A stretch of DNA of 64,000 nt from contig JAJZIL010000003.1 in assembly GCA_021810605.1 (NCBI GenBank), positions 214 through 64,213 of the forward strand, in the 5' to 3' direction. Source of the stretch: a bacterium (GTDB lineage Bacteria > Patescibacteriota > Dojkabacteria > JAKAPS01 > JAJZLI01). A program made the translations under genes and the position numbers. Below the pieces are notes generated by a model, which was not told the DNA's origin, made no database searches, and was given only the letters and a program-made list of their open reading frames with translations. Within the stretch, counting starts at the first letter, position 1. Each line of letters begins with the position of its first letter. Positions 1 to 64,000 of the stretch are shown here, piece by piece.

Positions 1-42
1 AAGGGTATTGTAGCTAAATTTATAATTATTCTGTAATATATA

Positions 43-1368
43 ATGAAAAATTTTATTAAAAAAAACCTTTTTATCAAAATACTCTTAGGTATATTTGTTG
101 TTGTGATATTATATTTTGGATATAGAAACTTTTTTATATCTAAGATAAAAACTACTAAATTGTATACAGTTAGAACTGGAAATATAAATCAAGATGTTTC
201 TGCAGTAGGAAATGTAGTTTTTAGTAATATGACTGAGTTAAATTTTCCTATATCAGGAAAGTTATCTCAAGTATATGTAAAAGATGGAGAAAATGTACAA
301 ACTGGACAAAAACTTGCTTCACTTACTACGACAACACTCTCCCAGAATGTTCAAATAGCACAAAATAATTATGATATAGCACAACAGAAGATAAATGCAC
401 TTTATGCTCAGGCTAGTCAGGATGTACAATCTGCCCAGAATGCTTTATCTCAAGCTCAATCAACACTTAATACTGATCAAGCAACTTTAAATTCTACTCC
501 TTCAACATCTTCTAATTATCAAGTTTTAGTATCAAAAGTACAATCAGATAATACACAAGTCACAATAGATCAAGAAGATCTTTCTTCTGCACAATCTGAA
601 CCATTTTCATATGATCTTTTACCATTAATTGATGCTAAGAATATAGCATATATAAATCTTGAACAGGCACAAAATGCACTTTCGCAAGCGACATTAGTAT
701 CTCCTATATCAGGGACAGTAATATTTTTATCAGCAATAGCTCCAAATGAGCAAGTTAGTGCGTCATCACAAGGAGGATCTGAAGGAATCTCATCTGCACA
801 AAGTGGAGTTTCAAATGTTGTTGGAAATTCTTTTATTACAATTGCAAATACTCAATCTTCTCAAATCTTTGTCTATGTGGATGAAAGTTCAATTGCACAG
901 GTATCTATTGGACAAAATGTAAATATTACTCTGACTGCATATCCAAATCAAACTTTTCAAGGAACTGTTAGCTCTATAGAACCATCTTCTACTATTATTC
1001 AAAATGTTGTAAATTATGGTGTTACAATAAATATTAAAAATGCACCTAGTAATATTAAATTAGGTATGAGTGCTAATGTTAATATAATAACTACAAATGC
1101 TAGTAATGCCATTCTTATTCCTAATTCCTCATTAGTTTATACTACAAATGGAAAAACTATAGTTATATTAGATAAAAATGGAAAGTATATTCGTAGGTTA
1201 GTAAAAGTTGGAATTAGTAATATATATTATACTCAGATAACTTCAGGTCTTTCCAAAGGAGATAGGATTGTTATAAATGGAAATAGTTCATTTAAGATAA
1301 ACTCTACAGGAGGAAAAGGATATTTTGGAGGAAAGGGAAAGGGTATTGGAAAGCAATTAGGACTATGA
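43..1368 (+). CDS. HlyD-family periplasmic adaptor (MacA-like) of a tripartite ABC efflux system
   Basis: N-terminal TM anchor; long Q/A/L-rich coiled-coil region; C-terminal beta-barrel-like segment; 4-bp overlap with the downstream ABC ATPase gene. Confidence 0.6.
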   Translation: MKNFIKKNLFIKILLGIFVVVILYFGYRNFFISKIKTTKLYTVRTGNINQDVSAVGNVVFSNMTELNFPISGKLSQVYVKDGENVQTGQKLASLTTTTLSQNVQIAQNNYDIAQQKINALYAQASQDVQSAQNALSQAQSTLNTDQATLNSTPSTSSNYQVLVSKVQSDNTQVTIDQEDLSSAQSEPFSYDLLPLIDAKNIAYINLEQAQNALSQATLVSPISGTVIFLSAIAPNEQVSASSQGGSEGISSAQSGVSNVVGNSFITIANTQSSQIFVYVDESSIAQVSIGQNVNITLTAYPNQTFQGTVSSIEPSSTIIQNVVNYGVTINIKNAPSNIKLGMSANVNIITTNASNAILIPNSSLVYTTNGKTIVILDKNGKYIRRLVKVGISNIYYTQITSGLSKGDRIVINGNSSFKINSTGGKGYFGGKGKGIGKQLGL

Positions 1369-2054
1369 TAACTTTGAAGGGCATATATAAAATATATGGT
1401 GATACTGAAAATGAAGTTATAGCACTAAATGGTATAGACCTTAAAATAGAAAAAGGAGAATATGTAAGTATTATGGGAGCTTCTGGATCTGGGAAGTCTT
1501 CTTTAATGCATATAATGGGTTTATTAGATAAGCCTACAAAAGGTGAATATATTTTGGATGGAGTAAATACTCAAGATATAAAAGAGAAAGACTTATCTTC
1601 TGTAAGAAATAAATATATAGGTTTTGTATTTCAGGCATTTAATCTACTTACACGGACCACAGTGATAGATAATGTAACACTTCCTCTTCTTTATAGAGGA
1701 GAAAGTAAAGATACATCAGAAAAAAAAGCAATGGAGATACTTAAAAAACTAGGTATTGATAAAAGAGCATATTTTAAAACAAATCAAATATCGGGTGGGC
1801 AACAACAACGTGTTGCTATAGCAAGAGCCTTAATACAAGATCCAACATTAATATTAGCAGATGAACCAACAGGAAATGTAGATTCAAAATCTACTTTAGA
1901 AATTATAAAAATATTACAAGATTTGAATGATGAAGGTCATTCAATAGTTATTGTTACTCATGAAGAGGATATAGGAGATAGAGCAAAGAGGAAAATACAG
2001 CTTAAAGATGGTTATTTAATAGATGATAGGATTATAAAACAAAATAGACTATGA
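1365..2054 (+). CDS. ABC transporter ATP-binding protein, MacB/LolD-like
   Basis: Walker [11 protein letters not shown]-loop; ABC signature [15 protein letters not shown]; Walker [13 protein letters not shown]-loop VTHEE. Confidence 0.85.
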
Positions 2055-3280
2055 CTTTTAAAGATTTTTTCAACATAGCATTACATTCTTTAACTATTAA
2101 TATAGGAAGAACTATTTTATCTGCCTTAGGGATAATAATAGGAATAACTTCAGTTATAGCTTTAATTTCAGTAGGACAAGGAGCTCAATCAAAGATAACT
2201 CAGAATATTCAAAATTTAGGTTCTAATATTATTATAGTTACATCTGGAAATGCAAAAGTAGGTAATGTAAGACAAGGAATTGGGACAGCAGGAAATTTGA
2301 ATCAGAATGATCTAATAGCTCTTCAGAGTAGAACTAATACTCCTGATGTTGCTGCAGTATCTCCTGTTATAAGTAAATCAGGAGAATTGATATATAAGAA
2401 TCAAAATGCAGTAACTTTAATAGAGGGTGTTACTCCATCAGCTCAAGAGGTAAATAATATTACTATGAGTAAAGGTTCTTTTATTACAGAACCAGATATT
2501 AAAGATAATTTACCTGTAATTGTACTAGGACCTACTGTTGTAGGAGAATTATTCCCAAATTCTAATCCAATTGGAAAAGTTATAACTATTGGTAATACGT
2601 TATTTACAGTGATTGGGGTAACTCAATCAAAAGGATCTTCAGGAGAAGGGTCATTTAATCAAGATAATCAAGTAGCTATACCTATAACAACTGCACAAGA
2701 TGAATTATTTGGAAATATTGGTTATAGTACAATCACAATGCAAGCTAAAAGTGCTGCTGATATGAATAAGGCTACTTCAGAGATAGAAAATACTCTAATG
2801 AGAGTACAAGGAATTACTAATATGAATCAAGCTAATTTTAATATTACTAATCAGACCCAGATACTTACAACTTTGAACTCTGTAACAGGAACATTTACTC
2901 TTCTTTTAGGAGGAATAGCAGGGATCTCACTTATAGTAGGAGGTATAGGAATTATGAATATTATGCTTGTATCTGTAACAGAAAGAACAAGAGAAATAGG
3001 TTTAAGAAAAGCTATCGGTGCAAAAAATAGTGATATATTATATCAATTTTTAATGGAAGCAATTTTAATAACCATTATTGGAGGTATTGTAGGACTTTTA
3101 ATAGGTATATTCATTGATTATATTATTGCTATTTATATAATAAAAGTTCCATTCATTATCTCTTCAATTGCAATAATATTATCTATAACAGTCTCTATCT
3201 CAATTGGGATAATATTTGGTATTTTTCCTGCATATAAAGCATCCAGACTCTCTCCTATGGAAGCTTTGCGATATGAATAA
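2051..3280 (+). CDS. ABC transporter permease, FtsX/MacB-type
   Basis: N-terminal TM; large periplasmic domain; C-terminal cluster of 3 TM helices; translationally coupled to the upstream ATPase. Confidence 0.75.
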   Translation: MTFKDFFNIALHSLTINIGRTILSALGIIIGITSVIALISVGQGAQSKITQNIQNLGSNIIIVTSGNAKVGNVRQGIGTAGNLNQNDLIALQSRTNTPDVAAVSPVISKSGELIYKNQNAVTLIEGVTPSAQEVNNITMSKGSFITEPDIKDNLPVIVLGPTVVGELFPNSNPIGKVITIGNTLFTVIGVTQSKGSSGEGSFNQDNQVAIPITTAQDELFGNIGYSTITMQAKSAADMNKATSEIENTLMRVQGITNMNQANFNITNQTQILTTLNSVTGTFTLLLGGIAGISLIVGGIGIMNIMLVSVTERTREIGLRKAIGAKNSDILYQFLMEAILITIIGGIVGLLIGIFIDYIIAIYIIKVPFIISSIAIILSITVSISIGIIFGIFPAYKASRLSPMEALRYE

Positions 3281-3376
3281 ATAATATCAAATATTTTATC
3301 TCTTACTATTTTAGAAAATTTGAATACCATACTTTATTTGTTTAATAATCTTATATTAATATATCATAATTGATTT

Positions 3377-3727
3377 TTATATTTTGTTTTTTCTTTTATA
3401 AAATTTATTATGAAATAGACCAAAAGCTAATCTATTTTCTTTTTTATATATCATAGGTGTTCCTATTGGAGATTTACATTTACTACATTTTAGTTGAGGG
3501 ATCTTATTAAATTGTAAATACTGTGAAAATTCTTTTGGGTATATTATTCTATCTAAATAACATCTAAATAAATTACCCCTTCCATCTTTTTGATAAAAAA
3601 GTACTTCAGAATTACAATTAGCACAATAAATTGTAATCATTTCAGCTATTCCTCCACGAGATTTCCTATATGAATCCATTATCATATCTTTTTTCCTTAT
3701 AATTGGAGGATTCCAAGAAAAGTTCAT
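3377..3727 (-). CDS. hypothetical Cys-rich (zinc-ribbon-like) small protein
   Basis: CANCNS...CxLxxKCSKCKS motifs; no recognised family. Confidence 0.3.
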   Translation of the reverse strand: MNFSWNPPIIRKKDMIMDSYRKSRGGIAEMITIYCANCNSEVLFYQKDGRGNLFRCYLDRIIYPKEFSQYLQFNKIPQLKCSKCKSPIGTPMIYKKENRLAFGLFHNKFYKRKNKI

Positions 3728-3732
3728 ATATT

Positions 3733-4551
3733 TTATGGAGTATCAGTAGGATCCCAGCAAGTACGTAAATTTTTATCTAAATTTTCTATCATATTCATAT
3801 CTTCTTTATCTAAAGAAAAATCAAATACTTCAAAATTTTGTTTAATTCTATTATTATTATTGGATTTAGGAAGAGGTATTAGTCCTTTTTCAATACACCA
3901 ACGTATCATGATTTGTGCAGTAGATTTATTATGTTTTTCTCCAATTTTAATCAAAGTTGTATTATCTAACCCTTCTCCATGAGCAAGAGGCGAATATGCT
4001 TCTATTACTATATTATTTTGTTTACAATATTCTATTAAATCAGGTTGTTGTAAAAACACATGTAACTCTACTTGATTCAAAACTGGTTTTATAGAACATT
4101 CAGATAAAAGCTCTTTTAAGTGAGTGATAGTATAATTACTTACTCCTATTGATTTAGCTTTTTTAGCTTTATATATCTCTTCCATTATAATCCAAGCTTT
4201 TTTTCTATATTCTGTTACAGGAAAATGAATAAGAAGTAAATCTATATAATCAGTCTCAAGTCTTTTTAAAGATTCATCAAAACTATTTTGTAATCTATCT
4301 TCACTAAGATTTTCTGTCCATATCTTAGTTGTAATAAATATATCTTTTCTTTGAACTCCACTTCTTTTTATGGCTTCTCCTATAAACTCTTCATTACTAT
4401 ATGCTTGAGCAGTATCAATATGACGATATCCAATATCTAGAGCATATTTTACTGTACTAAAACATTCTTTTTTATCTTTATTTAACCAAGTTCCTAATCC
4501 TATTTGAGGAATAGTTATTCCATTATTTAATTTAATATTTGCTATATCCAT
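3733..4551 (-). CDS. aldo/keto reductase family oxidoreductase
   Basis: GLGTW motif near N-terminus; IDTAQAY catalytic Tyr context; LLLIHFP and VSNY motifs typical of AKRs. Confidence 0.8.
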   Translation of the reverse strand: MDIANIKLNNGITIPQIGLGTWLNKDKKECFSTVKYALDIGYRHIDTAQAYSNEEFIGEAIKRSGVQRKDIFITTKIWTENLSEDRLQNSFDESLKRLETDYIDLLLIHFPVTEYRKKAWIIMEEIYKAKKAKSIGVSNYTITHLKELLSECSIKPVLNQVELHVFLQQPDLIEYCKQNNIVIEAYSPLAHGEGLDNTTLIKIGEKHNKSTAQIMIRWCIEKGLIPLPKSNNNNRIKQNFEVFDFSLDKEDMNMIENLDKNLRTCWDPTDTP

Positions 4552-4659
4552 GAATTATCATTATTTATATAATACATATATTATAATGAAATTAAATCCT
4601 AATTAATATTCCTATAATATAGTTATATTTACCATAGACGTTATTAATGTTATAATCTT

Positions 4660-6321
4660 TTGCATAAAAATATTAATAATATGGAAAAAGAAAGAGAAGT
4701 ATATATAAAATATGATAGACATATAGAAGAAGCTATAGATAGAGTTAGTTCTATGGATGAGGTTGTTTTAGAAGGATCTTATTATTCTTTAAAAAGAAGG
4801 ATTATAGATTCATCATTCCCTGTTACTGCAAGTTTAGTTAGTACAATAATGTTTGAGACAGAGAGAAAAACTGGATTATCTAAAGAAATAGTTTCTCAAT
4901 ATGCTTTGTCTATAGGGGTTACTGCATCTTTATTAGCATCTGGAGTAATAACTTTAGAAAGAATAAGGAAGAGATTTAAAAATAGTAAATATTCTCCGAA
5001 TGAATCTTATTTAGTAGAGTCTAATTCTCTTATAGCAAGTAAATTTGGAATTATTCCAAAAACTGATATAAATACAGCTTCTTTAGCACAAAAAATCTTA
5101 GTACATGAATCAATTCCAGATGAAAATTATTTTTATAATACTAATATATTAGAAGAAGAAAAATATATTCCATATAACATATCCAGTATTGAATTTGTAG
5201 ATATAGTAAATGAATATATTTCAGAAATTGAAGATCTCCCAGAAGATTTAATACTTTTTATACAAATGTCTAGAAATCTTTTTGATTATAGTTTAACTAA
5301 GAATGAATTTATTAAAAAAATTTTTTTGTATATAAAGAAAAATTTAGATGATACTAGTATACATAATAAAGATTTAATAGAGAGTGCTAAAACTATTTTC
5401 TCTAACTTATCTTTTTTATATTATCTTGGAGAAAAGAATAATTTGGAAAGGATTATTAAAAGTGATGATGATAAGTCACTAGGATTTGATAAAGATCTTG
5501 AAGAAATACTACTTTTAAATTTAGAGAAAAAATATACTTTTAAGAAATATATTGATAATTTTTTAGATATTAAGTTAGATGATTATAATTTATTAGATAA
5601 AATTAATACTTTAAGTAAGGAAGATCTTTCTGAGATTAAAACTTATTCTTGGGGTGTATATTTAATAGTAAAAAGGTTAATGAATATACAGGGTTATCCT
5701 AATGATGATGATGATGTATATCTTTTTCATAAATTCTTATATAAAACTATTCTTAAAAATCATTTTTATAATAAAAAAAATGGAAAAGATATTTTATATG
5801 AATATTACTTAACTCAGAATATATATGATTTAGTAAAGTCTGATCCTGATAATTTATCTAAAGATAAAATAAAATCAAGAATAATGATACTATCAGAATC
5901 TAAACTATTAGAACAATTAAATCTATATTTATCTCAATTTATTAATTTTTCCCCTGAATATAGATACCCATTAGATAAGCATATTTATATGATAAATGAA
6001 GATACATTAAAAGATGTCCTTAATATAATATTATTCAGAAAATTTTCAATAATTGAGCATAATAATAAATTTAAGAATAGATTTCTTACTAAAGATGGTA
6101 TTGATAATAATAAATTAAAATTTGCATTAAAAGTATTAAAGGATTATGCAAGATTTTCTAAAAAGGAATATCCTGATTTGTTTAAAAGCTTAAAAGATGA
6201 AGTTATAAAAGAAGGAATAAAAGATAATAGAAGAAAGATTTTAAAAAGTGAAGAGTTTTATTTGTTTTCTAATTCTGCTTTAGGGATAATAGCTGCTTTA
6301 GCTCCAATTATTATAAAGTAA
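4660..6321 (+). CDS. hypothetical protein (553 aa)
   Basis: Long uninterrupted ORF, K/D/E-rich, no recognised motifs; short hydrophobic C-terminus. Confidence 0.4.
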   Translation: MHKNINNMEKEREVYIKYDRHIEEAIDRVSSMDEVVLEGSYYSLKRRIIDSSFPVTASLVSTIMFETERKTGLSKEIVSQYALSIGVTASLLASGVITLERIRKRFKNSKYSPNESYLVESNSLIASKFGIIPKTDINTASLAQKILVHESIPDENYFYNTNILEEEKYIPYNISSIEFVDIVNEYISEIEDLPEDLILFIQMSRNLFDYSLTKNEFIKKIFLYIKKNLDDTSIHNKDLIESAKTIFSNLSFLYYLGEKNNLERIIKSDDDKSLGFDKDLEEILLLNLEKKYTFKKYIDNFLDIKLDDYNLLDKINTLSKEDLSEIKTYSWGVYLIVKRLMNIQGYPNDDDDVYLFHKFLYKTILKNHFYNKKNGKDILYEYYLTQNIYDLVKSDPDNLSKDKIKSRIMILSESKLLEQLNLYLSQFINFSPEYRYPLDKHIYMINEDTLKDVLNIILFRKFSIIEHNNKFKNRFLTKDGIDNNKLKFALKVLKDYARFSKKEYPDLFKSLKDEVIKEGIKDNRRKILKSEEFYLFSNSALGIIAALAPIIIK

Positions 6322-6326
6322 AGATA

Positions 6327-7673
6327 TCATTCTATATTATTTATTGAATTTGCAGGGACTTCCTTACTTTTTCTTACAGAGATAATAGTGATTCCTATAA
6401 TAGTTATTCCTCCAAAAACTATTAGAGCTATTCCTGTAGAAAAGTATCCTGCAATTTCTCCAAATATAAATGCTCCAATTGGAGTTGTTCCTCCCATTAA
6501 GAGGATATATATCGCCATTACTCTACCTCTTAATTTATCAGGAGTTATTAATTGTAGTAGAGTATTTGTACTAATTGCTGCTATTATTCCTGAAAATCCA
6601 GCAATAGCAAGTAAAATAAGACTTAATATATAAGACTTAGTTAATCCTAGTAATAGAAGACAGATTCCTAAAGCAATTCCTCCCCATATTATTTGTTTAT
6701 CACTAGTATTATTGTTTCTAGTCTCTATAATTGCACCTATAAGGGATCCTGCTCCAAGGGCAGACATAAGGTCTCCAAACTCAATTACTTTTTGATGAAG
6801 AGAATATCTTGCAATTAAAGGAACAGCTACTTGCCAGTTAAATCCTAAAAGTCCAATAATACCAAAAAGTAATATTATCTTCTGTATAGATATATTTTCA
6901 AAAGCATATTTTAATCCTTCAGAAAGATCATGTAGAGAAGATTCTTTTTCTTTTAGATATTCTCTAGTGATTGTATATGCAGGTTGTATAATTATAAGTA
7001 CAATAATAATAGGAATATAACTTATGGCATTTAGAAAAATTGCTCCTGATATTCCCCATAAAGCTATAGCTAATCCCCCTATTGCTCCTCCTATCATTCT
7101 AGATGTATTAAATTGAACACTATTTAGTGCTATTGCATTTGGGACTAGTTCTCTTCCAACCAGTTCAGGAACAAATGACTGTTGTGTAGGGCCATTTAAG
7201 GCATTAGTTGTTCCTAATAGTAAAGCTAGGATTCCTACTTCTATTATTGTTATATTATGAGTATAAACAAGAATACCTAATATAATTGCTTGTATAACTA
7301 ATACTATTTGAGTAAAAATAAGAAGTTTTTTTCTAGGAAGTCTATCTGCAATTACTCCTCCAAATAAAGAAAATAGAAGTATAGGTAAGAATTGGAGCAT
7401 TGTAATTATACCTAAATCAATAGCTGAGTGTGTTAAATTTAAAATTAACCAAGATTGTGCTATTGCTTGAGCCCAAATTCCAATTCCTGATAAAAATTGA
7501 GTGATCCAATACCAAAGATAATTTCTTATCTTAAAAGCTTCTAACATATCTTTTAAAGATCTTTTTTTTCTATTTCCATGTATTTGAATATTAGAATCAG
7601 TCAGATCATATTCTTTTTTATTATCCATAATTATAATTTCATAATTGTATAGTACAACATATATAGATATCAA
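6327..7673 (-). CDS. MFS transporter
   Basis: About 12 predicted TM helices; MFS-like GxLaDRxgRrk-type loop (GGVIADRLPRKK) between TM2 and TM3. Confidence 0.75.
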   Translation of the reverse strand: MISIYVVLYNYEIIIMDNKKEYDLTDSNIQIHGNRKKRSLKDMLEAFKIRNYLWYWITQFLSGIGIWAQAIAQSWLILNLTHSAIDLGIITMLQFLPILLFSLFGGVIADRLPRKKLLIFTQIVLVIQAIILGILVYTHNITIIEVGILALLLGTTNALNGPTQQSFVPELVGRELVPNAIALNSVQFNTSRMIGGAIGGLAIALWGISGAIFLNAISYIPIIIVLIIIQPAYTITREYLKEKESSLHDLSEGLKYAFENISIQKIILLFGIIGLLGFNWQVAVPLIARYSLHQKVIEFGDLMSALGAGSLIGAIIETRNNNTSDKQIIWGGIALGICLLLLGLTKSYILSLILLAIAGFSGIIAAISTNTLLQLITPDKLRGRVMAIYILLMGGTTPIGAFIFGEIAGYFSTGIALIVFGGITIIGITIISVRKSKEVPANSINNIE

Positions 7674-7846
7674 CTTATATAAGTTGAATATTCTAGTTAA
7701 TGCCTATTTAATAAGATTTTATGATATAATGGTAATTATACAAATATTTACTTAACTCTATATCAAAAGATTTCAGCAAATTTTATTTTAACAAATTATA
7801 TTATAACTAATATTCATTCATTAATTTATAGAAGAAGTATACAAAA

Positions 7847-8890
7847 ATGATTAAAACAAATAAATATATTGAAATTGTGACTTCTTCTAATGTAATGTTT
7901 AGCTCTATGAGTAAAGAATCATACAATAATATATATAATGTTTTAGAAAAATATTATAAAAAGGTAAGAATAAGTTTAATTGATAATATTAATGATCTTG
8001 AAAAATTAGTTTTGAAAAGACCTGATTTGGTTTTTTTAGGAATTAAATTTTTACCATCTGATATTAAATTAGGATTAGAAGACCCTAATAAAATATGGAT
8101 AAGTTCATATCTTGATAGATATGGTATAGAATATACTGGGTCTGGTAACATTACACATAATTTAGAATTTAATAAACATTTAGCAAAACAATGTGTAATA
8201 GATGCAAATCTTAGTACTTCTGCATTTCATGTTATAGATAAAAATCAGAAAGAAATTAATAGAGAGAGTATATCTTTAAAATTCCCACTTTTTATAAAGC
8301 CTACAAATAGAGGTGGAGGAATTGGTATAAATGATAAATCTGTTGTTCATAATATTAAAGATTTAAGAATAAAAGTAAGATCAATATCTAATAATTTAAA
8401 TTCAGATTCTCTTATAGAGGAATATTTACCAGGAAGAGAATTTAGTGTTGCTATTCTTAAAAATTATAGAAGTAATAAATTTTCAATTATGCCAATTGAG
8501 CTAATTGCTCCTAAAAATGATACTGGAGATAGACTTTTAAGTAAAAAAGTAAAATCTTTAAATTTAGAGTCTGCAATTAAGGTTACTGATAATAATATAA
8601 AAAAAAGAGTAAGTAGTATAGCTATAAGTATTTTTTCTGCTCTATCAGCAAGAGATTATGGAAGAATTGATATAAGATTAGATAAATTTGGGAATCCTCA
8701 ATTTCTAGAAGCAAATCTCATACCAAGTTTAATTGAAGGATATGGTTCTTTTCCTAAAGCATGTATGATTAATCTAGGTCTAAATTATGAATATATGATT
8801 CTTTCAATTGTAAGACTTGGTTTGTCTCGTAAATCTAAGATATCAGATGAGAGTGTTTCTATAAAATCATTTGTCAATCAAAAGAATTAA
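7847..8890 (+). CDS. ATP-grasp domain protein, D-alanine--D-alanine ligase-like
   Basis: FPLFIKPTNRGGGIGI (ATP-grasp Gly-rich loop); EEYLPGREFSVAIL resembles the Ddl central motif. Confidence 0.5.
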   Translation: MIKTNKYIEIVTSSNVMFSSMSKESYNNIYNVLEKYYKKVRISLIDNINDLEKLVLKRPDLVFLGIKFLPSDIKLGLEDPNKIWISSYLDRYGIEYTGSGNITHNLEFNKHLAKQCVIDANLSTSAFHVIDKNQKEINRESISLKFPLFIKPTNRGGGIGINDKSVVHNIKDLRIKVRSISNNLNSDSLIEEYLPGREFSVAILKNYRSNKFSIMPIELIAPKNDTGDRLLSKKVKSLNLESAIKVTDNNIKKRVSSIAISIFSALSARDYGRIDIRLDKFGNPQFLEANLIPSLIEGYGSFPKACMINLGLNYEYMILSIVRLGLSRKSKISDESVSIKSFVNQKN

Positions 8891-8895
8891 AGATT

Positions 8896-9771
8896 TCAGA
8901 TTTGGAATTCTCCTTGTTGATAAATATTGTCAAGTACCCAATCAAAGTTCCCAGATATTATTTTAGATTTACAATACTTACATTCTCCAAATTCATTAAT
9001 ATCAATTGGGGCACCACAGTTAGGACAAGTTTGAGTAATAAATCCTTTAGAATAATCTGATTGAACATTTTTAGATCTAATAAATTCCCAATACTCAGTA
9101 AATCTCCCATTAATAAACTTATTTCCACTAACAACTTTATTTGTATCTTTATTTATCTCATAATCTTTCATAGAAGCATCTATCTGGACAGTTAAATACT
9201 CAAAATTATTATCTATATTACATTTAACTATTTTTAATCCTCCAATAGCTATATTTTCTAGTACATCTTGTTCATTTTTCTGTATTAATTCTGATATTTG
9301 GGTTTGTAATCTAGTATACATACTTTCTGTCAAATAAGCTTGAATAGTTGTTATATCTGAAGAAGTCCAAGCTTGTTGGAATTTAAAGAATAGACTTTGT
9401 ACATGATCTAAAAATCTTTGTTTTGCAAAATTAGGATCAAGATTAGTTAATTGAGTTATATCTGCTTCCTGAAAAAAAGAATTTTCCTGAATTCCCATAG
9501 AATTTTCATTAATAAGAGTATTAATATCATTAACTATTCCTTGATTTGCTCTAGGATTTCTTTTATTTATAATAAATATTACAATTATTATAAATATAAC
9601 TACTACTATAAATATTATAATACTTAAAGGTGATAAATGAGTATTAGTTGTAATTCCTGATCCATAGTATATACCAGAGGAATGTCCTCCATAAGATAAA
9701 CCTCTGCTACTGAATCCTGAAGAGAAACCTTCTCCTCCTCCAAATCTTGTTAAAATAACGTACTTATTCAT
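8896..9771 (-). CDS. membrane protein with Gly-rich N-terminus, one TM helix and C-terminal zinc ribbon (Tim44-like domain possible)
   Basis: G/S-rich N-terminus; hydrophobic stretch IIIFIVVVIFIIIVIFII; C-terminal CPNCGAPI...CKYCKS; 4-bp overlap with the upstream SPFH gene. Confidence 0.4.
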   Translation of the reverse strand: MNKYVILTRFGGGEGFSSGFSSRGLSYGGHSSGIYYGSGITTNTHLSPLSIIIFIVVVIFIIIVIFIINKRNPRANQGIVNDINTLINENSMGIQENSFFQEADITQLTNLDPNFAKQRFLDHVQSLFFKFQQAWTSSDITTIQAYLTESMYTRLQTQISELIQKNEQDVLENIAIGGLKIVKCNIDNNFEYLTVQIDASMKDYEINKDTNKVVSGNKFINGRFTEYWEFIRSKNVQSDYSKGFITQTCPNCGAPIDINEFGECKYCKSKIISGNFDWVLDNIYQQGEFQI

Positions 9772-10721
9772 ACTAAATTAGTTCCACAATTAGAACAGAA
9801 TTTTGCAGTTGATAGATTTTCTGTTTGACAATTTTTACATATTATCATTTGTGCTTGTTGAGATTGACTATTTTGATTCATCATATTATTCATCATTCCA
9901 AAACCTATACCAGCTGCAATTCCAGCTCCAGCAATAGATGCATTTCCAGATGAATTTTCAAGGCCAGTAGCGGCCCCCATCTTTACTGCAGTATCAGCAA
10001 GATTAGGAGTATTATTGTATGCTATATTTCTTCTCATCTCCTTAAGAGTAGTTTCATCTTCAGGTTTTAAAGTGACAGTTAAATTTCCTAATTGAGTAAT
10101 TTCAATTCCATAATTTAAAAGATATTCCTTTGTTTGAGAAATAATTTCAGAAGATAAATCATCAATTTTTGATGCAATACCCAATATATCCCACTTATCA
10201 TTGGTAATGTGATTAGATATTATCTCTCTAGTAGCTTTAAGTAATTGATCTGAACTCCAATTTGATATTTCATCATTAGAGAGTAAATTCTGTGTTCCTA
10301 CAAAATTAAGTATTAATTTTGTAGAATCATTTACTTTAAGAGCAAATTCTCCAAAAACTCTAAGACCAATAGCAAGAGTTGTTTGAGGATCTACTACGTT
10401 ATCTAAAAATCCACCAAAATTAAAATTAGGAAATTCTCTTATAGAGATAAAGTATACATCTGATATTAGTACATTTCCTCCAGTGACAGTATCAATAAGT
10501 CCTCCTAAAAATGGTATATTTGCACCATCAAGTCTATGTTGTCCTTGTTCTATTATTCCTGCTACTACACCCTGTTTTATAAATAAACAAATCTCATCTG
10601 GCTGTACAGTTAAAACTGAAAGCATTCTTATATTATTATCTGGATACTTATATATGATCTGATCTTTACTATTATCAGGTCTTGCTATAAATTGTTCTTC
10701 TATAGGATTAAATAATGACAT
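9768..10721 (-). CDS. SPFH/band-7-like domain protein with C-terminal zinc ribbon
   Basis: N-terminal region resembles SPFH (Band_7_1) proteins of the YdjI type; C-terminal CKNCQTEN...CSNCGTNL zinc ribbon. Confidence 0.45.
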   Translation of the reverse strand: MSLFNPIEEQFIARPDNSKDQIIYKYPDNNIRMLSVLTVQPDEICLFIKQGVVAGIIEQGQHRLDGANIPFLGGLIDTVTGGNVLISDVYFISIREFPNFNFGGFLDNVVDPQTTLAIGLRVFGEFALKVNDSTKLILNFVGTQNLLSNDEISNWSSDQLLKATREIISNHITNDKWDILGIASKIDDLSSEIISQTKEYLLNYGIEITQLGNLTVTLKPEDETTLKEMRRNIAYNNTPNLADTAVKMGAATGLENSSGNASIAGAGIAAGIGFGMMNNMMNQNSQSQQAQMIICKNCQTENLSTAKFCSNCGTNLV

Positions 10722-10960
10722 AATTTAAAATATTATATAACAATTTTATAATTATGTATATAAACTAAAAACTTATTCTAAATTTTAAATTATATGTAAG
10801 ATAAAAATAATCTTATTCCAACACTTCCATATCAAAAATATCATTAAAATCTCTAATTTTTTCATTAGGATAAAGAAGTAATATATAGCTATCATAGGTT
10901 GACAATATTCATCATCTAAGACTACTAATATAGAAAACCTCGATATTTTATAAGAATATT

Positions 10961-11557
10961 TTAATTTGAATTTATATTATTAAACCAATCATTACTGGTT
11001 ATAACATTTGCCTGTCTTGGAAATATTTTATTCATAAGTACCAAATGTACTTCTGGATCAGAATCAAAACAAAGATCTGAAAGTATAGTAATTTTAAAAT
11101 CTTTATCAGCAGCTTCTCTTGTGGTTGAAAGTACTACTCCACTTGTAGATATTCCTGATATAACTATATTTTCGAAACCCCCTGCTCTCAAAATCATATC
11201 TAAATCACTACCACTAAAAGCACTAATTCTATGTTTAGTAACTAAAATATCATTATATTGAATATCAAATACAGGGTTAATATTAACCATTGAACTGGAT
11301 GCTCTTTCTTTCATAGTACTAAATATTTTATTAGATGAACTAATTTCAGGAGCTCCTTCACGAAAACTAACTACAACATATATTATTTGAATTTTATTTT
11401 TATGTGCAAAATCTATTGTAGTTTGAACTTTCTTTAAAAATTCATCCTTATTATCAAGATTATCAATTATTCCAGGTTGTAGATCCATCAAAAGTAATGC
11501 AGTTTTTTCTAATTCATTGGTCATAATTTTATTATAACATAAAAAAGTAATTAACAA
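10961..11557 (-). CDS. isochorismatase-family cysteine hydrolase
   Basis: ALLLMDLQ N-terminal motif with catalytic Asp; size and overall pattern match isochorismatase-like hydrolases. Confidence 0.6.
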   Translation of the reverse strand: MLITFLCYNKIMTNELEKTALLLMDLQPGIIDNLDNKDEFLKKVQTTIDFAHKNKIQIIYVVVSFREGAPEISSSNKIFSTMKERASSSMVNINPVFDIQYNDILVTKHRISAFSGSDLDMILRAGGFENIVISGISTSGVVLSTTREAADKDFKITILSDLCFDSDPEVHLVLMNKIFPRQANVITSNDWFNNINSN

Positions 11558-11689
11558 GACTTCATATATTATAGATTTTTATTCTATCTATATAAGATTT
11601 ATGACTAAGCTTTAATTTAAATAAAAAAATAATATATATTGAGATTTTCCTTAAAAGAGTATAATATTTATTAGAAACAATATTAAATT

Positions 11690-11857
11690 ATGAATAAAAA
11701 TTTGATAAATTTAATTTATGTTCTAGCTATGATAACTACAGTAGTTATTATAGATATAATTTTCTTTAGAAATCAATTCTGGGCAAGATTAATATCAAAT
11801 ATTGGTATTATACTTATATATATAGCTTTCTATATAGTATATATTATCAACCATTGA
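11690..11857 (+). CDS. putative small two-TM membrane peptide (55 aa)
   Basis: ORF found by eye: MNKNLINLIYVLAMITTVVIIDIIFFRNQFWARLISNIGIILIYIAFYIVYIINH; two hydrophobic segments; convergent with the ATP-grasp gene. Confidence 0.2.
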   Translation: MNKNLINLIYVLAMITTVVIIDIIFFRNQFWARLISNIGIILIYIAFYIVYIINH

Positions 11858-11868
11858 AAAATATAAAA

Positions 11869-13689
11869 TTATTTATCACCTTTTAGAAAAGATGCAATAT
11901 TCTTTGAGATAGGAAGATTTAATGATTCTTCAATCCAAAGATATTGACCATTTGGATTTAATTCTAAAAAATATATATTACTATTTTTATCTTGTATAAG
12001 ATCAATTGCAGAATAATTAAGATTATAATATTTATTTAATTTTAATAATTCATCTTCAATATCTTTAGATAATTTGTATTTTTCATAAGTTAAACTATTA
12101 TAATCTGTTCTAAAATCTATTCTTGATTTTTCTGAATGTGAAAATATTTTAGCAGCAAATATTTTATCTCCAATAATAGTAACTCTAATATCACAAACTT
12201 TATCTATAAATTCTTGACAAATAACAGGCATATAATTTAAATCAATTTTATCTATATCAACTATATTTGTTAAAGTAGTTTTAAATATCCCATCTTCTAA
12301 TCCTAAACTTTGAGATCTTAATGTTTTCATTACAAACTTATCTTGGAATATTTTTTTTATAATTTCTTTTTTATTAGTAATTACTGTTTTTGGTATATTC
12401 ATTTCTACAACATTTAGTTGATGTATTTTATTTGAAGCTATTCTCATATCTGATTTATTATTCACCCAGCTTCTTATTGGAATATTTAATATAATTCCTT
12501 CTAAAAATTCTATTTTTTCTTTTTTTGCAATATTAGATAAATTTATATTTTTTAAATACTTAGAAGAGGGTGTAATAAATATTGGTTTTCTCCACCAACA
12601 AATATCATATACACGCGAATATCTTTTATCAGTATCAAAAAACTCTCCAGTCATTTCTGAAAGAGTATCAACATACCCATCATTCTCTAAATCATTAACA
12701 CCAAATACATCAACATGATACTTATTTTTATCAATAAAAGTTAATACTTTCTGAACATGTGGATCATCTTGCTCTGATATAATAAGTATCTTTCTTTTTT
12801 TATATTTATATTTATCTGATATAAAAAACTTTTTATCATTAAGGATTCCAATAAAACCTCCAGGATCTATTTGTGAATACAAATCAACTTTATTGTTAAT
12901 ATATTTATAAATTTTATTAGTATTTTCTTTGTTAAATGAATCTTTTAAGGTTACTATTTGTGTACTTGCAAGCATATATACATCATTATCTATCTTATCA
13001 ATTAACTGAGATAATAACTTATTAGCAATATAATTGTACTTTTCTATAGAAGACAAATATGCAAGTTCTGGAATTATTTCAGACAAAAAAGTATCATATG
13101 TAATATTAAAAGGATATGTCAAAAATTCTTTTATTATATCTAATCTCTCATCAGGATCCTTTAAATAATAAAGATTGCAAATTACTTTACTAAATTTATA
13201 ATATGTAAGAAAAGATATTAAATTATCTATTCTACCATTAAATATTTTCTCTATATCTTCATTAGATTTTAACTTTAATAAATCTTTATAAAGTTTATAT
13301 GTTGTAAAATAACTCAAATTATTTTTATCAAAATACATTCTATTAGAAGATGGAATAAATTCATAATGATATAACATTGGTATTTCTTTCAATAATTTTT
13401 CATATTGCAAATTATCTTTATATTTAAACTTGATTTTATAAATATAAATACTATGTTTATATCTAACTCCAGGTCTTGCTGTCTTCATTACGTAATAATA
13501 TTGATTATTTTTAAATGTAAATATTTTTCCTATATCTTTAAAACTATTATCTACACATTTCCTATAAATATATTCAATAACCTCATCAATAAGGGAATTA
13601 CTTTCATTATTATAATAAATAACAAAGATTTCTTTATATATATCAAGATAATATTTTCTTCTTATATGTGGCATAATTAAAAATTTCAA
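11869..13689 (-). CDS. RiPP (graspetide/microviridin-type) ATP-grasp ligase with about 270-aa N-terminal extension
   Basis: The C-terminal ~330 aa are paralogous to the 25374..26390 ORF (shared DICWWRKP, SHSEKSRIDFRTDY, LNYSAIDL, FLELNPNGQYLWIE). A precursor-like peptide gene lies immediately upstream. Confidence 0.6.
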   Translation of the reverse strand: MKFLIMPHIRRKYYLDIYKEIFVIYYNNESNSLIDEVIEYIYRKCVDNSFKDIGKIFTFKNNQYYYVMKTARPGVRYKHSIYIYKIKFKYKDNLQYEKLLKEIPMLYHYEFIPSSNRMYFDKNNLSYFTTYKLYKDLLKLKSNEDIEKIFNGRIDNLISFLTYYKFSKVICNLYYLKDPDERLDIIKEFLTYPFNITYDTFLSEIIPELAYLSSIEKYNYIANKLLSQLIDKIDNDVYMLASTQIVTLKDSFNKENTNKIYKYINNKVDLYSQIDPGGFIGILNDKKFFISDKYKYKKRKILIISEQDDPHVQKVLTFIDKNKYHVDVFGVNDLENDGYVDTLSEMTGEFFDTDKRYSRVYDICWWRKPIFITPSSKYLKNINLSNIAKKEKIEFLEGIILNIPIRSWVNNKSDMRIASNKIHQLNVVEMNIPKTVITNKKEIIKKIFQDKFVMKTLRSQSLGLEDGIFKTTLTNIVDIDKIDLNYMPVICQEFIDKVCDIRVTIIGDKIFAAKIFSHSEKSRIDFRTDYNSLTYEKYKLSKDIEDELLKLNKYYNLNYSAIDLIQDKNSNIYFLELNPNGQYLWIEESLNLPISKNIASFLKGDK

Positions 13690-13723
13690 TTCTAATAAAT
13701 TATGATATTTCTTAGATTAAAGA

Positions 13724-13864
13724 TTAATCATCATTAGTATCATCTGCATCCTGTTTATGTGTAGAATGTGTTTGCCACATTACTATTGAATCATCAAACT
13801 CTTAAATATCATTATCTGTTAACCATTCAATTGGTGTAATTATATCTATTTTTAGAGTTTCCAT
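13724..13864 (-). pseudogene. graspetide-type precursor peptide interrupted by an in-frame TAA
   Basis: Translation METLKIDIITPIEWLTDNDI*EFDDSIVMWQTHSTHKQDADDTNDD*; the stop at codon 21 aligns with CAA (Gln) in the paralogous precursor at 27185..27319. Shared SD/start context ggaggtgatttatattATG. Confidence 0.4.
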
Positions 13865-13927
13865 AATATAAATCACCTCCTTATTTTTTAATTATTCATA
13901 TTATAATTTTTATCAATAAAAAAGACA

Positions 13928-13943
13928 TTGCTATGCATAGCAA
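13928..13943. promoter_or_regulatory. perfect 16-nt palindrome TTGCTATGCATAGCAA, putative operator upstream of precursor 1
   Basis: Lies about 64 bp upstream of the ATG; one of four conserved copies (14887, 20632, 27383) inside a conserved ~40-bp block. Confidence 0.55.
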
Positions 13944-14108
13944 ATTTCTATCTGGCATTAATTTAAAGGAATAATTTAGGTAGATAAATTTTTATTGAAA
14001 ATAGAGTATTTTTTTGAATTTCAGATAATTATTTTATATAGAGTATATAGATTTTGATAATAAAACTATTTTATGAATTTCTTCCTCCACTCATATATTT
14101 TTGTTTCT

Positions 14109-14825
14109 TTATTCTAATAGAATTGTGTTTCTAAAGTCATTATATATTAAGGTTTTTAAATAAACATAATCTTCAACTTTGTATGAGTTTTGATTTATTT
14201 TCATTAGAGATTTCTTTGTCTCTATTGAAATATAATTTTTATCATCAATCCAATTGTCAATAAATTCTTGAGAATTTATTGTATTTATTTCAAAAAAAGA
14301 GATATCTCCCTTATATAAGAGTATATCCTGTAGTATTCTAATTAAATATTTTTTAAATTTTATATTTAATTCATTTTCATTTTTTACAGTAAAATACCAA
14401 TGATCTAGCCTCCAAAAGTATTCTATTATTTGTGTTTTTATAGATTTTTTAATATTGCTATAATCTATAATAGAAAGTTTTCTTTGAAAAATATTATTTC
14501 CTAAAATTATTTTAGAGTTGGCTAAATGTAAAAGGAAAAATTCTCCATGATTTCCATGTTGAAAGTTACTCCATCCTATTAGTTCTAAATCAAACAAACT
14601 ATGTAATGTTATATCGATTCTATTATATTTAGATATTATTTTTTTCAAATTAATTAAATCCTTACTATCATATTTATCAAGAACTAAACAAAAATCATAA
14701 TCACTATAATCCGAATTAATATCTTTATTAAAAGCATTGGAACCATAATATAATAAACATACTATTCTATTCCCAAATAATAAAGAAATTTCTTCACTTA
14801 GCTTATTTTCCAATTTGTAATTCAT
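14109..14825 (-). CDS. nucleotidyltransferase-fold protein (Pol-beta-like NTase)
   Basis: YYGSNAFNKDINSDYSDYD matches the hG[GS]x9-13Dh[DE] NTase motif; preceded by a copy of the conserved operator block. Confidence 0.5.
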   Translation of the reverse strand: MNYKLENKLSEEISLLFGNRIVCLLYYGSNAFNKDINSDYSDYDFCLVLDKYDSKDLINLKKIISKYNRIDITLHSLFDLELIGWSNFQHGNHGEFFLLHLANSKIILGNNIFQRKLSIIDYSNIKKSIKTQIIEYFWRLDHWYFTVKNENELNIKFKKYLIRILQDILLYKGDISFFEINTINSQEFIDNWIDDKNYISIETKKSLMKINQNSYKVEDYVYLKTLIYNDFRNTILLE

Positions 14826-14886
14826 TATTAATATTAAAAATTTATATTTATATAGTATATTCTAATACTTATTAATAATTTTGTCT

Positions 14887-14902
14887 TTACTATGCATAAC
14901 AA
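14887..14902. promoter_or_regulatory. operator-like imperfect palindrome TTACTATGCATAACAA upstream of the NTase gene
   Basis: About 61 bp upstream of the start; the flanking cttattaataattttgtcttt block is near-identical to that upstream of precursor 3. Confidence 0.5.
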
Positions 14903-15004
14903 AACTTTATTTTGTATTAAGTTAAAGAAAGTATTAAGAGGTATAAATTTGCAAATAGTAACTATTATTGTATAATCAAGTATATAATATTATATATTTT
15001 TAAT

Positions 15005-15952
15005 ATGAAAAAACATACTATACTTGGAGCTGGAGGTTCTATAGGTAATTCTCTAACTCACGAATTATTAAAAAATAAACAAGAAGTGAGATTAGTTTCT
15101 AGAAGTGGATATTCTTCTGAAGGAACTACTTCTGTTAAAGCAGATTTAACTTCATTTGAAGATACATATAAAAGTATTAAGGGTTCAGATATTGTATATT
15201 TATGTGTTGGATTACCTTATGATTATAAAATTTGGAAAGATCAATGGCCAAAAATTATGAAAAATACTATTGATGCATGTATTAAAGCTAATACAAAATT
15301 AATATTTTTTGATAATGTTTATATGTATGGAAAAGTAGAGGGAAAAATGACAGAAGAGACTCCATATAATCCTTGTAGTAAAAAAGGTGAGATTAGAGCA
15401 CAGATTGATAGAATGTTAGAAGAGCAAATAGATAAAAAAAATATTAGAGCAATTATAGCTAGGTCAGCTGATCTTTATGGTCCTTATGCTACAAAAACTA
15501 GTATTCCTTATGTTTTAGTTATGAATAGATTACTTAATAAAAAAAGACCTCTATGGATGGTTAATGCTAAAGTTAAACATTCATTCACAAATACACTTGA
15601 TTGCGCTAGAGGACTATATTTATTAGGAAGTTCAGATAATAATTTTAATCAAGTATGGCATCTTCCTACAGTTAATGAGCCTATTAATATGGAAGATTTT
15701 ATTAATATATTGAATAAAGAGTTAAATCTGAATTTTAAACCTTATGTTTTAAATAAGTTTATAATAAAGATGACTGGAATAATAGATAGTACTACTAAAG
15801 AACTATATGAGATGTTATATCAGTTCGATTCAGATTATGAATTTGATTCCTCAAAATTTAATAAACACTTTAATTATACACCAATAAGTTACAAAGAAGG
15901 AATAAAAGAAACTATAGAATTTTTAAATAAAGTTAATAAGAAAGATTTATAA
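15005..15952 (+). CDS. NAD-dependent epimerase/dehydratase family (SDR) protein
   Basis: N-terminal Rossmann motif ILGAGGSIGNSL; about 315 aa. Confidence 0.7.
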   Translation: MKKHTILGAGGSIGNSLTHELLKNKQEVRLVSRSGYSSEGTTSVKADLTSFEDTYKSIKGSDIVYLCVGLPYDYKIWKDQWPKIMKNTIDACIKANTKLIFFDNVYMYGKVEGKMTEETPYNPCSKKGEIRAQIDRMLEEQIDKKNIRAIIARSADLYGPYATKTSIPYVLVMNRLLNKKRPLWMVNAKVKHSFTNTLDCARGLYLLGSSDNNFNQVWHLPTVNEPINMEDFINILNKELNLNFKPYVLNKFIIKMTGIIDSTTKELYEMLYQFDSDYEFDSSKFNKHFNYTPISYKEGIKETIEFLNKVNKKDL

Positions 15953-16266
15953 TGAAAGGAATGCTATTGTATAGAATTAGAGAGATTCTATATTTTTTTG
16001 AATTATTATTATAACAGTCTTAATCTTTATTCAATTTATCTTGATTTTTAGAATTATATACACTTATAGAAGGAATTAATCTAATTATAAACCTTTATTT
16101 TTTTAATATTTAATAATTCGTATATTATTAGAATCTAAAAGAGTATCCCTTTCCTCCTTATGATTAAGTTCTCCATCTAAAATTACAATTCTATAATATA
16201 CATAGAGAATTCCCAGTTTGAACTGATTTAAAATGATAATTCAAATGTATAAATTTAATAATTTAA

Positions 16267-18231
16267 TTAATTTTTATTTAATTCTTTGTATATAAAACTG
16301 AATATCAAAGTATTTTTTTCAATTTGAGAATCTATATCTAAATTCCCCATATGCCCAGTATTTTCTTCTATATAAAGATAAGTTTTACCTAAAGAATAAT
16401 CTTGCATTTTCTTTGCAAATTTAAGAGGTTGAGCTAATCCTACTCTTGTATCATTAGTTGCTCCAGTTATTAATATATCAGGATATTTAATTCCTTTTTT
16501 TATATTTTGATAAGGACTCCAATTTAAAATATATTTTAATTCTTCTTTATTATCTGGATCTCCATACTCGTCTATCAATAAACTCCCACTACCATATTTT
16601 TTATAAATTAAAAAATCAACAATGGGAACTTCTGCAATTACTGCTTTATATAGACTAGGTCTCATAACCATCGCTGTTGAGACAATGAATCCTCCATGAC
16701 TTGTACCATTTATAAATAATTGTTTATTATTAGTATATTTATTATCTATAAGATACTCAGAGATAGAAATAAAATCTTCTATTGGTTTTATTTTATTTTT
16801 TGCTCCTTTCGTCTGATAATACCAATCTCTTCCAAATTCTATTCCTCCTCTAATATTTGCTATTACGTAAATTCCTCCATTATTTATGAATGATAAAGTC
16901 TCAGGACGATAATATGGTAAACTACTAATTCCAAACCCTCCATATCCATATAAAAGTGTTGGAGATGGTTTATCCAATTTATTATTTTTGTTATAAACAA
17001 TTGTTAATGGAATTTTTGTACCATCCTTAGACTTTACTAATTTATATTCTAATTTATAATTTTCAGAGGAAAATTCTTTTTTTACCTTACTTTGATATAT
17101 TTTTTCTAATTTATCTTTATCAAAAATATATTTATATATTGTATGTGGAAAAGTAATAGACTGAAAATATATATATGCATCATTATTATCTTTATCTGGA
17201 TTTAAAAACGCTATACCTTTAATATCAAAATTAATATCTCTTATGAAATTACCTTCATAATCATAGATCTTTATAAAATGTGATACATCTTTCAAATAGA
17301 GACAATATATATAATCTTTAGTGAATATATAGTCATATAATAAATAGTGTTTCGGTTTAATAAGAACTTTGCCTTCTAAATCTTTTTCTATATCTTTCAT
17401 ATCAATTTTGATTATCTCTCCAAATTCATTTTTTTTATCAGTATAAATTAACAACTTATCATTAATTATGTCCACATACATATTATAGTTTTTATATCTG
17501 TGTACTTTTAATATTTTTCTAGATATATTATCTTTTATTATAAGAAAATTTCCTTTTTTATAATCATTATTTATAATTATAGAATATTTTGAATTATCAT
17601 ATAAAGACATTTCCACAAAGGGCTCATTATCAAATTCACTTTCATTATCATTTAAAAACTTTTTATCTTTAGATTGAGCATCTCCTATTTCGTGATAATA
17701 GATTTCATACTTATATGAACTATAATCTCTAATATCACCCTCTGTATATATTTTTTTGATATAATAAAATCCTTTATCTTTATCCCAACATAGAAATGCA
17801 TAAATATTATCTATGCTATCTTTTACTTTTTCTCCATTACTATTAATTAAATGATAATAATATATTTCCAATCCTTGTTTTTCAGTTAGAAATGCAACTA
17901 ATTCCCCCGATTCTGAGGGTTTATATGTATAGAGCTCTTCATCATTAAATAAATTAAAATCAATAATCATTTTGGGATTATTCTCTTTATATTGAGAATA
18001 TAATTTTGAATATCTATCTTTATACGAATACTCCCCCCAATATTTATACTTACCTATAACTAAAGGAGTTGTTCTCCAAGAAACAAGTAAAGCTCTACTA
18101 ATATCTTTTTTAATTAATTCATAGTTTTTATCTTTTAAATATAATGAAGTTTTTTTATTTTCAGCTCTATAAAAATCAATAACACTTTTATTATTAATTT
18201 TTTCTAGATATTTATATTTGTCTTTATACAT
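16267..18231 (-). CDS. S9 family prolyl oligopeptidase (beta-propeller plus alpha/beta hydrolase)
   Basis: C-terminal catalytic domain with nucleophile elbow GTSHGG (GxSxGG) and downstream Asp/His region; about 400-aa N-terminal propeller-like region; located in the TOMM cluster. Confidence 0.7.
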   Translation of the reverse strand: MYKDKYKYLEKINNKSVIDFYRAENKKTSLYLKDKNYELIKKDISRALLVSWRTTPLVIGKYKYWGEYSYKDRYSKLYSQYKENNPKMIIDFNLFNDEELYTYKPSESGELVAFLTEKQGLEIYYYHLINSNGEKVKDSIDNIYAFLCWDKDKGFYYIKKIYTEGDIRDYSSYKYEIYYHEIGDAQSKDKKFLNDNESEFDNEPFVEMSLYDNSKYSIIINNDYKKGNFLIIKDNISRKILKVHRYKNYNMYVDIINDKLLIYTDKKNEFGEIIKIDMKDIEKDLEGKVLIKPKHYLLYDYIFTKDYIYCLYLKDVSHFIKIYDYEGNFIRDINFDIKGIAFLNPDKDNNDAYIYFQSITFPHTIYKYIFDKDKLEKIYQSKVKKEFSSENYKLEYKLVKSKDGTKIPLTIVYNKNNKLDKPSPTLLYGYGGFGISSLPYYRPETLSFINNGGIYVIANIRGGIEFGRDWYYQTKGAKNKIKPIEDFISISEYLIDNKYTNNKQLFINGTSHGGFIVSTAMVMRPSLYKAVIAEVPIVDFLIYKKYGSGSLLIDEYGDPDNKEELKYILNWSPYQNIKKGIKYPDILITGATNDTRVGLAQPLKFAKKMQDYSLGKTYLYIEENTGHMGNLDIDSQIEKNTLIFSFIYKELNKN

Positions 18232-18247
18232 ATATTTTTATTATATA

Positions 18248-18994
18248 CTAAGATATAACTATCGGATACACTATTAACTCTTCATTATTATGGATATCTA
18301 AGATTCCTAACAGTTTTTTATTATCAAATAAACCGAGTGGCCTACATTTCAATCCTATTGATTCAGATAATAGATAAATATTCTGTCCTATATGTCCAGC
18401 CTCAATATGTGAAAATGTATATGCCCTTTCTCCATATTTTACGGAAGACCTATTTATAATCGATGTTATTATTATAACTCCACTACATTTTACAGAAAAA
18501 TCTTGTTTAAATACTGAATATACTTCTTTTTTGTTAATTTCCCACATATATTCTAATGCATTCAATTTAACATTGTAATGATATAGTCCTTTTTTTAAAG
18601 TCTCTGTCTTAAAGATTATAATATATAATTCTAATGGATATCTTGATCCTCCTGATGGATATGCTCTTCTTGAATCATATTTTATATCTTTTCCTACATT
18701 TATTATTGCAGAAGATAAAAATATATTAGATAATATATCTTTTGTTAAATTATGAATATGATCTTTTTTAATTTGATAACTTTTTCTTTTTAGTATTGTA
18801 TCTATAAGGGAAGATTCATTATTATTTAGTATACTTTTATCTAAATATAATTTAGGAAATCTAGGATAACTTTTAAAATATATTCTCTTCCATGATTCTG
18901 GCCACTTAGATACAGGAGTACCTTTTTTTTTAGGTTTTATACTTCTAATTTTTTTATTTAATTTAAAAAAATAAAATTTGTCTTTTATGCTCAT
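18248..18994 (-). CDS. SagB-type dehydrogenase (nitroreductase superfamily) of TOMM clusters
   Basis: YPSGGSRYPLELY resembles the conserved P-S-x-G-x-x-YP motif of SagB/McbC-type FMN dehydrogenases; 3-bp spacing to YcaO. Confidence 0.55.
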   Translation of the reverse strand: MSIKDKFYFFKLNKKIRSIKPKKKGTPVSKWPESWKRIYFKSYPRFPKLYLDKSILNNNESSLIDTILKRKSYQIKKDHIHNLTKDILSNIFLSSAIINVGKDIKYDSRRAYPSGGSRYPLELYIIIFKTETLKKGLYHYNVKLNALEYMWEINKKEVYSVFKQDFSVKCSGVIIITSIINRSSVKYGERAYTFSHIEAGHIGQNIYLLSESIGLKCRPLGLFDNKKLLGILDIHNNEELIVYPIVIS

Positions 18995-18996
18995 AA

Positions 18997-20277
18997 TTAT
19001 AAAAAGAAATGAGGTATTTGATTCAATTCATTTTCTTTTAATGGATTCTTATAATAACCTAATCTTACTGGAATATCATATATTCTATTTCCGCCTAAAC
19101 ATTTATATGTTTCATCTAAATATAATGGATGTAAAGTGGGAATTATAACTTTAACAATTTCAAATTCATTATATTTTTTAAATTCTTTCTTTTTAATATT
19201 AATATAATAAATTTCATGATTTTTAGATTTTAGAATATTACTGACAAAAGATAAATCTTTTTCTATATTCTTTTGTGAAAGATTCTTTATTTTATTAAAT
19301 TTTATTTTCCTTTTATTCTTTATCCATGGAGTAATATATTGTAATTTATCATTATCTAACCAGTATAATTCTCGTTGCTGTATAGTATGTATATTATTAT
19401 ATTTAATACTTGTTTTATCTTTATCAAGTAATACATTTCTACTAAAATTTATTCCCATATATGATTCTTCAATAGATCCTATTGCAACTTTTAGTGGATT
19501 CAGTCCAGTTTTCATTCCTGCAGAAAATGGTATACCTAATCGTGTTTTATCTACTATCAATGTAAGGATTGTATATATTCCAAGATCTGTCGAAAGATTA
19601 ATAAGATATAGATCAAGATTATATTGTCTAAAATATTTTTTTATTTTCATTAATCTTTTATTCATTGTATAATCAATTAATTCTCCATATGTTTTTGCTA
19701 AATAATGGATCATAAACGCATCTCTTTCTATTACTTCAAAAGTTCCCCTTAATATAGCATCATTTAAAGTTTTACCTCCTGCTCCACCAGTAGATATAGA
19801 TTGCTGAATAATTTTTTCCCTTTTATTAGAGTTAAGAAACACTAATTGTGATGGAATTAATATCATATTTTTTGTATTAAATTCTATACATTTTACCCAA
19901 TAGAATTTATTATCATTATTGATTTTCAATTCTTTAGAATTATTATCAATCTGATGTTTTGAAAAATAAAAACTATTATTAATGCTTATATGTTTAATTT
20001 CTTTTTGATTTAATTCTTTAATAGAAGATTGTATAAACTTTTGACTTTCTTTTCTATCAGAAAAAAGGCATATTCTTTCAATTGATTCAAAAATAGCCTT
20101 CTCTTTAGCAATGTCTTTATTTTTAATTGATATTCCTGTTCCATAATCTAAGATTTTATTTAATTTCAATTCAGCTGTATACTTCTCAAAAAAGGGTAGA
20201 TCAGAAAAACCTAATTTTTCATTTAGATTAATTTTATACTCATCTACTAATTTTTTAACAATTTTTGAATTACTCAT
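18997..20277 (-). CDS. YcaO-domain cyclodehydratase (standalone, no E1-like N-terminal domain)
   Basis: Contains the YcaO motif GTGISIKNKDIAKEKAIFESIERI near the N-terminus. Confidence 0.65.
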   Translation of the reverse strand: MSNSKIVKKLVDEYKINLNEKLGFSDLPFFEKYTAELKLNKILDYGTGISIKNKDIAKEKAIFESIERICLFSDRKESQKFIQSSIKELNQKEIKHISINNSFYFSKHQIDNNSKELKINNDNKFYWVKCIEFNTKNMILIPSQLVFLNSNKREKIIQQSISTGGAGGKTLNDAILRGTFEVIERDAFMIHYLAKTYGELIDYTMNKRLMKIKKYFRQYNLDLYLINLSTDLGIYTILTLIVDKTRLGIPFSAGMKTGLNPLKVAIGSIEESYMGINFSRNVLLDKDKTSIKYNNIHTIQQRELYWLDNDKLQYITPWIKNKRKIKFNKIKNLSQKNIEKDLSFVSNILKSKNHEIYYINIKKKEFKKYNEFEIVKVIIPTLHPLYLDETYKCLGGNRIYDIPVRLGYYKNPLKENELNQIPHFFL

Positions 20278-20408
20278 TATAATTTGTTAGTTTAGGTTAG
20301 ATTAGAATTACATATATAAAATAGCAAATAATACACTCTAGGAAGACTAATTTATAATAAAATTACATCTCCCTAAAATCCGCTAGACAAGAAAATAGTG
20401 TTAGATTA

Positions 20409-20570
20409 TTAACATCTATGCCCATTTCCACAAGAGCAATTATTACATTGACACCTATTTCCATCTCCACAAGTTGAAGAGGATACGGTATCTAATGATT
20501 CTTCTACTTCTATTAAAGCATCTTCTATATCCTCCATACTTAATTCTTTTTCAATCGTTAATATTTCCAT
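20409..20570 (-). CDS. TOMM-type precursor peptide, 53 aa with Cys/Ser-rich core
   Basis: Hand translation MEILTIEKELSMEDIEDALIEVEESLDTVSSSTCGDGNRCQCNNCSCGNGHRC*. Acidic leader followed by a Cys/Ser/Thr/Gly/Asn core; SD AAGGAAGTG 7 nt upstream; TAA stop at 20409-20411; operator palindrome upstream. Confidence 0.6.
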   Translation of the reverse strand: MEILTIEKELSMEDIEDALIEVEESLDTVSSSTCGDGNRCQCNNCSCGNGHRC

Positions 20571-20631
20571 AATATAATCACTTCCTTATTTCTTAATTAA
20601 ACTTATTATAATACTTATTAAAAAAATAACA

Positions 20632-20647
20632 TTGCCATGCATGGCAA
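20632..20647. promoter_or_regulatory. perfect 16-nt palindrome TTGCCATGCATGGCAA, putative operator upstream of the TOMM precursor
   Basis: About 62 bp upstream of the precursor ATG; same family as the copies at 13928, 14887 and 27383. Confidence 0.55.
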
Positions 20648-29333: not shown

Positions 29334-29534
29334 CTAAACAGTATGTGCTTTTACAATATTACCATTACATTTGTTACTTTCAGAAGACATACAGTATTTC
29401 TTTCCAAATATTTTTCTTGCCTCATTCATTGTACTTTGTGGGTTTAATGGTATATCAATATTTGTATTTAAATGGCATTTTTTGAATTTTCTACCTGAAC
29501 CACACCAACATAGTTCATTTCTTCCGGGTTTCAT
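29334..29534 (-). CDS. SEC-C motif metal-binding domain protein (N-terminal part)
   Basis: [13 protein letters not shown] matches the SEC-C motif (CxCGSGKKYKxCH) of the SecA C-terminus and YchJ. Confidence 0.45.
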
Positions 29535-29593
29535 ACAAATTAATATCTAATTTAAAAACAAATAATAAAGACAAGTATAGGTTTCAATATAAA

Positions 29594-30427
29594 CTAATGA
29601 CTATTTATACTTTTAATTATATTTCTAATCTCTTCGACTACTCGAGGTAAATATTCTTTATTATGAGATCCCAATTCTTCTTCTTTTAATTCTATTACTT
29701 GTTTGCAATCATCTATCATACTATCATTTAAAAACTTTTCATTCTCATCAGAAATAAATAATTTTAATGTTAGTTGAAAGTATAAAAGCATTACTATACT
29801 TATTTGGTTTAATCCTGTCTCAAATAAATTTTTGTCAAAATCTGTAATAACAGGATTTATAGGATATTTAATTTTATTAAAATTTATATCAATCAAATCA
29901 TTTACTACTTTTATTTTATTGAAATGAGTTTTAGAGGAAAAAATAAAATATTCATTCCACTTTAATTTTAAATCTTGAGTTATAAAATTAGTAATATTAA
30001 ATTCTACACCCCCATCTTTTAATTTAGTAAATACTGCATCTGCTCTTTCTGGATTTTTAGATATAAATATTATAGCTATCAATGCCTCATATACCGACCT
30101 TATAAGTATTAAGAATTCATCATGGTTACCAATAACTAATTGATTATAAGCAGAATAAAAAATTTTCAGATTATTAAATGCAATTAAATACTGTTTAGTT
30201 TTACCTCCACCCCAATCATCTTTTTTTATATAATTTATACCAAATAAAACTTTGTATAATAGGTCATAAAAGACTTCAAATTGTCCTTCTCCCCTACCAT
30301 AAATTTTAAGAATATATTCTGAATTCTCTTTCTCTTTTCGCCTTATATTTTTTATAATAATTTCTTTATTTTTATTCAAATAATTAATATAAAATTCGTC
30401 AAACTTAGACGTTAAATCATTCTGCAT
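29594..30427 (-). CDS. hypothetical protein (277 aa)
   Basis: Uninterrupted ORF immediately downstream of res; no recognised motif. Confidence 0.35.
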   Translation of the reverse strand: MQNDLTSKFDEFYINYLNKNKEIIIKNIRRKEKENSEYILKIYGRGEGQFEVFYDLLYKVLFGINYIKKDDWGGGKTKQYLIAFNNLKIFYSAYNQLVIGNHDEFLILIRSVYEALIAIIFISKNPERADAVFTKLKDGGVEFNITNFITQDLKLKWNEYFIFSSKTHFNKIKVVNDLIDINFNKIKYPINPVITDFDKNLFETGLNQISIVMLLYFQLTLKLFISDENEKFLNDSMIDDCKQVIELKEEELGSHNKEYLPRVVEEIRNIIKSINSH

Positions 30428-30432
30428 AATTG

Positions 30433-33300
30433 TTACATATCTAAAAAATTATTGACTTTTTTCTGAAGCTTTGTATACTCTAAAATGTCTATCATATTAG
30501 CCATTCTATTTTTCAAACTATAAAAATCATTTTCATCTAATAGAACATATTCCCATTGATTATTAAATCTTTTTTCTTCTGATAATTTATTTATTTGAGA
30601 TATAAAATTTTCTGCAGATATCTTTTTTCTTCGTACATTAATATCTGCCATATCTTTATGTGATTTTGTCTCAACTAAATAAGTAATGTTATTTTTACAT
30701 CGTACTAAAAAATCTGGATAATAATATGACGATAATCCATCATCTTTTATATATCTTATTTTTATAAAATCGTGAAAATTTTCTATTATTTTAACAAAAG
30801 CTAAAACATCTGCGGATATATCAGCAAACTCTATAAAACTCTTCTCAAATCCTCCCTTATTACTTGGGAATGGAGTTCTTGTATAAATTGTCTTCCCTGT
30901 TTCTATTGAATATTCTTCTCTGATTCTAATTTGTTTTATATCAGATATTTTTTTATAAATAACTTCTGGATCATTAATTACCTCTGTTGCTTGAGCTTCT
31001 ATAATAGCATTAGAAACTTGAGATATTATATGATTAGCTACTATATCCAAAAGTAAGACTCTCCAATTATTATCTTCTAAAGGGTTTATATTTATATTAA
31101 ATAATCTTTTTTTTATATACTCATCTGTTAAAGAGGCAATTTTTGACAAATTTATCTGAAGTGAAGGATATTTTTTATCTTCATTTAAATGTTTTCCTGA
31201 AATATGAGTATTTCCTAAATCAGAAACTCTATTTACTAATCTTGATATATATTCATTATAACTATTTGCGGTCATCATTCCTCCATTTACAGCATAGTCT
31301 CCAAATTTTGTTTTACTTGTAACTTCATTGGATTGAAATACTTCTGATTTTGGTGCAAGTTTTTTTAAATTTTCAAATGTCATTAAATCAAAAGGCTTTA
31401 AATTATTAACAGAGATAATATTATCTTTTATTTGTTCTTCAACATCTCTCTTTATGAAAGGTATACTAAAATCATATTCCTCATAGTTATCCTTTAATTG
31501 AGACCAAATTATGTCTCCTAAACTATGTTCTTTTAATTCATCAACTTCTTCTTCACTAACTCCAACTAATCCTTCTTCAATTAATTCATTATAAAATTCT
31601 CTGAATGAAGGATGTTCTATAATACTTAAAATATCATATTGGGATTCCGGATCTATATGCTTTTGTAATAATCTTTTTCTATCTTCTAATTTTATATCTT
31701 GAAATTCAGTTTCCCTCCACATTAATCTTAAACCTCTTCCTATGGTTTGCTCCAATAATATACCTGACTGCGTTGCTCTTAATGGAACTATTACACAGAT
31801 ATTATTTACATCAAATCCCTCTCTAAGCATTAAGACTGAAATTATAGCTTTTGGAATTTTATGATTATCTATATTAAATAATCTATTTTTTATATCATTC
31901 CATTCATCTTCACTAACTTCACCTTTTCTAGATGAGTGAATTTCCATAATATCTTCATCTTTTAAATTCTCTTCTATAAGAAATTCTCTTACATACTTTG
32001 TTACTTCAGTTTCTTCACAGATAACTAACATTTTAGGATTTTTATTATCTGATACTTTAGAAAATTCTTCTTCTAGTGTTTTTAGCTTTGTAATACCAGC
32101 TCTTAACATTATTCTTTGCCCATCAGATAATCCTCTTATTTTATTTGAGTCATCTCTTAAAGCTTTAAAATCAAGAGGTAAAGCGGCAATTTCTTTTCTT
32201 AAATCTAATACTAATGTTTTAACTAATCCTTTTTTAATAGCATCCTTTAAATCAAAATCAGAAACAATATGAGAAAAATATTTCTTTTTTTTATTTATTT
32301 CTGTATATGGTGTTGCAGAAAAATCAATCTGGATAAAATTTTCTCCTTTATTCTTAGATATTATATTTAAACTTTGCTTCCATTTAACTTCAGATGAGTC
32401 CTCTCCTTTTTTAATATCATGTATATGGTGAGCTTCATCATTAAATACAACCAGATTCTCTAGCTCTTTTAGATATTCTAATTCTTTTCCTCTATTGTAT
32501 GAATTATCTAGAATATTTAAATCATTACCTTGATTCTTTCCAGGCCTTATAGGAAATATATCTTTGATTACTTCTGATGCTTCTGGGATAACAGAAATAC
32601 TTTCTTTCTTATCTTCTCCATTATCAATCAACACATTCCAATTTGTAATTGCTATTACTCCTCCTCCAGTAGGTTTTCCTATTTCATCTCTTCTAACTGT
32701 AGAATTCTGAATAAATCCAAAAATTTCGTCTCTATCAATATTAGGAATAAATAGATCTTGCATATTAAAAATATCTGATTTTTCAAAAATTCTTTCTTTT
32801 TTTACTTCATCAACTTTACCTAAAAAAGCATCTAGTAATCTTTCATATACTATCAACCCAGGAGCTATAATTAGAAAATTTTTACTAAAAAAGTCATAGC
32901 CGTCTTTAGCATTAAGATATTGCCATATAAGCAAAGCTATCAACACCCAGGTTTTCCCTGTTCCAGTAGCCATTTTAATACAATATTTAGGATACTTACT
33001 TGAATCTTTTGATATTTCAGTAAGATTATCAATATATAATGTGGGATTTATTTTTTCATATATTTCAGAGATATTTTTAGCTTTTAAAACTTCATGTACA
33101 TAAATTGTATTTAGAATAGATTGTTTTTGCCCTTCATGAAAATTTTTATCTCTTGAATCGATATAATCTTGAGAAAACCAAAATTTTAATAATTTTTCTG
33201 TTTGAGGCGTCACTGATTGAATAAATTCACCACTATCCCAAGCATTATTAGCTTTATTAGTTATTAATTTTGCAAGTTGTAATGGGTAATCCATATTCAT
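30433..33300 (-). CDS. res: Type III restriction enzyme, Res subunit (SF2 helicase-like)
   Basis: Helicase motif I region GTGKT...; DEAH box [13 protein letters not shown]; about 955 aa; overlaps the mod gene by ATGA. Confidence 0.8.
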
Positions 33301-35345
33301 AATTCCTTTATAACCTCACTTTCCCAACCAAACACATCAACAGATTTCACACAAATTTTCCTCTTCCCCTCATTTTTAGGAACAATAATACTAGCCTTCC
33401 TAACGACTCTCAAATCTTCATTATTTTCTCTATAGTCTTGCCAGATACTTTTAAAAGTAATTCCATCAAAATCAGGGTCTACACTCCAATACTCTATTAA
33501 ATCTAAGGGATTATTATTTATTACCTCTTGAATTTTCTCTTTATTGAGATCATCCAATGGTAAAGAATCCGGGGAAAGAATTATATAATTATCTAACTCT
33601 ATTTCAACTTCTTCATCATTACCACTATCAATTAAAATAGGTTCTTTTATAGCAAGGTATTGTAAAGAAGAAAATCTTACTGCTCCAGTTTTTGTAAGTG
33701 AGTCATACCCTTTTTTACTAGAAAGTTTATCTATTAAATCTGGAGGAATAACTTTTACTTCTAATCTATTATCATCTAAATCTTTTATTATCTGTCCTAT
33801 ATCATTAACAAAATTCCAACCTAAAACAATAACTTTATCAAAACCTCCTTCTAAATTATCTCTTAATTGTTGCACTTTCCTTAGAGTAGGCTCCCCACAT
33901 AGTTTATTAGGTGAATCAGCATAAACTAATGTTTTAGTACCATTAAGTCTACCTAATGATTTATATTGTAAATCCTCTCTATCAAATGGTAGTGCTCCAT
34001 ATAGACCTAATACTACTTGGGCTAAATCACCTATTCTATATTTAGAACCAAAATTTTGAGATACTTGTTCCATTTGATAATCTCCTATGGATTGATACAA
34101 AAAAGGCTTAACATTTTTATCAATCAACCTTTTTCTTATAATCATACATGAAGGTTTACCAATATCAGATAGTATCCATTTCCTCCCTAGACTTTCTGCT
34201 ACAACTCCTGTAGTACCAGAACCTGAAAAAAAATCAGCTATAATAGAATCTTCACTAGAGGACGCACTTATTATTCTTTCTAAAAGCTTAGATGGTTTTT
34301 GTGTTGCATATCCTATATTTTCATTTCCTTGAAGGGATTTAATATCTGACCATACATCTTTACACATTATTCCATTAATATTAATATATCTTTTAATACA
34401 TGGGACTTTTCCTTTCTCTACTTTTAACTTGCCCTCTTTAATCCAATTTAAAGCTGTAACATATGGCATTCTATATCCATTAGATGGCATTTTTTCGTCA
34501 TATCCTAAATCATATCTATACCCAGCGCCTCCAGGATTAGAAACATCAGTCCATCTGAATTTCCCATATTCATCTTCATACTTATATGGTTTTAATCCTC
34601 CTTCTTCATAAGGTTGAAAAATATCATTCCAAATTTTTTTTGAATTATCTTTTGAATAAAAAAGTATGGTATCATGGGATTTAATAAACTTTTTATTCTT
34701 AGAAGATGTATCTCCAGTTGTTCCTTGCCAAATAATTTCATTTATAAAATTTTCTCTACCGAAGATTGCATCCATCAATATTTTTACGTAGTGTCCTATA
34801 TTCCAATCAATATGTACATAAATAGAACCTTTATCAGACAAAAGTTCTCTCATCAATAATACTCTAGGATATAGAAATCTTAAATAACTAATAGTTCCAT
34901 CTTTCCATGTATCTGAATATGCCGACTGTTCTAAAACAGTAGGTCTCTTTTCAATATTAGCTCCTGGTAAAATAATCCTAGTTCTATAATCAGCCTTACT
35001 ATTAAATGGTGGATCAATATATATAAGGTCAATTTTATTTCTAAGACTATTTACTCCATTAAAAGAATCTCCAGATAATAGAGCTTGCATAACTAATAAA
35101 TTATCTCCATAGACTAATCTATTATAGAAATTACTTTTATAATTCAAATCACGATCACTAAAGATATCTTGACTCATCATTTGGTTGAGCATTTCAGACT
35201 CTCTTACAACCTTTGAAGGGATTACTATTTCATTAGTTTGAAGAAGTATTTTTGTTGAATCAGAGAGATTTTCTAATATATTATCAACAAGTCTATTTCC
35301 ATCTTTTACTATATTAGGCAATGCATCTATAATTTTTGAATCCAT
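33297..35345 (-). CDS. mod: Type III R-M DNA methyltransferase, Mod subunit (beta-class N6A/N4C MTase)
   Basis: Motif [10 protein letters not shown] precedes motif [15 protein letters not shown] (beta-class order); about 682 aa; translationally coupled to res. Confidence 0.8.
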
Positions 35346-35448
35346 GACACAATTATACTTTATATATAAAGATTTTTAAATATATAAAGTATTTACAAAT
35401 GCCTTTAAACTGAGTATAATATATATTAATTTTTATATATTTTATATT

Positions 35449-35595
35449 ATGGAAGAAAAATATCAATGTCCTAAATGTAATTCTACGAATTTAGATACAA
35501 TAAAGGGTTCCCCTATTTGTGTATGTAATGATTGTAAATATGAATTTCCTGCTCTAGAAGCAATAATAAAAAACAAAAATGAAAGTAAACAATAA
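35449..35595 (+). CDS. small zinc-ribbon protein, possibly the N-terminal part of the following HNH gene
   Basis: MEEKYQCPKCNSTNLDTIKGSPICVCNDCKYEF...; the overlap with the HNH ORF falls in an A-rich run. Confidence 0.3.
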   Translation: MEEKYQCPKCNSTNLDTIKGSPICVCNDCKYEFPALEAIIKNKNESKQ

Positions 35596-35809
35596 TAAAA
35601 GAAAATACAATTCTAAGATAAGAAAAAAATTAAACAAGCTATTTGGTAAAAAAAAAGCACAGGAACTAGAGGTAGACCATATTAAACCTTTGGCTGACGG
35701 AGGAAAGGATACTAAAAAAAATATTCAACTACTAACAAAAAAAGAACATTTAGAAAAAACCACTATGGAAAATAAAAAAAGAAATAAATTAAAAAATAGA
35801 AAATCTTAA
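35579..35809 (+). CDS. HNH endonuclease
   Basis: ELEVDHIKPLADGGKDTKKNIQLLTKKEH matches the HNH motif (DH...GG...N...H). Confidence 0.55.
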   Translation: MKVNNNKRKYNSKIRKKLNKLFGKKKAQELEVDHIKPLADGGKDTKKNIQLLTKKEHLEKTTMENKKRNKLKNRKS

Positions 35810-36126
35810 TTATGAATAAATGAAATGATTTTATCGCTCTTATAAATAGAAAGTGGATTTACTACTGGTATTATAATCTATTTACTTAATAAATCTTTTT
35901 TAAAATATCAATTATCAAATATATCAAAAGAGATGCTTACACAGAATGGATACAATTAATAATTGATTTTAATTCTCAGAGAAACATATCTGTTATAGAT
36001 TTTAAAGAATTATAAAAAATAATATCTAAAATAAAAACAATATTGATTCAAATAAAGTAATCAAATCATATTTAAAAATAAAGGAGATTAATAAAAAAAT
36101 CAATGGAAAAAATAGAATAGAGGGTG

Positions 36127-36238
36127 AAAAGAAATATATACCAGAGGAAAAATATGAAAAAATTTGATTTATTATATTATCATCAATTTGATTCATAAAG
36201 AAATACATTAAGAAAAATATTCTTAACTGACTTACTGG
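36127..36238. repeat. direct repeat copy A (about 105 bp), including a truncated 5' gene fragment
   Basis: Near-identical to 37588..37710. The encoded fragment MYFFMNQIDDNIINQIFSYFSSGIYFF copies the N-terminus of the 37105..37668 ORF. Confidence 0.6.
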
Positions 36239-36323
36239 GACGATTATAGAACTTTTATATTTTTTACCCCCACCCTACGCTCACTATTGTTTAAATTTTG
36301 ATTAATAATTGATTATTATATTA

Positions 36324-36971
36324 TCAAAATAAGATATCAAATACAGAAATATAATTATTTTTAACTTTATCCCAATTAGTTTTATCTATATAAACCTGTT
36401 GCTGAATATTAGTTAGTTTGGAATATAATTGTTTTAATTGAGTTTCTTGCTGATTAAAATAATTTTGATCTTGATTTAAACTAGATAACCCATAAGCTTT
36501 ATCATATCTAATACTAAATGTTATATCAGATCTAGACATGGCAACTTGATTATCCTCTTTTAAATAAACTAAGAAATATAACCTTTCCGATTTTAAAGTA
36601 TTAAAAATACTTATATTTTGTTGAGAATAAATTTCTGGACCAGGAGATATATTTTCTAATTCAATTGAGATATTATTAATTTGATTAATTGCACTATTAT
36701 AATAACTGTCCCATTGTGATTTAGTTTTAGTAACAGAACTAGGAATATTAATATAGTTTATTAAATTATCATTATTTATATTCCATTTTGTCATTTGATT
36801 GTTAAATGACTGAATTTGTGATTGTTGTTGAGTATATTTAATATAATAAAGAATAGACAAACCTATTATCAATAAAATTACTATTGAAATAATAATATAA
36901 TATACACGAAATCCACTTTTTACTTTAATAAAGTTATTATTAGATAATTTTTCTAAATTTTCACCCTCCAT
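36324..36971 (-). CDS. hypothetical membrane-anchored Q/N-rich protein
   Basis: N-terminal TM helix; Gln/Asn-rich coiled-coil-like remainder. Confidence 0.35.
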   Translation of the reverse strand: MEGENLEKLSNNNFIKVKSGFRVYYIIISIVILLIIGLSILYYIKYTQQQSQIQSFNNQMTKWNINNDNLINYINIPSSVTKTKSQWDSYYNSAINQINNISIELENISPGPEIYSQQNISIFNTLKSERLYFLVYLKEDNQVAMSRSDITFSIRYDKAYGLSSLNQDQNYFNQQETQLKQLYSKLTNIQQQVYIDKTNWDKVKNNYISVFDILF

Positions 36972-37104
36972 TTAAGAATATTATACTACTTGTATTTTTT
37001 TTATCAACATATTAGGTACATCTATTTGAAAATTATCATTTTATGATAATTAATACTTCTCACAAGTTTGTTTACTACAAAATATCTATTATTAATCTTG
37101 GATA

Positions 37105-37668
37105 TTATTGATTCTGCAAACCTTTGTTAATTATTCTAATCTCACTTAAATTGAAGATCATTAATAACATTAACAAACTAGTAGTTGATAACAGTAAGCA
37201 AATATTAATATTATTAAATAACAATAAATATGGATTATAAAGCATAATAAAAAACATACTTATAGAAGAAGCTTTGGAAAGATTTAATATGAATCTATAA
37301 TTATTTTTAATATTTCTTTTATAATTATCTTTTTGTGAATCATTTTTTGGATATTGTAAAATTTCAGAAAAAATATTATTCCCCTTTTTGTCTTTAAAAA
37401 GTATTTGTAAATAATTAAAAAATTGCATTAATATTCTCCCTACAATAATTGATAATAAAATATAGATTATTATTACTATTATAATATTGGAATTAGTATA
37501 ATTAATATCTTTTAATAATATACCTACTAGAAAAAATATATTGAAAGTATTGTATCTTAATATAAGAATATTAAAAGAAAAAATAACAAAGAAATATATA
37601 CCAGAGGAAAAATATGAAAAAATTTGATTTATTATATTATTATCAATTTGACTATAAATTTGATTCAT
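37105..37668 (-). CDS. hypothetical integral membrane protein (start trimmed to avoid tRNA-Gln overlap)
   Basis: The track ORF 37105..37737 runs into tRNA-Gln; an internal Met (MNQIYSQ...) at 37668 is the plausible start; multiple hydrophobic helices. Confidence 0.35.
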   Translation of the reverse strand: MNQIYSQIDNNIINQIFSYFSSGIYFFVIFSFNILILRYNTFNIFFLVGILLKDINYTNSNIIIVIIIYILLSIIVGRILMQFFNYLQILFKDKKGNNIFSEILQYPKNDSQKDNYKRNIKNNYRFILNLSKASSISMFFIMLYNPYLLLFNNINICLLLSTTSLLMLLMIFNLSEIRIINKGLQNQ

Positions 37669-37710
37669 AAAGAAATAAATTAAGAATAATATTCCCAACT
37701 GGGATGCAGG
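37588..37710. repeat. direct repeat copy B, abutting and partly overlapping the tRNA-Gln 3' end
   Basis: aaagaaatatataccagaggaaaaatatgaaaaaatttgatttattatattat...cataaagaaata is shared with 36127..36238; copy B has a 9-bp insertion. Confidence 0.6.
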
Positions 37711-37769
37711 GATTCGAACCCCAAACTTTAGGACCAAAACCTAACGTGATGCCATTTCACCACATCCCA
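37699..37769 (-). tRNA. tRNA-Gln (anticodon UUG)
   Basis: Cloverleaf resolved by hand: acceptor TGGGATG/CATCCCA, anticodon stem TTAGG/CCTAA, loop TTTTGGT, T-loop TTCGAAT; no encoded CCA. Confidence 0.75.
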
Positions 37770-37777
37770 AGATAAAA

Positions 37778-37853
37778 TGGAGCGGAAAACGGGATTCAAA
37801 CCCGCGACCTTATCCTTGGCAAGGATATGCTCTATCAGCTGAGCTACTTCCGC
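37778..37853 (-). tRNA. tRNA-Gly (anticodon GCC)
   Basis: Acceptor GCGGAAG/TTTCCGC; anticodon stem TATCC/GGATA; loop TTGCCAA; T-loop TTTGAAT; CCA encoded. Confidence 0.8.
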
Positions 37854-37864
37854 AATTTTTAGAT

Positions 37865-37937
37865 TGCCACAAGTGGGACTCGAACCCACGACACAAGGCT
37901 CTTCAGGCCTCTGCTCTACCAGCTGAGCTACCGTGGC
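37865..37937 (-). tRNA. tRNA-Phe (anticodon GAA)
   Basis: GCCACGGTAGCTCAGCTGGTAGAGCA...; anticodon loop CTGAAGA; T-loop TTCGAGT. Confidence 0.8.
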
Positions 37938-37950
37938 ATATATAAATAAA

Positions 37951-38023
37951 TGGGCAGTACAGGGATCGAACCTGTGACATCTACGGTGTAAACGTAGCGC
38001 TCTACCAGCTGAGCTAACTGCCC
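37951..38023 (-). tRNA. tRNA-Val (anticodon UAC)
   Basis: GGGCAGTTAGCTCAGCTGGTAGAGCG; anticodon stem CTACG/CGTAG; loop TTTACAC; T-loop TTCGATC. Confidence 0.8.
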
Positions 38024-38045
38024 TTAAATTTTTATTAAAGTACAT

Positions 38046-38131
38046 TGGGCAGAAGAGGAGTCGAACCTCCACACCAATAAATTAGGCACAACCACCTCAA
38101 GGTTGCGTGTCTACCATTCCACCACCTGCCC
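38046..38131 (-). tRNA. tRNA-Leu (anticodon GAG), long variable arm
   Basis: GGGCAGGTGGTGGAATGGTAGACACG; anticodon stem CAACC/GGTTG; loop TTGAGGT; extended variable arm; T-loop TTCGACT. Confidence 0.75.
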
Positions 38132-38179
38132 GAGTAGACATTACATCACATTATATTGGGTTATAAGCATTTTTGCAAA

Positions 38180-38264
38180 TGCTAGAGAGAGGATTTGAAC
38201 CTCCACATCTAATAAAAGATACAACGTTCTGAACGTTGCGTGTCTACCATTTCACCACTCTAGC
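38180..38264 (-). tRNA. tRNA-Leu (anticodon CAG), long variable arm
   Basis: GCTAGAGTGGTGAAATGGTAGACACG; anticodon stem CAACG/CGTTG; loop TTCAGAA; acceptor GCTAGAG/CTCTAGC. Confidence 0.75.
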
Positions 38265-39819
38265 CTATATACCAATTATATACAAAATAAAATCTCTGAT
38301 GAGGATATGATATATTAGAGAAATTTATTCCCTTAATATTACTATTTGCTATATATAAGAAATTATTGCTATATAGAAATATTGCAGGATCTATATTCTG
38401 AATATCCTTTTGAAAAAGTGCATAGGTCTCTTTTCTATCTTTCTGATTTATTGTAGAGATACCTACTAGAAGTAATTGATCAATCTGACTATTTGATAAT
38501 TTTGAAATATTACTAGTACTTTTTGAATACCACAAGGATATATTACTACTATTTATATTTGATTTTATAGAGGTTAATACTGCATCATAATTTCCTTTTG
38601 ATATTATGTATTGAAGCTGAGAGTTATTTTCAGGAATAAAGTCAGAAGATACTCCAATATTAGACCAACTTTTTTTTATATCATTTACCACTTGTGATGA
38701 TATTGAATTAAGATAATATACCTGTATACTATATTGATTTCCCTTGAGTAGATTTGCTGATTTTTTAGGATTAAATCTATAATGATTAATACTAGAAGAT
38801 GTTGAATATTCCCATGAGCTTTGAGGAATAGAGGTATACATTTGTGTAGCTGTATCCTTAAGAATAGATGATATAAGATATGTTCTAGAAATAGCGTATG
38901 ATAATGCATTTCTAAAATTTAGATTAGTAACTTTATTAAGATTGAAAAATATAGCAGTATAATAATTTCCTAAAGGTTTTTGATACATTATAAGATTTGG
39001 GTATTGAGATATATTTATATTTATATAACTTGGGAAATATCCCCCATCAATTTTATCTTCTTTGATAGCATTAAGAACATCATTATAATTTTTAAATATC
39101 TTTATAACAAAATATTTAAAATGAGGTTCTCCTAGATAATAACTATTAAATCTTTTTAATTGTGCTTCATTAGATGTAAGATAGCTTAATCTATATTCTC
39201 CAGAACCTATTATATTTGATGTATTATTAATATAATTACTTCCTTGAGGAACAATATTAAAATTTATATCTTGAAAGAAGTTAACATCAAGATTTTTAAC
39301 TAAAAATTCTATTTTATACTTTGATATTACTTGTGCAGATATATTAGAAAGTATTGTAGTTGGAAAGAATTTTTTTGAAAAATTAAAAGAGTAGTATACA
39401 TCATTTGCATCAATATTAACTCCATTTTGAAATTTAAAGTTTTTACGGAGGGTAAATACATATTTAGTTGAGTTATCTTCTATACTCCAAGATTTTGCAA
39501 CAACACCTTGGATAGTTCCATTAGATCTTATATACACAAGATGAGAGAATATAAGTGCATTTATATCTTTTACAAAAGTTGAATTACTGTTATTAGAATA
39601 AGGATTATAATAAGTTGAGTTAGATACAACTCCTTCTATATAGGTATCATTAGAGAATGGTTGTAATTTTATAAAGTTATATTTAAAAAAAAGAATAACC
39701 AGAAGTAAGAGAATTAGAATAGAGAGTATTATATATGATAGAGGGGAATATTTTTTGATATTATCGGGATAGTCCCACATATAATCTCTTATCTTAAAGA
39801 TTTTTTTCTCTCCTACCAT
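38260..39819 (-). CDS. ABC transporter substrate-binding protein, family 5 (oligopeptide/nickel type), membrane-anchored
   Basis: N-terminal TM anchor; WSIEDNSTKYVFTLRKNFKFQNGVNIDANDVYYSF resembles the SBP_bac_5 signature region; about 519 aa. Confidence 0.55.
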   Translation of the reverse strand: MVGEKKIFKIRDYMWDYPDNIKKYSPLSYIILSILILLLLVILFFKYNFIKLQPFSNDTYIEGVVSNSTYYNPYSNNSNSTFVKDINALIFSHLVYIRSNGTIQGVVAKSWSIEDNSTKYVFTLRKNFKFQNGVNIDANDVYYSFNFSKKFFPTTILSNISAQVISKYKIEFLVKNLDVNFFQDINFNIVPQGSNYINNTSNIIGSGEYRLSYLTSNEAQLKRFNSYYLGEPHFKYFVIKIFKNYNDVLNAIKEDKIDGGYFPSYININISQYPNLIMYQKPLGNYYTAIFFNLNKVTNLNFRNALSYAISRTYLISSILKDTATQMYTSIPQSSWEYSTSSSINHYRFNPKKSANLLKGNQYSIQVYYLNSISSQVVNDIKKSWSNIGVSSDFIPENNSQLQYIISKGNYDAVLTSIKSNINSSNISLWYSKSTSNISKLSNSQIDQLLLVGISTINQKDRKETYALFQKDIQNIDPAIFLYSNNFLYIANSNIKGINFSNISYPHQRFYFVYNWYIG

Positions 39820-39824
39820 ATATA

Positions 39825-40064
39825 TTAACCGCCCTTAGCTATGATTAAAGATACTATAGTACTAGATGCAAAAAGAATAACAGCTATAATAGTAGCATAG
39901 AGTAGAAATTTTTGAAGACCTCTTCTAGTTCTAAAAGCTTCTCCGCCTCCCCCAGCACCACCAAATGTTGCAGAAAGACTTGCTCCATTACTTTGAAGTA
40001 TAATTAAAACAATAACTATAATTGCTATAACTATCTGAATTATGTCTAGTTGATTAGAACTCAT
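39825..40064 (-). CDS. secG: preprotein translocase subunit SecG
   Basis: Two TM helices flanking a Gly-rich loop FGGAGGGGEAF; about 79 aa. Confidence 0.7.
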   Translation of the reverse strand: MSSNQLDIIQIVIAIIVIVLIILQSNGASLSATFGGAGGGGEAFRTRRGLQKFLLYATIIAVILFASSTIVSLIIAKGG

Positions 40065-40085
40065 ATATAAGTTAATATTAAAACT

Positions 40086-42017
40086 ATGAAAAAGGTAAAA
40101 ATAACTACCAAAATATTATCCCTATTTTTATTCTTAGGGGTATTTTTTATTATACCTACTAAGGTATTTGCTAGTAGTAACCCTTTTGAAGTAAATTATA
40201 ACATTTTATATACAATTACTAAAGCAGGAACTGCAAGAGTACAGTATCATATAAATATAGTAAACCTTACTCAATCGGAGTATGCATCTTCATATACTTT
40301 ATCTTTGACTAATACTGATGCGTCTAATATAACTGTAACTGATTCTAATGGAGTATCTCTTCCTTTTACAACTTCAAGTAATTCTAGTTCTACTAGTATA
40401 GTTACTAATTTTCCACAAGCATCTTATGGATATGGTTCTGGAGAGAATTGGTATATAAATTTTGATACATCACAAGTATCTAAGGTACAGGGGAAACTTC
40501 TAAATATTGCTATTCCTGGATTTCAGCAAAAATCGTTAATTCAATCTATTAATACACAGGTTATAGTTCCTAATCAATTTGGAAAAATTAATTATGTATC
40601 TCCTATAAACCCTCAGATAACAAAGGGGTTAAATAATACACATATTTCATTTAATAGCTCTCAATCATATACAAAAGAGGGGATTTTAATAGTTATGGGA
40701 AATTATCAATTATTTAAATTTAAATTCCAGTATAAATTAGACAATACAGATCCTTTATTTAAGCAGCAATATAAGATAGTAGTTCCTGCAGATTTTTCAA
40801 CACAGACTGTATTATTTTCTAAAATATATCCTACTCCTCAACAGACATATATAGATTCTGATGGAAATTATGTATTAGTTTATATATTATCTCCCAAACA
40901 GGAATATAATGTTAAAATTATAGGAGAGGCTAAAGTGTTATCTACATATAATGCTCTCAATACTCCATATGTAACAAAAAAGGAGCTTTCTGCATCAGAA
41001 TATAAGATTTATACTGCTCAACAACCTTATTGGCAAGTGGCTAATCCTTTTATACATAATCTAGCAGAAAAGATTACTCAAGGAGACAGTACTAATCTTG
41101 CTAAGGCCTTGAGTATTGAAAATTATGTAGCTTCTCACCTTACATATAATCAAAAAGCAATATTTGATAAGAATAGGCAAAGATTAGGTGCAATAAATGC
41201 ATTAGAGGACCCTACAAATGCAATATGTCAGGAATATGTAGATGTATTTGTAACACTTGCACGATCAGTAGGAGTTCCTGCAAGAATGATTGCGGGATAT
41301 GGAGATCCTCCAAATATAAATATAAATCCGCTTCCTCCTGATATATTACATGCATGGGTACAATTTTATTCATCAAGATATGGGTGGGTTAATGCTGATC
41401 CAACTTGGCAATCTACATCTGGAAATTTAAATTTCTTTGGTAATGTAGGATCAAGTCATTTTGCATTAGTAAGATACGGTGTAAGTTCTGTAAATCCTCC
41501 ACTTATACTTTCTTTTGTAAAAGAGAAAAATCCTGGGAATAATATTAATATACAGGCAACAACTGAGAGCTTTACTCCTAATCCTCAATTTAGAATTACA
41601 GTACCAGACATTAATAATTTAGTCTCTGGTTTTAAAAATTATATTAATATAATAGTGGATAATACAGGAAACCAAGTTTTAAGAAATGGATCTATATTTA
41701 TTTTGGATAAAAACAAGAAGATTATTTCAAAACTCTCTTTACAAGGGAATGCAATATTTCCAGGAAGTAGTGAAGAAATACAAATTCCAATTTTATCTAA
41801 ATCACTTCTAAGTTCTTATTCTAAGCAAATTAATATAGAGGTTAAGCTTTCAAATTCTCAAAAACAGAATGTAGAAAAAATTACAAACACATTAATTTCT
41901 TTCAAGCCATTTTTTGTCTCAGGAATAATACCTTGGATAATAGTATTCATATTATTTATTATCTCTATTATCATAGTAGACATATTTTATAGAATAAAGA
42001 ATAGAAAGAATAGCTAG
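40086..42017 (+). CDS. transglutaminase-like cysteine protease domain protein, secreted with C-terminal TM anchor
   Basis: Signal peptide; core CQEYVDVFVTLARSVGVPARMIAGY...HAWVQFY...GWVNADPT (Cys-His-Asp transglutaminase-like core); C-terminal hydrophobic anchor. Confidence 0.65.
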   Translation: MKKVKITTKILSLFLFLGVFFIIPTKVFASSNPFEVNYNILYTITKAGTARVQYHINIVNLTQSEYASSYTLSLTNTDASNITVTDSNGVSLPFTTSSNSSSTSIVTNFPQASYGYGSGENWYINFDTSQVSKVQGKLLNIAIPGFQQKSLIQSINTQVIVPNQFGKINYVSPINPQITKGLNNTHISFNSSQSYTKEGILIVMGNYQLFKFKFQYKLDNTDPLFKQQYKIVVPADFSTQTVLFSKIYPTPQQTYIDSDGNYVLVYILSPKQEYNVKIIGEAKVLSTYNALNTPYVTKKELSASEYKIYTAQQPYWQVANPFIHNLAEKITQGDSTNLAKALSIENYVASHLTYNQKAIFDKNRQRLGAINALEDPTNAICQEYVDVFVTLARSVGVPARMIAGYGDPPNININPLPPDILHAWVQFYSSRYGWVNADPTWQSTSGNLNFFGNVGSSHFALVRYGVSSVNPPLILSFVKEKNPGNNINIQATTESFTPNPQFRITVPDINNLVSGFKNYINIIVDNTGNQVLRNGSIFILDKNKKIISKLSLQGNAIFPGSSEEIQIPILSKSLLSSYSKQINIEVKLSNSQKQNVEKITNTLISFKPFFVSGIIPWIIVFILFIISIIIVDIFYRIKNRKNS

Positions 42018-42125
42018 AATAAAGCTTAATAGAGACATTTCTATACTTTATTATCAATTATATAGGTCACTTGACAAGAAATTTCAATACTCATAAAATA
42101 AGTATAGTAGTTTATCAAAATTTTC

Positions 42126-44732
42126 ATGAATAATATCAAAGTAATTTTTCAATTTAATGAAATCTCCTTGGATTTTAAGAATATTTTAGGAGAAAAGGCT
42201 CTTAGCATTGGGAATATATTTCATTTATCTATACCTACATCTCCAGGATTTGTAGTATCTGCAGATGCACTTAATTTTTTTCTAGATATGTCTAATCTCT
42301 CTGAGCTTATTAAGAGTAAATTTTATAATTTATCAAAAGATGATGAAGAGGGATTGAAAAATGTATCTAGTGAGATAGAAGATTTAATAATGAAGACAGC
42401 ACTTCCTCCGCATGTAGAGAAAGAGATACTTAGAACATATTCTAAATTATCAGGGTTTTCAGATGCATTTGTGTCTGTTAGAGCATCATATATATTTAAA
42501 GATATTGATTATTTAGGATCTGTTAACCAAACAACTTTTTTAAATATTAAAGGATTCTCTGAGATAATACTTGCAATAAAAGCATGTTGGGCATCATTGT
42601 ATGAGGTAGAGAATATAAAATATAGACTAGATAATGGAATTGATCCTTATGCATGTTCAAGTGCAGTTATAATACAAAAAATGTTACAGACGGAAGCATC
42701 TGGAATAACATTTTCAGTATCCCCTATTAATAATGATCATAGTGAAATATCTACTCAAGCAGTACTAGGAATAATAGATATAATAAAAGAAGGTGAGGTA
42801 AAACCTGACTCTTATCATATAGATAAAGAGACATTTAAATTCAAAGAAAAAGCTATTTCTAGGCAGGAATACATGCTTATACGTAATATTAAGAGTAAGA
42901 ATATAAAGGACTCTACTATAAAAACAAAAGTATCTTCAAAATGGCAAGAAAATCAAAAAATTGATGATAAAACTCTTATAACTATTGCAAAATATGCAAT
43001 GGCACTAGAAGATATGTACAAATCTCCTCAAGAGATTGAATGGGTTATAGAAAAAGGAAAAGTATCAGTACTAAAAACAATTAATATTGTAGGACTACCT
43101 AAAATAGATGAAAATATAAACAAAAACGAGGAAAGCAATATTGAAAAGGAATTTGTAAAGGAAGATAGTGAAATAAATCCAATCATTGCAGAAAAAGAAG
43201 AAGAAGAAGTCAAGCAAGAGATTAAACAAGAGGTAGTAGAAATTCCTCCTATTCCTACTCCTATAGTAGAACCTGTTGTAATGGCTACTCCAAAGTTTGT
43301 TCATCCTGAAATAATATCTGCAAAAACAGAAGATACTGTAAAACCTGAAATAAAAAAAGAGTCAGAAGTAAAAGAGATTAAACCAAAACAAAAAACTGGG
43401 AAGACATCTCTTCTTCTTACAGGTATACCTGCATCTCCTGGTATAGTAGAAGGATTTATTAAAGTTTTGAAAAATTTAAATGAGGCTGATCCTAATAGTG
43501 AATATGACATTATAGTACTTGAAAATCTTACTGAAAATTGGAAAGAAATTGCAAAACATTCTAAAGGAATAATACTTGATAATGGAGAAATTAATTCTTA
43601 TGAGACAGAGATTGCAAGGGAATTATCAATTCCTTGTATTATCAATACCCAGATAGCAACCAATACTCTTACAGATAATACTTTTGTAATACTTGATGGA
43701 TCTACTGGTAGGTTATATGAGGTTAATGATAAAGCAAAGATAGATCAGCATAAGAGTATTATAACTTCTAATATCAAATCAAATGAAGCTATACCTGAAT
43801 CTAGTGCAGAAAATGTAAAAATAGAGAGAAAAGATATAAAAACTGCAACAAAGTTTTATACGCGTATTGTTGATATTAATCTTTACGAGAGTATTGCAAA
43901 AAGTGGATTTGATGGAGTATATATTTCAGCAGAAGATTTAATACTCGATTTAAAGATTCATCCAAAACAGATATTCTCTCAACAAAAGAATGCAGAATAT
44001 ATAGATGAGATTGCAAAAAAAATATCTAAATTATGTGATGCTATTGGTAATGATAAAAATGTTATATATACTATATCTAATCTTACATCTAATGAATTAT
44101 TTGAGCTCGAGGGTGGGGTTCAATTTGAAGTTAAAGAAGAAAATCCTATTATAGGATATAGAGGAACCCTAAGAAATATAAAAGAGATAGAAATACTTAA
44201 TATGGAATTAGAAATAGTAAGAACTGTGAGAAATAAATATGGATATAAAAATCTTTGGATTATGATTCCATATATAAGAACAATTGATGAGTTAGTAGAG
44301 ATGAAAAAATTAATAATTTCATCTAATCTTAGAAGATCATCTACATTTAATATATTTATAGATATAGAAGTTCCATCTAATGTTATTATGATAGATGAGT
44401 TATTAGAGATAGGTATTGATGGTATTAATATTGATTATAAAAATCTAGCACAAATGATACTAGGTATAGATTTTACAAATCCTAAAATTAATAAGGATAA
44501 TGTTAATTATCATCCTACAATGCTGAAATCTATTGATAGTATACTAGACTCTTCTAATAAATATAAAATTATAAATTCGATATCATTAGAAGATATTGAC
44601 TATGAGGAAGATTTCTTAAGATATATAATTAAAAGAGGTGTTAATATAATAAATACTCAATCTGATAATATATATAACTTAAAAGAAAAAGTTTTAAAGA
44701 TAGAAACAGATATTCTAGTAGATAAAAGATAG
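42126..44732 (+). CDS. PEP synthase / pyruvate,phosphate dikinase-like protein with the phospho-histidine replaced by Tyr
   Basis: N-terminal PPDK_N-like nucleotide-binding domain; central mobile-domain motif reads GEINSYETEIARELSIPCII where the canonical form is GG(T/R)TSHAAIIARELGIP; C-terminal PEP-utilising TIM-barrel-like domain; E/K/P-rich low-complexity insert. Confidence 0.6.
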   Translation: MNNIKVIFQFNEISLDFKNILGEKALSIGNIFHLSIPTSPGFVVSADALNFFLDMSNLSELIKSKFYNLSKDDEEGLKNVSSEIEDLIMKTALPPHVEKEILRTYSKLSGFSDAFVSVRASYIFKDIDYLGSVNQTTFLNIKGFSEIILAIKACWASLYEVENIKYRLDNGIDPYACSSAVIIQKMLQTEASGITFSVSPINNDHSEISTQAVLGIIDIIKEGEVKPDSYHIDKETFKFKEKAISRQEYMLIRNIKSKNIKDSTIKTKVSSKWQENQKIDDKTLITIAKYAMALEDMYKSPQEIEWVIEKGKVSVLKTINIVGLPKIDENINKNEESNIEKEFVKEDSEINPIIAEKEEEEVKQEIKQEVVEIPPIPTPIVEPVVMATPKFVHPEIISAKTEDTVKPEIKKESEVKEIKPKQKTGKTSLLLTGIPASPGIVEGFIKVLKNLNEADPNSEYDIIVLENLTENWKEIAKHSKGIILDNGEINSYETEIARELSIPCIINTQIATNTLTDNTFVILDGSTGRLYEVNDKAKIDQHKSIITSNIKSNEAIPESSAENVKIERKDIKTATKFYTRIVDINLYESIAKSGFDGVYISAEDLILDLKIHPKQIFSQQKNAEYIDEIAKKISKLCDAIGNDKNVIYTISNLTSNELFELEGGVQFEVKEENPIIGYRGTLRNIKEIEILNMELEIVRTVRNKYGYKNLWIMIPYIRTIDELVEMKKLIISSNLRRSSTFNIFIDIEVPSNVIMIDELLEIGIDGINIDYKNLAQMILGIDFTNPKINKDNVNYHPTMLKSIDSILDSSNKYKIINSISLEDIDYEEDFLRYIIKRGVNIINTQSDNIYNLKEKVLKIETDILVDKR

Positions 44733-44853
44733 ATCTTTAAATATAGATAATTTTAATTATTATTTTTTAAGTAGTTCATATTTCTGAGTAGATTTTTATT
44801 ATTAAATCCTTTAATTAAGATATTTTGTTAAATTTATATTATAATATATCTTA

Positions 44854-46308
44854 ATGGATAAAAATGTTTTACTTCTAATATTAGATGGATTTGGACTCTC
44901 TGAGAATATTCAAGGTAATGCTATAAGAAAAGCATCTACACCTAATTTGGATTATATATATAATAATAGTTACTATACAAGGCTAAAAGCTTCTGGAATT
45001 AACGTTGGATTAGAAGAAGGAAAGGCAGGAAATAGTGAAGTTGGACATTTAAATATAGGTGCAGGAAGGATAGTAAAACAATATTCTGTATTAATACAGA
45101 ATGATATAGATAATGGACAATTTTTTAAAAATCATATTTTATTAGAAAACCTAAAAAATAATAAAGGAGAGATTCATATAATGGGACTTTTATCTGATAG
45201 CGCTGTACACTCATCAATCTCTAACCTAAAATCTTTAATAAAAGCAATTAATAAAAAAGGTATTTATTTACATATCTTTTCAGATGGAAGAGATACTAAT
45301 TATATGAGTATTAAAAAATATATATCTATGATACAAGGAGAGATAGATAATGGGAGTATTATTATAGCAAGTATCATAGGAAGATATTTTGCAATGGATA
45401 GAGATAATAGGAATGATAGGATTAAAAGAGCATTTGATCTTTTAATAAAACATGAAGGAGAGGAAGTACTAAATATTAATGATGCAATTGATAAATCATA
45501 TAATAAAAATATCTATGATGAATTTATAGAACCATATTTTATATCAAATACTCCAACTATAAAAGATAATGATTTATTATTTTTCTTTAATTTTAGAGAA
45601 GATAGAGCAAGAGAATTATCCTTAATGATACAGAATAATTCAAATATAAATCTTGTATGTATGGTTCAATATACAGATGATATAAAAAAGTATTTATATA
45701 AAAGAATAAGTGTTATAAATCCATTAGGAGAGATTATATCTAAAAATAATCTCTCTCAATATAGAGTAGCAGAAAGTGAAAAGTATGCTCATGTAACGTA
45801 CTTTTTTGATGGAGGTATAGATATATTATATCCAATGGAGGAAAGAGATATAATACCCTCTCTTAAAATAGCAACATATGATCTAGAACCAGGAATGAGA
45901 GCAAGAGAAATTACAGATAAGATATTAGAAGAGATACCTAAGAAAAATTTTATAGTAGCAAATTTTGCAAATCCTGATATGGTTGGCCATACTGGAAATT
46001 TAAAAAAAACAGTTGAAGCAGTTGAGATTATTGATTCTCTTATTGGAGAGATTTCTAAATCATGTATAGAAAATAATATAACATTAATAATTACAGCAGA
46101 TCATGGAAATGCAGAGGATATGATTGATAATGGTATTATTAACAAAGCCCATACTATTAATGATGTTCCTTTTATAATCTATAGTAAGGATACAATATCA
46201 AAAGGACAAAAGATAAAAGAAGGTATACTTGCAGATATATCCCCAACATTATTAAATATTTTTAATATAGATAAACCAATTGAAATGACAGGAGAGAGTT
46301 TATTATGA
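44854..46308 (+). CDS. gpmI: 2,3-bisphosphoglycerate-independent phosphoglycerate mutase
   Basis: N-terminus VLLLILDGFGLSEN; about 484 aa; conserved metal-binding pattern ...ADHGNAE... Confidence 0.75.
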   Translation: MDKNVLLLILDGFGLSENIQGNAIRKASTPNLDYIYNNSYYTRLKASGINVGLEEGKAGNSEVGHLNIGAGRIVKQYSVLIQNDIDNGQFFKNHILLENLKNNKGEIHIMGLLSDSAVHSSISNLKSLIKAINKKGIYLHIFSDGRDTNYMSIKKYISMIQGEIDNGSIIIASIIGRYFAMDRDNRNDRIKRAFDLLIKHEGEEVLNINDAIDKSYNKNIYDEFIEPYFISNTPTIKDNDLLFFFNFREDRARELSLMIQNNSNINLVCMVQYTDDIKKYLYKRISVINPLGEIISKNNLSQYRVAESEKYAHVTYFFDGGIDILYPMEERDIIPSLKIATYDLEPGMRAREITDKILEEIPKKNFIVANFANPDMVGHTGNLKKTVEAVEIIDSLIGEISKSCIENNITLIITADHGNAEDMIDNGIINKAHTINDVPFIIYSKDTISKGQKIKEGILADISPTLLNIFNIDKPIEMTGESLL

Positions 46309-47225
46309 ATATTAAGATACTTTCATATATAGAGGACAATTCAATAGAATCAAATTTCTTGCAATCTATAGAATGGGCAGAATTTAAAAAGAAAGAGGGT
46401 TGGAATTATTATTTTTTACATTTTTATAAAGATGATAATCTAGTAGGATATACTCTTCTTTTAGAGAAAATAGAGAAAATTTTCAAAATTCACTATATAC
46501 CAAGAGGACCAAACATAAAAAAAATAGAATATCTTCCTGAAATATTATCTTTAATAGAAAAATTTTCAAAAGACAATAAAGCCTCATTTTTAAAAATAGA
46601 ACCTTCATTTGAATACAATGAGTCTCTTTTAGTTTATTTTAAAGATTATAAATTATCTCATAAATCATATCAGCCAGAAGATACTGCAATAATTTATCTG
46701 GAAGAAGATATATTAAAGAATATACCTTCAAAGAAAAGAGGAAGAGTTAGAAATAAGAGTAACCTTATATTTAGAGAGACATATAATATAGAATCTTTTT
46801 ATACACTTTACTCTAATACATTTAAAAATAAAAACTTTAAAGGGAGAGGATTAGAATACTTTAAGGATATGAAAGAATTTTTTAAGGATGATATGAAAAT
46901 TTTTGAAGTAGCACAGAATAAAAAAATTATATCATCATCAGTAAATATATTTTATAAAGATACAGTTACATATCTATATTCTGGCTCTGATACTAGTTTT
47001 AACAATCTTTATCCTGGATATGTACTCGTATATAATACAGCATTATTTGCAAAGGAGAAAGGATTTAAATATTTTGATTTATGGGGTATTAGTTATGATA
47101 ATGAAAGTTGGAAAGGATTCTCAGAATTTAAATTTAATTTAGGAGGAAAAGCAAAGAAATTTTTAGGTAGTTTTGATTATCCAATAAATAAAGTACTATA
47201 CTCTTTATATAAAAAATTAGGCTAA
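46305..47225 (+). CDS. FemAB-family peptidyl/aminoacyl transferase (peptidoglycan interpeptide bridge)
   Basis: Size and pattern of FemAB/GNAT-fold proteins; 4-bp overlap with gpmI. Confidence 0.45.
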   Translation: MNIKILSYIEDNSIESNFLQSIEWAEFKKKEGWNYYFLHFYKDDNLVGYTLLLEKIEKIFKIHYIPRGPNIKKIEYLPEILSLIEKFSKDNKASFLKIEPSFEYNESLLVYFKDYKLSHKSYQPEDTAIIYLEEDILKNIPSKKRGRVRNKSNLIFRETYNIESFYTLYSNTFKNKNFKGRGLEYFKDMKEFFKDDMKIFEVAQNKKIISSSVNIFYKDTVTYLYSGSDTSFNNLYPGYVLVYNTALFAKEKGFKYFDLWGISYDNESWKGFSEFKFNLGGKAKKFLGSFDYPINKVLYSLYKKLG

Positions 47226-47227
47226 GA

Positions 47228-47647
47228 TTATTCTGTATTTATTAATAGATCTAACATTCTTCTATCTTCACCTACTTCACTCCATTGTATTGATAAATCA
47301 GACTTATTTCTAATATTACTGATTTTTAATTTATATACCCTACTATTATCCTCTTTATAATCACAACTCATATAATAACCTTGTTTAAATTCTTCATCTT
47401 GAGAATAAAAATTGGTAGCTCTAAAAATTAATTTTCCTTGATTATTATGGATCAGACAATCTTCTCGAGAAACTTTGCCTGAATAATAAAATTCTTTAAT
47501 TATTTTATAAGAATTCTTTACTGTCTTTATTATTCTTGATACTTTATCTGTACCTTCAAAATATTCTTTAAACTCCAATACTCCATTTTTTAAAGAAGGA
47601 TTATCCAAAGAATCAACATAACTAGTTTTGATATTTTCTATATTCAT
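47228..47647 (-). CDS. hypothetical protein (139 aa)
   Basis: Uninterrupted ORF with no recognised motif. Confidence 0.3.
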   Translation of the reverse strand: MNIENIKTSYVDSLDNPSLKNGVLEFKEYFEGTDKVSRIIKTVKNSYKIIKEFYYSGKVSREDCLIHNNQGKLIFRATNFYSQDEEFKQGYYMSCDYKEDNSRVYKLKISNIRNKSDLSIQWSEVGEDRRMLDLLINTE

Positions 47648-47903
47648 AGAGATATTTTAATATAATAGAAGCATTATAGTACTTCTCTATCTGTTTGTAA
47701 AGATAATTTTATTTATGATAATTGATTTTCTTTAGATATTTAAATTATTGTACTAAATTTATAATCTGAGAAGAACTGGATTCTATAGGTGTCTTACAAT
47801 CATTTAAAATATTATTCATATTATACAGTTTATAAATCTATCCTATTTTATGATATTACTTTACTCAGAAATATTTATAAATGAGAAGAAAGATAAAATT
47901 ACT

Positions 47904-47975
47904 TGAGGGCACTGGGATTCGAACCCAGAACCAACAGCTTAAAAGGCTGATGCTCTACCGTTGAGCTATACCCCC
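47904..47975 (-). tRNA. tRNA-Lys (anticodon UUU)
   Basis: GGGGGTATAGCTCAACGGTAGAGCA; anticodon loop CTTTTAA; T-stem CTGGG/CCCAG with TTCGAAT loop. Confidence 0.75.
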
Positions 47976-48003
47976 GAATATAGCAATAATAGCATAAAAG
48001 AAG

Positions 48004-48870
48004 TTATGATTCAAAATTAGAATTAATTTTTTTATATATATCTTCTAGTTCTTCGTCTGTTTTAAATTTTATAATAATACTTCCCTGTCCTTTTAAATTT
48101 CTTTTCAATGCTATTTTATCATCTCCGAAATATGTCTTTAGTTTATTTTGTATTACTAAACTTCTATGAGAGAGAATATTGAGTTTTGTTTGATTCTTTC
48201 TTGGAGAATATATTAAAAGTTTATCTATTAAATCAGTTGTTCTTGCTGGAGAAAGTTTATCTTTTACTATTTTATTAAAAACTTCTTTTTGTAATTCAGG
48301 GCTTTCTATTCTAATAAGACCAACTGCATGAGCATATATGATAATATCATTATAAAGAGCATCTTTAATTTCATCTGGAAGAGATAATATTTTAAGATAG
48401 TATCTTACTGACCTATCGGATAATCCTATTTTTTTTGATATTTGCATATTATCAAGATTAAATTCTTTTTTAAGGTTCATTATAGCAACAGCTTCTTCCA
48501 TTACATTTAAGTCTTTTCTTTGTAAATTTTCTACAATAGCATAGATCAGCATATCTTGAGAACTTGCCTCTTTTATTATAACTGGTACTTTTTCTAATTT
48601 TATTGCTTTTGCAGCATTAAGTCTTCTTTCCCCTGCAATAAGTTGATATTTACCATCGTCCCTTTTCGATACTATTAGTGGAGAGAGTACTCCATGCTCT
48701 TCAATTGATTGAGATAGATTTTCGATATCCTTTGTAGCATCCATCCTAGGTTGATATGGATTAGGAATAATATTTGATACAAAAACCTCTTTATATCCTT
48801 CTGGAGAAGAATTTTGAATTAGAGCTGACAAACCTCTACCTAATCTATTATCATCTTTATTTTTATCCAT
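48004..48870 (-). CDS. parB: chromosome partitioning protein ParB/Spo0J
   Basis: ParB box GERRLNAAKAIKLEKVPVII; HTH region; 8-bp overlap with parA. Confidence 0.8.
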   Translation of the reverse strand: MDKNKDDNRLGRGLSALIQNSSPEGYKEVFVSNIIPNPYQPRMDATKDIENLSQSIEEHGVLSPLIVSKRDDGKYQLIAGERRLNAAKAIKLEKVPVIIKEASSQDMLIYAIVENLQRKDLNVMEEAVAIMNLKKEFNLDNMQISKKIGLSDRSVRYYLKILSLPDEIKDALYNDIIIYAHAVGLIRIESPELQKEVFNKIVKDKLSPARTTDLIDKLLIYSPRKNQTKLNILSHRSLVIQNKLKTYFGDDKIALKRNLKGQGSIIIKFKTDEELEDIYKKINSNFES

Positions 48871-49633
48871 ATTTTTTTAATAATTCATCAGTAAATAAAT
48901 CATATGCATGTGATCCTGATGAAGTAGGATCATAATCAAATATAGCTTTTCCAAAAGAAGGTGCTTCTGAAAGTTTTACATTTCTAGGTATTATTGTATC
49001 AAATGTTTTATCTTTAAAAAATGATTTTATCTCTGATGCTACAGATTCAGATATTTTAACCCTACTATCAAACATAGTAAGAAGTACTCCCATAAGTTCT
49101 AGATCTGGATTAATAGAATCTCTTACTAAATCAATTGTTTTTAAAAGTTGAGATACTCCCTCAAGTGCATAATATTCACATTGCAGAGGAACTATAACAT
49201 ATTTTGATGCAACTAAAGAGTTAATAGTGAGAATCCCTAGTGATGGAGGGTTGTCTATAATTATATAGTCATAATTTTCACTAAACTTTGAAATAGCAGA
49301 TTTAAGTTTCTGTTCTCTAGATAATTTATTAACTAGCTCTATTTCAGCTCCAGCAAGGGATATATTAGAAGGAACAAGGTAAAGATTTTCTATATCAGTA
49401 GATACAAAGACCTCATTCATAGTTTTATTCTCAAGTAGTATATCATATATTGATGGTGGAGTATTTTTTCCTTCTTGAGATATTGATAGACCTAGACCTG
49501 AAGTAAGATTACTTTGAGGATCAAGATCTATAAGTATTGTTTTTTTCCCTTTTTTTGCAAGAAAAGCTCCAATATTTAAAGCAGATGTGGTTTTACCTAC
49601 TCCTCCTTTTTGATTTAATACGGTTATAATCAT
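48863..49633 (-). CDS. parA: chromosome partitioning ATPase ParA/Soj
   Basis: Deviant Walker A KGGVGKTT; about 256 aa. Confidence 0.8.
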   Translation of the reverse strand: MIITVLNQKGGVGKTTSALNIGAFLAKKGKKTILIDLDPQSNLTSGLGLSISQEGKNTPPSIYDILLENKTMNEVFVSTDIENLYLVPSNISLAGAEIELVNKLSREQKLKSAISKFSENYDYIIIDNPPSLGILTINSLVASKYVIVPLQCEYYALEGVSQLLKTIDLVRDSINPDLELMGVLLTMFDSRVKISESVASEIKSFFKDKTFDTIIPRNVKLSEAPSFGKAIFDYDPTSSGSHAYDLFTDELLKKYG

Positions 49634-50287
49634 TTAATTTGTTGATGAATAAATTACATTTCCCTTTACTGTATAGTTTATCTGAGGAATAAATCCAAAT
49701 TTATTAAGTGGCCAAAATACAAAAGAAGCTACACCTTTTATCTCATTTCTAGGAACTAAACCCCAAAATCTTGAATCTGAACTATCTTCTCTATTATCTC
49801 CCATAACAAAATATTCTCCTTTTGGAATCTTTATTGCAACATTATTAGCAAGATAAGTAGCTCCCTGGGTTATAACTCCTTTAGGAATATATGCTGACTC
49901 ATCTAATTTATTTCCATTGATATATACAGAACCATTTTTTAATTCAAGTGTATCTCCAGGAATACCTATTACTCTCTTTATATATTCTTCCTGAGGAGTA
50001 TGTTGAAATACAATTACTTGCCCCTGTTTAGGATTTGAATATGATAAAACAAGCTTATTAGTAAATAAATATTCACCATTTACAAAATTTGGCATCATAC
50101 TCTCTCCTACAACTACATGAGGAGATGCTATAAAGATATATATAAGCAAAGCAATAGCTAAGGTTACAGCTGCAGTCTCTATAAAATCAACTACAAAAAT
50201 CTTAGATGCTTTTATTAAATATTCTTTGTATTTATTTGTTTTTCTTATAGGGACAGTACTAACCTTTTTTTTCTTTTTTTTAGCCAT
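49634..50287 (-). CDS. lepB: signal peptidase I
   Basis: N-terminal TM; GESMMPNF (catalytic Ser box); KRVIGIPGD (Lys box); GDNREDSSDSRFWG box E. Confidence 0.8.
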   Translation of the reverse strand: MAKKKKKKVSTVPIRKTNKYKEYLIKASKIFVVDFIETAAVTLAIALLIYIFIASPHVVVGESMMPNFVNGEYLFTNKLVLSYSNPKQGQVIVFQHTPQEEYIKRVIGIPGDTLELKNGSVYINGNKLDESAYIPKGVITQGATYLANNVAIKIPKGEYFVMGDNREDSSDSRFWGLVPRNEIKGVASFVFWPLNKFGFIPQINYTVKGNVIYSSTN

Positions 50288-50323
50288 AGATAATGTAGTT
50301 ACAATAATATAACAAAAAACTAA

Positions 50324-50923
50324 TTAGTTCAAATGTGAATACATTACATTGCCTTTTGTAGTATATGTAACAGTAGGTACAAATCCAAATTTTGAAAGTG
50401 GCCAGAATACAAACCAAGCAGTTCCATGTATACTAGATTTTTTTACAAAACCCCATGATCTAGAATCATAACTCACTTCTCTATTATCTCCCATAACAAA
50501 ATATTCTCCTTGTGGAACAATGATTTTAACATTATTAGGTAAAAATTCTCCTCCAAAAGTCTGTACATTTTTAGGAATATATGCAGACTCATCAAGTTTT
50601 TTACCATTTATATAAACATGACCATTTTTAAGTTCTATTGTATTTCCAGGAAGACCTATTATTCTTTTTATAAACTCTTCTGTAGGATCAAATTGAAAAT
50701 TTATAACCTCTCCTCTGTGTAATTGAGATAAAGATATTGAAAGTTTATTATTTATTAAATATTCACCATTAACAAAATTTGGATACATAGAATCTCCTAC
50801 TACTATATGAGGTGAAGATATAAATATATATATAACTACTGCTATAGCAACAGTTATCACTCCTGTTTCCAAAAAATCAATAAGGAATGTTTTTATGTAG
50901 TCTAAAAATTTGTTACTACTCAT
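50324..50923 (-). CDS. lepB: signal peptidase I (tandem paralogue)
   Basis: GDSMYPNF; KRIIGLPGN; GDNREVSYDSRSWG; about 45% identical to the adjacent copy. Confidence 0.8.
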   Translation of the reverse strand: MSSNKFLDYIKTFLIDFLETGVITVAIAVVIYIFISSPHIVVGDSMYPNFVNGEYLINNKLSISLSQLHRGEVINFQFDPTEEFIKRIIGLPGNTIELKNGHVYINGKKLDESAYIPKNVQTFGGEFLPNNVKIIVPQGEYFVMGDNREVSYDSRSWGFVKKSSIHGTAWFVFWPLSKFGFVPTVTYTTKGNVMYSHLN

Positions 50924-51208
50924 ACTATAAATTATTATAGGAATAAGATAAATATATAATTAAAGATAGATTTTAATAAACTAAATACCTCTTAATTATA
51001 ATTTATATATATTTTTATAACAAGTTTTTTATATATCAAATATAAATTATAGACTAATTTATAAATTAAGAGCATACAGAAAGTAATAACATTCTAGAAA
51101 ATTAATTTATGTAAACTATAAATATATAAAATAGATCTAACAAAACTAATTACAATAAAATTTCTAAGATTATTGAGCTCTAGAAAAATTTATACTTATT
51201 AAGTTAAA

Positions 51209-52057
51209 TCAATTTAAATTATATCTTAATTTTTCTAATTTTGCTGATTTTATTTCTGATATAGGAATATTTATTATATCATTATGTTTTATCATCTGAT
51301 TTAGTACATATATCTGTCTAATTCTACCTAATTTTGGATTAGTACCTGATATAGGAGAATATACTGAAGGAGCTTGTACTATACCTGCAAGCATTGATGA
51401 TTGAGCAAGATTCAGTTTTGAGGGTGGAATTCCAAAATATCTTTCTGATGCAGAATAAATTCCATAGCTACCATCTCCAAAATAAATATCATTAAGATAA
51501 GCATCTAATATTTGTTTTTTTGAATATACTTGAGATATTCTTATAGAAAGAAGAATTTGTTCTATTTTATTTTGTACGGATCTATTATCAGATAAGAAAA
51601 TATTTTTAACTAACTGCTGAGTAATAGTACTTGCACCTTGTATTCCTTGTTGTTTTTGAAATATATCATTATATAATGATCTTAAAGTGCTTAAAAAATT
51701 TATACCTTCATCATCAGTAAAGAAATGTACATCCTCTGCCGATATCATTGATTTTATCATATATGGAGATATATCTTTATATGATACATAAACTAAGTGT
51801 TTATTTAGATTATTTTGATAATAATAGGCTATTTTTTTCTTATTATTTATTATAATTGAATTTTTAATATTAGGAAGACTATTATAATAAGCAGAAATAA
51901 CAATAGATATACTCAGAATAAAAATAATTATTAGAGATATAAATATTACTATTAAAGTAGAAAAAAAATAGTATATTATTTTTTTTAAAGAAAATTTATT
52001 CTTACTATTTTCTAGATTTTGTTCTATCTGAGTCCCCATAAAAATTGAAAAGTTCAT
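51209..52057 (-). CDS. mtgA: monofunctional peptidoglycan glycosyltransferase (GT51)
   Basis: N-terminal TM; SAEDVHFF and GASTITQQL GT51 motifs. Confidence 0.7.
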   Translation of the reverse strand: MNFSIFMGTQIEQNLENSKNKFSLKKIIYYFFSTLIVIFISLIIIFILSISIVISAYYNSLPNIKNSIIINNKKKIAYYYQNNLNKHLVYVSYKDISPYMIKSMISAEDVHFFTDDEGINFLSTLRSLYNDIFQKQQGIQGASTITQQLVKNIFLSDNRSVQNKIEQILLSIRISQVYSKKQILDAYLNDIYFGDGSYGIYSASERYFGIPPSKLNLAQSSMLAGIVQAPSVYSPISGTNPKLGRIRQIYVLNQMIKHNDIINIPISEIKSAKLEKLRYNLN

Positions 52058-52622
52058 CTAATTGCAAAGCTTTTATGGATTTTATAATTTCTTTCTCAAA
52101 ATCTATAAGTATTGAATTATTTTTATGAAGAATTAATATATCCCCAATTTTTGTTCTAAAGGATTCAAAAAATTCTTGAGACATTAGATCATTGATATCT
52201 TTAGCTTTATTTAATCTAGAATACTCTCTCACTCTTTTATTAAGTTTATTTGAAAATTCTTCACTATCAAAATGAGAAGTAAGTTCTCTTTCTGATATAA
52301 CTAGTTCTAAAACTGATACAGTTTCTTGAAATAATACATTTCTATATTTTGATTTATTTTTAAGATTAGCAAATGAAAATATAGAATCTATAATGAACAT
52401 TTCTAATATTAAAACTTCTATAAAAACACTATCAAAATCCTTTTCTTTTACTGAATCCATACTGCTTTTATCTTTATTTTTATATATCTCCATAGTATTT
52501 ACACTAGATATATATGAAAGCATTGGAGCCAATAAAGATATTTTTTCTATAATACCTTCATCTGTATTAGGTGTATCTTTTATATCTTCCCACATACTGT
52601 CTTGTTTCTTTTTTACCTGCAT
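52005..52622 (-). CDS. hypothetical protein (205 aa)
   Basis: Uninterrupted ORF upstream of and overlapping the mtgA start; no recognised motif. Confidence 0.3.
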   Translation of the reverse strand: MQVKKKQDSMWEDIKDTPNTDEGIIEKISLLAPMLSYISSVNTMEIYKNKDKSSMDSVKEKDFDSVFIEVLILEMFIIDSIFSFANLKNKSKYRNVLFQETVSVLELVISERELTSHFDSEEFSNKLNKRVREYSRLNKAKDINDLMSQEFFESFRTKIGDILILHKNNSILIDFEKEIIKSIKALQLDELFNFYGDSDRTKSRK

Positions 52623-52966
52623 AATGAAATTATATAATTAATTATTATTATACCAGATTTAAAGACTAACTGCATTATATTTAATATATTATAGAGTAAG
52701 ATAAATATATCTATCATCTCTAATAGTTATGTAATTATACTGAAAGTAATTTTTAGAAAAGGAAAGTATTAAATTCAAATTATAATATTATAGATTCTAC
52801 TTATATTAATGATAAATATTATTTTATAAAGATCTAACATTTATAATTTCTATATATCTTTGATAGAAAATACAGATTAAAATTTATACATATATTATCT
52901 TATACTTTCATAATTTCAATAATTTAGATATAATTGTAAAATATTAGTAAGTTTTCTTTAAACTTT

Positions 52967-53048
52967 GCTGGGGTGGCGGAATAGGTATACGCGACGGACT
53001 TAAAATCCGTTGAAGTAATTCATGCGGGTTCGATTCCCGCCCTCAGCA
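52967..53048 (+). tRNA. tRNA-Leu (anticodon UAA), long variable arm
   Basis: GCTGGGGTGGCGGAATAGGTATACGC; anticodon stem ACGGA/TCCGT; loop CTTAAAA; acceptor GCTGGGG/CCTCAGC. Confidence 0.75.
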
Positions 53049-53056
53049 TTCTTAAA

Positions 53057-53130
53057 CGGAATGTAGTTCAGTTGGCTAGAACGCTTGCTTTGGGAGCAAG
53101 AGGTCGTGGGTTCGAGTCCCGCCATTCCGA
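53057..53130 (+). tRNA. tRNA-Pro (anticodon UGG)
   Basis: CGGAATGTAGTTCAGTTGGCTAGAACG; anticodon stem CTTGC/GCAAG; loop TTTGGGA; T-loop TTCGAGT. Confidence 0.8.
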
Positions 53131-53188
53131 GTATTTAAGACAAACCTAGATTTTTCCCCTTTAAAAAACATATCAAAAGGCTTATTTA
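53128..53188. repeat. 61-bp direct repeat copy 1, starting in the last 3 nt of tRNA-Pro
   Basis: cgagtatttaagacaaacctagatttttcccctttaaaaaacatatcaaaaggcttattta; the partner at 55021..55081 is about 56/61 identical. Confidence 0.65.
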
Positions 53189-53473
53189 GCTTATATGACA
53201 CCACTTTTTTATCCTTAATCGTAAAGTTCAAGTATATTTTTCTTAGTATAAAATCTTTCTCTATTATAGACCGTGTTTTTCCTAGTCTTAAAGGAATATT
53301 TGAAAAAAGTTCAATGAATTCAGAAATTGTTACAATCTCAATTTTTCCTCTCTTAATTTGATTCTTAAGATTATCATATTCTTTTTTCTTCTCTTTTAAC
53401 TATTCCTCTTTATTTTTTAAATCACTAATGATTCTCCATTATTGCATTTTGGACATTGCATTATAATCACCTT

Positions 53474-54373
53474 CTATTCATCTATAAAATAATCATTATC
53501 TATTTTTTTAATTTCAAAACTACTTATAACACTAACACCTAACCCATATTCAATCATTAAATAAGCTAATTTTTCCCCATCAATCAAGATTATTTTGTTA
53601 TCAATATTTTTAACATATTCTAATGCTTCTTTTGAAAATGATGATGTTGTTATAAATACTCCTTTTTTTGCCCTTTGTCCTTGCAAAGCTCCTACAAATT
53701 TATGTATTTCTGGCCTACCAACTGTCCCTTCCCACTTTTTTGCTTGTATATATATAACATCTAACCCTAACTTATCTTCTTTAATAATACCATCTATTCC
53801 TTCGTCTCCAATTTTTCCTATTGCTTCACCTGCATCAATTCTAGAACCACCATAACCCATTTTTAATAGTAAATCTATTACTAATTTTTCAAAAAATGAG
53901 GGAGACAGATTTTTTATTCTTACAATTAAATCTTCAGATAATTCAGACATTATTCTATTATAAGATTCATTAATAATATCATCTGGAGTTTTTAAAGGAT
54001 TCAATATATCTTCTTTAGTAACTTTATTTTTTTTTGTTCCATAAACAAATTCTTTAAATAAAGGATATTTAGCAATTAAATCTTTCTGTGTTAAAGTTTT
54101 AGGATTTTCTAATAATACATTCAATCCTTCTTTAGTAATCAAAAAATTACCTCTTTGAGGATATTCTATTAAACCTGCTTTCTTTAAGCAAGTTTTTGCC
54201 CAACCTATTCTATTTTTATAAATAGAATGACCTCCAGAATAAAGTTTTTTTTGATCACCTTCAGAAATCTTTAATCTTTCTGCAATGATTAAAGATACTT
54301 CAGAAAGGTTATGTTCCTTTTTATCTGCTAAAATTTCTAATAAAGGTAAAAGTAAATCTTGATAACTTGGCAT
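53474..54373 (-). CDS. mrr: Mrr-family restriction endonuclease
   Basis: Mrr N-terminal winged-helix region (MPSYQDLLLPLLEIL...LSEV); C-terminal Mrr_cat core (...IDGIIKEDKLGLDVIYIQAKKW...). Confidence 0.7.
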   Translation of the reverse strand: MPSYQDLLLPLLEILADKKEHNLSEVSLIIAERLKISEGDQKKLYSGGHSIYKNRIGWAKTCLKKAGLIEYPQRGNFLITKEGLNVLLENPKTLTQKDLIAKYPLFKEFVYGTKKNKVTKEDILNPLKTPDDIINESYNRIMSELSEDLIVRIKNLSPSFFEKLVIDLLLKMGYGGSRIDAGEAIGKIGDEGIDGIIKEDKLGLDVIYIQAKKWEGTVGRPEIHKFVGALQGQRAKKGVFITTSSFSKEALEYVKNIDNKIILIDGEKLAYLMIEYGLGVSVISSFEIKKIDNDYFIDE

Positions 54374-54377
54374 ATTA

Positions 54378-54839
54378 TTATAATTGAATAATTTTAAGAA
54401 TTTCTGGTATTAGGGAAACATACAAATTAGGATTACTAATAATCTTTTTTATCGTTTCTATAGTTTTAGAATCTTTTTTGATATTCATAAAAGATAATAT
54501 CTTATCATCCGTTATCTTATATAAAGAACGTATACATATTTCTAAATTATTATACTTACTGGTAGATCCTGAACTACTACTAAGAGCATCATATAGTATA
54601 AAATCATCTACATCAAAATAGTTATAAAATTCTTCAAAAAGACTATATTCTTTCAATAATTTTCTTTCCATATTTAAAATATCTCTATTGTTATTGACAT
54701 AGTTATCAAACAAAAAATCTATGGGATTATTTTTTGGAAGTTTAATAATCAATTCTTGATATGCAATTAAATCTTTAAGAAAAGTATCTTTAGTATTTTC
54801 TAATACTTCAAAACTTTTATTTTTTACCATATTAATCAT
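54378..54839 (-). CDS. hypothetical protein (153 aa)
   Basis: Uninterrupted ORF downstream of mrr. Confidence 0.3.
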   Translation of the reverse strand: MINMVKNKSFEVLENTKDTFLKDLIAYQELIIKLPKNNPIDFLFDNYVNNNRDILNMERKLLKEYSLFEEFYNYFDVDDFILYDALSSSSGSTSKYNNLEICIRSLYKITDDKILSFMNIKKDSKTIETIKKIISNPNLYVSLIPEILKIIQL

Positions 54840-54869
54840 TATATCATTTCAATTACTAAATTATAAATC

Positions 54870-55115
54870 TCATAATACCAATTTTTCAAAATAGAGGTCG
54901 TCAGTATATTGTAAATTTAAACTTTTCTCTATAAAATCCGTGCTAAATTCTTCAATAGTACCAATATTTGCCTTCAGTAAGGAATAAATCTTTAAAAGTT
55001 CAACTGGAGTGTGTAAGACGCGAGTATTTAAGACAAACCCAGATTTTTCCGCTTTAAAAAACATATCAAAAGGTTTTATTAGGACATTAGAAATAGATTC
55101 TAATTCGTTTGCCAA
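54870..55115 (-). CDS. hypothetical protein whose N-terminal coding region carries the second copy of the tRNA-Pro-adjacent repeat
   Basis: ...KPFDMFFKAEKSGFVLNTRV... is encoded by repeat copy 2. Repeat copy 1 encodes a paralogous ...NKPFDMFFKGEKSRFVLNT fragment truncated by tRNA-Pro. Confidence 0.35.
   Translation of the reverse strand: MANELESISNVLIKPFDMFFKAEKSGFVLNTRVLHTPVELLKIYSLLKANIGTIEEFSTDFIEKSLNLQYTDDLYFEKLVL
55021..55081. repeat. 61-bp direct repeat copy 2
   Basis: cgagtatttaagacaaacccagatttttccgctttaaaaaacatatcaaaaggttttatta. Confidence 0.65.
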
Positions 55116-55252
55116 TATCGTGTATATATATTTAGAAAAAATATTATTATTTATAAGATTATGATTGTAACCTAAGGAATAGTAATAATATATTGGTAAA
55201 TCTAATAGTTAAAATACTTTTTGAAAAAAATTAAAATCCTCTTTTCTAAGAG

Positions 55253-56464
55253 TTAATTCATATACTCTCTTGTAAGAGGGATATTATTACTTATCCCTTT
55301 AGTAAAGATTATTTGAGAAAGATCATTATTTCCAGTTTCAAATGCACTTATTGACCCTGCTAGATATAATCTCCACATTCTGACAAAATTCTCATCATAC
55401 ATTTTTGTAATCTCGGGAACATGCTTTTCGAATCTATTTAGCCATTCTCTTAATGTTAATGCATAATGTGGACGAAGGTTTTCATAATCTACAACTCTCA
55501 TTCCATACTCAGGAAATAGATTCATCATTTCTCTAAGACTTGGAACATATCCTCCTGGGAATATATACTTATCAATCCAAGCAGGCATATCAGATTCAGT
55601 TTGTTGAGAAATAGTATGTAATACTGAGATACCTCCAGGATTCAAAAGTTTATCTACAACATCAAAATATTGTCTATGATTACCTCTACCAATATGTTCA
55701 AAAATACCAACACTTACAACTCTATCATATGTTTTCTTACTTGGAATTAAATCTTGATAATTTATATTTCTAAATTCTACTAAATCTTCAACTCCCTCTT
55801 TTTTAGCTAAATCTTTTGCAAACTCATACTGTTCTTTACTAAGAGTAACTCCTAAACCTTTTGCACCATACTCTTTAGCTGCTCTAACAACAAGATATCC
55901 CCAACCACAACCAATATCAACAAATTCTTGTCCTTTCTTAAGTTGTAGTTTTTTTAATACATGGTCTATCTTTTGTCTTTGAGCATTTTCTAAAGTATCT
56001 TGAGAAGTTTTAAAGTAAGCACATGTATATGTCATGGTATCATCTAACCAAAGTTTATAAAAATCATTACCTAAATCATAATGACTTTGAATTTGTTGTT
56101 TTTGATTTTTCTTAGCATTAACATTATATTTATAGTTCATTTTCTTTCCAAACTTATCTATAAGTAATGTTGAATTTTCATTACTGAGATCAACAAGTCT
56201 ATTTAATTGATCATTTGGAACACTCACTCTACCCTCTGTATATGCTTCTCCAAATCCTAAATCTATTTTGTGTACAATTTCAGAGATAGCCTTCGGGTCA
56301 TTAATTGTAAGAGTTGTATATAATTCTCCTTTCCCAAAAATTTTCTCAGTTTTATCAGGATAAATCACTTTTATAGACCCTACAGGAAGTCTTGAAAGTA
56401 CTTGTTCGAAAATAATTTTATCAACCATACAAAGTATGTTATCACTATTTAAAAATTCAGACAA
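55253..56464 (-). CDS. cfa: cyclopropane-fatty-acyl-phospholipid synthase family SAM-dependent methyltransferase
   Basis: SAM motif VDIGCGWGYL; about 403 aa; overall CFA synthase pattern. Confidence 0.75.
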   Translation of the reverse strand: MSEFLNSDNILCMVDKIIFEQVLSRLPVGSIKVIYPDKTEKIFGKGELYTTLTINDPKAISEIVHKIDLGFGEAYTEGRVSVPNDQLNRLVDLSNENSTLLIDKFGKKMNYKYNVNAKKNQKQQIQSHYDLGNDFYKLWLDDTMTYTCAYFKTSQDTLENAQRQKIDHVLKKLQLKKGQEFVDIGCGWGYLVVRAAKEYGAKGLGVTLSKEQYEFAKDLAKKEGVEDLVEFRNINYQDLIPSKKTYDRVVSVGIFEHIGRGNHRQYFDVVDKLLNPGGISVLHTISQQTESDMPAWIDKYIFPGGYVPSLREMMNLFPEYGMRVVDYENLRPHYALTLREWLNRFEKHVPEITKMYDENFVRMWRLYLAGSISAFETGNNDLSQIIFTKGISNNIPLTREYMN

Positions 56465-56523
56465 GTAATCATAAATATTTTATTAAATATATATATCTTA
56501 GAGAAAACTACAGAGTAATAAAT

Positions 56524-57876
56524 TTATCTGCCTTTTACTGCTTTATGAAAAAGTGTTGGAGTAAGAGATTTAGGATCGTATTTTCTTTTGATTTTTTTAT
56601 AGAACTTACCATTATAGATCTCATCAAAACGTTTTTCATCTATAAAACTTGAAGAATAGAGCATTTTTATTCCATTATGATCAAAGCAAAATTCATCCAT
56701 AATTTTAGTACTCACAAATTCAGTTTTTATTGTTTTCTTTTTTACATAGCTGTAGCTTCCTAGATTAAAATATATCTCACCACTTTTCATAGGATAACTT
56801 GAAGCGTTTCCAAATGCTTTTATTGGAACACCCATAAGAGGCTTCCCATCAAGATCAAGATTATCTAATGCATATTTTAGTATTTTTGATGATTCACTCC
56901 ATGGAACTTCCCAATCTTGAATAAGAAGTTCGAAATTAGGATCTTCAAATTTTATAAAAGGAATTTTCGAAGATATTTTTCTTTGAAAATCTGCATATCT
57001 CGAATAGAACGCAGAATTTCTTAATTTTTCAGGTGCAATAGATCTGAAGAATCTATAAATAGAAGTTTGAGGTATAGCCCAAAACCATTCAGGATCATAT
57101 CTAAAAAGATAATCTCTAATAGGAAAAATATATTTCCCATTACAGCTGACCTCTTTATAAAAAATTGTATTACCATAGATTGTTTTTATGTTATTACCTT
57201 TATTTGTCTCTTTTCCTGTTATAAGATACATAGATTTGTTAGAATAAAGTAAACTTTCAATATAATCTATTGATTTATCTTTTATAGCAAGATTCATTCC
57301 ATTAATAAAAGATTTTATATCTGTAAATTGTTTACTTTTAAGTTCCACATATTTAGATACTGCTCTAAGTTTAATTTTTAATTTTAAAATATAACCTAGA
57401 GTACCGTATGAGTTAGGAAGTGCATAAAAAAGATCTGAATATTTATTATCTGCACTACATACAACAATTCTTCCATCTGGAAGTAATACTTCCGCCTCAA
57501 TTAGAGAGTCATGTACAAACCCATATTTATAACTATTTGATTCTATACCTATTCCAACGACTGCTCCTCCAATTGTAATATGTTTTAATTCTGGAGTAAT
57601 TGTTGGAAGAAATCCTAAAGGAAGAGTAAAATCTACAATATCTTCATAAGTTGTAAGTCCCTCAACTTCAAGAGTTTGATTTTTCTTATCTAAATACAAT
57701 GGTTTATTAAAATTACTTAGATCAATTTGAAAAGTTGATGATCTTTTTCTATCTTTATAACGAAAAAGGTTAGATATAGTTTTCTTTTTAATAGTAATCT
57801 TTTTCTTATTTCCTGATAAACTACTTTTTAGATCTTTGACCAAATTTTCATGATAATTATTCAAATCATTTTTCAT
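56524..57876 (-). CDS. FAD-binding (PCMH-type) oxidoreductase
   Basis: FAD-binding domain pattern ...ITIGGAVVGIGIESNSYKYGFVHDSLIEAEVLLPDGRIV...YALPNSYGTLGYI. Confidence 0.6.
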   Translation of the reverse strand: MKNDLNNYHENLVKDLKSSLSGNKKKITIKKKTISNLFRYKDRKRSSTFQIDLSNFNKPLYLDKKNQTLEVEGLTTYEDIVDFTLPLGFLPTITPELKHITIGGAVVGIGIESNSYKYGFVHDSLIEAEVLLPDGRIVVCSADNKYSDLFYALPNSYGTLGYILKLKIKLRAVSKYVELKSKQFTDIKSFINGMNLAIKDKSIDYIESLLYSNKSMYLITGKETNKGNNIKTIYGNTIFYKEVSCNGKYIFPIRDYLFRYDPEWFWAIPQTSIYRFFRSIAPEKLRNSAFYSRYADFQRKISSKIPFIKFEDPNFELLIQDWEVPWSESSKILKYALDNLDLDGKPLMGVPIKAFGNASSYPMKSGEIYFNLGSYSYVKKKTIKTEFVSTKIMDEFCFDHNGIKMLYSSSFIDEKRFDEIYNGKFYKKIKRKYDPKSLTPTLFHKAVKGR

Positions 57877-58178
57877 ATATTAATAATATTATTAAGTATT
57901 TATATTATATTAGTCAATACTCATCTAAATATTATCCATAGAATTATTCCCATATTTTCGTCTTACAGATTCTATAAGTCTTAGCATTTTATGAGTTTTT
58001 AAAGTTACAGATAAAAATCATAAGGTTTATTCTTTTTTATAAAGACTAAAAGATGTTCAAGTTATACTAAGATTTCTTCTAAATCTCTTTTTATCCATAT
58101 AGAAGTATTCAACATATAAGATCAAAATAAAAATCAATATTTGTTTTCTCCATATATGTTATATTATAAAAAACTTAT

Positions 58179-58982
58179 TTAAAGTTCTATATCCCTTTTA
58201 TAGAATATAAACATACCCAAAATAGAGAAAAATATAAATACAGCTAAAAATACTTTTATTGAAAGATTGTTAATATAATTGTATTTTAAAATATCTGATA
58301 TATTATAATAATAGAAAATAGAGATATATCTGATAGATTTTAAATGTACATTTACAGAGGATATTATATTTATAACGTACATAAGTATAAATAATACTGC
58401 AGATACAATATTTGAGGTTCCTTTATGAGAAAATAGAGAGGATACAAAAAAACCTATACTCAAAGATGATAAAGAGAAAAGAAGAACAACAATTGATATA
58501 AGATAAACATCCTCTGAGGATACTTTTATATTTGCAATAAAAGCTACTGGTATTATTGTTAAGACTGAGAATATAGTTACTATAATGATTCCTATTACTC
58601 CTACTAAATATTTCGACAAATATATCTTTATTCTAGATATAGGCAAAGATAATATTATCCCAATAGTTTTATTTTCAATTTCTGCAGATATCTGAGAAGA
58701 TGCATATGATATTGTAAAAAATAGAAGTATAACTAAAAGAAACAATGATAAGTACTCAGTAGAGAGAAAATTTAGTAATGTAAAATTAAAAAGATTAGAT
58801 ATTCCAAAAGAATTTAATAATACAGGTGGAAGAGATTTAATAAGTTTTATATATACACGAGACTCCTTTGAGAGGGAGGGATATATTGATACATAAAGTA
58901 TTATTAAAAGAAAAAGTGACAGAGAGTACAAAAATATTGTTTCTTTTCTTTTCTCTAATATTTTTTCTAAATAATTTATCAT
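58179..58982 (-). CDS. ABC-2 type transporter permease
   Basis: Six hydrophobic helices; directly downstream of the ABC ATPase. Confidence 0.6.
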   Translation of the reverse strand: MINYLEKILEKRKETIFLYSLSLFLLIILYVSIYPSLSKESRVYIKLIKSLPPVLLNSFGISNLFNFTLLNFLSTEYLSLFLLVILLFFTISYASSQISAEIENKTIGIILSLPISRIKIYLSKYLVGVIGIIIVTIFSVLTIIPVAFIANIKVSSEDVYLISIVVLLFSLSSLSIGFFVSSLFSHKGTSNIVSAVLFILMYVINIISSVNVHLKSIRYISIFYYYNISDILKYNYINNLSIKVFLAVFIFFSILGMFIFYKRDIEL

Positions 58983-58992
58983 AATTTGTATA

Positions 58993-59895
58993 TTATTTAT
59001 AATATTCTAAAAATATATCTTCTAAGGTTGCATGATCTATTGATATATTTGAAATATCATATTTTAAAAGTATCTTTATAAGTGAATTTATATCTGATTT
59101 AATCTTAAGATTTATTTGTTTATCATTACTAGAAGTAATAATAAATTTTTCAAAATCTTTTATATTATATTTATCATTAAAATCTATTGATACGCTATAT
59201 ATTGTTTTATCTTCCAAATCTCTTATATTTTCAATTTTGATACTACTACCATCCTTTATTATAACGACTCTATCTGCAACTTTATTAACTTCTGAAAGAT
59301 CATGTGATGATAGTAATATACTTGTACCTTTATTTTTTAAATTTATAAGAATCTCATGGAATTTTTGTGTTACTACGGGATCTAATCCACGAGATGGTTC
59401 ATCTAAGATTATGAGTTTAGGTGAGCAAATTAAAGCTATTATAAGAGCTACTTTTTGTTTATTACCATATGATAATTTTTTAATTTTACTAGTCATTGGA
59501 ACATCTAGAGCTTCTATTATATCTTTATCGTAATTAGATTTATTTTTAAATTTATAGATAAAATTAATATATTCAAGTGCAGTCCACTCTTCATTTAGAA
59601 TACTTTCAGATGATGCATAAGATAAATCTTTTTTAATATTTATATCAGAGTGAGATGTTATAATTTTATCGAAGATTTTTATAAACCCACTATTTGGAGT
59701 AATAAAATCCATTATACAATTTATAGTAGTAGTTTTTCCGGAGCCATTTGGCCCCAGAACTCCTAAAATTTCAGATTCTTTGAGAGAAAAAGATACATTA
59801 TTAAGAGCAATGCTTGATCCAAATGACTTTGATATATTATTAACATCAAGTATATTCATATACTCAATAGTACATATATACAGAAATTTATACAA
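58993..59895 (-). CDS. ABC transporter ATP-binding protein
   Basis: Walker A GPNGSGKTT; signature LSYGNKQKVALIIAL; Walker B LIILDEPSRGLDP. Confidence 0.8.
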   Translation of the reverse strand: MYKFLYICTIEYMNILDVNNISKSFGSSIALNNVSFSLKESEILGVLGPNGSGKTTTINCIMDFITPNSGFIKIFDKIITSHSDINIKKDLSYASSESILNEEWTALEYINFIYKFKNKSNYDKDIIEALDVPMTSKIKKLSYGNKQKVALIIALICSPKLIILDEPSRGLDPVVTQKFHEILINLKNKGTSILLSSHDLSEVNKVADRVVIIKDGSSIKIENIRDLEDKTIYSVSIDFNDKYNIKDFEKFIITSSNDKQINLKIKSDINSLIKILLKYDISNISIDHATLEDIFLEYYK

Positions 59896-59930
59896 TATTT
59901 AAATTTTATTCTATGAAAAATATTTTGAAT

Positions 59931-60281
59931 TTAATAATCTATTGATACAGGATTACCATCTTTATCTGTATTTGTTTGAGTTATAGGTTTACCAGATCTA
60001 TCGAAAACAATAATTTCATGATATGTAGATTTACTATCTAAAGCTTTTGATGCAATAGAAGTTACTGAACCATCCTCTCTTAAAGATATAATAACTTCAT
60101 ATGATCCGCTAAATTTAATAGTTGTTCTAGATATATCTTTATCGCCGATAGAACTTATTTTAACCTCAATTCTCCCAACAGATATTCTATCAAATTTACC
60201 ATCAGGATCTAGATATACAAGAGCATCTCCTATAGATATAGGTAATTGTTCAACCTTGTATGTATCTGTTTCTAAAGACAT
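59931..60281 (-). CDS. hypothetical protein (116 aa)
   Basis: Uninterrupted ORF. Confidence 0.3.
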   Translation of the reverse strand: MSLETDTYKVEQLPISIGDALVYLDPDGKFDRISVGRIEVKISSIGDKDISRTTIKFSGSYEVIISLREDGSVTSIASKALDSKSTYHEIIVFDRSGKPITQTNTDKDGNPVSIDY

Positions 60282-60293
60282 AATAAAAAAGTT

Positions 60294-60707
60294 TTAATTA
60301 TGTATTTTTTGAAGCATATCTATCATAGAAGATAGATTCTCTTTAAGCTTGACTTTATCTTCTACTGAAAGTACTGAAATTTTATCTTTCATTTCACATC
60401 TCATTAAAAATGCGAACTCTTTCATTTTTTCTCTCCCCTGATCTGTAAGAGAGATAACCTTTTCTCTTTTATTTTCACCTTCATCTCTTTGAATAAAGCC
60501 TTTATTTTCAAGTTTAGTTAATGCTTCTGTAACAGAGGGTGCAGAAATATTCATTTTTTTTGCAATATCTACTACTCTAATATTATTAGTTTCAGATATA
60601 ATTTTCAAAAGTAGTATAGAAGATATAAAATTATTACCATAGATAAAATGAGTCTTTATCTCCATTATTAAATCTATAATTTTATCTTCTATACTATTAT
60701 CTTCCAT
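60294..60707 (-). CDS. MarR-family transcriptional regulator
   Basis: Winged HTH VVDIAKKMNISAPSVTEALTKLENKGFIQR; about 137 aa; upstream of the MFS efflux gene. Confidence 0.7.
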   Translation of the reverse strand: MEDNSIEDKIIDLIMEIKTHFIYGNNFISSILLLKIISETNNIRVVDIAKKMNISAPSVTEALTKLENKGFIQRDEGENKREKVISLTDQGREKMKEFAFLMRCEMKDKISVLSVEDKVKLKENLSSMIDMLQKIHN

Positions 60708-60721
60708 GTTTTAATTATAAC

Positions 60722-64000: not shown

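What the first reader, a model, noticed from the sequence alone, without database searches (positions are those of the whole stretch)
11869..13945. Graspetide-like cluster 1: ATP-grasp ligase with a 270-aa unknown N-terminal extension, and a precursor carrying an in-frame TAA where its paralog has CAA
The ligase here is 606 aa. Only its C-terminal half matches the 338-aa ligase of cluster 2, so the N-terminal ~270 aa form an extra domain of unknown function, possibly for leader binding. The cognate precursor reads METLKIDIITPIEWLTDNDI-TAA-EFDDSIVMWQTHSTHKQDADDTNDD. The stop codon sits exactly at the position of CAA (Gln) in precursor 3, so a single C-to-T change explains it. Either this is a recently inactivated precursor, so the cluster is decaying, or it is a base-call error, or the peptide is made as two pieces. 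The downstream core is Thr/Ser/Lys/Asp-rich, compatible with ester and amide crosslinks.
Basis: seen in the sequence. Interest (0 to 1): 0.65.

Follow-up and report, generated by a model that had tools for sequence, protein, structure and literature searches.

The report
Graspetide operon with knocked-out precursor
A two-gene operon for a ring-crosslinked peptide, from an uncultivated low-GC bacterium, in which a real, inherited C-to-T change has put a stop codon in the peptide gene (a sister strain still has CAA), and whose crosslinking enzyme carries a conserved 293-residue N-terminal domain with no detectable relatives outside a handful of related genomes.

Summary
On the minus strand, a precursor gene (13864-13724) lies upstream of an ATP-grasp ligase (13674-11869; 601 aa from ATG, 606 from TTG).

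The in-frame TAA (13802-13804) is not a base-call error. It is present in 8 other contigs assembled by different pipelines from several samples. Two contigs of a sister strain (99.7-99.9% identical) carry CAA as the only difference in 286 nt. More distant orthologues have CAA or AAA, so CAA is ancestral and TAA derived. TAA is the commonest stop codon in the window, and no suppressor tRNA is seen in the window. The best reading is a recent natural knock-out of the precursor, with the ligase gene still intact.

Ligase residues ~294-601 are a bona fide graspetide maturase: 56% identical to the 338-aa paralogue, and matching the solved structures of CdnC and MdnC. Residues 1-293 (not 270) form a real fused domain, in one continuous ORF in five genomes, with dN/dS of 0.17-0.39. 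It is an orphan: exhaustive HMMER, Pfam, PDB, PHROGs and PADLOC searches found nothing, and AlphaFold gave a low-confidence model. Its function is unknown; my best guess is a built-in partner or scaffold domain.

A conserved palindrome precedes all three RiPP precursor genes in the window.

The parts
11869..13674 (-).
   Evidence: ORF listing. The exact 601-aa product is on record on 11 contigs. Full-length orthologues share 59-85% identity.
12796..13674 (-). N-terminal orphan domain, residues 1-293
   Evidence: No Pfam or NCBIfam hit. Only P0001 and P0002 were found among 5.8e9 proteins. Only P0002 was found by exhaustive HMMER over 1.84e9 representatives. No PDB, PHROGs or PADLOC hit. dN/dS is 0.17-0.39. 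AlphaFold pLDDT is 44.
11869..12795 (-). ATP-grasp graspetide-maturase domain, residues 294-601 plus stop
   Evidence: TIGR04187 E 2e-46, and MvdC/MvdD models E about 1e-38. PF08443 RimK hit. PDB matches to CdnC 7mgv (6e-24) and to MdnC, MdnB, AMdnB and PsnB. 56% identity to the 338-aa paralogue. AlphaFold pLDDT is about 90.
13724..13864 (-). Precursor gene: 46 codons plus stop, interrupted at codon 21. The leader is 13805-13864 and the core-containing part is 13727-13801.
   Evidence: Translation. Intact 42-49-aa orthologues occur in L001, L002/L016, L015, L017, and in L006/L007.
13802..13804 (-). In-frame TAA at codon 21. The variable base is window position 13804 (A on the + strand; G in the CAA allele).
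   Evidence: TAA is present in the window and in L003, L004, L005, L008, L019, L020 and L021. CAA is present in L006 and L007. The outgroup codon is CAA in L015 and L017 and AAA in L001.
13876..13880 (-). Shine-Dalgarno GGAGG, 11 nt before the ATG
   Evidence: Position computed. The stretch AAGGAGGTGAT(T)TATATTATGGAAAC is nearly invariant in 8 precursor upstream regions.
13900..13905 (-). TATAAT, the likely -10 box (inferred)
   Evidence: Position computed. It is conserved in register in the upstream regions of the three window precursors and the orthologues. The generic promoter scan is uninformative in this AT-rich DNA.
13928..13943 (.). Perfect palindrome TTGCTATGCATAGCAA, a candidate operator or activator site
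   Evidence: There are 4 sites (8 strand matches) in the window against 0.22 expected by chance. Three of them precede the three RiPP precursor genes. The site is conserved in L002, L015, L016 and L017.

Best explanation
Cluster 1 is a minimal two-gene graspetide operon: palindromic operator, promoter, strong SD, a 46-codon precursor and a ligase.

Intact form (sister strain and orthologues):
- The precursor has a conserved leader, METL-x-D-x-I-T-P-[ILVF]-[ED]-W-L-x-D.
- It has a conserved core, M-W-Q-T-[YH]-S-T-[HW]-K-x-D-A-D-D-T-N-D-[DG].
- The ATP-grasp domain of the ligase is inferred to phosphorylate Asp side chains of this core and join them to Thr/Ser (esters) and possibly Lys (amide), as MdnC and CdnC do.

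This strain:
- A CAA-to-TAA transition at codon 21, in the variable linker between leader and core, ends translation after a 20-residue leader-only peptide.
- No modifiable core is made, so the cluster is a natural knock-out.
- The event is evolutionarily recent. The ligase ORF is intact and identical in protein sequence to that of the CAA strain.

The ligase:
- It is unusual in carrying a 293-residue N-terminal domain fused in frame.
- The domain is conserved under purifying selection in a small clade of uncultivated low-GC bacteria and has no detectable homologue elsewhere.
- Short paralogues recognise the same leader motif without it. I therefore infer that it is not the leader receptor but a built-in partner, scaffold or stabilising domain, or an unrecognised tailoring or processing activity specific to the MWQT-type cores.

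Shown: the anatomy, the homology, the polymorphism and its direction, and the selection on the domain. Inferred: the chemistry, the role of the N-terminal domain and the role of the promoter/operator.
For: - Graspetide ligase identity.
- Precursor family with conserved leader and core in 7 loci.
- The TAA is real and inherited. It occurs in the window plus L003, L004, L005, L008, L019, L020 and L021, which come from ENA, Logan, NCBI and JGI assemblies. These contigs are 99.96-99.99% identical to the window.
- The CAA allele in L006 and L007 is the sole difference in 286 nt, on contigs 99.7-99.86% identical to the window.
- Direction of change: the codon is CAA in L015 and L017 and AAA in L001.
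- The genetic code is standard. Stop-free stretches of at least 200 codons end in TAA 24 times, TAG 10 times and TGA 9 times. The 10 tRNAs in the window include no suppressor.
- No other copy of this precursor exists in the window.
- Possible early decay of the ligase in the TAA background: the L020 variant P574L hits a Pro that is invariant in 17 diverse ligases.
- The N-terminal domain is a continuous ORF in 5 genomes. Its dN/dS is 0.17-0.39, against 0.14-0.24 for the ATP-grasp part.
- Orphan status of the domain.
- All other homologues of the ATP-grasp part are 290-350 aa.
- Solved graspetide ligases are 333-360 aa.
Against: - No expression or chemical data exist. The crosslinks are inferred from family membership only.
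- TAA is the majority allele among the contigs seen and sits on three or four slightly different ligase haplotypes. It is therefore not brand new, and selection against it is evidently weak. That also fits scenarios in which the locus still does something.
- The contigs may not all be independent. NCBI MAGs and Logan or ENA assemblies may reuse the same reads.
- The ligase scores fall below the curated NCBIfam cut-offs (158 bits against 350 for TIGR04187).
- The partner/scaffold role for the N-terminal domain has no direct support. The structure prediction failed (pLDDT 44) and the fold search gave nothing.
Confidence: 0.8

Rival explanations
1. The TAA is a sequencing or assembly error, and the strain really has CAA.
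For: A single-base difference from the sister allele. The window comes from a metagenome-type assembly.
Against: The same T is present in 8 other contigs built by different pipelines (MEGAHIT k141 at ENA, Logan, JGI, NCBI MAGs) from several samples. It tracks strain background: TAA contigs are 99.96-99.99% identical to the window and CAA contigs 99.7-99.86%.
Confidence: 0.02
2. Split system. The 20-aa leader peptide is made alone. The core (MWQTHSTHKQDADDTNDD) is translated separately from the conserved ATG 24 nt after the TAA by re-initiation. The leader then activates the ligase in trans.
For: The Met of MWQ is conserved in all four close orthologues and lies 24 nt downstream of the stop. 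Leader peptides supplied in trans can activate RiPP tailoring enzymes in vitro (PMC13003496). The TAA allele is common and the ligase remains intact.
Against: There is no Shine-Dalgarno sequence before the internal ATG (sequence). Every orthologue and the sister strain encode one continuous peptide. The Met is conserved in those unsplit genes too, so it needs no such explanation. No natural split graspetide precursor came up in the literature I read.
Confidence: 0.04
3. Programmed readthrough or suppression of TAA gives a full-length precursor at a reduced level.
For: None directly. Only the persistence of the allele with an intact ligase.
Against: TAA is the most used genuine stop in the window (24 of 43 long ORFs), including the stop of this same precursor and of the ligase. 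No tRNA with a UUA anticodon is among the 10 in the window. There is no stimulatory structure downstream; the fold of the intergenic region has a z-score of 0.1.
Confidence: 0.03
4. The locus is not dead. The long ligase is kept because it also modifies the cluster-2 precursor (27206-27319), which shares the leader motif, so loss of its own precursor is tolerated.
For: The shared leader METL...P-[LI]-E-W-[LI]-x-D and a shared T-Y-[ST]...D-D-x-D core skeleton. The same palindromic operator sits in front of both precursors, which suggests co-regulation. The ligase ORF is intact.
Against: Cluster 2 has its own ligase, 56% identical. The cores differ strongly. Intactness is equally explained by the mutation being recent. 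One TAA-background variant already carries P574L at an invariant Pro.
Confidence: 0.15
5. The N-terminal 293 aa are a separate gene, or junk, fused to the ligase by a frameshift or a miscalled start.
For: No homology to any known domain. One relative (L002) has a frameshift elsewhere in the gene.
Against: A single continuous ORF of 601-608 aa in the window, L015, L016 and L017, and as far as contig L001 reaches. dN/dS of 0.17-0.39 shows a translated, constrained sequence. There is no internal start or SD at the junction, and the junction sequence (YKYKKRKILIISE) is conserved.
Confidence: 0.02

Closest known systems
Graspetide (omega-ester/amide peptide) macrocyclases with solved structures: CdnC (7mgv), MdnC/MdnB (5ig9/5ig8), AMdnB (7m4s), PsnB (7drm)
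   Same: The C-terminal 308 residues align end to end with these enzymes, E 6e-24 to 8e-6. The gene sits next to a short precursor with a leader and a Thr/Ser/Lys/Asp-rich core.
   Different: All of these are 333-360 aa single-module enzymes. This one has 293 extra N-terminal residues of unknown fold. Identity to them is low, and it falls below the NCBIfam cut-offs for every subfamily.
Microviridin clusters (MdnA, MdnB, MdnC, MdnD; NCBIfam TIGR04184/TIGR04185)
   Same: Same enzyme superfamily. The core composition (T, S, K, then acidic residues) recalls TxKxPSDx(D/E)(D/E).
   Different: There is one ligase instead of two and no GNAT. The leader motif is P-x-[ED]-W-L, not PFFARFL (motif from my own knowledge). 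The MvdC and MvdD models score 132-133 bits against cut-offs of 425-475. The precursor hits no curated precursor model.
Graspetide loci of candidate-phyla-radiation bacteria (branches 1 and 2 of Makarova et al. 2022, PMC8939145)
   Same: Uncultivated small-genome-type lineages: one related locus, L018, is labelled 'Patescibacteria group bacterium'. Short precursors with a Pro-containing hydrophobic leader motif and Thr...Asp cores.
   Different: Those loci are described with separate accessory genes (the cluster 23 lipoprotein family, TPR proteins, peptidases), not with a ligase carrying an N-terminal fusion. The signature TxxxTx(6-10)Dx(1-4)D does not fit the MWQT core. I could not test whether this ligase falls in those branches.
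Partner-protein-dependent graspetide synthetases (MirB with MirC, Carter et al. 2026, PMC13097080)
   Same: The idea that a graspetide ATP-grasp enzyme needs an extra protein module for stability or activity.
   Different: MirC is a separate SurA/PpiC-like protein (TIGR04500). Here the extra module is fused in cis and has no PpiC or SurA similarity. The functional parallel is my inference only.

Membership tests
Graspetide biosynthetic cluster (RiPP class) | ATP-grasp ligase homologous to MdnB/MdnC-type peptide maturases | tested here: met
   TIGR04187 E 2e-46, and TIGR04184/5 E about 1e-38. PDB matches to CdnC, MdnC, AMdnB and PsnB. Residues nearly invariant across 22 ligases are present.
Graspetide biosynthetic cluster (RiPP class) | Adjacent short precursor gene with a conserved leader and a core offering Thr/Ser/Lys donors and Asp/Glu acceptors | tested here: met
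   A 46-codon gene lies 50 nt upstream of the ligase. Leader and core are conserved in 7 loci. In this strain it is interrupted by TAA.
Graspetide biosynthetic cluster (RiPP class) | Side-chain ester or amide macrocycles actually installed | not testable with these tools
   Needs co-expression and mass spectrometry.
NCBIfam TIGR04187 (GRASP_SAV_5884 subfamily) | Score at or above the curated cut-off (350 bits) | tested here: not met
   158.4 bits. The ligase is related to, but not a member of, any curated subfamily. Its closest relatives above 50% identity are confined to its own small clade.
Microviridin family | MvdC/MvdD equivalog scores, two ligases plus a GNAT, and a recognisable microviridin-type precursor | tested here: not met
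   132-133 bits against cut-offs of 425-475. There is a single ligase and no GNAT in the operon. No precursor model hit.
RiPP recognition element (PqqD-like RRE) as identity of the N-terminal domain | Detectable similarity to PqqD/RRE profiles or a winged-helix fold | tested here: inconclusive
   No Pfam hit of any kind at E <= 10 for 5 family members. The predicted strand-strand-strand-helix-helix stretch (residues 45-103) has pLDDT below 50, so the fold cannot be judged.
Partner-protein-dependent graspetide systems (MirC-like) | PpiC/SurA-like partner (TIGR04500) | tested here: not met
   No such hit in the ligase or its neighbours.
Degenerate duplicated ATP-grasp module as identity of the N-terminal domain | Profile similarity of residues 1-293 to graspetide ligases | tested here: not met
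   hhalign of A2 against A7 gives probability 0.3%.

The most novel reading that the evidence does not exclude
The 293-residue orphan domain is a new functional module of graspetide biosynthesis fused to the macrocyclase. It could be a built-in partner or chaperone, a leader peptidase, or a second tailoring activity, and it would be specific to a precursor family (MWQT-x-ST-x-K-x-DADDTNDD) in an uncultivated, possibly Patescibacteria-related lineage. The CAA and TAA strains would then offer a natural isogenic on/off pair for studying what the peptide does in situ.
Probability: 0.3. Interest if true: 0.6.

Novelty: new variant of a known kind. Interest (0 to 1): 0.42.

Why it matters
Every characterised graspetide macrocyclase listed is a stand-alone enzyme of about 330-360 aa. 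Dependence on an extra protein was reported only in 2026 (PMC13097080). A macrocyclase with a conserved, selected, fused domain of unknown fold would therefore extend the known architectures of this RiPP class and would come with an uncatalogued precursor family.

The nonsense allele itself is ordinary biology: a segregating loss-of-function mutation. It is still useful in two ways. It shows the stop is not an artefact. It also supplies a natural pair of near-identical strains, with and without the peptide, in the same set of metagenomes.

The shared palindrome in front of three different RiPP precursor genes points to a single regulator for the organism's peptide arsenal.

Tried and rejected
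Searches for the identity of the N-terminal domain (all negative):
- Pfam and NCBIfam at normal thresholds, and Pfam at E <= 10.
- PHROGs and PADLOC.
- PDB profile search.
- Word-indexed search of 5.8e9 proteins; only two relatives found.
- Exhaustive HMMER profile search of 1.84e9 representatives; only P0002 found.
- JGI metagenome scan with the N-terminal alignment; none found.
- hhalign against the neighbouring 235-aa and 238-aa proteins, testing the idea that the domain is a fused version of the cluster-2 middle gene. Rejected.
- hhalign against ATP-grasp ligases, testing a degenerate duplication. Rejected.

Structure:
- AlphaFold on the domain alone (3 sequences) gave pLDDT 44.
- AlphaFold on the full-length protein (22 sequences) left the N-terminal part below 50 while the ATP-grasp part reached about 90.

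Provenance and taxonomy:
- An exact-pattern scan of JGI metagenomes around the TAA site found nothing.
- A paper search for the sample accessions found nothing.
- Taxonomy via the iPGM gene: the closest named relatives are only about 46% identical (Clostridia), so the lineage stays unplaced.

Other:
- The generic promoter and terminator scan is uninformative in 25% GC DNA: 45 hits against 41 expected.
- The look-up of the TTG-start 606-aa product failed. The ATG-start 601-aa form is the one on record.
Full report
**1. What is there**

The window has 25% GC. On the minus strand there are two adjacent genes.
- A small ORF starts at the ATG at 13864. It is preceded by AAGGAGGTGA.
- A long ORF runs from 13689 (TTG) or 13674 (ATG) down to 11869.

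The small ORF translates as METLKIDIITPIEWLTDNDI, then TAA (13804-13802), then in the same frame EFDDSIVMWQTHSTHKQDADDTNDD, then TAA.

The long ORF is 606 aa from the TTG. The form on record in public assemblies, and the form that aligns with all orthologues, starts at the ATG and is 601 aa.

**2. The ligase**

Evidence that the C-terminal part is a graspetide macrocyclase:
- Residues 298-604 align with residues 25-337 of the 338-aa ligase at 25374-26390 (56% identity, E 2e-115).
- This part matches the NCBIfam 'ATP-grasp ribosomal peptide maturase' models: TIGR04187 at E 2e-46, and MvdC/MvdD at about 1e-38. All of these scores are below the curated cut-offs.
- It matches Pfam RimK.
- It matches the solved graspetide macrocyclases CdnC, MdnC, MdnB, AMdnB and PsnB.
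- AlphaFold models it confidently, with pLDDT of about 90.
- Residues that are nearly invariant across 22 ligases are present.

So the C-terminal half is a bona fide graspetide macrocyclase. It belongs to a small isolated clade: relatives above 50% identity are few, and the next drop is to about 33%.

**3. The N-terminal domain**

The extra part is residues 1 to about 293, not 270.

It is not an annotation artefact:
- The same continuous 601-608-aa ORF exists in three MAG loci: L015 (85% identity), L017 (84%) and L016 (59%).
- It also exists in two short metagenome contigs: L001 (76% over the domain) and L002 (48% over the domain).
- Pairwise dN/dS of the domain is 0.17-0.39, similar to 0.14-0.24 for the ATP-grasp part.

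It has no detectable relatives outside this clade:
- No Pfam, NCBIfam, PHROGs or PADLOC hit.
- No PDB hit.
- No further protein in a word-indexed search of 5.8e9 sequences.
- No further protein in an exhaustive HMMER profile search of 1.84e9 cluster representatives.
- Nothing in JGI metagenome contigs.

It is not related to the unknown 235-aa protein that sits between precursor and ligase in cluster 2, nor to the upstream 238-aa protein, nor to ATP-grasp modules.

AlphaFold failed on it (pLDDT 44; only a helical stretch at about 160-230 reaches 60-80). A Foldseek search with that model gave nothing significant.

All other homologues of the ATP-grasp part are 290-350 aa, and the solved enzymes are 333-360 aa. 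The architecture is therefore specific to this clade.

**4. The precursor family**

Intact precursors lie directly upstream of every related ligase.

| Locus | Precursor |
|---|---|
| L001 | METLETDTITPVEWLTDNDVKKFDTRTPMWQTYSTHKDDADDTNDDF |
| L015 | METLERDTITPIDWLKDDVQEFDPEFDTKIVMWQTYSTWKSDADDTNDG |
| L017 | METLEKDIITPLEWLTDDNVQKITMWQTYSTHKDDADDTNDD |
| L016/L002 | METDTITPFDWLKDEVDEQIDSTKMTTLNSDDDSPSTTYTSSQPNDNDD |
| Window cluster 2 (short ligase) | METLNEVNPLEWIQDTEIQEITNGEETYTAYDDRDNI |
| L018 (short ligase) | METLENINPLEWLKDTDKQDTEILLGSATYTGAGTNNCDDQD |

- Across all seven (the six listed above plus the window's cluster-1 precursor), M1, E2, T3, P11, W14, D17, T32 and D45 are invariant.
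- The leader motif P-x-[ED]-W-[LI]-x-D is shared by long-ligase and short-ligase systems. This argues that the N-terminal domain is not what reads this motif (inference).
- The precursors hit no curated precursor model.
- There is no second copy of the cluster-1 precursor in the window.

**5. The TAA**

*The polymorphism*
- Looking up the exact 601-aa ligase returned 11 contigs.
- In the 286 nt upstream of the ligase, L003, L004, L005 and L008 are identical to the window.
- L006 and L007 differ at one base only, which turns TAA into CAA.
- Three further contigs with ligase variants at least 90% identical also carry TAA: L019, L020 and L021.

*Strain background*
- TAA contigs are 99.96-99.99% identical to the window over 11-22 kb.
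- CAA contigs are 99.7-99.86% identical.
- These are two closely related strain lineages.
- The contigs come from ENA (MEGAHIT), Logan, JGI and NCBI assemblies of several samples. The stop is therefore reproducible and inherited, although some assemblies may share reads.

*Direction of change*
- The orthologous codon is CAA in L015 and L017 and AAA in L001.
- The site lies in the variable linker between the conserved leader and the conserved core.

*Genetic code*
- All three stop codons terminate long ORFs in the window: TAA 24, TAG 10, TGA 9.
- The precursor and the ligase both end in TAA.
- None of the 10 tRNAs in the window is a suppressor.

*Interpretation*
- The simplest reading is that translation stops after a 20-residue leader-only peptide and no core is made.
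- The ligase is still intact. Its protein sequence is identical to that of the CAA strain, with one synonymous difference. The loss is therefore recent.
- There is a hint of relaxed constraint. The single differences in L019 (S414A) and L020 (P574L) are both non-synonymous. P574 is the Pro of the NPNGQ motif, which is invariant in 17 diverse ligases. With n = 2, and contig errors possible, this is only a hint.

**6. Alternatives**

- A split leader/core system is conceivable. A conserved Met lies 24 nt after the stop, and leaders can act in trans in vitro (PMC13003496).
  - Against it: there is no SD before that Met, all relatives encode one peptide, and nothing positive supports the idea.
- Readthrough is unlikely for the reasons given in section 5.
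- The ligase might still act on the cluster-2 precursor, which shares the leader motif and the upstream operator. This cannot be tested here.

**7. Regulation and context**

*Shared upstream architecture*
- All three RiPP precursor genes of the window share an upstream architecture. They are cluster 1, cluster 2, and the Cys-rich 53-aa precursor of the YcaO / nitroreductase / S9 peptidase cluster at 16267-20570.
- The order of elements is:
  1. a 16-nt palindrome, TTGCYATGYATRGCAA;
  2. 22 nt of spacer;
  3. TATAAT;
  4. about 20 nt of spacer;
  5. AAGGAGGTGA;
  6. the start, ATGGAAA.
- The palindrome occurs at 4 sites in the window (8 strand matches, against 0.22 expected by chance). The fourth is a degenerate copy in front of the 238-aa nucleotidyltransferase-like gene at 14109-14825.
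- It is conserved upstream of the precursors in L015, L016, L017 and L002, but not in L001 or L018.
- Its position suggests a dimeric regulator common to the organism's RiPP clusters. The centre is about 42 nt upstream of the start site implied by the -10 box. This is inference.

*Operon content*
- No accessory gene is syntenic with the long ligase across species. The conserved unit is operator, precursor and ligase.
- L016 adds an ABC exporter. The window has one only in cluster 2.

**8. Organism**

- Related loci come from MAGs labelled only 'bacterium' and, for L018, 'Patescibacteria group bacterium'.
- A housekeeping gene (iPGM) has named relatives only at about 46% identity.
- The lineage is uncultivated and unplaced. 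A CPR affiliation is possible but not shown.
- Graspetide loci in CPR bacteria have been described (PMC8939145), but with separate accessory proteins. That paper, as I read it, mentions no N-terminally extended ligase.
- Partner-protein dependence of graspetide synthetases was first reported in 2026 (PMC13097080).

**9. Verdict**

- The stop codon is a real, ordinary, recent nonsense polymorphism (CAA to TAA) that knocks out the precursor in this strain lineage.
- The cluster is a graspetide operon of an uncatalogued precursor family.
- Its most interesting feature is the conserved orphan N-terminal domain fused to the macrocyclase, whose function remains unknown.
- It is a new variant of a known kind, of moderate interest.

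Noticed in passing
window 13928-13943, 20632-20647, 27383-27398, 14887-14902; also L015 1229-1244, L016 5746-5761/9701-9716/13226-13241, L017 5718-5733, L002 689-704: A 16-nt palindrome, TTGCYATGYATRGCAA, sits at a fixed distance (22 nt) upstream of a TATAAT box in front of all three RiPP precursor genes. A degenerate copy lies before the 238-aa NTase-like gene. There are 8 strand matches against 0.22 expected by chance. The palindrome is conserved across species and is probably a shared regulator site.
   Followed up: partly
window 16267-20570 (minus strand): A third RiPP cluster lies between the two graspetide clusters. It has a 53-aa Cys-rich precursor (20409-20570, ...SSSTCGDGNRCQCNNCSCGNGHRC), a YcaO protein (18997-20277), a nitroreductase/SagB-like protein (18248-18994) and an S9 prolyl oligopeptidase (16267-18231).
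   Followed up: no
window 23551-27319 (minus strand): Cluster 2 appears intact. It has a 37-aa precursor; an 11-bp hairpin immediately after its stop codon (about 27165-27195, dG -15.9 kcal/mol, z -2.3); an unknown 235-aa protein with no family hit; a 338-aa ligase; and a 599-aa ABC exporter whose profile matches show no N-terminal C39 peptidase domain. Cluster 1 has no such hairpin and no exporter.
   Followed up: partly
window 27600-28203 (minus strand): A histidine-phosphatase gene looks split. A 45-aa ORF (28066-28203) carries the N-terminal RHG motif. A separate 141-aa ORF (27600-28025) matches only positions 59-187 of PF00300. This is a possible second pseudogene near the RiPP clusters.
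   Followed up: no
L020 (ligase nt 1721), L019 (nt 1240), L021 (nt 1488-1693): There are ligase variants in TAA-allele contigs. P574L falls in the invariant NPNGQ motif, S414A is a second single change, and 15 substitutions are packed into 205 nt at the 3' end of L021, which looks like a recombination tract.
   Followed up: partly
L002 2406-2506 versus L016 6001-7818: The L002 copy of the divergent long ligase is frameshifted (511/520 aa plus a 118-aa ORF). The same gene type is intact (605 aa) in MAG locus L016. This is either an assembly error or another strain-level inactivation.
   Followed up: no
L016 10819-12270: The MAG with two long-ligase loci also carries fragments of a short ligase (77-aa and 155-aa ORFs). 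They are followed by a 238-aa protein 78% identical to the one downstream of the L018 short ligase. This looks like a decayed third graspetide locus.
   Followed up: no
window 14109-14825 (minus strand): The 238-aa protein upstream of the precursor has a nucleotidyltransferase-like G-S...D-x-D motif and a weak MntA hit (E 0.005). It is not syntenic with the long ligase in other species, but it has the degenerate palindrome upstream.
   Followed up: partly
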